A stretch of DNA of 64,000 nt, taken from positions 45,260,001-45,324,000 of the forward strand of contig OZ287748.1 of the NCBI GenBank assembly GCA_965649765.1, written 5' to 3'. Source of the DNA: Bispira polyomma (taxonomy: Eukaryota). Shown here in pieces: positions 1 through 64,000 of the stretch; position 1 is the first letter of the stretch; each line of letters opens with the position of its first letter. Both the position numbers and the translations under genes were made by a program. The notes beneath the pieces are model-generated. The model made no database searches. It saw nothing but the letters and a program-made list of their open reading frames with translations, and was not told where the DNA came from.

Positions 1-983
1 TGAAATTTTAAAGAGAAATGATCTAAATCTAACATTAAATGCAATGATGAGACAAATGACTTACAATTCTGTTATCAGCTTGATTCCCAAACAATGGAAA
101 CAAAAAGTAAAACAAATTGCTGTTATACCTGTAAACCGGTGGACTGATAAAATTCAAGTTAAGCTTGATAACAAACTAGTGCCCCTTTGCAATCTCACAT
201 CAAAGATAATATATAATGATCTAATAAGATTACAGTCGAAGCCACCAACATCAATAGAAACTTAGATAAACCTATACCCTTTTTTAGAAAGACATAACTG
301 GGATGACACTTTTATGCTTCCATTTAAAGTGACAAAAGAAACATACATGCAGAGCTTTCAGTATAAAGTATTACACAGAATTATTAACTGTAATTATAAT
401 CTTTTTAAGTGGGAATTAAAGACTCTCCAGAATGTATTTTCTGTAGAAGTGTTGTAACTGTCTCACACCACCTGTTTGAATGCCATGAATGTATTGAGTT
501 CTGGAAAAAAATTAAAAAACAGTGGTTGTATAAAAAAATGAATGTTAAATTTAAATTTACAGTGTGTGAAATAATTTTTGGTTTACCTGTAACAAGTGAT
601 AATATAATTCAAATAATAAAATTTGTCTTTATTATAGCAAAACATTTCATTAACAAACAAAGAAGCAAAAATAAAAACCTGTCATTTCAAAACTTCATAT
701 ATTTGTTAAAAAAAATGTGAAAGTATATATTAGCTTGGAAAGAATGGCTCCTAATGAGGAATTAGATTCACCTATATTAAATTATTATTAATCATTGAGT
801 AACATAGTTTCTGCACTACTCTAATACTTGTTGATCAGCTAAAACTGATATATCTGTGTCTTTGTTTATTTGTGCTGTGTGTAAAACTGTGAATGTAAGA
901 TTGTGTAAATTGTACTACCTGTCATGTATGTATTGTAAAAACATTTTAAAGTCTTGCTATGCCAAATAAAATATTAAAAAAAA
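1..983 (+). mobile_element. 3' end of a decayed L1/Tx1-clade LINE (C-terminal zf-RVT-like region, 3' UTR, poly-A)
   Basis: Frames read YNSVISLIPKQWK...KPPTSIET*...FQYKVLHRII...WGIKDSPECIFC...SHHLFECHECIEFW...IIFG...IIAKHFI, the CxxC...H...C signature of L1/Tx1 ORF2 C-termini. Interrupted by a stop at 263-265 and a frameshift near 408. AATAAA at about 965 is followed by an A-rich tail. Confidence 0.8.
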
Positions 984-1019
984 TATATATTTCTTATCAA
1001 ATGTGAAATTTTGAGTACA

Positions 1020-1237
1020 TTAAGTGGTGAAAGAGTAACACAATCACTTGCCACCTCTGGTGGGTTCAAATCAAATCAAATCTCTATGTAGGAAAGTTGT
1101 CAGTAGACTTGCTGAAGGACGGTGGTTTGCAGAGCAGAATACCATTGCCCAAACTGCCTTGTTCAGATATCGTCCAACAGTAAACTGCCTCATGGGACAC
1201 AAGACATCTTGAAAGCAACATTAAACCCCAACTAAAC
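1020..1237 (+). mobile_element. Degenerate tRNA-derived SINE, Meta-like core (family D)
   Basis: B-box-like GGGTTCAAATC, core ATGTAGGAAAGTTGTCAGT..CTTGCTGAAGGACGGTGGTTT, tail TTGAAAGCAACATTAAACCCC. Resembles copies at 6953, 26740 and 30727. Confidence 0.55.
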
Positions 1238-1781
1238 AGTACCTTATAAGTCAGACTGTCTGACCATCTTAAGCCTTAAGCAAGGCTAGAAGCATGGAGG
1301 GTGTTATGTAGTGTGTCATACCTAATGTCTACAAACCCACTATGATCGTTTTCAAAATCTACATACATATATATCAATAAAAAATAGTTTAAACGTCGGC
1401 GCTTTTGATCTTGACATCTTAGAAGCAAATTAGCTGAGAGTAATGATATTTATCATATTCAGTGTTGGTTTAGGTTGCAATTTGAGATATCACCTGTTCA
1501 CCTTTTTCAACAGAATCTTTTAAATCACCATTTGTTTTATATATATGTATATATCTGATGGGTATTTTTTCCCACTTCACTCAGAATGTATCCATTGATA
1601 GGGATCAAAAGAAATTCATATGTCATGATGATATTTTTTTTTGTGTTGGTCACATTAAGCATTTGACAAGGTGGGACAGATAACTGTTTTCACTGCTAAT
1701 ATAAATAAATGACTAGAATCCACACCGGCCTTGTCTAGCCTGTATCGGGTCTCTCAATGCTATCAATTTAGATATACATAT

Positions 1782-2106
1782 ATAATAATAATTATCATTT
1801 TCTATATCGCAATTATAAACATTACTGTTGTCTAATGCAATTTGACACTATTACCCGAGCCTCAGGTTTATTCCACTTGTCAACCAATTGTTCAGTCTCA
1901 GCTCCTTTAGGAAGCATACTAGCCTTGCTGACACATACGGCGCACAAAAGACTAACACCCATTAGCGGTTGGGTACCCATTTATATATATACCTGGGTAG
2001 AGAGGGAGAACTTTGTGTAAAGTACCTTGTACAGTGGTACAATCACCAGGGCAACCGCGAGGTTAAACAGGGACCCTCAGATCTATCAGTTCCAGGGTCA
2101 GACACA
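1782..2106 (-). mobile_element. CORE-like tRNA SINE with L2-type tail (family C), 5' end missing
   Basis: Aligns by eye to 41501-41769 and 54708-55052 (CACTTGTCAACCAATTGTTCAGTCTCAGCT; GGTACCCATTTATA..CCTGGGTAGAGAGGG..AACTTTGTGTAAAGTACCTTG). (TTA)n tail. Confidence 0.75.
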
Positions 2107-2124
2107 AGTGACATAGATGCTGAT

Positions 2125-2630
2125 ATAATAATTATGATAATTAAAGCATTTATAGTGCCAAATTTAGTAAAAAAAAATACATTCTCTAACGAGCTGATAT
2201 CCCAAAAGGGAAGGTCCAGAGGCAAGCAGAAGGTCGTTACTAGGGGAGGGTGAAACTATGGAGGGGGAAGGTAGGTCTGAAAAGTTAGGTTTTGAGATGG
2301 CGTCTGACACCAGGGATGATATCCCAAACGAGAAGGTCCAGGGGCAAGCAGAAGGTCGTTACTAGGGAAGGGTGACACTATGGAGAGGGGTAGGTCAGTC
2401 TAAAAAGGTTTGTCTTAAGACGGCTTCTGAAACCAGAGATTGTATTCTGTGATTTGACAGTCTTTTGGAGCTTGTTCCATTCAACATGAACAACGAAGCA
2501 AACGCCTGCTGATTTCCTATTTGGTCAGGTTGAGGAAATGCAGAGGCGGTTTTCCCTGGGTAACTGTGCTGGACTTAATGAGTGAAGACAAATGGGGAGG
2601 TTGGTTGAGCTTCCTATATGTGAAAGTGTG
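2125..2630 (-). mobile_element. 3' end of an L2/CR1-group LINE with a doubled terminal 122-bp block
   Basis: Minus strand reads EWNKLQKTVKSQNTISGFRSRLKTNLF, matching the WNxLPxxIR...FKxxLKTxLF end of L2 ORF2. (TTA)-rich tail near 2125-2145. Blocks 2196-2317 and 2318-2440 are diverged direct repeats. Confidence 0.7.
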
Positions 2631-2659
2631 AGAGGTAGCTAAGTAACCAGCCTCTACCA

Positions 2660-2840
2660 GCCACTGTATCTGAAATTGGCCACCTAGAAAATGTTGTTTT
2701 TGGTAGAATTGTGGATAATATTTGCTAAAATCAAGATTTTTGTGACTATTTTGCTTTACTTACCTAAATTTCAGTTATTTTTGCCAGTTTTTATTTATTT
2801 AGCCTTAATTTTAGTAGTGGCGAATTTCAGATACAGTGGC
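2660..2840. mobile_element. MITE with 24-bp terminal inverted repeats
   Basis: GCCACTGTATCTGAAATTGGCCAC (2660-2683) versus GTGGCGAATTTCAGATACAGTGGC (2817-2840), 1 mismatch. AT-rich interior. TSD not clear. Confidence 0.6.
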
Positions 2841-5800
2841 GAATTTTAGATTCCTTACTCTATTTTCTTTATATTTTGTATATTTAACACTGTTAACACT
2901 GTCCACAGTTTTGATTCCCTTAATATCGACGAGAAAAAGCTTTTTAAAAGTTAACATCATCAGAATAAGTGGGAAGGCTTATAAATATTGAAGTTTCCTC
3001 CTCCATCAATTATAAAATCATCCAACACTTAGTTCCTTTGTCCCATCTCCATAAAGCCGAGAGATAAACAGAAAAACAAACTGTATAAATACAGTCAGCT
3101 GAAGCTACTGGTTTATTTGATGAAGTTTCACAGATCTTTCTTACTTTTTAGCTTGTTCTTTTGTCGAGTTCAACAGTAGTATGGGATATCACGTATACAT
3201 CAATGATGCTTTGTAAGTCAAAGCACAAAAAGAGAGTTGGGAGAAAGAAACTAATAACTAATCTTTTTGAAACTGACCAGTCATGCATAAAATGACTCTA
3301 GTTCAGTTCTTTTACCAGCTCCTCCTTTGAGAAAAGAAAAAGTCAATTTGCCACTTGGAGATCAAAGGTATAATGATTTTTGTGTTTTGTATGACAGACT
3401 GAGAGAATCCCATCTCCTGTGTATTGTGAAAAAGGGGGCTTGTTTCTTTCTAATTAAATTTATAAATTGAATTTTAATGTAAGTAGGGAGGGATGATTAC
3501 CCTTTAACGACCTCCGCCTTCCTTAGCTGTTTGTCCTTCACCTTCTAAGGTTAAAAAAGGGCAGACGCCAAATCCAGCTGTTTTATGTTTTACAGTTACA
3601 TTGTTAGCAGATGACATTTTTAACGTTACAATTTTTCAATTTATGAGATCATGTAATCTATGGTGAATTAATATATGTAAATATTTTGTTTGACATTTAA
3701 TTGTGGTATGCAGGTAAATTAACATTAAATGCATAGTTATGTTATTATTTTAACTGTCCTGTCGGTGACATAAGATTTAAATTAGTATACATAGGGACTT
3801 TTTTTCTAGTAAATGGAATAAAACTGTCAATGAATAACGAATGTAGTGTAACACAGTCATTTAATATTTTAAAAATACCATATACTTTCATAATATATTT
3901 TTATATACATCTTTATGATTATCAAAGGGAATCCATATATCCTCTATTTTTAGAACTGATATTTAAAGTACAGCCCTTATATTAGGGCTAAATAAGTGGA
4001 AATATTTTTCAAGTCAACCAAGAATCTTCCCCCCCAAAATTGGACACCATATGGCATATAATAACAGACGCCATCCTAGAAAATTGTCAATTTGTCTAAC
4101 ATCATCAATTCCTTCCACAAAGACAGTGATTTACAAAGTGATTTACAGGACTTCCTGGAATGTTCAAGTGTTTGATGGGAGGGTATTTGGCCTTTCCTGG
4201 GGGTCTGGGGTGGGGACACTGGCCTTTAGAATGTTATATATTAACACCTGGAAGTGTGAAAAACAAAAGAACTGACCTCGGCAGGTGTTGACTTGAGGAG
4301 AGGGACACAAAACCCCCAGTTCATTATTGACTCTGACTCACCCACCCACCCCCACCCTCTTTTCACCCTACCCCATATCCTTACCCCACCCACTTACCCA
4401 GACCCCCTCTGGTCAGATTTGCTTATGATTTGCGCCACTATTAATTTTGGTACCATTGATTTTCATACCATTTTTCAGGATCCGATTGATTTTGGACTTT
4501 CTTGAAAAAAATTCTGACTGTTTAAATTTCTGTTTCCTGTCTTAAATTTAAGTTTGAAACCTACTATGAAAGGTTATTTTGATGTGTCTGTGAAATGAAG
4601 TCATTTTATAAACTGCCCTGGAGAAGCCATGCCTATTGTATTTATATTGAAAAGCTGCTGTGGACATTATTTCAAGGTCTGTAATGACTCAGTGTTATTG
4701 TATGGTTACACATTGATTTGTTGACCAGAGAGTGCTCTATATGGTACATAAAAGATGATATAATGAAAATAAGGTTTGTAACTTAATAACACTTTCTTAC
4801 ATTTCCACTTCACATGTAGGAAGTTTATTATAAAAAAGGGGGCAAAATCAAGCAGAATTTGGGAGGGAAAGAATTCAATGGTGGCGAAACAATGCACACC
4901 CTCTGGTCAAACAAGTATCCCCCTCTGTGTGAAAGAGAGGACATGTATATGGACCCTGTCATTTTTTCCAACGCCCCACCCCCAACAGATGGACACAATT
5001 TGCACAAATTTCAAAGACAAATGTCTTCCTGTTTTAATTGACTCTTCTTTGTGTGTCCCTGTAGGTTGGGATGTCTACAGCTAGAAGAAAGCAAAAGTTG
5101 ACCAGCCCCCTTTTATTTGTTCAGCAGTTTTGATTAGATTGTCATTGATGGTAAATGGATTTTCTCTGGGTGAGCTTTACCTATATCTGTTGAAAAGGGT
5201 TGGGGGGAGGTAGCTTTTTATTGTTATATTAGTAAGGTGCTGAGTTGAGGTCTGTAGGGGTTAAATCAGTTTTAGAAAGCAAAATGAAAAACCAGAATTA
5301 ACCCTAGACGTGGGCGATAATAGGGTCAAATAATAGATGTCGTCTGCCCCGGTGGAGACTTGGTCACCTATGGAGTTTTGTCAGTTTTTAATTAGAACAA
5401 CAACAACAAAAACCACCCACAACAATAAATAGCTTTCCTTTGTATACACAGTTATATATACATATGTACAGATCGAGGCTGTAACCTTGGTGGTCAATGT
5501 CATAAGTTCCATTTTTGAGCAGTTGTAAATGTCACTCCCACAATTACTGCCACACGTTTTGTATTGCTCTCCAAATCACCAACTTCTATTCATGAAACCC
5601 AAAGCTGACTTGACACATACTCATGACTTTTACGTGTGTGTGGGGTCTGTCTGTTCATGTGTCCTTTGTGTACAAAATAATAGTGTAATAACTCTTAACT
5701 ATTGAAACCACAATGGACAAGTACATAACCAGAGTTTGCTATAATTGCATAATTATTCATATGAATTCTGACATGTTAAAAAGTGCATGTTAAATTTGTT

Positions 5801-6339
5801 CCTAAATCAGTTGAAACCCTAAAATGAAATTTGTTTTATATGTATATGGCTATAAATATTATTTGCATTCAGGCCTCTATTATCCTTGAGTATATATAAT
5901 AAAATGGTGGGATATTGAACACTAAAATAGGACCAAATTCTGCATCAAAATTGCTTTGTTAATAGTTGAAGGTCCATTTCCATATAAATGGTGAGGAACA
6001 AAAGATTTCAAGGTTCGCCATAAAGCCAGAATTACTTTTGAATTGCAGTGTGGCAGGAATTTGTGCAAGTTATCATATTTATATAATTACAATACAGATA
6101 TGCCATATAAATATATGTATATATATGTACATAGAAATATTGTGATAACCAGATACATGTTATATGTAGTATTAATATTAATAATAGACATTTATGTCAT
6201 TTTATGTAAAAATGTGACACTTTCTGATTTGCTTGATGAAATGATATACAATGGACATGAACGAATTATGGTGTGACTGCAGCAATCATAAATGTGTGCT
6301 AAAATTAAAACTTCCCTTTATTCATTTGTGTTTTTATGC

Positions 6340-6800
6340 CTAATATAAAATTATGGATTTATATTACTCATGTTTACCATTTTGAATACCTAAATTATAT
6401 GTTCTAGTCCTATTACTGCTGTCAGTTAATGCCACGTGTCAGATTGTGACTTGTGGTATGCCATGAAAAAAGTTTTGAAACATGAACTTCCTTACAAAAT
6501 CCTCTGCTTCCTTGTGTATGTGACCTAAAGTAGGAACGACCATGAACCATATATATCCAAAGACCAAAGTTTGTGTGAGGGTATGTGCCGTAATTAAGAT
6601 AATACCTAACTTATATGTTCGAGTCATACTTCCACGGTCAGTTAATGCCACGTGTCAGGTTGTGACTTGTGGTATACTATGAAAGAAGACACTGGCATCA
6701 CACAGAATATTTCCAAGTCAATTCAATCTCCTTCTTTTTAAGGAAAATATTTTATTCTTTAGGTTTTCTTCATTCTTATGTATGCTTGCTGCGGATGGTG
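6340..6800 (-). mobile_element. Possible highly decayed LINE C-terminal fragment containing an 88-bp direct repeat at 216-bp spacing
   Basis: Minus frame MVVPTLGHI...FFHGIPQVT..HVALTD weakly resembles the post-RT MVxPILxYG...FCKxxLGVxxxT region. The repeat 6385-6472 / 6601-6688 is directly visible. Confidence 0.35.
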
Positions 6801-6814
6801 ACCATACATTCCAG

Positions 6815-6921
6815 GGGCTGTATTCACGAAGGGACTTAGCCAAGTCTTAGGCTTAAATCTAGCACAAAAGTATAATGATTTAAGCCTAAGACTTGGAAAA
6901 GTCCTTTCGTGAATACAGCCC
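6815..6921. mobile_element. Palindromic PIF/Harbinger-type MITE
   Basis: GGGCTGTATTCACGAA.GGACTT..CCAAGTCTTAGGCTTAAATC ... GATTTAAGCCTAAGACTTGG..AAGTCC.TTCGTGAATACAGCCC, nearly a full hairpin. Flanked by CAG on both sides (CWG-type 3-bp TSD). Confidence 0.8.
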
Positions 6922-6952
6922 CAGATGTTACTTAAGTCCCAATCTTATATAG

Positions 6953-7150
6953 GAGGTCTCATTGCTGAATAGGTAATACACTGGCCTTCAATATCTACAG
7001 TCGTGTGTTTGAATCTGTGCTATGCCATGTACATTGGGAAGTTGGCAGTACACATTCTGAAGCCTGGTGGTTTATAGTTAGGATATTTTAACCAACTCCT
7101 CTGTTTTGCTTTCTTGCACCAGTAAACTGCTCGTCTTAGTGATACAATAC
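6953..7150 (+). mobile_element. Degenerate Meta-like SINE (family D)
   Basis: Decayed A/B boxes (GTTTGAATC), TGGGAAGTTGGCAGTAC..CTGAAGCCTGGTGGTTT core, CACCAGTAAACTG tail. Confidence 0.5.
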
Positions 7151-7713
7151 ACTGGTGATAATGGAGACACTATAATATATGTATGAGGAAAATCTGACTT
7201 AGTTTTATTTGGGCATACAACATTTTCTGGATATCAGTCAAAACAAAATATGATCGCTACACAACACAATAGACAATAATTTCCAGGGGATATCATTGAT
7301 ACATTTGTATATCGCCCCTTAGTTTAAGAGAACTGCAAATGTTGTTTCAGACACTTTCTGGGGCGACAGTGCAAGAATAGGTCAAACTGGGTATGGGTAG
7401 ATTTTGTAGTCGGAATGCAAAGTGCCATTCAATCTGCTTTAATCCAAAATAATCCTGAGACAAACACTCTTGATTTGCAACTGAGATTAACATTTACTCA
7501 GGCTGCTCGGGGTCAATGTGAGTATGATTGTGTGGTCTGTATGCAGGGTAACACTGTACCAACGGAAAGTCAATCTAGATAAATTTGTCAAGCTGAAGGC
7601 ATGGTTAAGGAATTAGCTATAACCGGCTCCGGCGACATACTTTTCGAATAAGAATGTACAAGACTATCAGACTAGCTTGTCTGAAGATTTTACACACAAT
7701 TCCCCCCAAAATA

Positions 7714-7836
7714 ACTAATTTAAATAATGAACAGTAACTGCATTGAATTATATGTACACTATATTGAAAAAAAATTCACTAATTTAAATAATGACCAGTA
7801 ACTGTATTGACTTATATACACACTATATTGAACAAA
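7714..7836. repeat. 64-bp tandem duplication
   Basis: ACTAATTTAAATAATGA.CAGTAACTG.ATTGA.TTATAT..ACACTATATTGAA at 7714 and 7778. Confidence 0.8.
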
Positions 7837-9779
7837 TACTAGATAGTATTACTATTAGGAAGGCAACTTTCATTTTTCCTCCTTATACGGTACGACAAAA
7901 GGATAGAGAAATTTTTATTTTTGTAAATGTTTATTACGAATGTCCACGAATGGTGTGGACTCTGATCTGATGGTGTATGTATAGAGAATATAGTTTGTTA
8001 TTGTTTCGTACATGCTTAGATCGTACCGCACCGGTTAGCAAAGGCCTTTAGTGTTTGTCTTCGCACTTTTTCATATAAGATAACACAAAAAATGTGTTCT
8101 GAAATTCACCGCATCCTCCTCATTTTATAAACCTACCAAATAAAATTTGACTTATTAATCTTAATTTTAGCCATTAACTTTTTTTTTTCTTTTTAGGATA
8201 CTTTTTAATCTGACACCCCCCAAAAGCCCCTTTATTTAATATATAAATATACAAATATTGATGGAGATTTAAATACACCAAATCTGTACCTTCAGTCCCC
8301 CCTCCCCCCTCTCTGTCTTTGCTAAGTACTATTTAGTGACTTGTCACACTGTACAAAGTTCTCTGACAATCCATCATAATCTTTCACACACATTGACCCT
8401 AACACATACCCTGTGTAAATCCCACACTCTCCTCTCCCTACATAGTTTATTAGCTAGACTTAACTTAAAACTTAATTTACTTCAAATATAGCTTATCTTT
8501 GCCATTTAATCAAATTTAAAGATCAACTCAGGGAATCATGTACATTTATCTTTAAATTTCAATTGTAAAGAAAAATAAACATAAAAAATAGTCTTTTGTT
8601 ATGGTCAATACTTATTAATCAATCTTAAGACTATATTTTATTCAGTCTAAGTTTAAATATATATAACATTTATAAATTACCTAAAAATTGAGGTCATAAG
8701 AAACCATATGTATGACATATTTCTTCAAACCTTTTACCCTAAGGCCAGCCTTAACGAAAAAAAATCTTAAATCTGATAATTCTCTGTGTATATTTAGTAC
8801 ATTACAAAAGTGCAACTGAACTGTACAGTTATACAAATGTCAAATTTTATATTTCTTAAATAAATTTTATCGGAAAATTGTATTTAATCTGTTTTTCTAT
8901 GTATCCAGGTAAAAATAAAATTGCAATAAAATGTCACATCTGAGGTCTAAGACCTAAGGTTCTAATATTGGTTAACTTTTTTATAAAAAAAGATACAATA
9001 AGAGAGTATTTTAAGCTGTCCACCCATATTAAAACTAATGACTGCTCTGAACAAGCGTCCATTTGTGTGTGTGGACTGGGGTCATCTTAAAGATAAGGGA
9101 CCCCAAAACCACTCCATCATACCCAACTGACTTATATTAATGATATGTCTTTTTACATGCCATTCTTGGTCCTTCATGTGATTTATATACTGTATCTTTA
9201 TCTCTATAAATATAGTCCAACTAGACTTAATCTTAAAGGATGTCTTTTAAAGAAAAAAAAGTTGGAATCTTTAGATTATGTGTATAATTTTTTTTTTTTG
9301 TAAATTTCTTGGAGAGCTACATTTAAAGATCATGTTATTATGTTAATAGTGAAACTTAATTTTGTTGGATAAATGGTATATTAATTTTTTCAAAGACAAA
9401 TAAAAAGCCCTTGATGTTTGATGAATATTTGCATTTGCTAAAGTCAAAGATTATATTATTTTTACAACTCCCGACTACCCTGCTAATTTTAAAAGAGTTA
9501 CCGTTGAAATCAACGGCGGCTTAAAAATTATTCTGAGAAATGAATATATTCAAAGATATAATAGAAAAATGGAGTAACTGATTTGCAAATTTTACTACTT
9601 TTCTCACTATGTATAATAATAGTGATAATACCACTGTATATGTTTCTGTGTAACTGTTCTTCTTTGTGTTCTGGCATTGTGAAGTGTATTAGAATGTCTT
9701 AATGTAGAAAAAAGATATCAGTCAATAGTGAAACAATATGAAAAATCTATTCATGTAAAACTGAGTTAGAGCTAGTAAA

Positions 9780-10740
9780 ATAATATACGTATCCTTGGAA
9801 GTAAAACAAACATATAGTATGACTTCGTCTATTTTACCATTAATAATTTCCAATGGTCTGAAAACAATAGTGACAGAGATTAACATTTTAACAATGCACA
9901 AACATTGTGACAATCTCTTATTTTTTCATCAACCTTGCAAACACTTTCAAGATAACTCCTTTCCTTGATACATACTTTGTAACTGAATCCATTCCTCATG
10001 TGGCTACACACTCCTTTGATCCTATTTCATGTGGTAACAAACACATAGCACTGTTTAGAATCAGTTTTAATCCAGCAATTACCTGCTTATACAAATTATG
10101 GCTGGCCTTTAAAATATTAAGCAAATTTCATACCCTCGTGTGATTTGAGATCAGCTTTTTGTCACTTGACACCCTAGTGTATGTAAGACTCACACAATAC
10201 CTTGAGAATGCTATTTAATGTCCTGGTCCCACCGGCCGTCACGTTTGCTGTCGTTTGAAAATTAATTTGCGTGTTATTTGCGGGAACTGACGTACCATAC
10301 ATAAACATACAAAAGCTGGTGTGAGAGATGACACACACAAAATTAATAATTTCAAACCGTTTGAAATTTGGACACGCAAGAGATGCAAAAGTATGACGTA
10401 CTAAAACGTGGATATGTGTCACAGTGTGTAAATGTGCGTCATTATGACATCCTTTTAAGTGTATTGGCGTACTCATACTTGTCATACAGGGTTAAAATAC
10501 TTACTTTGACATGAACTTATGCACCCCCTGCGAGACTTTACAGATTTTGAGGTACTAATACATGAATTTCAATGTCTGTTGACCCCTTCAACGTGGAGAA
10601 AATTCCTAATTTCTAGTTTTACATGACGTTTTGCATCAAACATTTTACAAGGCCATGCGTGACTTACATATCCTAACGTAAATCTGGCGGGACCGGCCCA
10701 TAAAGGACTTTGAGATGCATATTACTAACACTTGTAGACT
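9780..10740 (-). mobile_element. Decayed RTE-clade LINE ORF C-terminal part, interrupted by a DNA element
   Basis: Minus frames give LGIFSTLKGSTDIEIHV...; SSDKKL...; LKASHNLYKQVI...; MDSVTKYVSRK; VCKVDEKIR. These fall in the order of the RTE consensus YLGSxxxxDGxxDxEI...LCDKK...YKTVVRP...MCGVTRxDRIRN...VxEKIRE. Many stops. Confidence 0.55.
10170..10495. mobile_element. Non-autonomous DNA element with a piggyBac-like right end, inserted in the RTE remnant
   Basis: CpG-richer block ending ...CATACAGGG-TTAA. Left end only weakly complementary (ACCCTAGTGTATG). RTE-like frames resume on both sides. Confidence 0.4.
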
Positions 10741-11341
10741 TGCATTATTCAAGTCAATTTATATAGATTTAAAGCTGGGTCTCAATTTGTAGTTTTAAAC
10801 ACCCAATTCAGTATCATGACCACAAATAATTAATATCAATATATTAACATTACTTAGACTTAGTTGAGACAAGGTGAGATTGCTGATGCAAATCGGGAGT
10901 CATATATCGGAAGCTGCATGCATGTGTACATAGACTTAGATGTTTGGAGCTGTTGTTAAGCCGGCATCCCACACATGAGACAAAATGCACGACAGCTTTG
11001 TGATCATTTGTCACCGATTTTCTCTATTGTTTGGGTGCAGTGGTCTGGGGATGGCGATTTTCGGCTTTCGCATGACAATGATAAGACAATTGTGGGTGAG
11101 ACATTAATGCCATTTTTTGTACAATATTGTCGGCTCATTGTCTCTTTCATGTCTTCCATTTGTTGCTTACATTCGCCCAATTCAATTGCTTTGGCGACAT
11201 TGAAGAAAATGACATTTTATCAAAATGACAGTCGATGACGTCAAAGATGATTTTGTCACCTCAAAGGGTTGGCATTGCATGGAATTTAAATATTAAATAA
11301 TTCTGCGCCATGGCATTCAAGTGGAGGCGATTACTGGAGAT

Positions 11342-11558
11342 AACAATGAGACAACAAAGAATCAACAAAGAGACAACAGAGAGACAACAAAGAGACAACA
11401 AAGAGACAACAAAGAGACAACAGAGAGACAACAAAGAGACAACAGAGAGACAACAAAGATACAACAAAGAGACAACAAAGAGACAACAGAGAGACAACAG
11501 AGAGACAACAGAGAGACAACAAAGAGACAACAAAGAGACAACAAAGAGACAACAGAGA
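11342..11558. repeat. 11-bp minisatellite (A[A/G]AGAGACAAC)n, about 19-20 units, probably inside a non-autonomous DNA element (about 10955-11640)
   Basis: Directly visible. It explains the five overlapping low-complexity ORFs at 11261-11638. Confidence 0.95.
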
Positions 11559-12126
11559 AATATTAAAAGGAAATGAGGAGACACTGTCAATGACTTTTTT
11601 GTAATTACACAACATTCCATGTCACCTAGCCAATTCACCTTTGGGCCTTTACTAAATCAGGCATCATGTGTTTACCTCTACCAAAGGAGAATCTGTTTTT
11701 ATCGATGTCTCTCCTTATATGTCACCAAAGACAATTAAACTATAAAAAAACTACTGAACAAATTGACATGATATTTGATGGAGGGATCGGCCAAAGGGAG
11801 GAATCCAGTAAGTTGTGATATAGATCCGGTATAATGATCTACTACCAAAAGATAGATTCTAAGCCCTCCCAGAGTCTACCAAGGTATAAAAGTTAAGGGG
11901 GTCTATTCTAGGGGGTGGGAGTAAATCAGGGGTAATCAAAAATTCATTTTAATCTGCCCTGGGGGTGATGTATGGGTTAAATTTAAATCAAATTGAAAAT
12001 TGTTAGGGGTAACTTTAACTGGGGGGTTCGCAGATCCAGTATTTTCTTCCTCAATGACACAGAGACCATTAAACCGAAAACAACTAGACCTAGCGCATCG
12101 GAGAACCGATGCATATTTGTATCCAC

Positions 12127-13153
12127 CAAAAAGACAAAGCACCCGGAGTAGCAAGCACTCTAGCTAGCACCCCAGCAAGAAGCCTATGATTTCCTAAAGG
12201 GCATTTATGCTAAAGCCTTAAATGGCACAAGTGGGTTTCACATTGTAAACCTGTGGGACCAATAATAAGTCTGTGATAGGCACTTTAAAGTTTGGTGTAC
12301 CCATTTGACCTTGCACAAGGGATGCAAGGTTAAATGTGACCAAAAGATTAGCATCCTAAGATTTCCTGTAGGTTGGTTTCACATCCCAAACCTCTACGAC
12401 CATGATTTTCTTAGGTTGGTTTGATATTCCAAATCTCTAGGACCAATAAGCACTTTTAAATTTGACTATCCTTAAGTTGGTGTCACATCTCAAAACTGTA
12501 GGACCAATAATAAGCGAGTTATAAGCACTTTTACATTTGGCTATCCTTGTTTGACCTTGAAGGAGGGGTCCAAGGTCAAACCTGACCACATTAGAAGACT
12601 CTCAGCCCATGATTTCCTATAGGTTGGTTTCACATCTCAAAGCTGTAGGACCAATAATAAGCGAGTTCTAAGCACTTTTAAGTTTAACTCCCCACGTCTG
12701 ACCTTGAAGGAGGGGCCCAAGGTCAAACCTTACCACATCAGAAGATTCCCAGCCCATGATTTCCTATAGGTTGGCTTCACATGCCAAATCTGTAGGACCA
12801 ATAATAAGGGAGATATAGGCACTTTTAAAGTCTGCTATGTGGGGTACTTTGGCACTCTGTGGATGACCTTAAATGAACTCTGTGGATGACCTTGAATGAA
12901 GAGCTTCAAAGTCAAATGTCTGCATGCTTGTAGAGGACATATATATCTGTTATACATATCACCTATGAAGAGATTCAACCTTCTAGTTACGAGAACAAGC
13001 CAGAAGAAAAAGATAGATAATTTTCAAAGAAATGCCCATGGCGGCCATCTTGTTTTTCAGAATGAGGCTAATTTCAGAAAATCTTTCTGCAGCAGCGGCG
13101 GCAGCATAGCCAACGCTAAACCAAAGTATCCACCTCAACGTTGGATACAATAA
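12127..13153 (+). mobile_element. Helentron-associated interspersed element (HINE/DINE-1/pearl-like) with internal 147-bp tandem repeats
   Basis: GGACCAATAATAAG recurs at 12501, 12648 and 12795 (period 147), with truncated or diverged units at 12256 and 12440. Each full unit has a TGACCTTG...CAAGGTCA palindrome. (GCG/GCA)n microsatellite near 13090. 3' hairpin GTATCCA-N9-TGGATAC followed by AATAA. Confidence 0.75.
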
Positions 13154-14920
13154 TCGAGAAAAACATATACATATACAAAGTTTAAAACTGAAAGGAAGTT
13201 ACACCAAAAACCCTTCCTATTAAAGGTTTAGCATTTAACACCTAAAGATTTTTTTCGAATAACTGTAACTCTGTTTTGAAGTCAAGTATTCTACTGTGAG
13301 ATGAATGACATAGGTGGTGGTAGTATATTTAAATTTTTTGTTACTTCTAAACCTTTTTTTCCAGTTTGTCTGAAGAAGTTCTTTGGTGTTTCTGCAAAGC
13401 ACTCTTCTCCCAGACCTTTTGTACATGTTTGTTCTCTTTTGGAGTGGTTCAGCTCTGTTTTGAAGTCAAGTATTCTACTGTGAAAGTATTAAGGGTTTCT
13501 GTAGAGGACAAGTTTACAGTTTAATAGGCCCAGCCACTTATATAACAAAACTTTTTTCTAATAGGCCATGGAAGTCAAAGAACTCATAAAAACAAGCCAC
13601 ATATAAAACTTCTGTGGACTAATATGTATAGTCAAGTATATATCAAACTGACATTTCTGAATACGTGTTACTTAAATTAGCAATATTGCTAATAGAACTG
13701 GATAGTTCCTCATATAATGGAAGCCTTCTTCCATACTAATTTACCATGCTTAATTTATTATATTTCTGTAGCTCTTACAATATTATAAGTGAAACATTAC
13801 CATAGTTATCAGATGTTTGTCTAAAATACTGGCTTCTTGTAAAAAATTCAAAATAATATGTATCACTTTAATTACCCTTTTGTGACAAGTTTTGGTGTCA
13901 AATTGACACCTTTTTTACAGTTAACAAGCATTTTTAAACAAGCATACCATATTTTAATATAGGTAATTATCATAGTATGTCTATCAAAAACCAACAAAAT
14001 CATATTCTAAACATATTGAATTGGATAAATTAAAGAACGAAATACTTGTTTACTCACAAAAGCTATAAACTATTTTCTACATTGAAAATATATAAATTAA
14101 AACTATATTTCTAAAACTTAAAAAAAAAAAAATATTTTCTTATTATCTTTTTAAGCACACACCCGAAGCCAATTTAGAATAGAAGTGTATATATATATTA
14201 TTTGTGATTGGTGTGGTTAGTAGAAAATGAACAACAAAAGAACCTGACCTAAACATCTGATAATTTGTCTGTTTCCATATGACCGTCACTTTTATTGGCA
14301 CTGTTTATGTGCTGGTCTCTCCTTGCCAAACAAGCACGTTTATATTAAGGTTATTTATTTCCCTTTTTTAAAAAACTTAAATGATATTCAAAACAAGACA
14401 ACAAACAAAACAACTCACGTGAATCGTGAGATTTCATAAATTTGAATATTCACGAATTCATAAAAGAAATATTCAAAATATGTATGTATGTTTTAAGCAG
14501 GATGACATTAGTGTGGACTTTTGTCACGTGGTTCCAATGTACAATACATTAACCATAGATCACAATGCTTCACCTACCAGGACCTAGTTGTATACTTAAG
14601 CTCATGTTAAATCTCGAATATAACATAAGAATAGAGATTTCCCAATTATTGGGAATAACTTGGACATGTTACCATTCATTTTATCAGAGCTTTCAGTGAG
14701 GAAGTCGAATATATAACCAGATTTTAGATATCTCTGTGGTGCACAAATATTAAAAACAAAATTACTGTTATTTTTCTTTTTACTATAATTGTATATATAT
14801 ATATATATAAACTTGTCATATGTTTTTCTGTCTAAATAAAATCAAGTGTAGTTATGACAACAATCTCGTAGCAATAATTAATAAGTATGTTAAAGTAACA
14901 GTCAGAAATAAATTACAATA

Positions 14921-15578
14921 TGCATTCTCCTCTAAATATAATTATAAAGCAAATTTTTATCCGCCGATGTCAGTCGACGTCGGCCGATATAAACATTTTA
15001 CAAGTTCTTATTTGATATAACCAAGCGCTTCCTTACAGCATATTTGCAATAGATCAGATCAGACATCGGACAACGACAGTTGGGCCAACAGATTTTATCC
15101 GTCAGGGAGCGAAAAAAATCAGGAGGACTGTTCGATTTTTGAAACAAAAATGGCTACAAAAACACGGTCATAGTGTAGTGCAGACCGTTTTCGGGGTATA
15201 GATGGTAGAAACACAAGTATATGCTGGAAGATACTTCTCATTGCCTGGATCTAACTGGTACAGGTAATTTTTACTACAATAGGTCTAGTTTCCATTCTAT
15301 ATATACTCAATATTCGTCGGGTGTTGATTTTAAAAATAGCATGAGAAATCTTATTTTATTGTGATTACTGTGCTTATTTCCCCAACAAAATCCGTTGAGT
15401 AAGAGCTGAGATATTTAAGCTTATAGCTAGGTACCCCTTGAAACTTCCCCTTTTACTGTGAATGGCACGTCACAGCAACGTCATAATGAAGCACTTGGTA
15501 GAATTGTGTAATGAACGAAAAAAAAAAAAAAAATCGGCCGATGCCGGCCCCGGTAAAAACATGCTGAAAGGAAGTGTA
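14921..15578. mobile_element. Probable non-autonomous DNA element with degenerate subterminal inverted repeats
   Basis: GTCGACGTCGGCCGAT (14973-14988) versus ATCGGCCGATGCCGGC (15533-15548). CpG-rich relative to flanks. Shares an approximately 70-bp module with 30141-30208. Confidence 0.4.
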
Positions 15579-16784
15579 GGCTATCATGCCTCCTAAAGCT
15601 ACATGATCTACCATTAACAAATCATAGCAGTACCACCCTCCTACTGGGTTGTCCAACTTTAACATACACGTACTGAGAAAGTATGTCTACCAAAACACAT
15701 CAGATAGTTAAGTCAGACACTTTTCCTTAACTTCACGATGCCAATAACAGTCAATAAGTGCAAAATACAATAACCTTTAATGTTTCAATAATGGAGTTAT
15801 TAAAGTATTATTGGGAAAATTAAACAAAGTGGTCATTCCTTGTCCAATACTAGTATTAAAAATTTTATTATAGAATTCAATCAACAAGAAAAATCAGTTA
15901 AATTGAAGAATTAGCTTATCGAAAGTTTTATTTCTAATTTCAATGGATTGAAAATCAAAAACAAAACAATAGGTGGTAGGACAAACAGCCTGTTTCATTC
16001 TAAAGGTCAAAGCTATGAAAACCATTGATTAGAAATAGACAGGTAGCTCTTATTGAATCTGTTAAATTGGATTATTGTTTGTTTGGAAAAATATGTCCCA
16101 CATATAGTTTTATGGTTCCTACTGTTTTGCATGTCAGACCACCTTTGTCATTTGTGTCCAAAACAATCTAACCATTTACCCTAGACCTCAAGGTAAGCAC
16201 CACCACCTCAATAAGTCTATCAATACACTTTTAACATGTGTGAACTATTTAACATTGGCAAAACCATTCCCTGAAACAGTTTTATTGGCCATATATTTTG
16301 AGTCATGCAAGTTGACAGTTACAGCTGATTCCAATGAGTCTTAATAAAACAATTCCACAAAAATGAAATTGGCAGGATGGAACCAGCTGCAGAAACTCTT
16401 TGACAGATAAATCTTAATAAACCAATTAGAGACTCAATATGATTAACATATGGTGGTCCCCTTTCCTCCCATTGTCTAAAATCGAAGGTCTCAAATATGT
16501 ATATATATAAGGAGCTAGTTATCCCATACCCAGTTGTGGAGATTCTTTTGCCTAGGCACTACTCGGCTGTTCAGTAAATTCTTGTAAAGAATAAAGTCTT
16601 AAGATTAGTCTTAGGATTAGTTTAACATTTAGTTTCTGGATATAAAACTTGTTTTGGTAAGTAAAAACTTAAAACAGCTATACTTGTATAAATCTAATTT
16701 AAGTTCTTTAATTAAACTGAAAAGAAAATACTTGCAAAATTTGTTGTTGTTTTTGACTAAAAGTAAATTCACATCTATTTAAAC

Positions 16785-17733
16785 ATGTTTCAGGAAATAA
16801 TTTCATTACCAGATTTCGTATCTGCTGACATTAAGTTGAGATTGCCAACTGGGGGGGGGGGGGGGGGGGGGCTTACAAGATCTCTTCCTGTTAAGTACTT
16901 GCTCTTTTATTCAGATTTGGCAATCCAAAAGTTTCAGTTGGGAAATCTACTGGATCCACAAGGTAGTGTAGATAATGATAACATAGTGACCTTTGAATAT
17001 CCTGCACAAATTTTGGATAGGAATGGCCTCCACAAAGATATGTTACGTTTTACAGCTGAATCTTTGACTGTTGTGTTTCACCTTATTTCTGGGCAATATC
17101 CTAGGAGTGAGTAACCTGACCTGGTTGATATAGTAAGTGTATGTACACATGTATGCCGCTTGCGAAGTGCAATTTATGGCCCCCTCTGACGCCCCCCTCT
17201 CCCCCCACGCCGCCCCCCCCTCCCCTTACTATTGAATTATCACCTTAAACAGTGCGATTTTATATTATCATCCGATTTTTTCGGTCCTGGAGCGAAAAGT
17301 TCGCATTCGGAAGCCGCAAATCGTGAGTCGCAATTCGCAGTCTGATACATGTGAACAAATAAACAAAATATATGAGGAGAGAAAAAATTGCAGCCGCAAA
17401 TCGGACGTCTGATGTCGCAAGCCGCTTACATGTGTACATACATTTTGGGCTGCCATTTATATGCAGTTCACAACAGGGATAACATTTTTGAATTTGACCA
17501 CTTGGGTGAACAGAGTTACCAGGTCTCAATGGGCAAATATTGTCTACATCCTGTCCTACCCGTATGGGGAAAACCCATACTACGGCGCATATTATGTCAT
17601 ACCATGGGTCATGGAAACCATTTTCAAACAGTTTTACGTAGATATTTACGAGTTGTCTCTACCACAGATTTTATGGGAATGGGCTGTGTCGTCTTCATAT
17701 CAGCTCAACTTTGGCCTTTCTGATGATGAATGA
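16785..17733 (+). pseudogene. About 214-codon unknown gene split by a MITE, one internal stop
   Basis: Excising 17137-17443 joins ORF 16785 to ORF 17461 in frame: ...GQYPRSE*PDLVDIVIWAAIYMQFTTG...NFGLSDDE*. ATG start. Poly-G tract at about 16850-16871. Confidence 0.5.
17137..17443 (-). mobile_element. PIF/Harbinger (Tourist-like) MITE, family H1, copy 1
   Basis: About 27-bp TIR GTGTATGTACACATGTA(T/A)GC(C/G)GCTTGCGA. Reverse-complement match to 36126-36429 along its length. TAA on the left flank. Confidence 0.9.
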
Positions 17734-18258
17734 AAAAAACAATGAGATATTACGGCAATTTCGCAGGGAATTTATGAGTCAATATTTTGATAACCTAAAA
17801 ATTAGGAACACGTCCCAGAGGTGTTACCCAGTACGATGTTCTTCTTGTGAGTATGAGTACCTTCAGACACCAACAATAAGGGATGCCAGAATAGGAGTAC
17901 AGCTGTGCTGTTACAACAGGTCACTGTATATGATTTACTACATTCCTGTACCCCCTGTATCTGTCAATTTTGACAAGACCTGGGTTGGGGTGAAGGTTGT
18001 TATAAGGCCATAGATACAGCTGTGCTGTTACAACAGGTCACTGTATATGATTTGCTACATTCCTGTCCCCACTGTATCTGCCAATTTTGACCATGCCTGG
18101 GTTGGGGTGAAGGTTGTTATAAGGCCATAGATGCAGTGGAGTTGGCACAAACCAAATTTGATTTTCCTGGGAGATTTACTGAAGCGACTTTTGCGAGCTC
18201 TGATCCTATGGATTGCTTGATGCCCCAGATTTTTAAACTAGATCTCCCAATTTTGTAA
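17723..18258 (+). pseudogene. Unknown Cys-containing gene remnant with an internal 117-bp duplication and a frameshift
   Basis: MMNEKNNEILRQFRREFMSQYFDNL...CYPVRCSSCEYEY, continuing in another frame as ...VYDLLHSCPHCICQF*PCLGWGEGCYKAIDAVELAQTKFDFPGRF...LPIL*. The start overlaps the stop of the upstream gene. Confidence 0.4.
17898..18131. repeat. 117-bp tandem duplication
   Basis: TACAGCTGTGCTGTTACAACAGGTCAC...ATAAGGCCATAGA at 17898 and 18015, with only a few substitutions. Confidence 0.95.
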
Positions 18259-18846
18259 TGGGCTTAGTAGCCAATTAATCCCCTTATCATTTTTACTATA
18301 TTGGTATTGTCAACGAGTTGTAATATCAAACTTTTGTTTTTCCAATTAAAATTAAAATAAATTCTTGCAGCCTTCAAATTCGATAGAGAAAGTGTAAATA
18401 AAATGTAGCCTTAAAACTTTCAAGAAAAAGCCAATAATGAAAGAATCTCCACTTAAAAATAAAAATAACCATCAGAATTTTGGTTACTTTTAAATCAAAT
18501 ATTGTATGTGAATTGTGAAAACAGAAAATGGAACCAGCAAATAATAATGCCAGGAAATAAGACTGTGTTTATGCAACTTATGAGCTTTGTGTTTGACAGA
18601 TAGTACATGGAAAGACTGAATATTGATCCGGGATATTGTCATGAATTTATTCATGGTCATAATTCTGTTTACGAACTACACAAAATTGATGGTGCTCAAT
18701 ACGGAACGATACGATTGTTTTAAGTTTTTGTGACCCCAGGAACTGATATCAGCAAATTTATGACCGAGATCCAAGATTATGATCCAGAGAATGCTGAGAC
18801 AAGGCATTGACTTTATAACAATTCTTTAGTTTGTCATTGTAGAACT

Positions 18847-19245
18847 GTGGAGAATTATAACAACATAACCTCCAATAATAGCCCCACTGAATTGACTCAT
18901 GCTGCCAATCTGACACCACATATATGGAGGCCTTGGGTTCAAAGGACTACTCATGCGGAACCTGGTGTTCCAACTGGATCCACAAGTGTCTTAAGCCAAC
19001 AACAGGGAGCCAATAACAACAATACGTCACATCAGAGACACCACCCGTACTTTAGTGACTCACTCTCTAACAGCAGGCTGTGTGCTATCAGCCAAGTGTC
19101 TCCTCCACAGTATGCTCGATGCAATGCTCTTGCAACTACTACAGATGTATTCGTAATATTGCCAGAGGGAGCAGTGTTGTTCGACCCTCAGAGGACACCT
19201 AAGGTTACAATACCGATACTTTGTTTCTTGCCAATCGATACCTAA
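18847..19245 (+). CDS. Hypothetical ORF or exon with WRPW and RHHPY motifs
   Basis: Longest ORF in the window (132 codons). No ATG start, but preceded by an acceptor-like TTGTCATTGTAG (ends 18842). WRPW at 18925-18936 in an N/S/T/Q-rich low-complexity context. Confidence 0.35.
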   Translation: MENYNNITSNNSPTELTHAANLTPHIWRPWVQRTTHAEPGVPTGSTSVLSQQQGANNNNTSHQRHHPYFSDSLSNSRLCAISQVSPPQYARCNALATTTDVFVILPEGAVLFDPQRTPKVTIPILCFLPIDT

Positions 19246-21454
19246 TCACATCTACAGTGTACCAATCTCATGTTGTGTACAAGCTAGTGAGGCAGTATCT
19301 TGTCAGTCGAAAAATAGTGCAGAATTAAAATGACATTTTAAACTGATTGGTTAATAATTCAATGCCTTATGTATATCAGATTGCAGCGAGGAATAATTGA
19401 AAAAAAATTTTTTTTAAAGAATATTCTTTATGTCAATTTAAAATGTATCATGCCTGATGTTTAAAAATGAAAAATGTGACACCATTTTATTAATAGTCGA
19501 TTTTAATAACTATGTCATGTCACTTATTATGTCTTAATAATACCACTATATATTTACGTATGTGTGTAAACTGGGAAGTGCATATCAAGGGATATTATTA
19601 TTTGTTTTTTCTCATGTATGGTCTACTCAAATTGAATGTATCCAAGGTGTTTGTTATGATATTTAATTCAAAGAGTGACAAGTGTAATGTCAGCTGACCT
19701 TAAAGCAGTTGTACTGATCCACTGTCTTTATTTTGGACCTAGATAAAAATAATTCTCGGTTAGTTCATTTGAACCTGGATAAAAAGGATTATGAGCTAGT
19801 TGATGTTATGACTCAAACAATTGTTTAAATTGGACAATTTAAGATTACAAAAAAAAAAATTACTACTGGTTAGAGATTAAAAAAGCAGGTTATGATCTGA
19901 AAACAACTGCCGGATTTATTAATGTTCTAGTTGTGTATTCACGGGTAAAAGGTTTACATGTTTATTACTGTATGTTTGTTTATATTACTTGAAAGGAGTA
20001 CTGTATGAGGCTAGACCTCCGAGTATAATGACGTATTCAAGTATTGTTATAATATGTATAATGATATGTACCAGTATTGTTTAAAAATGTATTAACTGTA
20101 CAGGGAACTAAGAGTTTTGTGATTTCTTTTATTTTTTGAAGTGTGGGGTCCAAACTTGGAAAAGCCCAAAGAAATTATTAATAACAAAATTACTGTTATT
20201 TTCTTTTTACTAAAATTGTCTTTATGACAGCTCTGTTAATAGATACAAGTATCTGCTTCTCTGAACAATACCCATCCAAGGTTTATTATGTTTCATCAGA
20301 GATTGTTTCAGAAATTGTTTTATTTAAATTAAGTCTCTATGACATATCCTTAAGGGATATCTTTGTGGATATTGAAAAAGCAATAGAAGTATCTTTCGAT
20401 AGATAACTTGACTAAACCGCTCTCTGTTATATGCCATTAATAATTCAAGTATGAAATGGAACTATGTCTGGTGGGCTCAAAATTGTCGAGAATGTTACAA
20501 GTCCAAATATTATAAGTTTCTAATAAAAGCCCCTGTACAACGGACAATATATCTCTATGTCCAGATCTTGAAATGCAAGCATAAAACAGAAGAATATTGA
20601 TTCTCTCAGTATATATACGTTTGCAGCTTACAGCTGTGGCCAGTTCTGACATCAGCTTGATATAGATATTATAAACTGCCTTCAAAATACTTAGAATATT
20701 TTCTATCTTGTGGACTCAGTGATATTTTCAGCCTTTTTTAAATTATTGACTGGACACTTTGAAAGCCTGGCACATTTCAATAGATACAACAGTATATTTA
20801 TAATATTGATTACAGAAAGAAAGTATAATGATTTGGACATTAAAATATAGTAAATAACCTTTAACAATTAAAATAATGAAAACGTTATTGGAATTTATGG
20901 AATTTACAATTGTTTACTCATTACAATAAACATATATTTTAAGTTCATTGCTGACTTTTTTATTTAAATAACGTTTGTCCATCCTTCTCAAAAAGGGGTA
21001 GGGGTTTTATCCAATCAGCGTTTAGTCCTAGATTCCTAGCTAAAGTTGCGTTCATTGTTAGATCACCCCAACCCTATCTCGAACAGCAAATTTAATAAGC
21101 GGAAAGACAAATTACAGTACTTTACCGCCTACTATACCGCCAATATGTGAACGGGGCGTAAACTTGGCTCGCAACAAATTAAACTGAATTATCACATTTC
21201 CCGATAAAAGACTGTTATAATGATGCTGATTATTAATGCAGGTGTTGTTACCCATAATTACAAACCTTCTGGACGTACCATTTTACATTGCATTAAATTT
21301 TTAGTTAATGTACTCTAATACTAAATGTTTTAAATACATTCGAATGAAAACAAGTTTTTTTTTTGTATTTGTTTTGGCATATTATATATACAAATACACA
21401 CTATAAACATTACACCAAAGCTTTACAAAAGGACAAAGACAGACAAACTGAGGT

Positions 21455-21705
21455 TTTGAATTTGGATATTTAACGTCCACCCTAGTACCTTTTAGTAGGG
21501 TATATTGGGACGGGTAGTTGGAAACGCTGGAGGAAACACTGCATACAGTCGGTCAAGGTTCTGCAGAGAAACCAGCGGCCCACAGTAAGGAACTACCACC
21601 TTTCCCACATAGGCATCGACGGGATTCGAACTCACGCCGCCCAGAGGTGAGAGACCAGTGATTGTGAAGCGCAATGCTTGCTAACCACTAGGCCACCGCG
21701 GCCCC
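21455..21705 (-). mobile_element. Young tRNA-derived SINE, family A, copy 1
   Basis: A-box TGGCCTAGTGG, B-box GTTCGAATCC, (AAATTC)-type tail. Imperfect TSD GACAAACTGAGGT / GACAAACGAAGGT. Closely similar to three other copies. Confidence 0.92.
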
Positions 21706-22269
21706 GACAAACGAAGGTAAAACAGTACTACAGATAATACTATGACAACAGTTACTGTGGCCAAATTATGCAGAACTTTAACAAACCATAGTCATATGAA
21801 TGACAGGTGAAAAAAAAAAAAGTTAAAAAAAAATAAAAGAACATTCAAGGCAGTAAAGAACACTTACACAGAAAATTCCCTTTTTTCAAAAACCACAGAC
21901 AAAATTAATTGAAAGGTATACATTACATAAATGTTCATGAACCACTGTAGACAACGTGCATGTTTCTGTCAACATCAAAAGAACTAGATGGATTTTGTAA
22001 GTCTTTTTTTCACCCTACTAGCAGAAACATCAAAGGCATAGTAGATACATTTCATTTTTCATCATGTCATATACAAAAAAAGCCTGTCTAGAGATAAGAT
22101 ACTAGACTCCCATTTTTCATGAAATTAGTAATGAATTGCCCCCCATTCTTACTGAAAGTGTATATGTGTACACAAACAGGTAATAAAGTAGAAGATTAGG
22201 ATTTCAATTTTGTCAGGGGCCTACATTACATAAAGGCTTCCTAACCTTGTGTTGGAGGGCACATAGCAG

Positions 22270-23870
22270 TCTTTAAATTGACCACCAGCATCACCCTGCA
22301 GAAGAAACATGTCATTATAAAGGGTGATCTAAATATCACATCGTTGGACACTTCCATCAAACAACATATACTAGTGCTTTTGTTTGTTGGATTTAATAAA
22401 ATGATAGCTTGTAACTTGGCGGAGAGTTCAAAGCCCCTGGGAGATGGAACTCTACCGTTTATCATAACAGGACGATACTAATAATCTTCAGAAACCCCCA
22501 GTCAGAATCCCCTGCTGTATATTGTCAAAGGCTCTTTAGAAGTCCACAAAGACACAGTGGGGTCAGCTGTTGGTAGCATGGCTAAGAATGGGATGAACTT
22601 TACTTCAATATTATTAAAACCCCTAAAGAGACATTTACACATAATAAGCACTGAATCTATCCCTGGTCAGATATTCAAGTGATTTTCAAAGAAGGAAAAC
22701 GTTTGCTATAATGCTTTTTAAATAAAAGTGATGTGAGTAAATACATCACCTTGGCACATAGTCATTTTATAGTTTCTGAGTTATGACTTACATTTTGCAT
22801 AAAACACATAGTGTGTCAATGAAGCATATACTCGTATTTTTGTTGTGGTTTAAATCTAAGTCTCATCTAAAACTGACTTCAGCCATGAACATTATGTGAT
22901 GTACATGGCAAATCACCGATAAATCCCCAATGGCCCACATAGGAGGTGGGCATTATGTCGTCCACAAATGGACACAACTGGGTGGGAGGGTTAGGAACAA
23001 GTGACATTCACATTTCAACATGACTGGCTCGTGTGGTGCTTGTGGCTCCTTTCACCAAATATTCTCCTCCCCAATCTGTGTACCATCCAAAATTTAAGAT
23101 TACCAAATTTTTTTTTTCTGATACACAAAGTGGAAAAAAAAACTGTTGCAAAAACGACTCAGTTAAAATTGTAAAACAAAAAAGTGAAAAAAAAAATGTG
23201 AAGGTGGCCTTTGCCTCTATGGATTCCTTTTGAGCTTTTAAAATTGTCAATAAAATAATTGCTCTGCCCCCAAAAATGGTGTCTAGCCAACTTGGCCACC
23301 TTTAAAAGGATGCAAGGTGTGATAAAATAAATGCTTATTGGGAAGAGTTCAATCAGTGCCTTTGATCGTAACCCCATATCTGCAGTACACTTCATCACCA
23401 GAAATAGGGCTGGCTTAATTGGTGAAATTACACCATGGTGGAATGTCCAAAATGAGCTTGATGACCATTCAGATACTGTTTGAAGATGAATATTTGGACC
23501 ATTGTCCCAGAAGAGGTAATGAGTTGTACAGTCGGCTGACCTTTCATTTTGACCAGAAATAGTCTACCTGGAGTGAGTTGTCAAGACTTGGGTCTGTGAA
23601 CACTAATAGGTTATAATTGGGGCTTCTTGTTTATTGCTGTGTTTGAAGATCTCCATCAGTATGTTCATAGACTTCTTCTTTTCATAATGTGTGTGTAAGA
23701 ACTGCTGTCATTAGATTTACCTTTTAACCATCCAAACCATCCACACCTGTGTGTGTGTCTTGTCATGTATTATTATGGCCCATATCAAATGGTGTTAGTG
23801 AGTACAACACCTGGCATACAACATCTGAGGTATAAAAAGCCATGACTATGGAATTTGACTAACTTGGTCC
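22270..23870 (+). mobile_element. Decayed, internally deleted L2/CR1-group LINE
   Basis: APE-endonuclease motif KHVIIKGDLNI (IIxGDxN) near 22305-22340. Later K*MLIG, QKR, ELSRLG...LGLLVYCC fragments in L2 C-terminal order. RT core not seen. Confidence 0.55.
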
Positions 23871-24001
23871 CTTTTCTTTATTGTACTCTGTCAGAATTTT
23901 GATAACGTCAAATGCAGAAATTTAGTTGTTTTAGCAAAAGTATGACCATATATTGAGTGTACATAGGAGTACCTGGTATATATCTGAGTTCATTTGAGCT
24001 A

Positions 24002-24350
24002 ATTAGGCTTTTTAATTTCTGTAATTTAAGCAACTGTTCTTTGTTGACAGCTGGCCTTTTTGCAAAGGTGGTCTGTCACGCAAAAAACAACTTGTGGTAA
24101 AAGAAATAGTAGCAATTGAAGTTGAGATACATTTTAGGTTCTTCCAAAGATTGACTTGTGTCCATACACATGGGCCAAAGGTCACATTTCACACAGTAAA
24201 GAAAATTCATTTGTGATCATTAGGCTTTCAGTTTCTGTAATTTAAATAACTGTCCTTTGTTGGCAGGTGGCCTTTATGGTCTATCATGCATAAACCCACC
24301 TGTGATACATGAAAGCACATTGCAGTTGAGATATATATGTTGGGTTATTT
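24002..24350. repeat. Diverged direct repeat of about 130 bp at about 216-bp spacing
   Basis: ATTAGGCTTT...TTTCTGTAATTTAA..AACTGT.CTTTGTTG.CAG.TGGCCTTT...GTTGAGATA at 24002 and 24218. Confidence 0.7.
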
Positions 24351-26739
24351 TATTAATTAACTTTAAAATGTCTACACACTTGGGGTATACATGTATAGGT
24401 GACAATTCACAGGAGAAAGACAACAAACATTTGCTGGTTAACTCATGAAAGGTATGAACTTCAAAACACTTGATTTACTTAATGGTGCACCCTAATTTTT
24501 GCAAATCTGTTATAACACAAGGTTGTCAGAGCATTGCTAATTTTATATCATTAGAATAAAAACAACTGCAAAGTTACTCTTGGAATACACTCTATTTATG
24601 CTACATAATTTCGTGAAAAGATAATCTTAAAAGTCAAACTTATACAATAAATATGCAAAGCTTAATATTCATATATATATACAGACAAGATGTAAAACAT
24701 ATAAAATTTATAAACTATAAACATCATTTATCAGGGGTCATCCATATATATAGAATATTATTATAATTGGACATAAATATGAAAAAATATGAATAGTTGT
24801 CCTCCAGGGAACCTCAGATGTTGCCATTCAAACTTTGCCAGGCTTATAGCCAAAGTAAATATCCGTGCATACAAAATTGATATAAATATATTTCTCCAAT
24901 AATTTCATTCTGTCATGGATTTTTTTTTGTGAAAACCATGAACAATTCATAAATATGACATCTGAATACAATAAAGCCATAAATTATGATCACCATTATG
25001 TGTATCTGCATTTTCTACATGTCAGTTCTCTCTCTCTACACACACAAACAGGAACATAGGGGACACAAGTAGTCTCTCTTTGCAATCCAAACAAGTGTAA
25101 TTATGAAATTGTGACAGGATAATGATACGGTGGCTAGTGTGGTCACAGGCCGGTAGTTTTTTAAAACCTGCTTTAGAAAAGAAATGGTTTTTCCCCGAGG
25201 GCAATTTAATTTACGGCTTGAACTTATATACATAAGAATAAGTATATTATCTTCAAAAATGTATTCTATTCGTATAAAACTAAATAATACATTGTATTCT
25301 TGTTAGTTGCTCTTTTACTACAGTAGTCATGCTTTAAGTAATTATTAATATAGACCAGATGTTTTATCAGGCTAAAACAGGTTTTTTTTGCTAGATTAAG
25401 GTGAGGCCTTTGACAGCATAGAGTCTTTTGGTATTATGTGTGTCTATGTATGTATAATGTGCACGGTTGTGGAGGCTAATAAGCCACTAGAGTAGATCAT
25501 TTAACTAAGATTCACACCGCCTGAATAGCCATGCGACTATAATTATCTGGGTAGAGTTTCGCCCGTGGGAAAAAATTAATAAATTTGAAATGTTATACTC
25601 CCCCACTGGACCCCTGTCACAGGTTCTGTTTTGTGTACACACTTGGCTGTCTCTGCAAAAACTTAGAGAAAACTGTTTTAAAACTTAGTCTTATCTTTAA
25701 AACTTTAACTATTATTTTGCAAAATCTCCAGGCCATTCTGATCAACAATTTTTTATTGTGATTCAGTTCTGAAGAGGCAGATTTAGAATTTCTTGAAATG
25801 TTTTTTTATGAGATGTCACTCCTTTGTGGTTTAAGAACAAACCCTCTAGGTTAAATTGTAGATGCTAAGTAAAATGTCTTGAAAAGCCTTAATATGTTTT
25901 TTCTGAAGTTTGAAAGATCCATGTCACAGGTGGTTATGTGTGTGTTTATGCTTGGACTATTCACTTTATTTAACTTATCTTGATGCTTTATAAATACATG
26001 TATATATTTTACACACGTTACAAGTACAAATTTAATTTTCAGAGATTTTTTTAGCATATATGCTAGTTCCCCTTACTAGTTAATCCATAGTTTTGAAACC
26101 TGGAAATGTTTTGTTAATTAATTAAATTTTAACCTTTTCATTTCTCTGTTGAGGAACAATATGTATTGTATATTTTGGCGTTCACATGCTTGTGTTGTCA
26201 TTTTTCTCAATAACACTCTAACACCTAAACTAACAGTTTAGTCTGTACCTTCAACACATTGTTTAAGTCATTTGCTTTTGAGAATATCTTCCACTTTCAA
26301 CTTTGTGGCCTTATCCACAAAAAAAAACAAAAATCCTGTTTTCAAAGATTCGTTTTAAATGTCTTGTGGTCAAACAGATGGGAACTGGATTCATGGTCAA
26401 ATTGTCAAAGCTAGTTATTTGTTTACTGCAGCATTGTAAAGTTTGAGATCTCTAGGCCTGCGGTTAAGTTTGAATTGACTACTTAGAGTGTTAAATACTA
26501 AATGTGTTTTCAGAAACTATTAGAAATGAGATATTTGTGGTGATAATACAGGTCTAGTATTTTATATTTTTTTGCCAAATTACTCAAGTTTCAATTACTT
26601 TGAATATCACTTTACATTGTGAGTTTCAAGTTGCAGTTGAGTAGTTTTCTTGCTGTTGTTTGCATAACTAACTTTCTGTAATGAAAACTATTGTATTATG
26701 AATTTGAATGTGCATTATGGATGCTAGGTATATTCTAAC

Positions 26740-26959
26740 CAAATAAGCCCAGGCATATTCCACAAAGCATTTTGTGTCGTATCACGACGGGCAGTTCACT
26801 GGTAGAGGAAATCAGAGCAATGTATTGGTCATTTTTTGCTTTTTGTTCTGCAAACCACTAATCGTCAAGTCTCCTGCCAATTTGTCTCACATACATACAT
26901 GCCAGGGCTGAGATTCGAAACCAAGACTGCAGAGGTGGGCACTACACCACCGAGGCCCC
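26740..26959 (-). mobile_element. Degenerate Meta-like SINE (family D)
   Basis: Reverse complement begins GGGGCCTCGGTGGTGTAGTG, with B-box GGTTTCGAATC. Core and tail match 30727-30958. Confidence 0.65.
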
Positions 26960-27799
26960 AACTTATTAAGAATAGCAGACAGAATCTGGCTTGGTTATGT
27001 TTGAATTTCTAAAGTGATAAAGCAAAACTTCTTATTACTTATTAATTTATAAACTAACACTATGTAGTTAAGTATTTATTGGTAGGGTCATTAAAACACT
27101 TTATAGAAGAACTATAAAACTATAGTGGTAATCTTGTCTATACCAAGTCTATATAGATAGATAGAATGAGATATACCATAGACAAAAAGGTGAAGTAAAA
27201 GATAGCATTCAAGTGGTATATATCTTCATGGACAATATATATATAAAGATATCTTGTTTGTGGAATGTGTTGATACCATTATAAGCCATCACCTCATAAA
27301 TCTCATCTATTGGCATAGTGACTCGGAAATAAATGCTGTATTTTTGTGTGGACTCTTCTCTCACATAGCTGGGGAATCATTGGCTGTTGTCTCCATAAAA
27401 ACTCAAGATTTACTTGACAAAATAAAAGGTGACCGTATATTTAAATTCAGTGTTTAAAAGCTCTAGTAAAATTAATGGTCACATCTATTTGTATCAATTT
27501 TTAACCAAATGTGAATGATATGAGCAATTCCATTTCAGAAGTCATTTTCAGGTATGAATAGTTTGTTTTAAAGACTAATTGTAACATTATTATTGGTATA
27601 ATAAATTGGATGGTATGTATAACATAGGATAGACAACATTGTATATCTGTATATGTAATATGCTTACATAAAGTAACCTAAATAATGATGGACTCATTAA
27701 TAACTTGTAAAATCACCACCACCCTATGGATATATACAGCCATATGGATGAAATATAGTGAATGTGACTAGATAATCATAACTTGAAAAAGAATGAGAC

Positions 27800-27940
27800 A
27801 AATTCAGTAAATACATGAACTTACTAGACCTAAAAACCAGTAAATACGCGTATTTATTGGTTTTAGTCCATAAAATATTCCATCTATTAACTCAAATTTT
27901 TAGTAGATACGCATATTTACTGATATCGCATATTTACGGT
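27800..27940. repeat. Palindrome-rich MITE-like remnant (TACCGTA-type end)
   Basis: Hairpin CTAAAAACCAGTAAATACGCGTATTTATTGGTTTTAG (about 27830-27866). Repeated CGCATATTTAC units ending ...TTTACGGTA. Confidence 0.5.
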
Positions 27941-28021
27941 AACATATATACAAGGGTTACATATAATTCTATATAACCTGGAGTTTAGTCTGATTTTGAG
28001 CTTGAGTTGAGAATAAGGGAG

Positions 28022-28280
28022 CCAGGGCCAGCCAGTTTTCTTCAAAGTAAACTCAAGCTCAGACTCAGACTTAACTCACAGAAAAGCTATGTCATAATGT
28101 GTGAAAGTCCAGTCCAGTAATCAATACTTGTGACCATTCATTTTAATAGAGCTTTCAGCACTGAATTCAATCATGCAGTCAAAGGTTACCAAATATTACT
28201 CTAACTACAAGAGATATGAGCACTTCAGAGCATGAATCTGATTTGAGATTAAGTGTCTTTAGAGAATAAAAGGGAACCTG
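28022..28280. mobile_element. Degenerate Harbinger-type MITE, family H3
   Basis: Internal ATACTTGTGACCATTCATTTTAATAGAGCTTTCAGCACTGAATTCAA shared with 47716 and 48028. Inverted CTCAAGCTCAGACTC / GAATCTGATTTGAG subterminal blocks. CCAG...CTGG ends. Confidence 0.55.
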
Positions 28281-28629
28281 GTCTCCCCTCCCAAAAGATC
28301 GAATTAAAACTGACCTTATGAAAAGGTATATTTCACTGCAGTGCTTCCTTTCAACAGACAAATATAATACACAAAGATGGATATTTACTTATATAATATA
28401 AAAGCAGACTTACAACAGTGGTTTCTCCTTGGGATGTCCTTAGACCTTTTACAGTGAGGGGAGGGACAAGGTCGCTAGCCTTGACTAAGGCTCATAGTGT
28501 CTCATAAATAGTTCTTTTTCACCGTAAGATTCTCGGTTTGGTTAGACTGCCAGAAATGTAGATTGGTTTTTCACTATATTGCCAAACTGTGCAACACATT
28601 CTATGCCAGGTCTAAATTTAAACCCACAA

Positions 28630-28793
28630 AAATCCTGTTTATGCCTTCATGTAGGAAAGTTAACCAGGTACTTGTTGTAGGTCAATGGGTTTACACAATG
28701 CTTCAGCACTGGTTTCTTGCACCATTAAATCTGGCCGCTATGATATGACCTAAGCTGTTGTAAGTGACGTAAATCTCAACTTAATTGAAATTC
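28630..28793 (+). mobile_element. Meta-like SINE family B, 5'-truncated
   Basis: ATGTAGGAAAGTT..CCAGGTACTTG..GTAGGTCA...GCTTCAGCACTGGTTTCTT.CACCATTAAATCTG...GACCTAAGCTGTTG. Matches the 37470 and 46098 copies. Confidence 0.75.
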
Positions 28794-29439
28794 ATTGTTT
28801 TTACCGCCTCAACATATAGAGTTGTTGACTACAGAATTCTATTTAAGCCTAAGGTAAGGCTACTAGCTTTCAGAAGTTGTAAAAATGTGTGAAAATCTTT
28901 GAACGATGCCAAGAATGTGAATGGAGAGGTGCTTAATTCTGATTTTGGCATTAAATGATCTGCCAAATCTAGGATTTATCTCTACACAAAATAGCAGATA
29001 TTAATTGCAGGATAAATTTGTTCAATTAATATGCCACAAGAGGAAACCTAAATCATTCCATTAGATTTAACTTCATTTGATTTATATGAATAAATTATAT
29101 ATATCAGCCTACAGTATGAGTGTCTATCAAACTCTCCTTTACCTTACTAAGATAATGTGATTGTAACCCAAACCTGGGGACATTTCCATAAATAAAAGCT
29201 CATCAGAAGGAGGAGGACACAAATGTTACAAAGAGATGGAGAATTTATCTTATATTTGGTCATTTATTTTACACACAGAATCTGTCCATATATAAGAGAG
29301 AAGTACTTGACCGCTGGGTGAGACTTTACATGGCACAAGATGAACTCCAAGAGAAAGTCATTCCAAAGAAAACCCATCTATTTGACTCAGTATCAGGTAA
29401 AGCCTGGCCATAAGGCTCAAGTTGGAAAGTAAAGACCAA

Positions 29440-29680
29440 TATATATAATCATAATCACAATTTTATAGCGCTTAATCTCTGAAAGTAAACATATTCTGAA
29501 GCTCATAAAATTTAGACGATGATCATGGCTCATTTATCTACTTGCCAGGCAAAGGTCCATACCATGGGGATGCTGAACTAACTAAGGTGGAAAAAAGCCT
29601 TTTTGAACGGACAGGTTTTGAACTTTTGTCTAAAAACAGACCAGAGAGGTGGCAGAGATAGAGGGTTTTCGTGAGGCATA
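29440..29680 (-). mobile_element. Short 3' terminus of an L2-like LINE
   Basis: Minus strand SVFRQKFKTCPFKKAF (FKxxLKTxLFxxAF-like), then a UTR ending AAGCGCTATAAAA and a (TTATGA)-type tail. Confidence 0.5.
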
Positions 29681-29767
29681 ATCAAAATTATGATTGAAAT
29701 GGGTGATAGGTTTATATCTTGATTAAATAGTTTGTTCACAAAAGCTTGCTGAGTACTAGCAAGTCGT

Positions 29768-30349
29768 TTATTACGGGAATAAAAAATACAAACGAGTGTT
29801 TTATACAGATTTTAAACGATCGATGGGGTGGGTATAATGCACAGAGCCAGAAGGGCTGAGTGCATTAATTTAGCCCCAAAGATGTTTTAAAATGTGCATA
29901 AAACACAAGTTTATGTATTTTATTCCTATTCTAAAATAATAAACCCTTAATTTATATTAAAATGACACCATGATTACATCAAAAGTGTGACTACTACGTA
30001 GACAGTTCCTTTTTATGGTTTTTCCATCATACAAACATATGAAAACTGAGTTGGCAAAACAAAAGCCATTTAAAAATACCCAAACACAAATGTCGATTAT
30101 TTACTGAAAGTAAAAATTTCATAAATATATGGTGCGACAGCTTATTTTATTACGAGGACTGCTTTTTGTTGTAATAAAATCTGTTGAGAAATAGCTGAGA
30201 TATTTAAGTTGCTAGTTTTAAGGGAGCTTTTCGGAACAGAGTAAAACAACATACATGATCTGGGGTGTTTTATACAGAATTTATACATCGCGCAAAATAC
30301 ATGATCACAGGCGTTGCGCAGCCTACCATTTTAGAATAGCGAGTAATAA
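29768..30349. mobile_element. Crypton-like non-autonomous element with a terminal hairpin of about 150 bp
   Basis: Hairpin 29776-29926 centred on GAGCC-AGAAG-GGCTG. 12-bp IR CTATTCTAAAAT (29926-29937) / ATTTTAGAATAG (30328-30339). Terminal TTATTAC / GTAATAA. No TSD. The family label is recalled from known architecture. Confidence 0.55.
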
Positions 30350-30726
30350 CTCTTAACATTTGAATAACTATTAACATTTACATTATATCTTTGTATATGA
30401 TGGATGCCGTTTACCCGTGGTACTGTATTTACGACAGGCAATTAAAAAATGTCCTACTTGACTCACTTTGCTTCACAAGTACTCGCTTCATAGAATCTAG
30501 AAGACTATACATTGATATTGGTTTCTAAAATATTTGCTTACCTGGCTGATATTTGCCTCGCTATAGTGTGAAAAGGCCTTAAATCCCATAGAATCTGTCA
30601 TAAGAAAGTCCAAAATATACACATTAAATAAAGTACTATTATGAGTGAGAGCTCAGTTCATCACCACTAACAACAATCTTGTGGTACGACCTTCTGTATA
30701 CTCACTACAGAGAATGATGAAGATTG

Positions 30727-30958
30727 GATTTAGTTTTAGTATGGGTTAAAACAACTCTGCCAACCCATTTGGTGTCATATGACAACAGACAGTTCACTGC
30801 TGGAGAAAAATTCAGAGCATGGTAGTTGGTTAAGGTTTTCTTTTCGGCAAACCACCGGCTTTAAGCAAGTCTTATGCCATTTTTAAACATCCACGACAAA
30901 GTCGACATTTGAATCCATGACTGCAGGGGTGGTAAGCAAAGTGTTTTACCATTACCAG
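30727..30958 (-). mobile_element. Degenerate Meta-like SINE (family D)
   Basis: CAGTTCACTG..GGAGAAA..CAGAGCA...GCAAACCACCGGCTTTAAGCAAGTC...GACTGCAGGGGTGG shared with the 26740 copy. Confidence 0.6.
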
Positions 30959-31020
30959 ACTTGAAGGGTAAACATGGAAGGACTGCAAGATGACTACTAC
31001 TTGGATGGATGCTAAGAATA

Positions 31021-31166
31021 GGGCTGATATTCACAAAGATTGTTAGTCTGACAGTTTTGTCTCTGGCAATTTCCTTGGCTGAGAAGACATTTTAAAAAGA
31101 ATCTGATTGTTTAGGACTTAAAAATTCTACAAATTGCAATCTAAGAATGTTCGTGAATAGAGGCCC
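31021..31166. mobile_element. Degenerate Harbinger-type MITE related to 6815-6921
   Basis: GGGCTGATATTCACAAAGATT ... AATGTTCGTGAATAGAGGCCC imperfect TIRs. Confidence 0.55.
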
Positions 31167-31567
31167 TGCTATTTCGTGGAAACAAAAGCATTATCAGAGA
31201 AGATTATATTATTCAGCTGCGCATTTAAATCAATAGAAAGTGTCCAGATTTCATAATTTTAAATTGTGTATCGGAAATTAGAGTCTTATGCAAGGCTATG
31301 GGTCGAGTTTCTTTTAAAAAAGGTAAAATTTGGGACAGAGTTATGAACTGATTCAGCTTGTGAAAGGAAGTGCATATTTTTGAAGATTTTTACACAAAAG
31401 AGAATATAAATACTCTATATCTTTACCGTTATGAAAGAATGTTAAGCTGAAAAATATCTAGTATATGTAGTTGAAATGCTGCCCAACTCAGGATTTGTCC
31501 AACTCTTGGAATGTAAGATAATCATTAATATATGTTATGTAAAGTAGTTTATCCTTCATTCACTGTA

Positions 31568-31826
31568 GGGGGCCGCGGTGGCCAGTGGTTAGCAAGCAGT
31601 GCACTTCACAATCACTGGTCTCTCACCTCTGGGATTGGCTGGCGTGGGTTCGACTCTCGTTGATGCCTATGTGGGAGAAGTGGTAGTTCCTTACTGTGGG
31701 CCGCCGGTTTCAGTGTAGAACCTTGATCAACTGTGTACAGTGTTTCATCCAGCGTTCCAACTACCCATCCCAATATAACCTACTAAAAGGTACTAGAGTG
31801 GACGTTAAATATCCAAATTCAAATTC
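31568..31826 (+). mobile_element. Young tRNA-derived SINE, family A, copy 2
   Basis: GGGGGCCGCGGTGGCCAGTGGTTAG head, GGTTCGACTC B-box, ends GGACGTTAAATATCCAAATTCAAATTC. Confidence 0.92.
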
Positions 31827-33819
31827 ATAATTTTGTAAGTAAATTTGTAAGAACTATATCCTGAATGCCTTGTCAGTCAAAACTGACCACCTGGTTTAAT
31901 GTACGCCACTTTGTTGGCAGTCTTATTGTATAAATATTGTATACCTGTTATAACTAGGTGACAATAAATGAACTTATAAAAAAAAAGCTTATGATTGGCT
32001 GTGAAGCTAATATTTAGGTCCTCAAGTGGGGCTGGTGCTAATCCTAAGATTGGCCAGATCTCTGAATTTGGGCTGCAACAAAGTAATCCAAAATCTGGGC
32101 CATGCTTTTCAATGATCTGTTAAAAGATACAAATCAAACTTTGCATGACAAGGAACAATAAATACGATATGTGTATTACTTTTCAATGGTAAATCTATTG
32201 TGGGCAACGAAGTAATATGTCATGGACGTTAAAACGTCTTTATCAAAGTAAAATTGGGGAGCTGTCATTAAAAATCTCAGATGGGACCTTGGAGAAAGTA
32301 ATTTAACTTGTTTCGTGGCAAGACTTTTGGCCCTTTCTTTTAAGCTGTCCTCGCACAAATAGATGAGTCTCAGACACAGAAAATATTTCCTTGAATATCG
32401 TGTGAAAGTGAAATTTTAGAGCTCGTAAGGAGAGTACTGTAATGGCTACAATTTGTAATAAATGCTTCTTTATAAAATAATTGTAGTTTTGGAGTTAATT
32501 TCTCAGTCATATAGGAAAAATATACAATAAATGAATACTAGTATATGATAATTGTTAATCCTATAAGTCTTAGATCTTTGTAATATATGCAGGTACAATG
32601 GATATAATGTGTAGGGGGGTAAATATGCACACTTTACTGTATTGGTAACATTAGACTAAATGCAACCCTGGGTATGCACAAGACTGTGAAGAATTATGAA
32701 ATTTAGTCAGCATAATTATAGCTATTATGGCATTCTTCTTGTTCATATGTATACAATAACGAAAAAACCTGGAATAAACGTGGCTTGTCTGTGAAGGTTC
32801 ATATGAAATATCAAGGCTCCTTTGTTAACTGATTTATATATTATACAGTTTATAACCCCCCCCCCCCCCCCCCATTCTTCATTAAAAAAACAAATTTGGC
32901 TGTAGTAGTGTGTGTATGATATCATCACATATCCACTTGTCAGAAATATATATATTTACTGGCTTTATTCAAATCATTAGACTTGACGAGGCTCCGTTTT
33001 TAATATATTGCGGTTATAGAAAATTAAAAGAATATAAAGATTAATTTATATTTTGTTATTTTACTTTGAAGTATTTCTATAGGCACAAATCACTGAATCC
33101 ATTCTCTATTCTCCTACGCCATATCATTGGTCATTATGATATTGCAGTGTATTCAGATTGAAGTTCCAACAAACAACTAGCATCATCTAACTCCCATTCC
33201 CCTAACTGAAGAGAGAGGCTTGGGGATGACCATTTATCAATGTCTCATTAAGGTTCTTTCTGCTGCCACTGGAAATAGGATCTAATGACAGAGGGTTGTC
33301 ATTTTAAGTGTTCATCAAAGCCATTATGTATCTACCCGTACCTGTTCACCCTAGACTAAGATCACACCCATGTCCTATGTCTACCGAAGCCCGTGTGTTA
33401 GCCGCCAGGCTACGGTCACATATCCACATACTCTTACAACATAGCATTTGTCATCAGCAGGTGTCAATGACATGTTTACATCTTACTCAAGAATGTTAAC
33501 CCCAGCAAATCATTAGGCACTACAAGTAGTCAAAGTGGGGGTCTTATGATCATAAGACAAACTCCCTAACCACAAATATGTATTGGTATTTACAAAATAT
33601 AACACATATATTGAAACTTTTTACTTTGTTTTGTTTTGGTATCCTTCCTTTCCACATCAAACTCAAAACCCATATGTTTTAAAAGGGCTCATTCCCCATT
33701 GTAGTTTTTATGGTTCCAAAACTAGGACCCAAACTATGATCCCTGATGAACCATTTCCTTCCTATGTGCTCTCCTGTGTGGCATAGTAGTTCCTGAATTT
33801 ATCTTTACATCAGATTGTT

Positions 33820-34032
33820 CGACCAGTTTGTCTCTTAGTCAGCGAGTTGATCTGGTAATCAAAAGGACCCCGGTTTTCCTCCTGGTAACACCACTATGGT
33901 CGTTGGGCGATAACCTCCTTGGACAAGATGTAAATATTCCATTCCCTACTGATGACCAGTATGTATACGAATGCTGTCACTTGGAATATGACTCGCATCG
34001 ATAAGATGCATTCAAAACCACAATACAATAAA
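33820..34032 (+). mobile_element. Degenerate CORE-like SINE
   Basis: GGGCGATAACCTCCTTGGACAAGATGTAAA resembles GTGCGATAACATCCATGCACAAGATGTGAA in the 43440 element. tRNA-like head decayed. A-rich end. Confidence 0.45.
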
Positions 34033-34974
34033 TTACTTTTTGATAACTTGTCTTGATAATTTGTTGTTTTTTGCACATTAGAAGCGGCTAGTATGGTTAT
34101 TAAACGTGCATAAATTATTGTTAGATTAGATAAATAATACAACATAAGCCTTTGCAAGACTGCCATAATTAGTTTGTACTGAGATCTTCAGATCTAGGTT
34201 CCAGTTCTAACCCTGATCTACTAACCCTCATTTCCGTTCTATAAACTTGTCTATTCAGATTCAAATGATGTGGCTTTGCTCTAAACCACAAACCAGTGGG
34301 TTTTGCTTATTAACTATGCCTGTCTAGCCATGAAAAATGACTGTGTATATGTGCATGTCCTCCACCAGTGTATGTTTTGGGTTATAAGCTTGTGTCAAAT
34401 TGGGGACAACTTAGACAGGGTATTGGCATGAATCCCATGACATATACACTAATACTTTACAATGGTCAAACTCACTAATCAAATTTTTGGCAGAATTTTG
34501 GTAACAATTCAAATTGCACTGTATATATATATATATTACAGCTACTGTTGTATATTGCAATATGATTCTACACTTTTCTGGAACATAAAGATCAAGTGTA
34601 ACAGGAGACAAATGCATTAAAAAAATAGTATCGCATGTTTTGGCATATACCGTTATTTGTTTATCTCAATTTGGCTTTTTGTAAAATATTTAGATTCACT
34701 AGTATGATTAAATGTGTATTAAAGCTGTGTATTAACATTTCTGGCATTTATAATAACCATGTCAAATGCTTTATATTAATTGTTTTAATTAAATTTTACG
34801 TAAATTTGTTATGTTTTGTGACACTTTAATTGGATTTATTTTTATTCTATCACCTGAAAACCTGCTTAAAAGTGTAAACTTGAACATACAGAATTAGTTG
34901 TGACAGCTTAGCTCATACGATCCTTTAGGGGGAAGTGCTGAGACTTAGAACCATATATATTGATAATCATATAT

Positions 34975-35540
34975 GGGCCCCACTTTGGTGATTTTAAATT
35001 GAGATCTCAGTACGATGCTGAAGTGATGCAGGTCGCAGGTGATGGCCCCGTGATAAAGTTTGGAAGTAATTGAAAATGCTTTGATCATGTCCAGGAACTG
35101 TTCGTTACCCCCTATTGCACCCCCTTTTTGCAAGACGAGGCAAACTGAACAATAGGTCGCTAACAGCAGGGAAAATCATGTCAGAATAGCTAGGGTCAAG
35201 TTGATCACGCATTGCCATAGCAAGGATCGCACAGTAGTTGAGCAAAGATCACCCCCTTGTTGTGTCGGCTGTTGGTATGGTCTAATTAGACTCCCCATTG
35301 TTTCTATAAAAAATGTGATACATTTCAGACACGACCACTGATGATCACATATTATAACAATAGTAAAAACAAAGCACTTATCGCACAAACAACAGCTTGT
35401 AGTCACATTGAGAATGCAAATTGCATTCAGGGCGATCGCTACAGTCGCTCCTAAATCAAGTACGACCAGTGTACAACCAGTGCTAATTGTTGGCAAAGTG
35501 TACTTTACATTGCTTAGATCGCCCCACAGCCGCTAGCCAT
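34975..35540. mobile_element. Probable decayed non-autonomous DNA transposon (Harbinger-like, CpG-rich low-complexity interior)
   Basis: Abrupt CpG enrichment with recurring GGTCGC/CGACCA/GATCGC motifs. Ends not resolved. Confidence 0.35.
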
Positions 35541-35799
35541 GGTCGTGAAAGTCCAACAAGGCCTTTTTAACAACACACTGCCGATGACCGACAGGAGTTT
35601 GTATTATCTCTATGTATATGATTTGATGACTGATTTTGTTGACCCTAGCTGATTTGCTACATAAGCCAATAGAATTGGCTGGCATCGGATATCAGCCATC
35701 GGTATTGTATACATGGAACCACTTTTTATATGAAAATAAAGAAATTGATAGAATCTACATCAGCATCAGATGTTGGACATCAACAGCCTGCTAGACAAA

Positions 35800-36052
35800 T
35801 TGAATTGAATTTGGATATTTAACATCCACTCTAGTACCTGTTTAGGTTATACTGGGACGGGCAGTTTGAAACGCTGGAAGAAACACTGCATACAGTTGAT
35901 CAAGGTTCTACACTGAAACCAGCGGCCCACAGTAAGGAACTACCACTTTTTCCACACAGGCATTGACAGGATTCGAACTCACGCCGCCCAGAGGTGAGAG
36001 ACCAGTGATAGTGAAGCGCAATGCTTGCTAACCACTAGGCCACCGCAGTCCC
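35800..36052 (-). mobile_element. Young tRNA-derived SINE, family A, copy 3
   Basis: Full-length match to 21455-21705. 13-bp TSD CCTGCTAGACAAA (35787-35799) / CCTGCTAGATAAA (36054-36066). Confidence 0.93.
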
Positions 36053-36125
36053 ACCTGCTAGATAAAAGCAAAGACTTTATTTTATACTGAAAGATAATAT
36101 GCTAGTAAGCAGGTACCACATCTTA

Positions 36126-36429
36126 GTGTATGTACACATGTAAGCGGCTTCCGACATCAGACGTCCGATTTGCGGCTGTGATTTTTTGTCTCCTCATATA
36201 TTTTGTTAATTTGTTCACATATGTCAGACTGCGAATTTCGACGCACGATCTGCGGCTTCCGAATGCAAACTTTTCGCTCCAGGACTGAAAAAATCGGATG
36301 AGAATATAAAATCGCACTGTTTAAGGTGATAATTCAATAGTAAGGGGGGGGGGGGCGTGGGGGGGGAGGGGGGCGTCGGAGGGGAGAAGTAAATTGCAAT
36401 TCGCAAGCCGCATACATGTGTACATACAC
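36126..36429 (+). mobile_element. PIF/Harbinger MITE, family H1, copy 2
   Basis: TIR GTGTATGTACACATGTA.GCGGCTT.CGA at both ends. Perfect TTA TSD (36123-36125 / 36430-36432). Internal G-run tract. Confidence 0.92.
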
Positions 36430-37469
36430 TTACAGGAAAACAATTCAGTTTAGTTGTGTACCCTGAATGTACAATGAACATTTTCTGTAATATGTATCTA
36501 ATTACACCCTCATACAGGTGTGTCTTTATATATACATTGTAGTACTACACTGCTGGAAATTATAGAGTTCTACAACTCATTTTACCATAACAGAATGGGA
36601 CATTCTAAAATGACATCTTCACTTACCGGGTGGGTCAAAGAAATCTTGCCATTAACCTTGACCTTGAGAAGCAAGAGTTCATCATTTTTCTAAAGCATCA
36701 CAGGGTTACCTTATAATCAGTGTGAAGGAATTGATCAAATGTTTCTGACAACAGAGAGGCGACCAGTAGCCTTTCTTTAGGGCTTATCTCTATTGTCAGA
36801 AAGTTTTATTTGTTTTGCAAACTAATTATATCAAACTAATTTATCAAATTACAATAGCACCTCTCTTATCCCAACTTCTATTATGAACTAATATTGATTT
36901 GGATATGACTCATTTCCACTCTCCCTTGTCAAATTTCCTATTGTTTTACACAAAAATGCCTCTAATATTTGATGAAACTTCTATCAAATCATTATATCAT
37001 TCTCCAATGGTGCTCTTTTTCTGAAATGCATAATCCTACAACATAGCTTGAATAACACGTTCACATGTTGGTCAAAAATGTTATCTCACCAATATGAGCC
37101 GAGTGATATTAGCACGAGTCGGCCTTCTAATCATAATGGTCATACGAGTACAATATGCTAAATTAACTATACCTAAACTTTCCACAAAAAGCATTGCCCG
37201 TTTACATAATTCCAACAGTCGAACCTTTCTTGTGTCAATTTTTTATTTTTAAATCGAAACATTGACTGGCTAAATGAGTTTGAACAGAGTGTTTGTGTTT
37301 GGTCTTTAAATGTGTTGAATGTAAGAATTTACTATAGTTTATACATGAAAGTGACAAAAATCTGATAATTGTTTTTTTTTATAATAGAGTTTAACCCTAT
37401 AAAACCTAAGCCTGATTTTGTTTAGGACAGTTTTTTTAATTAGTTCCCGAGTCTTTCTGACAAATATGA

Positions 37470-37706
37470 GGGCTGCGGTGGCCTAGTGGTTAGAAGCGCT
37501 TGCTAATAAACACTTAATTGTCCCCTCCCTAATGTGGGTGGGAATCCTGTTTGTTCCTTTATGTGGGAAAATTTGCCAGGTACTCATCATAGGTCAGCGG
37601 TTTACAGTGCTATAGCACTAGTTTTTCTACTATTAAATCTGACTGTCGTGATGTGACCTTAGTTGTTGAAACTGACATAAAAACCCAAATAAATTCATAT
37701 TCTCAA
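37470..37706 (+). mobile_element. Meta-like SINE family B, full length
   Basis: GGGCTGCGGTGGCCTAGTGGTTAG head. About 16-bp TSD TTCTGACAAATATGAG (37455-37470) / TTCTGACAAAGATGAG (37707-37722). Confidence 0.88.
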
Positions 37707-38520
37707 TTCTGACAAAGATGAGCCTAAAACCAGGCTAGCTAGCCCATCGGTCGTGGATATGAAAGAGAAGAAGTGCTTATTGCACGAAGATCGCTGCTCG
37801 CGGGCTAAAGGGACATTAAAGTTATATAACAATGGAGGGCATTTGTTCCATAATGGTCATAAATGTATAATATCTCAATAGCTAGATTTGATTTATAAAC
37901 ATTAACTTCATACTTAGGGCTAATGTGAAGTGTTAGAAGAAAATGTGCATCTTTTCTTAAAAACAAACCCAAAAGGGTTACTTTTTATGGGACCTGTTAT
38001 GGTTGAAGTATTATTTTATGGGTTCTTATGGTGGAAGTATTGAAATAACACTTTACAGTCAATGGTGAGAAAGAAGGAAACAAAGGGTTATGGTTGCCTT
38101 AAAACAAAACACAGTTTTTCAAGGCAGCAATTTAAAACTTAAATGTTTACTTTGGGCTACGATTTTGGCAACTTTGTCAATGATGTTGCGCTTATAGAAG
38201 ATTCCAGGCATCAATCAGGCGTATTAAAAATCTATCATATCATTTCTGTGCAAGCAAAATGTGATGAGATTTTTGATTGCTTGGCATCACCTTTATTGAA
38301 CATTATGGAATTTTGTAACTATGGTGTACAAAATAACAAATTATATCTTAAGTTTTAATCAAATTCCAGTCAGGCTAACCACAAAACATTTGCAGTTTCC
38401 ACAAAAGATTCAGATAAAGCATGCTGTATAAAAAGTAAGCAATTGATGACAAATTATTATTATTATTACCATCAATCTAGAGTATTCTTACATTTGTAAT
38501 TTACCAGCATGTTTAGCTTA

Positions 38521-38792
38521 GTGTATGTGCACATGTATACGGCCTCCGATATCAGACGTCCGATTTTCGACAACAATTTTTTGTCTGCTCATATTTTTTG
38601 TTTATTTGTTTACATGTGTCAGATTACAAATTGTGACACACAATTAGCGGCTTCCAAATCCGAAATTGGGTGAAAATGTAAAATCGCACTCTTTAAGGTG
38701 ATAACCCAATAATTTCATATAAAGAAGATGTGTGTGTGGCGGGGGGCGAAAAATTTCACTTTGCAAATAGGACGTCTGATATATATGTGCAC
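38521..38792 (+). mobile_element. PIF/Harbinger MITE, family H1, copy 3 (older, diverged)
   Basis: Colinear with 36126-36429 (ATCAGACGTCCGATTT; TAAAATCGCACT.TTTAAGGTGATAA). TTA on both flanks. Confidence 0.8.
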
Positions 38793-39331
38793 TTAGACTA
38801 ACTGTTTCTCACATGTAGACAATAGAATCTTGACAGTGACTTTTTATATACAGCTATCCCGTAAGATACAGAATACATTTGGGATATTTCAGCTCAAGCA
38901 ACAGATTAATTTTCCAGTAGAAATACATGTACTTAAGCACATGTGCATGATGTGCACAAAGCCAATAAACCCACGGTTGTTATTAAATTTAAAAATCTTT
39001 CTTTTCTACTTTACACATTTCCAGCATTTACCAGTCCTGACCATCTATCACCTGTCAATACTAAACTGTGTTTGTTTATACAAGTGTTAAAGTTTTTCTG
39101 GGTTTTGGTTTTTGTGGTGACAGATTCAACTGAATGGATAGCCTTGCCCAAGTCTCTCATATTTAATGGCGTACACAGCTTTTTGCATAAATTCTGACTA
39201 AGCTTAGATCATATATCACGATGGTCATATTCAATGGTGGAGGAAACAGTGCTGAAGCACTGTAAACCACTAAGGGCGCCTCCCACTTATGTGAGGTAAA
39301 TAATTGATGCCCGTGCTGGTCTGGTGATTGA

Positions 39332-39896
39332 AGCAAGGTCACACCTAAACGTGTTGGAGCTACTTGTGTGTGACACTTTGAAACGTAGTAGAAGGTAATG
39401 CCAAATTGAGGATTCCTGGTGAGTGAGTTCCATGACGTTGTTTAACGAATTATATTGTTCCGGAAACGTCTCCATTTGGTTGGCTGCAGCGATTATTTCA
39501 AACTCTTTGAAATAATCCTAGCAGAGCTCTCCGTTTCTCAAGGTCGTCTCGTATAAGTACCATATCGTAGGATAACATAGCAGTTAGTAGTGAGATTGTC
39601 TCCACTCATCTATATTCGTCGTAAAACGTTTTACTAAGTATCATAACGAATCCAAATGCACCAATAAGTAGCAGTACATAGTAGTAGGTAGTCATATCCT
39701 ACCAGTAAAGTGTTCGCCTACTAGTAAATTTTTGCCCCCACTAAGTGTGTACGAGTACCAACATTGTCGCAAAACGTCACAAAACATCACAATCGACTGC
39801 ACCTACGTGAAAATGACATCACTTTGACACATAACTACCATGTTTTCAGTTTATATTTCTGTGCTATGTTGTGGGAGTGTAGGTATGACTAGGCTA
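39332..39896 (+). mobile_element. Harbinger-type non-autonomous element, family H2, copy 1
   Basis: Colinear with 45303-45878 (GTCACACCTA.ACGTGTTGGAGCTAC; GTAGTAGGTAGT.ATATCCTACCAGTAAAGTG). Ends GTGTAGGTATGACTAGGCTA-TTA. Confidence 0.8.
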
Positions 39897-41500
39897 TTAG
39901 CTGGTCGCATAAACATCCCTCAAAGTAACCCGTCAATGCCCGATAAAATTTTAAACCCACAGTGATTTACTGGGGTAAGCATACAGCCTTTGCTGAAATG
40001 TAGGATTTTTCTAAATTTCCACAATGAACGCGGCACAGGAGGGGGCAACCCTATACTTTCTTCCATACGTGATGAGACCATATTTTTGAAAACTGACCAT
40101 GACTAAATACAGGAACTATTTGGCGATAAACAGTCATTTCAAACATGCTAGATATGTGCTGGTTAAGCGGAGATAATCACAAGACCAACGTAAAAGTGGG
40201 AGCCCTACATAATTAACTATGCATTGGTGAGAGGCCGATGACGTTTACCTGGACGTTATGCCTAGATATTTTTAACGTTTCTAACCACTAGGCACAAATC
40301 TATTGATGTCTTTCTTCCGTCTAGTCTAGGTGACGAATTTAAAACACTGGAGCTACAAAGGTATACCCTTAAACTTTGCTCAGAACATATGGTGAGGGTG
40401 TAAACTGTAAAGTCGGCTGATCCTCAATAGAGGTGATATGAGACTATAAACCTATACAGATTTACATTTACATGTATAATTCAGGAAAACACTGAATTGT
40501 AACACGATAACCATGTATTGTCGATTCTGATTGGTTCAGTGGTATTTTATCATCATGGTTTTGACACCTAGTAAATAATTCCTTCAGTAACATTATTTAA
40601 TTGTGAATATTTCAAGATTTAGATAAGATTTTTAATCATGTCATGTTAGAATCGTAATCTATTCCAAACCAGTAATATATGAGAATTTTACCAAATTTGG
40701 AGGCGTGTTAAAATTCCCTGAATATTCCTGATTTGTAATGGGTTATTCGGAAGAATTAACACAATATAGTAGACGAGTTTATAGCCTTAGAGAAAGCTAC
40801 TAGTCTCACTGTGGCTAGTGGTGCTGATTTAGCATCTTGTGCATTTATCCATATTTTTTTCTAAATTTTCTATATTTAAAATTTTGCCGGAATTTCATGT
40901 TATTAATTCTTTTCTGTTTTGTAGGTTCTGGTTAGCTGTCACAATTGTCAGAATAAATAACACATCTTGTTTGTCTTTTAAATATGTAACTTTTTTCTGC
41001 CACATAATTGTCATAAAAAGCAAATTTAGGCCCAAATGTCAACAAAAAGGGATGACAGTTATATCAAATGTTATCACAACGAAAACATTAGCCTGATAAC
41101 AGCAATTGGGAAATGTAAATATCTGATGATTAAATAATGCAGTGTAGACGGTCAATTATTATCAGCAATAGCTATCCATCAGAACAGCCTGTTATAATTA
41201 ATTCATGACATGGTCGTTACCTTGGTTGATACCCTATATTAGTGATAAGCAAAGTAGACAAAACTCCAGTCAAATTACCTGTAATCTCTGTATTATAACA
41301 CACTTCAGCAAATGGCATGAGTTTAATAAAAAAAATAATACTTCAGAGGCCAAAGGCTGTCAATGATTACTTTATAGATTTACCTTGTATAAAATTAGGC
41401 ATTCCCAGAAATGTTATTAAAAACCAAGTTATTGTAAGAGGCATAATTTACAAAATAAATACAAGGAAATGTAAATATATGCAGGTTTATAGTATTATGT

Positions 41501-41769
41501 ATTGACATCTCAACCCAGCCTGGGTTATTCCACTTGTCAACCAATTGTTCAGTCTCAGCTCCCCCAGGAAGCATACTAGCTATGCTGATATATACAGTGT
41601 AAATAATACTATCCATTAGCAGCCAGGGATCCATTTATACACCTGGGGAGAGAGGGACAACTTTGTGTAAAGCAACTTATCCAAGGGTACAATCACCAGG
41701 CCAGCAGCGAGGATAAAAACCTAAACCCTTAGCTCCACTGTCAGACACTCTAACCACTAGGCCACAGAG
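41501..41769 (-). mobile_element. CORE-like tRNA SINE, family C
   Basis: Reverse complement begins CTCTGTGGCCTAGTGGTTAGAGTGTCTGAC. CCTTGGATAAG..CTTTAC...CTCTCCCCAGGTGTATAAATGG core. Matches the 1782 and 54708 copies. Confidence 0.82.
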
Positions 41770-43439
41770 AAAACAAGAAATTAACAAATAGGTCCTGTCA
41801 TCGCGTTCAATAACCCTGAGTCTTGCCAATTGACAAAGACAAGAGAGATCCTGAAAAGTCTTTGTCAAAGTCCTTCGGCTGTCTTAAGAGTCCTGATGAG
41901 TCCTGGCTTATCCCCCGTAGTCTGGGTGGATTGCCAACAATATTGCTCCTTTACAGAACTTTCTTGTTCTGGCCACACTTGTTTTAGATCATCATGAGTC
42001 CTTGTGCGTCCTTATTAAGTTGTAAGGCATCGTAGGTCCCTTGTAGGTCTGATCCGGATGGGTCTTTGTTCAAAATGGACAATTTTCTGTACGACAAATC
42101 GTTATTTTCCTTCATTTCCTCGCAAGAGGCAATTGTTTGTTTTATACCAGAATCCCCTGTTTAAAAAAATTATTATAGGTGAGGCTGTGTTTAAAGAAGT
42201 AGTCAGTGGTGTGTGTTTTAGTGACTCCAGCTATGTGTATCCTATTACCCCCAAAAATATCCTTCAGTTCCGAGCTATAGTTTTCTCTTAATGTTGAAAG
42301 TGGTAAACACCCAACTTATGATGCTGAAGTGGTGATTCCACATTCAAGTTCGATCGGCAAAATGGGCCCAACTTTGAGATTGGGGTAGTCGGGGTGAAAA
42401 AGGTGGAAAAATGAAAATGTGGGGCAACCTTGCAGATCAAATTGATTGCATCCTGTTTTGACAGGACTCCGAGCAGGACCAAACTTGAGGTACATACTAA
42501 AACAGACCTGTCCTCCCCGACCCAGGTTAGGATCGAACCTACTAGCGATTGAATCTAATGTATTCGCCGAAGCCAACCTTGCCATCTTTAGAAGTCAGCA
42601 AGGCAAGTCGAGGGACTTTTACAAAATATCAAACATGTTAGATATCCTTTTCGACCTTCCAGACCTTCCAGACCACCCCATTTTAACCCCCAGACATGCC
42701 CCGGACCTCAAAATCGAGAAGGTCGGGAACCAAATCAGCAATGTGGAACCACTATTTAAGGTATGCTAGAAAGGCCAGATATATTCAAGGAATACCATAG
42801 TCCGTAATCTTAATCATTAACTCGAATACTGGGGTATATAAGCTATTTATTCGTACATAGATCACCTTTAACACACTAGTGTAAACATAAAATATGTCAA
42901 CGAATTCTCCTCATGTCAAGATCAATTTTTAAAAAAAACATTTAAACTTACTTCTACACTTTTGTGTACAAAATCACTGACTGAAATATTAGAAATATTT
43001 CAACGTTTCTAACTGATGTGTGCAATAAGTACAGCCAAAGAGGTTTCAAAACAATAGCCTTGAACTTGGCTCAGTCTTACAAAATCTACCATTTTTCCAT
43101 TAAAAACCACATAATGTACTGTTAGAGCAATAAACAAGCTATACAAAGCTACAGAAAGTCCATTCTCCCCATCCAAGTTATCTAAGATTCACATAATATA
43201 TTGACCATCAAATGTTACAAATGTTATTATACATATACACACACATATATATATACATACTAAATAAAAGGTATGGATTTGAAGAGGACCCCTCGGTAGT
43301 GTATAGTGTGATCGGTAGGCTCGAATCTTTGCCTCGGTCCTTTTGTGACCGATGGTCTAACAGAGCAACTACCCTGTTATTGATTTCCTTTACTAGTGAA
43401 CTGTCCATAGTTATATATAGCATAAACGTGTTGAAACAG

Positions 43440-43770
43440 CATCTGTGATCCTACGTGGTTAGGCTGTTGGTTTGATGATGAGAAGATTCTGGATTCAACT
43501 ACTGACACAGACCGCTAGTTTCATTTGGTGCGATAACATCCATGCACAAGATGTGAACAAACATTTGCCTAGTAGATCGGACGACAACTTAAAATGGTGG
43601 TCCTCTGTCACTGACTACTATCTCCTGTGGCAGAATAAAGATCATTAGGGATGTTGATAAATAGTCATCCTCAAGCTTTCGGCGCCCATAGTGGCTGCCC
43701 ATGAGGAAGGGCATTTGTAAAAACGACATTATGTTGTATAAGTGCACTACAATAAATGTTATATTTTATT
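43440..43770 (+). mobile_element. Degenerate tRNA SINE with CORE-like plus Deu/Nin-like domains
   Basis: tRNA-like head (GTGGTTAG...GGATTCAACT), CORE-like block, then CGGACGACAACTTAAAATGGTGGTCCTCTGT...GTGGCAGAATAAAGATC..GGGATGTTGA. L2-like tail (GTGCACTACAATAAATGTTATATTT). Confidence 0.55.
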
Positions 43771-45302
43771 TCATTTTCAAGCAGTATTACATTCAAAACA
43801 AAACTAAAGTATACACCTTACAGATCCAAAAAAAGACTATCAATCTCATCTTGCCAAGATCACTCAGTGAACTTCTAAATCAGTTGAAGCATCAGTTTAG
43901 AATTAGATACACTTATAGAGAATCTGTAGACATGACCCCAGACAAATATGTAATTAAAGTGGCAAAAAACGGGCTCATAACTCTCTCTTAATTGGACAGA
44001 AATCAACTTTGGCAAGAGAGCTGCTCTTTTTCTGTTTGTCAAAACCACGGGTCAAAACAGAACAGTTTGCTCATAATTCAAAACTTTTCATTAAAATAGC
44101 TGAAACCTTAGTAACTGAATGTACTCTGTAAATGGGCCCTAATTAACATATGGGGCACATAAATTGTTAACAATTATGAGTGTGAAAATTTTCTAAAAAT
44201 GAAATCTGCCTTCTAATTATGTATTTCTAAAAACTCCAACAACTTTTTTGTATGCTATGTTAACCAGGAGATATATAAACCTCAGATATTTAAATTGTGA
44301 AAAAGTTTCCATTTCTAATTCACTGAAGCCGTCGCCTATTTTCTTACTTCTTAGTTATATTACATTTAAAATCATCTGGATTTAGTACTTTTCTTTATAT
44401 CAAATGGTATATTTTTTTACTTTTTTTTTTTTTCAATTTTAGAAGTCAAATTATCCTAATTATCCCATTTATTAATTTTTTAATTTTAGTTTTGTAATTA
44501 CTCTAGTACCACTACCCCAAATGTGCTTTAAAACCACTACAGACCCAAAGGCTGTTCCCCCCTCTTCCCCCTCCAATAAAAAAAAGTTAAATTGTTTTTA
44601 AAATTAGTTTTCCTCCCATTAGTGCACGGTGGACGTCATATTACTTACGACTATTACACGATTACCGTGAAAGTCCGCATGTTCTCCCCACTTTTTAAAT
44701 GAAATTGCCACTACACCATTTTCCACCCATAATGCAGACACTTGTTTAGACCCCAAGGCGAGTTTTTATAGGTAAAGCGTGCTTTACCCGTGTGGGGACG
44801 GGTGCTGGTGGTGGGGTGATAATGTAGGATAGACACAAACAAACTCTGGCATGTTGACACGCACTGGAAGAAACGGGTGGGGGTGTTGGGGGTGGGGGTG
44901 TTGGGGGCCTGACTTAAGGCTCCAGAGTTGTGTTAAAAGCATAAAGTTTACCAGATTTTCGTAAACATACTTGTCTATATATACTGTTAATGAGTGGATA
45001 ATCTCCATCTGACTTTGAAGCATATATTTACAGAGTATATAGTTATGCATGAGTATGTTATGCTTATCCCATGTTTATATTTTCTAAAGTTTGTAACTTA
45101 AGGTAGCCTGTCTAACAATCACGAACTTTAAAGCAAGGCTGTGGGAACTTATTTTAAGGGTAAAAAGGGGGGGGGGCTTTTTTACAGGGTTTTCTGTCCT
45201 TAACTAATACAAATAAACAGGATTGTGAAGAGTATTATATGACTTGGGTCTGCCTGTGCAGTCTATTAATTAGTTGATGATACAGTGAAGTTTGCCCTGT
45301 AA

Positions 45303-45878
45303 TAGCCATGTCACACCTACACGTGTTGGAGCTACGTGACGTTTTAAAACATAGTAGAAGGTAATGCAAAAGTGAGGATCCCTGCCGCGTTTGTTACGTG
45401 ACATTGCTTAATGGATGATATCGTGCCGGAAACGTCTCCGTTTAGTATACTGCCACGATTACTTCAAACTGTTTAAAATAATCGTGGCAGCGCTCTCCGG
45501 TTCTCAAGGACATCTCCACTCGTCTGTATATGTAGCATAATGTAGCATAACATAGAATAATGTAGCCGTAAGTAGTAGTAAGTAGTGATATTGTTTCCAC
45601 TCGTCTGTATTCGTCAGAGAACATTTTACTAAGTATCATAACGCAGCCTACGCACCAGTAAGTAGCAGTAGGTAGTAGTAGGTAGTGATATCCTACCAGT
45701 AAAGTGTCAGATTTTTGCCCCCATTCTGTCTGTATAGGTATCAACATCGTGACAAAACGTCACAATCGACTGAACCTTTGTGAAAATGACGTCACTTTGA
45801 CACAAAACTATTACGTTTTCAGTTTATATGGCTTTGCTACTTTGTGGGACGTTAGCACGTGTAGGTGTGACTGGGCCA
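45303..45878 (+). mobile_element. Harbinger-type non-autonomous element, family H2, copy 2
   Basis: TIR TAGCCATGTCACACCTACACGTG / CACGTGTAGGTGTGACTGGGCCA. TAA and TTA flanks (TWA target). Confidence 0.85.
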
Positions 45879-45889
45879 TTATATAAAGT

Positions 45890-46097
45890 ACTGTGGTCCA
45901 GTAGGTAACAGACTCGGCAGGAGACATGGGTTTGATCCCAGTCTGGGGCTCCGAGGTACAAGATCATTACATACAATGGCTCTGGATGGCCAATTAAAAT
46001 TGTGGCCCTCTGCTACGAAGACCTATCCCCCAGTGGCAGGTTAAAGAACGTGTTGGATGTTGACAAATGATCATCCTTGAGTCTCTGTATTTGTAAA
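45890..46097 (+). mobile_element. Degenerate Deu/Nin-like SINE related to 43440-43770
   Basis: GGGTTTGATCCC B-box. TTAAAATTGTGGCCCTCTG...GTGGCAGGTTAAAGAAC..GGATGTTGACAAAT..TCATCCT shared with the 43440 copy. Confidence 0.55.
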
Positions 46098-46597
46098 GGG
46101 GAATGGCCCTGGTGGCCTAGGGGTTAGAAATACCTGCTTCAACAAACTGGGTTTGAATCCCATTTTGTTCCTTTATATGTGAAAGTTTGTCAGGTACTTG
46201 TCGTAGGTCAGTTGTTTCCATTGGCTTCAGCACTGGCTTCAGCACTGGTTTCTTCCACCTTTAAGGGGGCCGCGGTGGCCTAGTGGTTAGCAAGCATTGA
46301 GCTTCACAATCACTGGTCTTTCACCTCTAGGCGGAGTGAGTTCGAATCCTGTCAATGCCTATGTGGGAAAGGTGGTAGTTCCTTACTGTGGGCCGCTGGC
46401 TTCAGTGCAGAACCTTGACCGACTGTATGCAGTGTTTCCTCCAGCGTTTCCAACTACCCGCCCAATATAACCTAAACAGGTACTAAAGTGCACGTTAAAT
46501 ATCCTAATTCAAAATTCCTCCACCTTTAAAATCTGACTGTCGTTATCCAACCTATCAGCTGTTGAAAGTGACCTAAAACCCGAATAAATTCAAATTT
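46098..46597 (+). mobile_element. Meta-like SINE family B, interrupted by a family A SINE
   Basis: The family B sequence ...GGTTTCTTCCACCTTTAA|AATCTGACTGTCG...GCTGTTGAAAGTGAC is split at the TSD. Confidence 0.85.
46265..46518 (+). mobile_element. Young tRNA-derived SINE, family A, copy 4 (nested)
   Basis: Perfect 11-bp TSD TCCACCTTTAA (46254-46264 / 46519-46529). Intact A-box and B-box (GTTCGAATCC). Confidence 0.95.
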
Positions 46598-47624
46598 ATA
46601 TTGGCTGTGGCTGTGAAGTGGAAAATAGGTAAATTAGTGCTTTAAATGTCAGATAAAATGAGATACACTGTACTGAGTAGATATATATCAATACAAATAC
46701 AGCGGCTTGTCCTAAAAAAGGTCAAAAACACCAATGGCACAAAAGGGCCTTATTTGGTGTATTAAACGTATGATACATACATGTAAAAAAAGCATTACTT
46801 ACTTAAGTAAATTAAGTTAATTACTTACTGTAAAGCGTAGTAAATCAAAAATAACACTGGAAAGAAATACATTCATAATATACTTTCATAATTCATGTTT
46901 TAAAGTGACCTCTTTACCAGCATTAAATTAAAAAAAAAAAAAAAACTAGCTATATACCAGTTAAGTTTTGTTAGCAAAACTGACAAATATATATATATAT
47001 AATCTAAAGTCTGTCTAATCCTATTTTACAAATTTTACCACGAATCCCTTAAGATGTCAGCCAGTTCTATGACATTTCAGCCTTGTGACTAAAACGAGCC
47101 CCCAGGGAGCCACAAAAGCACCTTATAGCTATATAACCTGAGCAATTAGACCCCGTCCCATACAGCAGACAGATCTAATATTGTGATAAAAAAGGAGTCT
47201 TTCAGAAAGAAAAAAAAAATAATCTAAGAGCTACTAAATGTGTTCCTTAGGTAGGTAAAATATGTACACTTTTTTAAAGCCCCAGCGAGCACTAATATGT
47301 TATGTAAATTGCATTTGTTGTTGATGTGATAATGGAGACATTTGTGTAGAACATATCTGACTGATAAGAGGGTCTGCATTGTGTCATCTTAAATTCGAGG
47401 TTCCCCCCCCCCCAATTTGTAGAAGATAAATACATTGCTGGTATTCTTTCCTTTTGGACTGTTATTATCTGTGTAACTTTGCTTGTTTTGTATTGATATT
47501 AATACAGCATATATTATTCAACAAGACCAATATTTAGAATAACACACAAAACAAAACACACTTGTAACTCAAATGAAACATTGGACAACTACCAGATATA
47601 CTATAATTTCCATAGAACAACTTG

Positions 47625-48185
47625 GAGGTCCAGATTATTCAAGTAAAATCTCCAGCCTTTTAGAAGTCAACTCCGAGGAAAAGTTATGTGGTGAAAGTCC
47701 TTGGTTATCGCAATAACCTATACTTGTAACCATTCATTTTAGTAGAGCTTTCAACACTGAATTCAAATATGAAGCAATAATTTACATATCATTACTATGG
47801 ACAGTGATATACAGACCACAAATCTGAAGTCATAATTTACATATCATTACCATGGGCAGTGATGTACAGGCTACAAATATGAGCTGACATCCAGGAGGGA
47901 GAGTTTAAGAGATGGAGAGCTATTCTTATATCAATTACAGACACACAGACTGTGTTGTCTCTAAAAACACTCAACCCTGAACTCTGACCTAACTCTATAT
48001 GTGTCAACTCTTGCACAAGGACACTAACCTATACTTTTGACCATTCATTTTAATAGAGCTTTCAGCCCTGAATTCAAATATACAATCGTATTTGATGTAT
48101 CTTCCATCTTGTCGTAGATATGGTGACCTTTGAGTGGAGTTTGAGTTTAAGTCGATATTGATATGTTTGAGAGAAAACTTCCCAG
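47625..48185. mobile_element. Two adjacent degenerate H3-family MITE copies; the first has an internal tandem duplication of about 56 bp
   Basis: ACCTATACTT.T.ACCATTCATTTTA.TAGAGCTTTCA..CTGAATTCAAATAT at 47716 and 48028. ATAATTTACATATCATTAC.ATGG.CAGTGAT.TACAG repeated at about 47777 and 47832. Confidence 0.55.
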
Positions 48186-48799
48186 AGTAACACTATACTA
48201 GCCTTGCTCTGGTGCAATTAGGATTTTTTTCCTACTTTTTGTATGAGCTATAATGAGCCATATTTCACTATCTCTCCTTGTTCATGTCTATTCAAAGACA
48301 CAAAGTTTTAAACAAAAACTAAGTTCTGATCAGCTATGGTTACATTTGTACATTTGCAAGGGCATGGTATAAACTTAAACATCACAGCACAAGGCTAGGC
48401 TAGATTATATATAAGTAATATCCTGGATGTATCAACTTTTGATATAATTTTCAACCATGTGTGATGTCTCTAACCTTTCTTAATGTTCAGTTTTCTGTAG
48501 AAAACCCCCTTGAAATACACATCAACACGTGCTAACAATACATTGCAATGTACCCGTACTGTTATATGTACAGGATATATTTTGTTGTTAATATTATCTC
48601 AGTAGTCTATCACCAACAGACATTTATAATGTTTGGTAAAACCTAAGAAACTACATAGTGTAAGACCTTCGTTAGTATAAATAAGTCATAGAAAATATAC
48701 GCCCGAATATTTTATTTAAATTTACATTAAATTAAACACTAATAAAACAAATATGACGTTTTTAACATATTTAAGGAGGAGTTTTATGGGGTAGGAATA

Positions 48800-49050
48800 C
48801 GGTACACGTGTGTACACGATCACCGCCCACTAATTCGCCAACCAATCTTCCAGACATAAACGGGAGCATCTCACAAGCATAAATCATTCACCACGCATGG
48901 CTGAATGCTAATATACGTCATACGCACGCCACGTGACTGCTGCGAGAGCTGTCATTTGACAGGACTGGTGCCTAGAACGAGGCTAACCGGAAGTAGGGGG
49001 AGGGGAGGCAATTTAAAATGTCAAAGAGCCCAGCAAGACACACGTGGATC
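48800..49050. promoter_or_regulatory. Candidate promoter/enhancer (CpG-rich transcription-factor motif cluster)
   Basis: CACGTG at 48805, 48930 and 49041; CCAAT 48842; CATAAATCA (Pbx-Hox type, reverse) 48878; TACGTCA 48914; inverted CTGTCA-TT-TGACAG 48949-48962; ACCGGAAGT 48986; GGGGAGGGG box. No repeat hallmarks seen. Confidence 0.5.
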
Positions 49051-50184
49051 CACAGAAGGGGGTACAATTCAACACTTTACACATACAACACTTGCTTGGT
49101 AAAAGTGAAAGTCTATTCCATAAGTAACTTTATTGTTCTACTAAAATTCAGTAGTTGGGGTTTTCTCTTCATTTACTACGACAATTCAACTACACACAAT
49201 TGTATTGCTAAGTTGTAAACATGTGATATGTAAAAAAATAGGTAAAGGATGATCAAATGTTCATTTGAAGATGGTTTAAAAATAAATTTTGATTTTTAGT
49301 TTTGAGAACAATTAATGTACTTAAATTTAGGGTAAAGGCAGAACAGAAAGCTATGGGGTTGGAATTGACACCATAAAGAATTGACTCTGACAAGCCAATG
49401 TGGCTTATATTGATGGGTATATGGCATAATTAAGTGAAAAAACAGCATCATAGGATTTACCCGAAAAATGACCATGCATTCACCATTATAATCAGTAAAT
49501 TTGTTTTAATACAAGTAAATATATTATACAGAAACCCATAGTTTAAATGTTTATGTTTACAATAAATGAGTGGGCCAGGGAAAAGTGTGTAAATTATATA
49601 ATTTTGATGGAAATCTGAGAGGTAGATACTCCAATTGTTAGAGAAACCATATGTATAGGTTAGTGTCAGAGTGATAATGCAAATGAAAAAAATGTGTTTG
49701 TTAAAAAAAGAATAGGCTAGTTATGTTTACATTAAAAATAAAGAAAAATATAACAGAGAGGTATATTTTAAAAGGATAACCTTGTGGACAGGTGATTTCA
49801 TAAGAGGCTAGGTCTCTTCAACCAGTTTATAATGCATATTCCTAGTTGTGTGGTTTTAGCGAAGGGGGGGGGGGATGTCTATTAAAGGGTAGGTCAAATC
49901 ATGAGGAGGTTACCAAAATACCTCACCACATATGTATGTACCATGTATGTATTTATCAAAAAACTAGATCCAATATCATTTAAAGTTGCAGAATCTTCTG
50001 TCTGCCAGTATCAGTACCCGATACAAAGATTACAGGATTTTTCAAAATATCAACTCACTTTTTTCGCCTTAACATGTCTGCTGGTTGGGACTGGACTCAG
50101 GTCAGGAACCTTAGGAATCATGATTGGGATGTGCAGCACCGAGGATGCCTGGATATTGTTTTGGCGCTACAGAAGTTTAAACAT

Positions 50185-50765
50185 TAAAGGTCCAGATACA
50201 CATGCCGGATCGCGGATCTGTATCTTTTTGAAACAAACGAAACAATGCAAGCAGACACACAGAGAATGGATCCGGATATGTCCATCCGGCTAGGATAAAA
50301 CTTTCAGTTCTAATTTTTGAGGGATCCGCTTAAACATGTTCAAAATTGCTGATTTGAACGATCCAGTCACTGATCCAGTTCTGATTTGGCCAGCTCCGAA
50401 ACCACATTTTGAGAGAACCGGGAGAAATAAGCATAAATGGGTGTAAACTGCTCAGAACTTGTGTAAACGGGGCTTAAACTGTATAGAACTTGTGTAATCT
50501 GTCCAGAACTTAAGTAATCTTGAGCAAACGTGTTATGAATTGCTTAGTTCTGGTCTGGACATAAATTTGTCATAAACTAGTGAGATCTGGTAAAAACTGA
50601 ACATATCCTGAACATTAACAAGGTTAAACGGAGCATAAACGGGGGGTGCAAATATATGCAAATGAACATTTTCCCGCCATTCTCTTCCAACCAGCCAAGT
50701 TCTAATGATCGGGAGTACTCTGCTATAAACGTGGCGAGCACTTGGACAGTGTAAATGCCACTTTA
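50185..50765. mobile_element. Probable decayed Harbinger-like non-autonomous element
   Basis: GGATCC/CCGGA-rich interior with repeated GAACTTGTGTAA units. Right end CAGTGTAAATGCCACT-TTA. Left TIR only weakly matching. Confidence 0.35.
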
Positions 50766-51203
50766 GCATTTTAAACTAAGATTGATTCCATTCAAGGATT
50801 TAATAATGATACAGTTCCACTACGATTGTCGATTTATTTTGTCGATGATCTACATTTGGTCCAGTAAACCAGGGTACAGAAACCAACAAGAATCCCTTCA
50901 AAAAATGAATATGGTTCTCTGCCATGGGCGGTCTTGACAGATGAGTGATGAGGAAAGCTACAGGAAAGCTACATCATGGTGCAACAGAGGGTTTCCACAG
51001 TTTCTGTGATGGGGAGCTTTCCCATAGTGTTACCCAGGTAACTGACGGATTAGCAGGAATAGCAAAGCGATAGCGAAGGTGGACTTACTGTGGAACTGTT
51101 GTAGCATGCTATTATCAGGGTTGGATAGCGGTTAAGCTCTGCCCCGATTTAACCATGGGAGATCCACAAAGGTTTTGGGATTACTCTGTTCCACTGTAGA
51201 TGC

Positions 51204-51630
51204 CAGCAGCTGTATTCTCAAAAAAAGTTTTTGCTCAGTTGCTATGGTGACACGGTCAGATTCGAGGTAAAATTAAATCTCCACTCATTTTGTAATCTCT
51301 AATAATTTGAGTTAAAATTTTGTGTTCTACTCAAGCTCAAAATTGAACAAGGCTGTACTTTGACTCAACTGTAATAAAAAATTCACTCAAATGAAAATGA
51401 ACAAACTGATCATATGACTACAGGTCCAATATACAGTAAGTTTGATTGGCTTGTTGTTATTTTGGATCTGTACCAACATGTCTAGATTTACGTCTAAGCT
51501 GAGAAAAATCTCAGCTGAGCTTGAGTAAAATGTGTCAAAGAATACCAAATTAGGAAAAACTGAACTGAGCAAAAATCCCAGAGTTGAGTTTGAGTCTAAA
51601 CTTAAGTTTTATTCGAGAATACGGCCGCTG
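51204..51630. mobile_element. Harbinger-type MITE nested in another GC-richer repeat
   Basis: CAGCAGCTGTATTCTCAAAAAAA / TTTTATTCGAGAATACGGCCGCTG imperfect TIRs. Internal CTCAAGCTCA / TGAGCTTGAG inverted motifs. Confidence 0.65.
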
Positions 51631-52304
51631 AACCGCCTGGATCATCTGGCTGCTCCAGAGATTTGTGGAAAACCGTGATCAACTAGCATTTTAAACTGTG
51701 TCAGAGGAAAATCTTTTGCAATATAATTCTGTTGTCAGTTCCTGTTAAAACACTTCCAGTTACGTATACAAGTACCTTTATGCTATGCTGAATATTTTGC
51801 ACAGTTTATATCAAACTTATAATGCAAACTTTTTCTGACTATTTCTGAGCTTCAAGAAAGACTATGTAGATATATACATGTATGTATATATACACAAGAC
51901 TTAAATGGGCAAAAAAGTTTGTTATTTCTTTAATAATTGTCTAAATTATGCAATTTGTAAAATAAAAGGGATATGGTGTTTTGTAATTGCTAGGTAATTT
52001 GAAACAGAATTCAACAGGCAGGCACGTGGATTGTAGAACAAAAAATGTAGGATCAACAATAGAAATGTAAAACATCTAAAATAACGGGGATGTTCTGTAT
52101 CAACCTCAGAGCAGATGCAGTTTTACTAGCCTTACCCAAGACTCAAATTTATTGGACAGCTTCACTTAATTTACAGAGTTTCAAATTAAGCACATGGTTA
52201 ATAAGCATAACATACTCATTGAACTACATCTTTTAACTAAGATCTTTTAAAGCCAAAAATGAGTTGGTGGTATACATAGTTACTTTGGAATTTATTTAGC
52301 ATTT

Positions 52305-52505
52305 TTTTTTTTGATTTTACAGCAGTTTCAACAGCTTTGGTCATATTGCGATGGCCAAAATTAGTGGTGGAAGAAACCAATGCAGAAGCACTGTACACAA
52401 CTGACGTACAGCAAGCACATGATAATCTTTCTCACATGAAGAAGGAATCTGTGGAATTCGATTCCCAGAGGTGAGAGGCCAGTGATTTTAAAGCTAGCTG
52501 CTTTG
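52305..52505 (-). mobile_element. Meta-like SINE family B, degenerate
   Basis: TTTCAACAGCTTTGGTCATAT...GTGGTGGAAGAAACCAATGCAGAAGCACTGT...CCCAGAGGTGAGAGGCCAGTGATT is the reverse complement of the family B body. Confidence 0.75.
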
Positions 52506-53329
52506 GAAATGGTAGCAGGAATATAAGGGTACATTTAGATACAGTACTTTGGTATTAAGGATACTGTAGCCTAAGGCTACAGTATTACAAGTGTAATTGT
52601 AATTTCTGTTTTGATATCATATTTGTCCTCTTTTTATTGCAAAAAAATAGCTCTTAAACCACAGAATACTTTAAAATCTGCGTTGATTGATCAAGCTTAA
52701 ATATTTGGTCTAATCGTTATAACTAGTAAATTTCCTAAATGCTGCAGACGATATATATATAATCAGAATGTGGAAATGAAAAGTTTAATCAGTTACAGAC
52801 AAATAATGATAAAACTCTGTCTTGGTTTGTAATGTTAAAGAAATTAAAGCCTAGTTCAGCCTAACCTAGCACTATCTTACACAACCCAATGAATATGCAA
52901 TAGTTTTATTTGTAAAGTGCAAGAATATTGTAGCCTTGATGTGGCTCAAATATCCCCCCTTTTACTGGTCGCATAATAGATAGTAACACTTGATAAACTA
53001 AAACCATGCTTTCAAATCAAAAGAATGTATTTCCATAGAAAAGACGTCTAAGACCTGACGCAGACTGTTCCACTTTTTTTTAATTTACTCCTAATTGTTC
53101 ACCCTCACAGTTCAAAATCCAGTTATTTGAAATCCGGTTTATCGCGGTTTTTTAAAACTTAAATAACATATTGTCTGACTTTTCTTGTGGATAAAGCCCT
53201 GGTGAAACTCAGAGGTAGCCTGATGATCTGGGCCGAACCAGCTTGTACAGTGGATATTTTCGGTATGCCCATCACTTCAGTGCATGTACCACGGTTGAAT
53301 TGTGTTTCTGATCCACTGTATGACTACCA

Positions 53330-53560
53330 TTCAACCCTGGTACCACCATAAGCCCACTATCACAAAAAATGGTCAGCATCATCTGTCAACATGTAACAAA
53401 CAAAAAATGTATTTTGCAAAATATCTGCCCAGTGCGAGTATCTCATTTGGCCAGATATTACCATCTATAATAATCACCAAAATGGGACAGAGCACCTTGT
53501 ATGATCTGCAGATGGACCCTGGCTTTGAAATGTAGTAAAGATTTAAAATAGTGAACTCCC
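53330..53560 (-). mobile_element. Possible decayed LINE reverse-transcriptase fragment
   Basis: Minus frames contain QGALSHF (QGxxLSP-like), followed at RT-like spacing by CLLHVD / MLTDDA (LLYADD-like). Confidence 0.35.
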
Positions 53561-54466
53561 GAGATATGAGCACTATAAAGGTGTTGTATAAGAGTGAATA
53601 GACCAATTCTATAAATAAATAATATTAATAAAATTGTATGAAAGTTACCGAAAGCCAATAACATTTTGTTCTTATATGAGGACATTATTATCACTAAGAC
53701 ATGCATCCCTGCCTTACAAAGAACGACTCGAGCTTATAATAGTGCTTTAACACATTCTGGCTGTCAGAACTGTATTTACATAAACTGGAGATTGGACTGA
53801 TCACCCAATTTCAAACAATATGTTTATTGGACAATTCTTTGGGATATGCTTGAATTTTGTGTTTAAATCTAATCTGTTCACTCATGCTTGGCTTAGTGAC
53901 AGCAAATATTGCTTTGTTTATGGTACAGTGTTGACAATTCTCCAACAAATATCATGTACAAGTCAAGATAATGAAAAATATGGGACTTAGCAAGGCTAAT
54001 CTGTTCCTTCCACAAAGGAAGTACATGTGTATATATTTAGTAGCTATTATGATTAGATCATCTTCATAACCTGTGGGGCAGATTCATCACAAAAAGAGAT
54101 CACAGTTTTATGAAAGCTATGTCAGTGTTAATTCATATCAAAGCACTGTTCCAAAGAATATAACATGTGGGTGATGGCCAAAAAATACTGGCTGAACTTT
54201 CAGTGTTTTGGTACTAATTGGAAACTGCATGTTATATAAAAACGTGCCAACATAGATGTATCAAAGTAAATAAATACCACGAACAACAGTCACAACTAGT
54301 CTCCAACTATTTGTGTAACACACACACATAGAATAACCCATTTTTTAGTGTTTCTAAAGTTTTTTATTATAAAGTTGATTTTATACTTAAAAGCTTTTGG
54401 TGAAGTAAAAAGAATGGCAGTCTAAATAATTACATCTACTGGATGTAAATACTAATAGTATAAACT

Positions 54467-54657
54467 ACTGCCGTAAAAGTAGAAATTTTCACGACAATGT
54501 TCCAATTTAGCTAATTAGTTGAGATAGTTAATATTAAGTCTAAGTATTAATGTTTCGATATTTTAATTAAAAAGTAGTCAATTAAATTCCAGTAAACTTT
54601 TAAAAGTTGTAAATTAGTGTTATTTATTCCCAGCTAAACTTCCCACTTATACAATAT
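54467..54657. mobile_element. Degenerate TA-flanked Tc1/mariner/pogo-type MITE
   Basis: TACTGCCGTAAAAGTAGAAATTTTCACG ... GCTAAACTTCCCACTTATACAATA imperfect TIRs. Confidence 0.45.
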
Positions 54658-54707
54658 TGATTGGGATCCCAGACGTCTAGACAAACTTTCATAATATTAG
54701 ATGGCTC

Positions 54708-55052
54708 AATAATAATAATTATAATGTATTTGATATAGCGCAGTTATGAACATGACTGTTACCTAATGCACTTTGACATTATTACCCCAGCCCGGGTTCA
54801 TACACTTGTCAACCAATTGTTCAGTCTCAGCTTTCTGAGGAAGCTACTAGCCGTGCTGCCACATACAGCACACAAGGACTAATACCCATTAGTGGCCAGG
54901 TACCCATTTATACACCTGGGTAGAGAGGGACAACTTTGTGTAAAGTACCTTGTCCAAGGCACAATCACCAGGCCAGCAGCAATGATCCAACTGGGACCCT
55001 CAGATCCCAAGTCCAAAGTCTGGCATTCTAATCGCTAGGCCACAGAGCCCCC
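54708..55052 (-). mobile_element. CORE-like tRNA SINE, family C, full length
   Basis: Reverse complement: GGGGGCTCTGTGGCCTAGCGATTAGAATG head, GTGCCTTGGACAAGGTACTTTAC...CTCTCTACCCAGGTGTATAAATGGGTACC core, GCGCTATATCAAAT...(ATT)n L2-like tail. Confidence 0.85.
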
Positions 55053-58000
55053 TTAAGACAGGCCATCCCATGTTAAAATAGGCGAAATCATAAGAAGGAC
55101 TCGACCATTTTCATATATTTAAACCACTTTTCAAATATCTGCAGGACTTCTAAGACATTGAGAGGATTGTGAGAAAGAACTTTAAGAAACGAAAATATCC
55201 TAAATGGGCACATTATTACTTTCTGGATAGGCAAAGGCCAGGCTATGCCCGCTTAGTACAATATATGATTCATGCTTATTCTGTCTAAACGTCAGAGATA
55301 TATATATATATTCCTTTAGCTAGATACTCATCCTGGAGTTAATTTGTACTATGAGCTATTGCCCAATATAAAAAAAATTGGTTGATATATTCCAAAATGT
55401 TAAAAAATGGTTCTACTATCTTGCCACCGCAGAGCTTTTAAGATAAGTTTCTGGGTGTAGTTGAGATGAGCTTCTTTATAGCATTGCCCATTGCTTAGGC
55501 AGTATTATCTTAAACTGTTATCAGTATAAGTGGGTATTTGGCTACCCAGGCACCCTGGGCACTGCCTGGGGTAAACTTCCTGGTAGTAATGGAAATCAGA
55601 TAAAGCCCTTTCTACTTTAAAAAAAAATTTGTATTCTCAGATATGCTTTTTCGATAAAAGAATTTCTTAGCTTGGTTACTTATCTGAGTTTCTTTGTTTT
55701 AACAGAGAAGGGAGAGGGAGGGGATATAGTCAGGAAGGGAGGGGGGGGGGGGTGCATGAAGGTGCTTTGCATGGATGTTTGGTAGAGCACAGCACAAAGG
55801 AAAATGTTCACTGGGTATTCATTTTAGCTATTTTAAAAACTTATCAGTTGAAATAGTAAAATGTAATCACCAGTGAACAAATCTTAACTTGTATTGAATC
55901 TTAACTATGAATGGTCAAAATAGTGTAAATTAATGTCAGTAAACTTAATGAAATGTCTTTGCAGCTAAAATCCCCACAACTACAGTAATGTTTTTCCTAG
56001 TAGCATCAACAAATAGGAGGGTATGTAACTAGCCTTAGCTGAGGCTTAATACTTGCCCTGTATAAATATAAAGTCTTAAGTATTCTAGTTATCTGAATGC
56101 ACTCGTGGATGAAATAATGTGCTCATACAAACCCATGTGTTCCTCCCTTGGGATATGTTGTAGCTAAAGATTAAAGAAGATTTGCTAATTTATAAGAGTA
56201 CTTCATGACAATATTACATGTGTACATAATTTGTTTTTGTACTTTAAATTTTTCTGATAAACCTGAGCCTAAAAGAAGGCTATGTGTTTACAGGAAGTCA
56301 ATTACAGAATGCTGTAAAAAGTTCTTAATTTTGGTTGCTGCCTTTACAGCAAGTAAAATCGATTAAATCTATTTGGAAGTTTTATTTAAAATAAATTGTT
56401 GGGGTCTGTGCCATAATATGATTATTTTATTATTTTATTACCTTTATAAATGTTGACTGTTGAGGGTAAGCATTTTGATTTTAAGACTGGTAAGCTTAAT
56501 TTTAAGCTGGTCACATTATGCAGAATACTAGGTATGTAGATATTTTTGTAGATTTTACTAAAGGTATTAGGATGCTAGCATTTTCATTGGGAAAAACATT
56601 GTAATGAGTATAAGTAAACAGAGTTTCACCTAGTAAAACTCTAAAAGGATGCTAGCAACTCATCGTCAGACAAATAATAAATGATTCTGTACTCTCTTGT
56701 TACTTTTTTTAAAACAATTCACGATCTTGTTACTGACTGTTATTTATTGTCTAAATATACATTTAAAATTATCCCAACAAAATAAATCAACTCAACTTTC
56801 ATCTTAAGTTTAAGTAAAAATCCTTTTACTAGTACAATCTGAGGATCTGACACTTGAAGGTCATGCTACGCGTCCTTTCCACAGTTTTAGCCAATTATAA
56901 TGAGTTATTACAAGGAGAAATGCAGGACTTTGCATGAGTGGATGGGGAGGGGCTGGGGAAGAGTAAAAGGTAGAATTTCTTGGATGAGGGGGGGGGGGGG
57001 ACGGGGTGCTGGTCTTAGCAAAGACAAAGAACTCTAATATCCCCCAAGACAGATGTGCAACCTTACTCAAGACATTACCTTAAAGGTCTGGGTTAAGTAA
57101 TATGGATTCTGCTAATGGGTTATATGACTATGGAACTGGACTTAATGTGATTTGCTGTTATAATAATGAGATTATGTTTAGTCATAATAATGGGCATTTA
57201 AATAACTATGTGTCCTTAACTTTAGACATTAACCTGATATTGCAGGAACACAAGGTTTTGCGTTGACTTCGAAGCAGCTGGAATCTCTTCTTTTTTTTAT
57301 TTTCGAAAATACTCAAGCTGCAATATGGTTTTACAAAAAAGATAAAATTTAAGAATGATATAAAAATAAAAACACAAATTACATCTCTGAAGTGGATTCT
57401 ATTTTTGAAATCTAGTTTTACGGTCAAAAAATTATTTCCATTGCAGTCATAACATACAAAATTCGGAAAATTATTACTTAGCTTGGGTTTTATGTTTCTA
57501 AGGGTTTCTTTACAGATTTTGAAATATGGAGTTTAGAGAAGGTTGAGTAGATAACTAGTAACCTGATTCCCTTATCTTTCTGCTTCCTTTCGCTCCTGTC
57601 TGCCGTTACTAAGTGTGGAGATGTAATTAGTTTATGTTTGTAAGCAGAGTAATAAAAGTGATTTGAGAGAAGACCCCTTGGACCAAAAAAACACACAAAG
57701 ATATATATATATATAAAAGACTGAAAATTGGCATATAGCTTGAGAGAATATCTGTAAAATTTCGATAAGTTATACAAAATCAAATAAATATATTGTCTAT
57801 TATATTCAGTCCTTTTATTAATGTTTTCATATTCTTTATTGTTCACATCGTCTATTATTATATATTTAAAAATGAAAGAAAAAGACGTTTTAGTAGGGTT
57901 TTTTGGCTGTTCATGAGAAACATAAAAAATCTATATAGAGGCTACTATATAAATATGAAAACTTTATATAGATACATATTGACAATCTCCTATTGCAATT

Positions 58001-58770
58001 ACAACAATACTAGGCTAGATGAAGAAGATTCCCAGTAAAACAGGCAGAACAACAGACATCTATTATTTCTGGGAATACGAGAGTCTACCTCACACAAACT
58101 AACAATACCCAGATGAATTGTAAGAGAGCTGACAACAGAATCTGGTTTTCTGTACCATTGTTAACAAGGTCTCATCATAATATCCTCTCACCTCTGTTAC
58201 ATTGTCTAATTACTTCCTTTATTACCTCAAGCTTTTCTTTTTAAAAACTCTCCCACCATTTGAAAATCTCATTTTCCCACGAGAGTGACCCAAGCAGACT
58301 GACCCCACCTATAAGACAGGTTTGGAAGATTTTCATCTCTGGCCTGGCTGAGGCTTGACTAAGTTGATGAGGTGGTATATTAGAATTATGAGTGTGTTTG
58401 TGTGTAATTGAAATTTAAAAAATGACTTAGGCAGATAGTCAGGGGTTAATTTTAATGACAGAATCTGTAAACTTGTACGTCTGATATAGAAGATGAAATT
58501 CACTTCTTTTAAAAATGCTCTGTGTTGGAAAATATTCGTTATAACTATTTTAATAAACTCAATTTATGTCCACTCCCATGAGTTATGGATTTATTTATTA
58601 GTGTGTTAAATCATTCAAGAGTAAATATGGTTTTAATTTTGTTTAAGATTTATAAAATCAAAGAATATGATATAAATATCATCCATTCTTTATCGTACAA
58701 ATACAATCCATTATTTCTGCTATTATATATATTAACGTAAGAAGATATCTGTATTTTTTTTTCAACAAAT

Positions 58771-58860
58771 ATGAACAAATAGGATTTAAACCCTCATTGG
58801 TAAGAGACCAGTGATTGTGAAGCAGGCAGGTGCTTCTAACCACTAGGCCACCGTGGACCC
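58771..58860 (-). mobile_element. Isolated tRNA-derived SINE head (family A/B type)
   Basis: GAGACCAGTGATTGTGAAGC...CTAACCACTAGGCCACCG matches the family A/B 5' end. Confidence 0.75.
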
Positions 58861-59728
58861 AACAATGTTCTACTTTGTGATAGTTATTATGAATTTTCAT
58901 AACTGAACACATCTATCTGTATATGATGGTCACTACAACTTAGCAATGTACTTGGCAATTTATAGGCAGGCACAAATTCGATGTTTCTGACTTTTCTGCA
59001 AGTATAACTTAAGTAATGAGAAATAAGCATAGTTACTAAACTCTGATATGCATGTGAAAGATTTCATTGTGTTTTTTAAGTTTAGAGAAAAATGTCTCAT
59101 CCATAGTGAGCCAAATCAAGACTACCTTCTTCCCTTTAAAACTAGTTTTTGTGTTTCTAAATCTCTCTATATTTTTATTGCTGGTTGGTTTAGAGTTTTT
59201 GCTCATTTCCATATCATTCCTGTTACCTAGGCCATGTTTTTTTCATGAGTTACTTATATCTAGGTACAAACATTTATAATGTGAAAGCATTTAGATAAAA
59301 AATAATGGAGAAAGTTGTAAAAACACATTTTTTTGTGCAATTGGGACTATTCCCTTCATTGTAGGTGGCTGGCCACACTAAAGGAAGTGAGACATTTTAG
59401 AAGTCACTAAAGGTATCATGCATTAGATATCCACTTCACCGGGAATTTTTTATATTTTTTTTCATTCTTTTTCTTAGCTTTTTTTTAGGATTTAAATTGC
59501 GTTATATGAGTTTCTATAGCAAAACAACTGTGGCCTATTGTTTTCTACTTTGTCAGTCTACTTTTAGACTGTCGTTTCCATGTCGTTTTTGTGCAATATC
59601 TGTGGAACAGTTTGATTGAAAAGGATGATAATCACGTGTCATCAGCATATAAGAGACATTTTCAAGTATCAGTTATGTAAGTTCAAAGCAAATGACAAAA
59701 ACTTTCAGTGGTAGGAAATCATTAGATT

Positions 59729-59922
59729 GTTATCTCCACCAAAGAAGTTATGTTTTTTCCTTGACCGTTTGTGTGTTTGTATGTCACCAGGATCACTTAA
59801 AGCTCGTAAACTGATTTGCATGGAAGTTGGGGGAGATCAAGGAAGAAGAATCCATGAATGTTAAATTGTGGCACCATGGGACCTTGAGAGAGGTATGTGC
59901 TCTACTGACTATTATTCTCTAG
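59729..59922 (-). mobile_element. Short HINE/DINE-1-like element
   Basis: TTATCTCCACCAAAGAAGTTATGTTTT, (TGTT/TGTG) microsatellite and CCTTGAGAGAGGTATGTGCTCTACTGA...CTAG: decayed version of the ACCTCCGCCAAGG / CCTTGGCGGAGGT subterminal-IR architecture. Confidence 0.6.
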
Positions 59923-62900
59923 AAATATCTGTGTCTTGGCTGATTAAATGGAAATATCTCCCAAAGACTTGCATAAGGTGGCATGTCATATTTTAAATTA
60001 TTTTCAGTTAAGTATGGTAAAAGCAAGTGCCAAGATTCTTGGCGGAGTTATTTTCAGGTCAGTACTAATGTGTAAGAGTGTGGTATAATCATTGAAATGA
60101 GTACATCTTGGCACATCGCCCACTGAGTACCATATACCAAATGGAAAAAGGGATACAGGTTTTTTTCATTGACAAATAATTTTTTTACAATACTTAGGAT
60201 TAAACGATTATGATTTGATTGATAATATTAGTTTCAATTAAGAATAAAATCTACATGGATTATCTACAGATCTAGTTTATTTTCTACATATTAAGTGTAA
60301 CATTTACACTGACTGATATAATTAGAGCAACAAAGCAGCACTAGTGCTAAATGGAATAACCAAATGAATGAGCAAAAATACTACACTACTATGCAAAAAT
60401 ACATACAGTCAATAAGATCAAATGCCTCAAATAAATCAATGATTTCCCTAACATACAAACACATATCATTGACAGATGATTGTACCTAAATGCTGAAGAA
60501 ACTGTGGAGTACTTTCAGTGAGATACACAAAAATATTCAAATAGAGATAGACATACTTTAATTTGTAAAACAAAAGCACAATGTATACATATGAACACAT
60601 ATCTCTGAACACATAACTCTTTTGTACTAGATCACAAGCACCTTTTTAAAATGTTGATTCTTTGTTTACAATCCTTGCTTACAATCCATACCAGTAATAT
60701 TTTAAAGTTTCAAAACTCCACTTTAGAGTAGCAGCAAAATATCTTGTTCTGTCCCCCAAAAAACTGTGCAATGAATGGACCATACAAAATACCCTACATA
60801 AATATATTATCTTGATAAATACAAACTCTCATTAATTTAAATGTATTATGAAGACATCACTTATATTTATCTTTCAAAGCCTAAAATGACAAATTTAACC
60901 ATTTTAATTTCAATTTCCCTCTGTGTACTTTGTATGTTTTATTGATTTTATTTTGCATTGGAACTAAAAACTACATATTGCTCCACTACTCAACATTAAA
61001 CCATAGTACCAGCTTTTTAGCCCCCAAAAACATGACATTATATGGGCCACTTGCCCTGCTTAGGGCTCAACTAATTTATAATAAGATATGAACACAGTTA
61101 GTATTCACCATTGCACTACAAAGTCCAAAGGTTAACATTAAACACACACACTATCAATATTGCACAATTCACCAACAAACAAGCTATATATATATATATT
61201 CATATAAATTACTACCTAATACTAGAAAAGGGTTAAAAAAACAAGTTTACTTCACCAAACATTTAATAAAAAATCTTGGATATTTTTGGTATTTAAACAG
61301 AAGACAGCATGATATTCTCCCTAATATATTTCTTAAAGGATACCATGGAGTCATAGACACCATAAGAAAATCAGTATAGGTTACACATATATTTTCAATT
61401 GTTAAGTTTACTACTTGTAAAAATATCAACTTCAAAAATAACAACAGTAAGTGTCCTGCTTTGGTTCTTTTCAGAGCATAACAGTTTCCCCCTTTGTCAC
61501 ATATTTGGATTTTCTCTGATTTCCAGCAAAGGACTAAATATGAAGATTGCACTGGGCCCCCAGCAATAAATGGCTAGAATTCACTCAACTAAAAGTACAA
61601 AAAAAGAAACATGAAAAGTGACATTAGCTTTATATATTAAACATATAATCATATAGTAACAAAACCAATGCAGATTTAATATTTTGGAACAGCCCAGGGC
61701 TTTTGATAGAGTAGAATGGTGCAGTACTTCAGGCCAAAATGTAAAACTCTACAAGCCTTTGGCATGTTACAGATGAATAACTAAATTATTGCATTTAGTG
61801 TTTGAATTCTAGATATTCATCTGCACGTTTTTTAAATTGCAAAATGAAGTTGAAATATATGTAATAAAACCATTCTTCCTGTAGTGACCCTACATTTCCA
61901 TAAAGTATCACTCATCCGACATTTCAATGCTTTATACATATTAATGATTTATGATTTCCTACAATTCGATCTTTTGATATGATTGTGTATTCAAATAGCC
62001 ACAAGAGTTAATGCATATTAAATAACCACGAATTATTAATATCGGTGATAAATGTTTTTTTTTTAGTAGTTGGGTTGGATGTATTCTTATTTCACCAAAA
62101 AAAATACATAACAATCACTTGAATGTCTACTAATTTGAGGCTTTTTAAAACCAGTGTGTAAATGTTATAAAATAGTATATTATGACATTCACCAGATCTG
62201 TTTTAAAGTATACGATTTCAGTCCCTTTATGTTAATCTCAAATTGCCTTAAAATCATTTCCTTGATAAATTTTTTTTCCAAAGTCATTTCCTCTCACACA
62301 AGCCAACACTTGTGCAAATCAATGGATAAAGATAGCATTTTTTTTTCTTGTTTTGCAGAATATCAAAAAGGGGATTATCTGCGCAGTTAAAGTGGCCACA
62401 GATATGGTAATCGTTGCTGGAGGGGGCATTTCAAATAAGATGAATGCATATCATTATGCTGATGAGCTTCATCAATTCATCAACCAAACTTTAGTTCTTT
62501 TTCCTTTTATAAAAGGGAGAAGTATAAGTGGTTGATGTCTGCAGTGTTGGAGTTTTATTAGAAGACTTTTAAATATCCTCATTTTTTTAGTAGTGTTTTT
62601 GTGTGTGTGTGTTCTTATCAGTATTTACTACAAGTGTATTTATGATAAATAGGCTTTAATACAAAAACACATATTTACTGCAGAATTTGCAATTAGACTT
62701 TTATGTCTTGTTTATTAAACAATAAACAATTAACTTATGTTAATAATATAATTCTTTTTTTAACTGATAAAAAAATATATATATTGTGGCATAATTCATT
62801 CCATATAACACCACCACACAAACCTCCAGTTGTTTTAATGTATTTTTAAAAGATATTTCTGTTAGTTCCTTATATTCCACGCTGATGACGTCATCAAAGA

Positions 62901-64000
62901 GTTGTTTTTGATAGGCCCAGCATAGTGTTTCATTGTAATAAAGCTTATACTTGTCTTTTTACATATGTGATATGTGTAGCCTTGCTTCCAACTGTCAAGG
63001 TTTCGAAGCCAGTAGTTTACAGAACAAAAATGTTGACCAATTGTTATCTGTACTGGTTTCCTCCACTGCCCACTGTCGTACTATCTGCAGATCTTGAGAG
63101 AAACTATATGAGTTATAAGAGCAGATAGTGTATATTCAGGCAAGTAGAGGTAGTTTTTCCTTTAGATTTTTTAAACTAATTTAAAAGACAACCAGAGTCT
63201 CGTGTGAGGCTAGTGAGTTCTGTACCACGTCTATTGTCAACACATGGGACCCTAATCTGCTGAGCTGGAGTAGTAACCTTACTTCCATTAAAATATATAT
63301 CAAGGTCAACTAAAACTTAGGTTTAACTCTAAATGTGTCCATATCTCCAGAGTGAATTTAAGTAAAATCTAAAGCAAATGGTTGTACATTTAGATTCAGG
63401 GATAAAACACTTCTAAAATGAATGGTTACAAGTATAGCTTATCTGTATATTACAAATAAACCAACAACATCCACATACCATTCATTTCAGTCTGAGTTTG
63501 AAGCTTGAGATTTTTTAGTAGAGTATATTAGTGGTCATAGGAAGATAGGAAGAGAGGGCTGACTGGAGGGAGACAATTGCTACTATTGTTGTATATCTTT
63601 AACATACAGTTCCCTTAGGGCGTGCATAGTACCATGCATAACCTATTCAAGTTAGAGGGTTTTTAGAGAGAGAAGACCTTTCTGGAAAAGACCTAAATGA
63701 GATCCATTGTTTAAAAGGAGGGAGTGAGTTAGGAGCAATTGGTATCATTACCTAATAACAATAATAGATGTATTGTTCATGACTATGTCTTTAATTAGGT
63801 CTGTTGAATTAAAGTAAGTTAAACATTTTTTTGAATACTAACTATCCTCTGAAAGTGAAGGAGTAGGACATGAATGTATACTCAACGTCTGATAAAAAAA
63901 CACGAAAATAAAGTGACCAAAACAAACGTCTATTAGCTGTAGTAATTACATTGATAGTCACTGTGATTAAATATTAAATTTTAATTCCAACAGTGTATCC

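Follow-up and report, generated by a model that had tools for sequence, protein, structure and literature searches.

A decayed 3' part of an env-bearing Ty3/Gypsy element with three accessory genes, one of them with a predicted BTB/POZ fold

Layout of the region

The window (the whole 64,000-nucleotide stretch of DNA that was analysed) contains, at approximately 14,745-20,975, what remains of the 3' part of a Ty3/Gypsy LTR retroelement (Metaviridae), now decayed. This part consists of a spacer, three plus-strand accessory genes (AB, C and D) and a damaged 3' LTR, and is interrupted by two MITEs. The spacer (14745..16784, plus strand) corresponds to the interval from env, a gene not present in the window, to AB. 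It was 66-83% identical to copies L035, L038 and L131, and in a copy at C4:19.19 Mb spacer sequence was located ~1.4 kb downstream of an env C-terminal remnant. No conserved frame was found in the spacer, which holds two minus-strand frames. The sequence at 13190-14575 was single-copy (1 match, itself) and gave no translated match.

Both MITEs proposed in a preliminary description of this DNA were borne out as high-copy insertions. MITE 1 (14950..15580, ends approximate) was missing from copy L035 and had a contig depth hundreds- to thousand-fold over its flanks. MITE 2 (17133..17446), located inside AB, was high-copy by contig depth, has an inverted copy at 36127-36433 and corresponds to an empty site in L038.

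Gene AB (16785..18258, plus strand) was recognized by profile matches, open frames in relatives and a predicted fold; in the window it is broken by stops, frameshifts, MITE 2 and a 117-bp tandem duplication at 17898-18131. Gene C (18547..18810, plus strand, ~80-110 aa) was delimited by a leave-out profile and alignment and contains two stops, and gene D (~18835..19330, plus strand, ~150-200 aa), delimited by a leave-out profile and a model, is frameshifted near its end. These are followed by a 3' non-coding region (19331..20175, plus strand), which was 71-78% identical to five copies and gave no match in other subfamilies. The 3' LTR (20176..20975, plus strand), the only LTR in the window, was 85% identical to the 1,226-bp LTR of copy L034 and lacks LTR positions 549-833 (including a TATA-like motif) and the last ~85-100 bases. 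With gag, pol and env gone, AB, C and D all broken and the LTR deleted in part, the window copy is inactive and, by itself, an ordinary fossil.

The preliminary description had read 7.6 kb of this region as a compact gene array unlike the rest of the window. The peptides that it quoted were present in the six-frame translation, and a coding signal was found, confined to ~16.8-19.3 kb; stop density was no lower overall, with a mean best-frame stop fraction of 0.037 inside the 7.6 kb (48 tiles) vs 0.039 outside (370 tiles). Relative to local shuffles, stop fractions were lower both at 13.2-15.6 kb (0.040 vs 0.051±0.005) and at 15.6-20.85 kb (0.037 vs 0.045±0.003), but they were not below the rest of the window. 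Open stretches of at least 100 aa numbered 6 in the 2.63 kb at ~16.8-19.3 kb, some of them overlapping one another or entering a MITE, vs 14 in the other 61.4 kb.

Individual frames fared differently. Homology supported 16785-17733 and 17723-18258 as one gene (AB), ~18607-18810 as part of gene C, and 18847-19245 as part of gene D (within 18811-19330). On the minus strand, neither the frame at 16330-16500 nor that at 15900-16000, both located in the spacer, had a match in other subfamilies. Two copies span most of the former, and in these it shows 2 and 4 frameshifting indels. The divergent arrangement proposed around 16600-16785 was accordingly not upheld. The frame at 19720-19830 sits in the 3' non-coding region and likewise had no match in other subfamilies. 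The frame at 20224-20850 is LTR sequence, was frameshifted relative to 13 of 13 LTR copies and was unmatched in other subfamilies. An ORF within the LTR was also considered and rejected; stops were present in all frames of all copies inspected, and other subfamilies gave no match. A reading of the sequence near 16.5 kb as an env remnant was discarded as well, given that the env profile extension was of low quality and that no env match was found in the window.

Related elements in the same genome

Other copies were present in the genome (75 and 13 matches). Relatives of the window element have the order LTR, gag, pol (with chromodomain), env (baculovirus-F type), accessory genes and LTR. Full-length relatives, with 61-64% identical Gag, encode protease, RT, RNase H, integrase and chromodomain in that order; the env of one relative is 889 aa long (Baculo_F, 1.4e-10). 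Copies of the window's own subfamily retain pol fragments only, and no full-length copy bearing the window's own LTR was found. Env remnants were present in 4 of the 8 loci of this subfamily examined outside the window. The link to gag, which is absent from the window itself, was provided by L034; this copy has the window-type LTR, a TGG-starting primer-site-like motif, a Retrotrans_gag ORF (Pfam, 1e-6) and an env remnant (iE 1.6e-18), and its DNA continues into sequence matching the window.

The LTR pair of L034 is 95.3% identical and is flanked by an ATAT target duplication. Solo copies of the window-type LTR, likewise bordered by target duplications, occur too; these duplications measure 4 bp in L008, L012, L020 and L034 and 5 bp in L010. 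LTRs of the window subfamily run 5'-TATTA...TAATA-3' and thus lack TG...CA ends, while those of sister subfamilies run TGTTA...TAACA. TG...CA ends are typical of Ty3/Gypsy elements rather than defining.

Accessory genes followed env in 8 of the 12 stretches holding gag, pol and env, a count that leaves out the nested C11 locus. The other four stretches had no accessory match, one of them having 100% identical LTRs, and AB was missing from the C3/C6 lineage; the accessory genes are therefore not needed in cis.

Conservation and predicted folds of the accessory genes

In order to keep matches non-circular, profiles were built with window-subfamily rows removed. These leave-out profiles matched the plus strand of the window, first AB, then C, then D: AB at 16908-17174 (iE 9e-4), 17440-17661 (2e-9) and 17687-17920 (1e-5), C at 18613-18774 (iE 4e-8), and D with iE 0.007 on the window and 3e-8 on sister copy L035. 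Comparisons between subfamilies gave pS of 0.63-0.92 and amino-acid identities of 24-47% (12/12 pairs), with pS of 0.80-0.88 for gag. Within subfamilies most dN/dS values were 0.6-0.95, and they were not peculiar to the coding frame. Because the genes are common to four gag lineages between which synonymous sites are saturated, sequence conservation indicates that AB, C and D were formerly real protein-coding genes. Taken jointly, the LTR identity, the env-AB-C-D-LTR order in relatives, the homology of the window frames and the long-term conservation at the protein level are regarded as nearly certain.

AB is a single frame of 306-325 aa in unbroken relatives (C12:3.78 Mb and C2:17.04 Mb). Splicing as the source of an AB deletion common to copies was rejected, the deletion junctions lying off splice sites. 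AB, C and D had no Pfam, PHROG or PDB sequence match, with no E under 0.1 in PDB searches using AB, D, C or env. Seven unnamed relatives of AB were found among 1.84 billion proteins (best 2e-27). Near-length sequence searches returned no matches for AB of L038 (65 candidates), AB of C12 (212 candidates) or the D alignment (2,683 candidates). Using AB relative P0001, metagenome contigs gave 47 pattern matches with none confirmed, and the ESM Atlas gave no usable match. No membrane segment was predicted in nine accessory sequences (env control positive), and no profile similarity was detected between C and D or between AB and the E gene of the C3 lineage.

Judging from a single AlphaFold model, computed for an unbroken relative, AB very probably has a BTB fold in residues 1-115 and a helical extension to ~170, with a cysteine-rich tail behind. 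Mean pLDDT was 61.8, mostly 77-90 in the block of residues 1-160 and mostly under 50 in the tail. A structure search of 48,161 PDB chains returned the BTB fold in 48 of the top 50 rows, as judged by entry title or by known family. The best match had Z 9.1 (rmsd 3.5, 95 aligned), with KBTBD2 at Z 8.1 (rmsd 4.9, 136 aligned) and vaccinia A55 at Z 7.9 (rmsd 5.5, 137 aligned); the alignment reaches ~residue 170, taking in a candidate 3-box helix region, at rmsd 4-5.5. In BFVD (Foldseek), 25 of the top 50 entries were named BTB/POZ or Kelch-like. No Foldseek match of the AB model reached E 0.001, and AB had no Pfam BTB match. HHalign of AB against 28 host BTB stretches scored 15.6, within the shuffle range (12.5±2.2, max 20.4; 60 block shuffles), and though not significant aligned the same helix pair; one of the 28 host BTBs matched the AB profile, at 5e-4. 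A cysteine cluster behind the predicted BTB is conserved in the AB alignment (23 rows, many of them fragments), and its pattern is by eye not a C2H2 array. The phi-X-D/E cullin motif (PMC6484134) was seen by eye in some AB rows only and is not clearly conserved.

Gene C is acidic and without a membrane segment. The D model has a low-complexity N-half followed by a folded C-domain of ~90 aa, for which the top 5 rows were chains from initiation complexes with the size of eIF1 (Z 6.6-6.9, rmsd 2.4-3.1, 72-74 aligned); a topoisomerase domain was tied at 6.2, and the eIF1/SUI1-like resemblance was weak (Foldseek E 0.01-0.1). Bacterial condensation-domain clusters from the ESM Atlas (0.91-0.94, part of D) were not adopted.

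Proposed roles, alternatives and known systems

We consider it highly probable that the region represents the defunct 3' portion of an env-bearing Ty3/Gypsy element and that AB is a predicted BTB/POZ protein, likely a Cullin-3-type adaptor directed against a host defence protein. As to the mechanism, the predicted BTB and extension would bind a cullin, and the cysteine-rich tail would bind zinc and select the substrate, the role that a Kelch propeller would otherwise have; the target would be degraded, or the ligase tied up, as with vaccinia A55. That AB acted as a ubiquitin-ligase adaptor in this manner is a tentative proposal, to which we give somewhat less than an even chance. [quoted passage not shown] A search for RNA data, which listed 3 runs from 1 study, found none. 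A broader scheme, possible but on the unlikely side, would make the element a Ty3/Gypsy "complex retrovirus" outside Retroviridae, in which, alongside a fusion envelope, a captured BTB-fold Cullin-3 adaptor equipped with a novel substrate domain that binds zinc would destroy a host restriction or silencing factor and an eIF1-like helper would serve translation of the multi-gene 3' RNA. The genome still carries unbroken versions of these genes, so that binding can be put to a direct test; in the host, cullin genes are divided among short exons.

The preliminary description was right about a decayed, virus-like endogenous element with small intronless genes and later MITEs, but its identification as a DNA virus or Polinton cargo was refuted, as the right end is an LTR and copies sit in LTR elements in which the same genes follow env. 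An endogenous DNA virus, Polinton cargo or DNA-virus genes recently inserted beside an LTR would account for small, tightly packed, intronless genes, and poxviruses and giant viruses often encode BTB proteins (BFVD), so that an ancient capture of AB from a DNA virus is possible. Such an origin for the region itself is nonetheless given almost no credence: in several lineages the genes are bounded by env and the 3' LTR, none of 28 window frames passed a Pfam cut-off, those for Polinton and DNA-virus families (pPolB, double-jelly-roll capsid, packaging ATPase) included, none of nine proteins had a PHROG match, and no terminal inverted repeats surrounded the region among the 25 longest pairs.

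Among readings that accept the element, AB could instead be a BTB-zinc-finger-like transcription or chromatin regulator, acting as a trans-activator or as a dominant-negative decoy of host ZBTB repressors. ZBTB-type POZ domains belong to transcription factors rather than to cullin adaptors, and the four best structural matches of AB are of this type (top rows Miz1/BCL6, BCL6 and NAC1 POZ domains, Z 8.5-9.1); the conserved cysteine cluster would fit, and sORF1 of Drosophila 412 is described as a nuclear accessory protein in the text available from PMC11952523. However, Z scores of ZBTB and Kelch-type BTBs overlap (8.4 for KLHL26, 8.1 for KBTBD2), cullin-adaptor structures align furthest on the model (to residues 153-196), the cysteines do not form a C2H2 array by eye, and C12 AB lacks the N-terminal segment, matches starting near residue 30 of BCL6-type chains. 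The regulator is judged unlikely, though it deserves consideration. That real genes are involved whose folds and functions are something else, AB resembling a BTB only by chance of a modest model, is improbable; the non-significant profile-profile test, Foldseek E above 0.001 and the fragmentary 23-row alignment speak for it, whereas one fold recurring in 48 of 50 top rows of an unbiased search and spanning the whole domain, the well-scored 1-160 block and the agreement of two libraries and two programs speak against it.

Across animals, env-bearing Gypsy elements are known to have three genes, and several lineages here keep two or three extra genes behind env, one with a predicted BTB fold. 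Viral BTB-fold proteins are a class known from poxviruses and giant viruses. In open-licence literature, supplements and Repbase-type annotations aside, no BTB-fold or post-env accessory genes were found in such LTR elements. "Ancient errantiviruses" with a chromodomain and F-type env are described from Cnidaria, Mollusca and Annelida (Chary and Hayashi, eLife 2026, PMC13524379). The present elements resemble them in LTR-gag-pol-env order, integrase followed by chromodomain, baculovirus-F-type env as a third ORF after pol (found in a relative) and recent multi-copy insertions, a likeness resting on gene order, chromodomain and env type. Unlike ancient errantiviruses as described there, they carry two to three extra genes downstream of env and ahead of the 3' LTR, and LTRs of the window's subfamily end in TA...TA; the terms "accessory", "small orf", "extra orf" and "UTR" do not occur in the main text of PMC13524379. 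Captured extra genes in Ty3/Gypsy elements are also described for the Drosophila MDG1 group (sORF1/sORF2, PMC11952523) and for bdelloid LTR retrotransposons (ORF3 types, PMC5408684); according to these sources, such genes lie upstream of gag or take the place of env, and their products are fusogen-like proteins or enzymes, whereas AB, C and D are additional to env and without membrane segments.

Vaccinia A55 is a poxvirus BTB-BACK-Kelch Cullin-3 adaptor (PMC6484134, as far as described there), and AB likewise is predicted to combine a BTB fold with a helical extension, is of a virus-encoded type and has low sequence identity to host BTBs; unlike A55, it has a cysteine-rich tail instead of a Kelch propeller, is borne by a reverse-transcribing element and is only a putative cullin binder. 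If AB does recruit a cullin, its substrate would reveal what restricts such elements in an invertebrate, and under the complex-retrovirus scheme the target would name a hitherto unknown anti-transposon defence. Vif, Vpr and Vpx of complex retroviruses are cullin hijackers, and foamy virus Tas/Bet is located between env and LTR. The small non-structural genes at the 3' end are shared with complex retroviruses, a likeness by analogy rather than by sequence or fold, as the element is Ty3/Gypsy and not Retroviridae; by the same analogy, retrotransposons with a cullin-recruiting AB would counter host defence by targeted degradation, extending the Vif/A55 strategy to them.

Coding signal and anatomy of the window copy

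The genome searched, presumably that of an animal host, comprised 1.035 Gb in 75 contigs, the window being G000:C1:45,260,001-45,324,000. The preliminary description had set apart 7.6 kb (13200-20850) as a candidate decayed DNA virus or Polinton cargo with protein-like frames. The peptides that it quoted were found in the translation of the window, and its frames within AB, C and D, the accessory genes described below, were supported. The 7.6 kb as a whole was not distinctive, with a best-frame stop fraction of 0.037 inside versus 0.039 elsewhere in the window. Long open stretches were concentrated at 16.8-19.3 kb only (6 in 2.63 kb versus 14 in 61.4 kb), and the proposed minus-strand, 19,720 and LTR frames lacked the homology support that AB, C and D have. 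Contigs from three runs of one study, which may include the source sample, spanned 30 of 30 bins, and the region is therefore no assembly artefact; two very high-copy insertions were visible in contigs of the same runs.

The window copy consists of a spacer from ~14,745 that holds MITE 1 (~14950-15580), the plus-strand genes AB (16,785-18,258, interrupted by MITE 2 at ~17133-17446), C (18,547-18,810) and D (~18,835-19,330), a non-coding region, and a 3' LTR that starts at 20,176, is internally deleted and lacks its right end. No gag, pol or env was found in the window or 10 kb upstream. The nearest copies are 70-87% identical to it, so the insertion is old. Just before the LTR, 20130-20175 contains a short hairpin, which in sister copies reads AAGTGTG...CACACTT. 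In place of a clear polypurine tract, only a weak enrichment in purines is seen there.

To the left, a common repeat unrelated to the element occupies 14,590-14,750. It is preceded by a single-copy, AT-rich stretch (13,190-14,575), within which a short sequence is directly repeated (near 13268 and 13455) and Pfam matches are all weak and sub-threshold. An 11-bp tandem array (11293-11611) and a 147-bp repeat array (12228-12838) belong to a common repeat ending near 13150, and a very high-copy short interspersed repeat of ~250 bp recurs at 21455-21710, 31564-31823, 35805-36057 and 46266-46514.

Identity of the element

Copies elsewhere in the genome, which the preliminary description had proposed to seek, were recovered by DNA search with 17,450-20,900 (75 matches; 40 of 45 candidates scored) and 15,600-17,130 (13 matches), the majority being confined to 20,200-20,900. 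One such locus, L034, carries the latter sequence as two 1,226-bp copies that share 95.3% identity and are flanked externally by an ATAT duplication, which identifies the sequence as an LTR. The 5' LTR of L034 is followed by a TGG-starting motif resembling a primer site and then by a 317-codon frame matching Retrotrans_gag, which gave 87 matches as a query. Its env remnant (iE 1.6e-18) is continuous with window-matching DNA. Fuller relatives contain protease, RT, RNase H, integrase, a chromodomain and an env of 889 aa of the baculovirus-F type, and would fit a clade of Ty3/Gypsy elements with chromodomain and env that has been reported in Cnidaria, Mollusca and Annelida (PMC13524379). The interpretation in the preliminary description held in part; the stretch is almost certainly the 3' portion of a Ty3/Gypsy element with F-type env.

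In the window subfamily (window 20176-20975 and L008, L010, L012, L014, L015, L020 and L034), LTR ends are TATTA...TAATA where sister subfamilies have TGTTA...TAACA, both ends being altered complementarily, and integration still yielded 4-5 bp duplications. At G000:C11:31.935-31.975 Mb (L110, L037-L039), at least four family members are nested, one inside another's LTR; an element of the tyrosine-recombinase type, whose match to Phage_integrase is weak (0.001), is also present.

Conservation and distribution of the accessory genes

Profiles built without any window-subfamily row matched the window plus strand in the order AB, C, D (327,956 residues searched), with iE values of 2e-9, 4e-8 and 0.007, respectively, and 3e-8 for a sister copy of D. 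Accessory genes lie behind env in 8 of 12 stretches holding gag, pol and env and in none of the other 4, the profiles used for this count including some of the target stretches. They are spread over four gag lineages, between which synonymous sites are saturated (pS 0.63-0.92) and protein identity remains at 24-47% across 12 pairs, a contrast favoured by the protein-guided alignment. Within subfamilies decay is near neutral. Judged from these comparisons, AB, C and D were once real genes. All three frames are open in a C12 element (env-AB-C-D), and AB has seven unnamed relatives in other assemblies.

A C3 lineage has C and D plus a further cysteine-rich gene, E (~130 aa, 9% cysteine; L126:5980-6384 at C3:20.17 Mb and sister copies), without AB; E is absent from the window and had no Pfam or PHROG match. 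AB was lost at L034:6100-6125, L035:5335-5350 and L042:6045-6070 (window ~16652) with a common left breakpoint and differing right breakpoints; GTAAGT occurs 6 bases beyond, yet these are not splice junctions. At L038:3600-6820 the AB-C-D region is tandemly duplicated (~80% identical) immediately after a gag fragment. The cassette is missing from one copy whose LTRs are identical, and is therefore dispensable in cis, as expected for trans-acting helpers.

Predicted folds and comparison with known elements

AB, C and D had no named match in any sequence library searched (including Pfam, PDB sequences and PHROGs). Confidence in the AB model was high for the greater part of residues 1-160 and low for the tail. 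Against 48,161 PDB representatives, 48 of the best 50 rows were BTB/POZ folds, as judged from the title or the known family, and the highest Z was 9.1. In BFVD, 25 of the best 50 rows carried a BTB or Kelch-like name and no row reached E 0.001. The AB sequence showed no significant similarity to 28 BTB stretches of the host, out of 30 loci. On the model, AB very probably has a BTB fold.

In BTB-Kelch proteins, Cullin-3 is bound by the BTB together with the three-box, and substrate capture falls to the C-terminal domain (PMC6484134). With cullin adaptors, vaccinia A55 among them, the structural alignment of AB reaches ~residue 170, and AB might, tentatively, be such an adaptor: Cullin-3 would be bound in the same way, the conserved cysteine cluster would be the substrate-binding domain, and a host defence protein would be removed. 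Its best Z values are with ZBTB POZ domains, which favours the main rival, a BTB-type transcriptional regulator or decoy, in itself rather unlikely.

The C-terminal domain of D was well predicted; eIF1 headed its structural matches, with unrelated folds less than 1 Z behind, and this modelled likeness is a lead only. Gaps of 19-57 bases between C and D and between D and E would suit leaky scanning or reinitiation. In Oikopleura Tor elements, 3' RNAs are both spliced and internally promoted (PMC4402516). No membrane segment was predicted in AB, C or D, which are therefore not a second fusogen like MDG1 sORF2 (PMC11952523). Env-bearing Ty3/Gypsy elements are already known. Searches of open-access literature, and the main text of PMC13524379, a survey, showed no cassette behind env that includes a gene with a predicted BTB fold, and the extra ORFs described in PMC8220671 and PMC5408684 are of other kinds.
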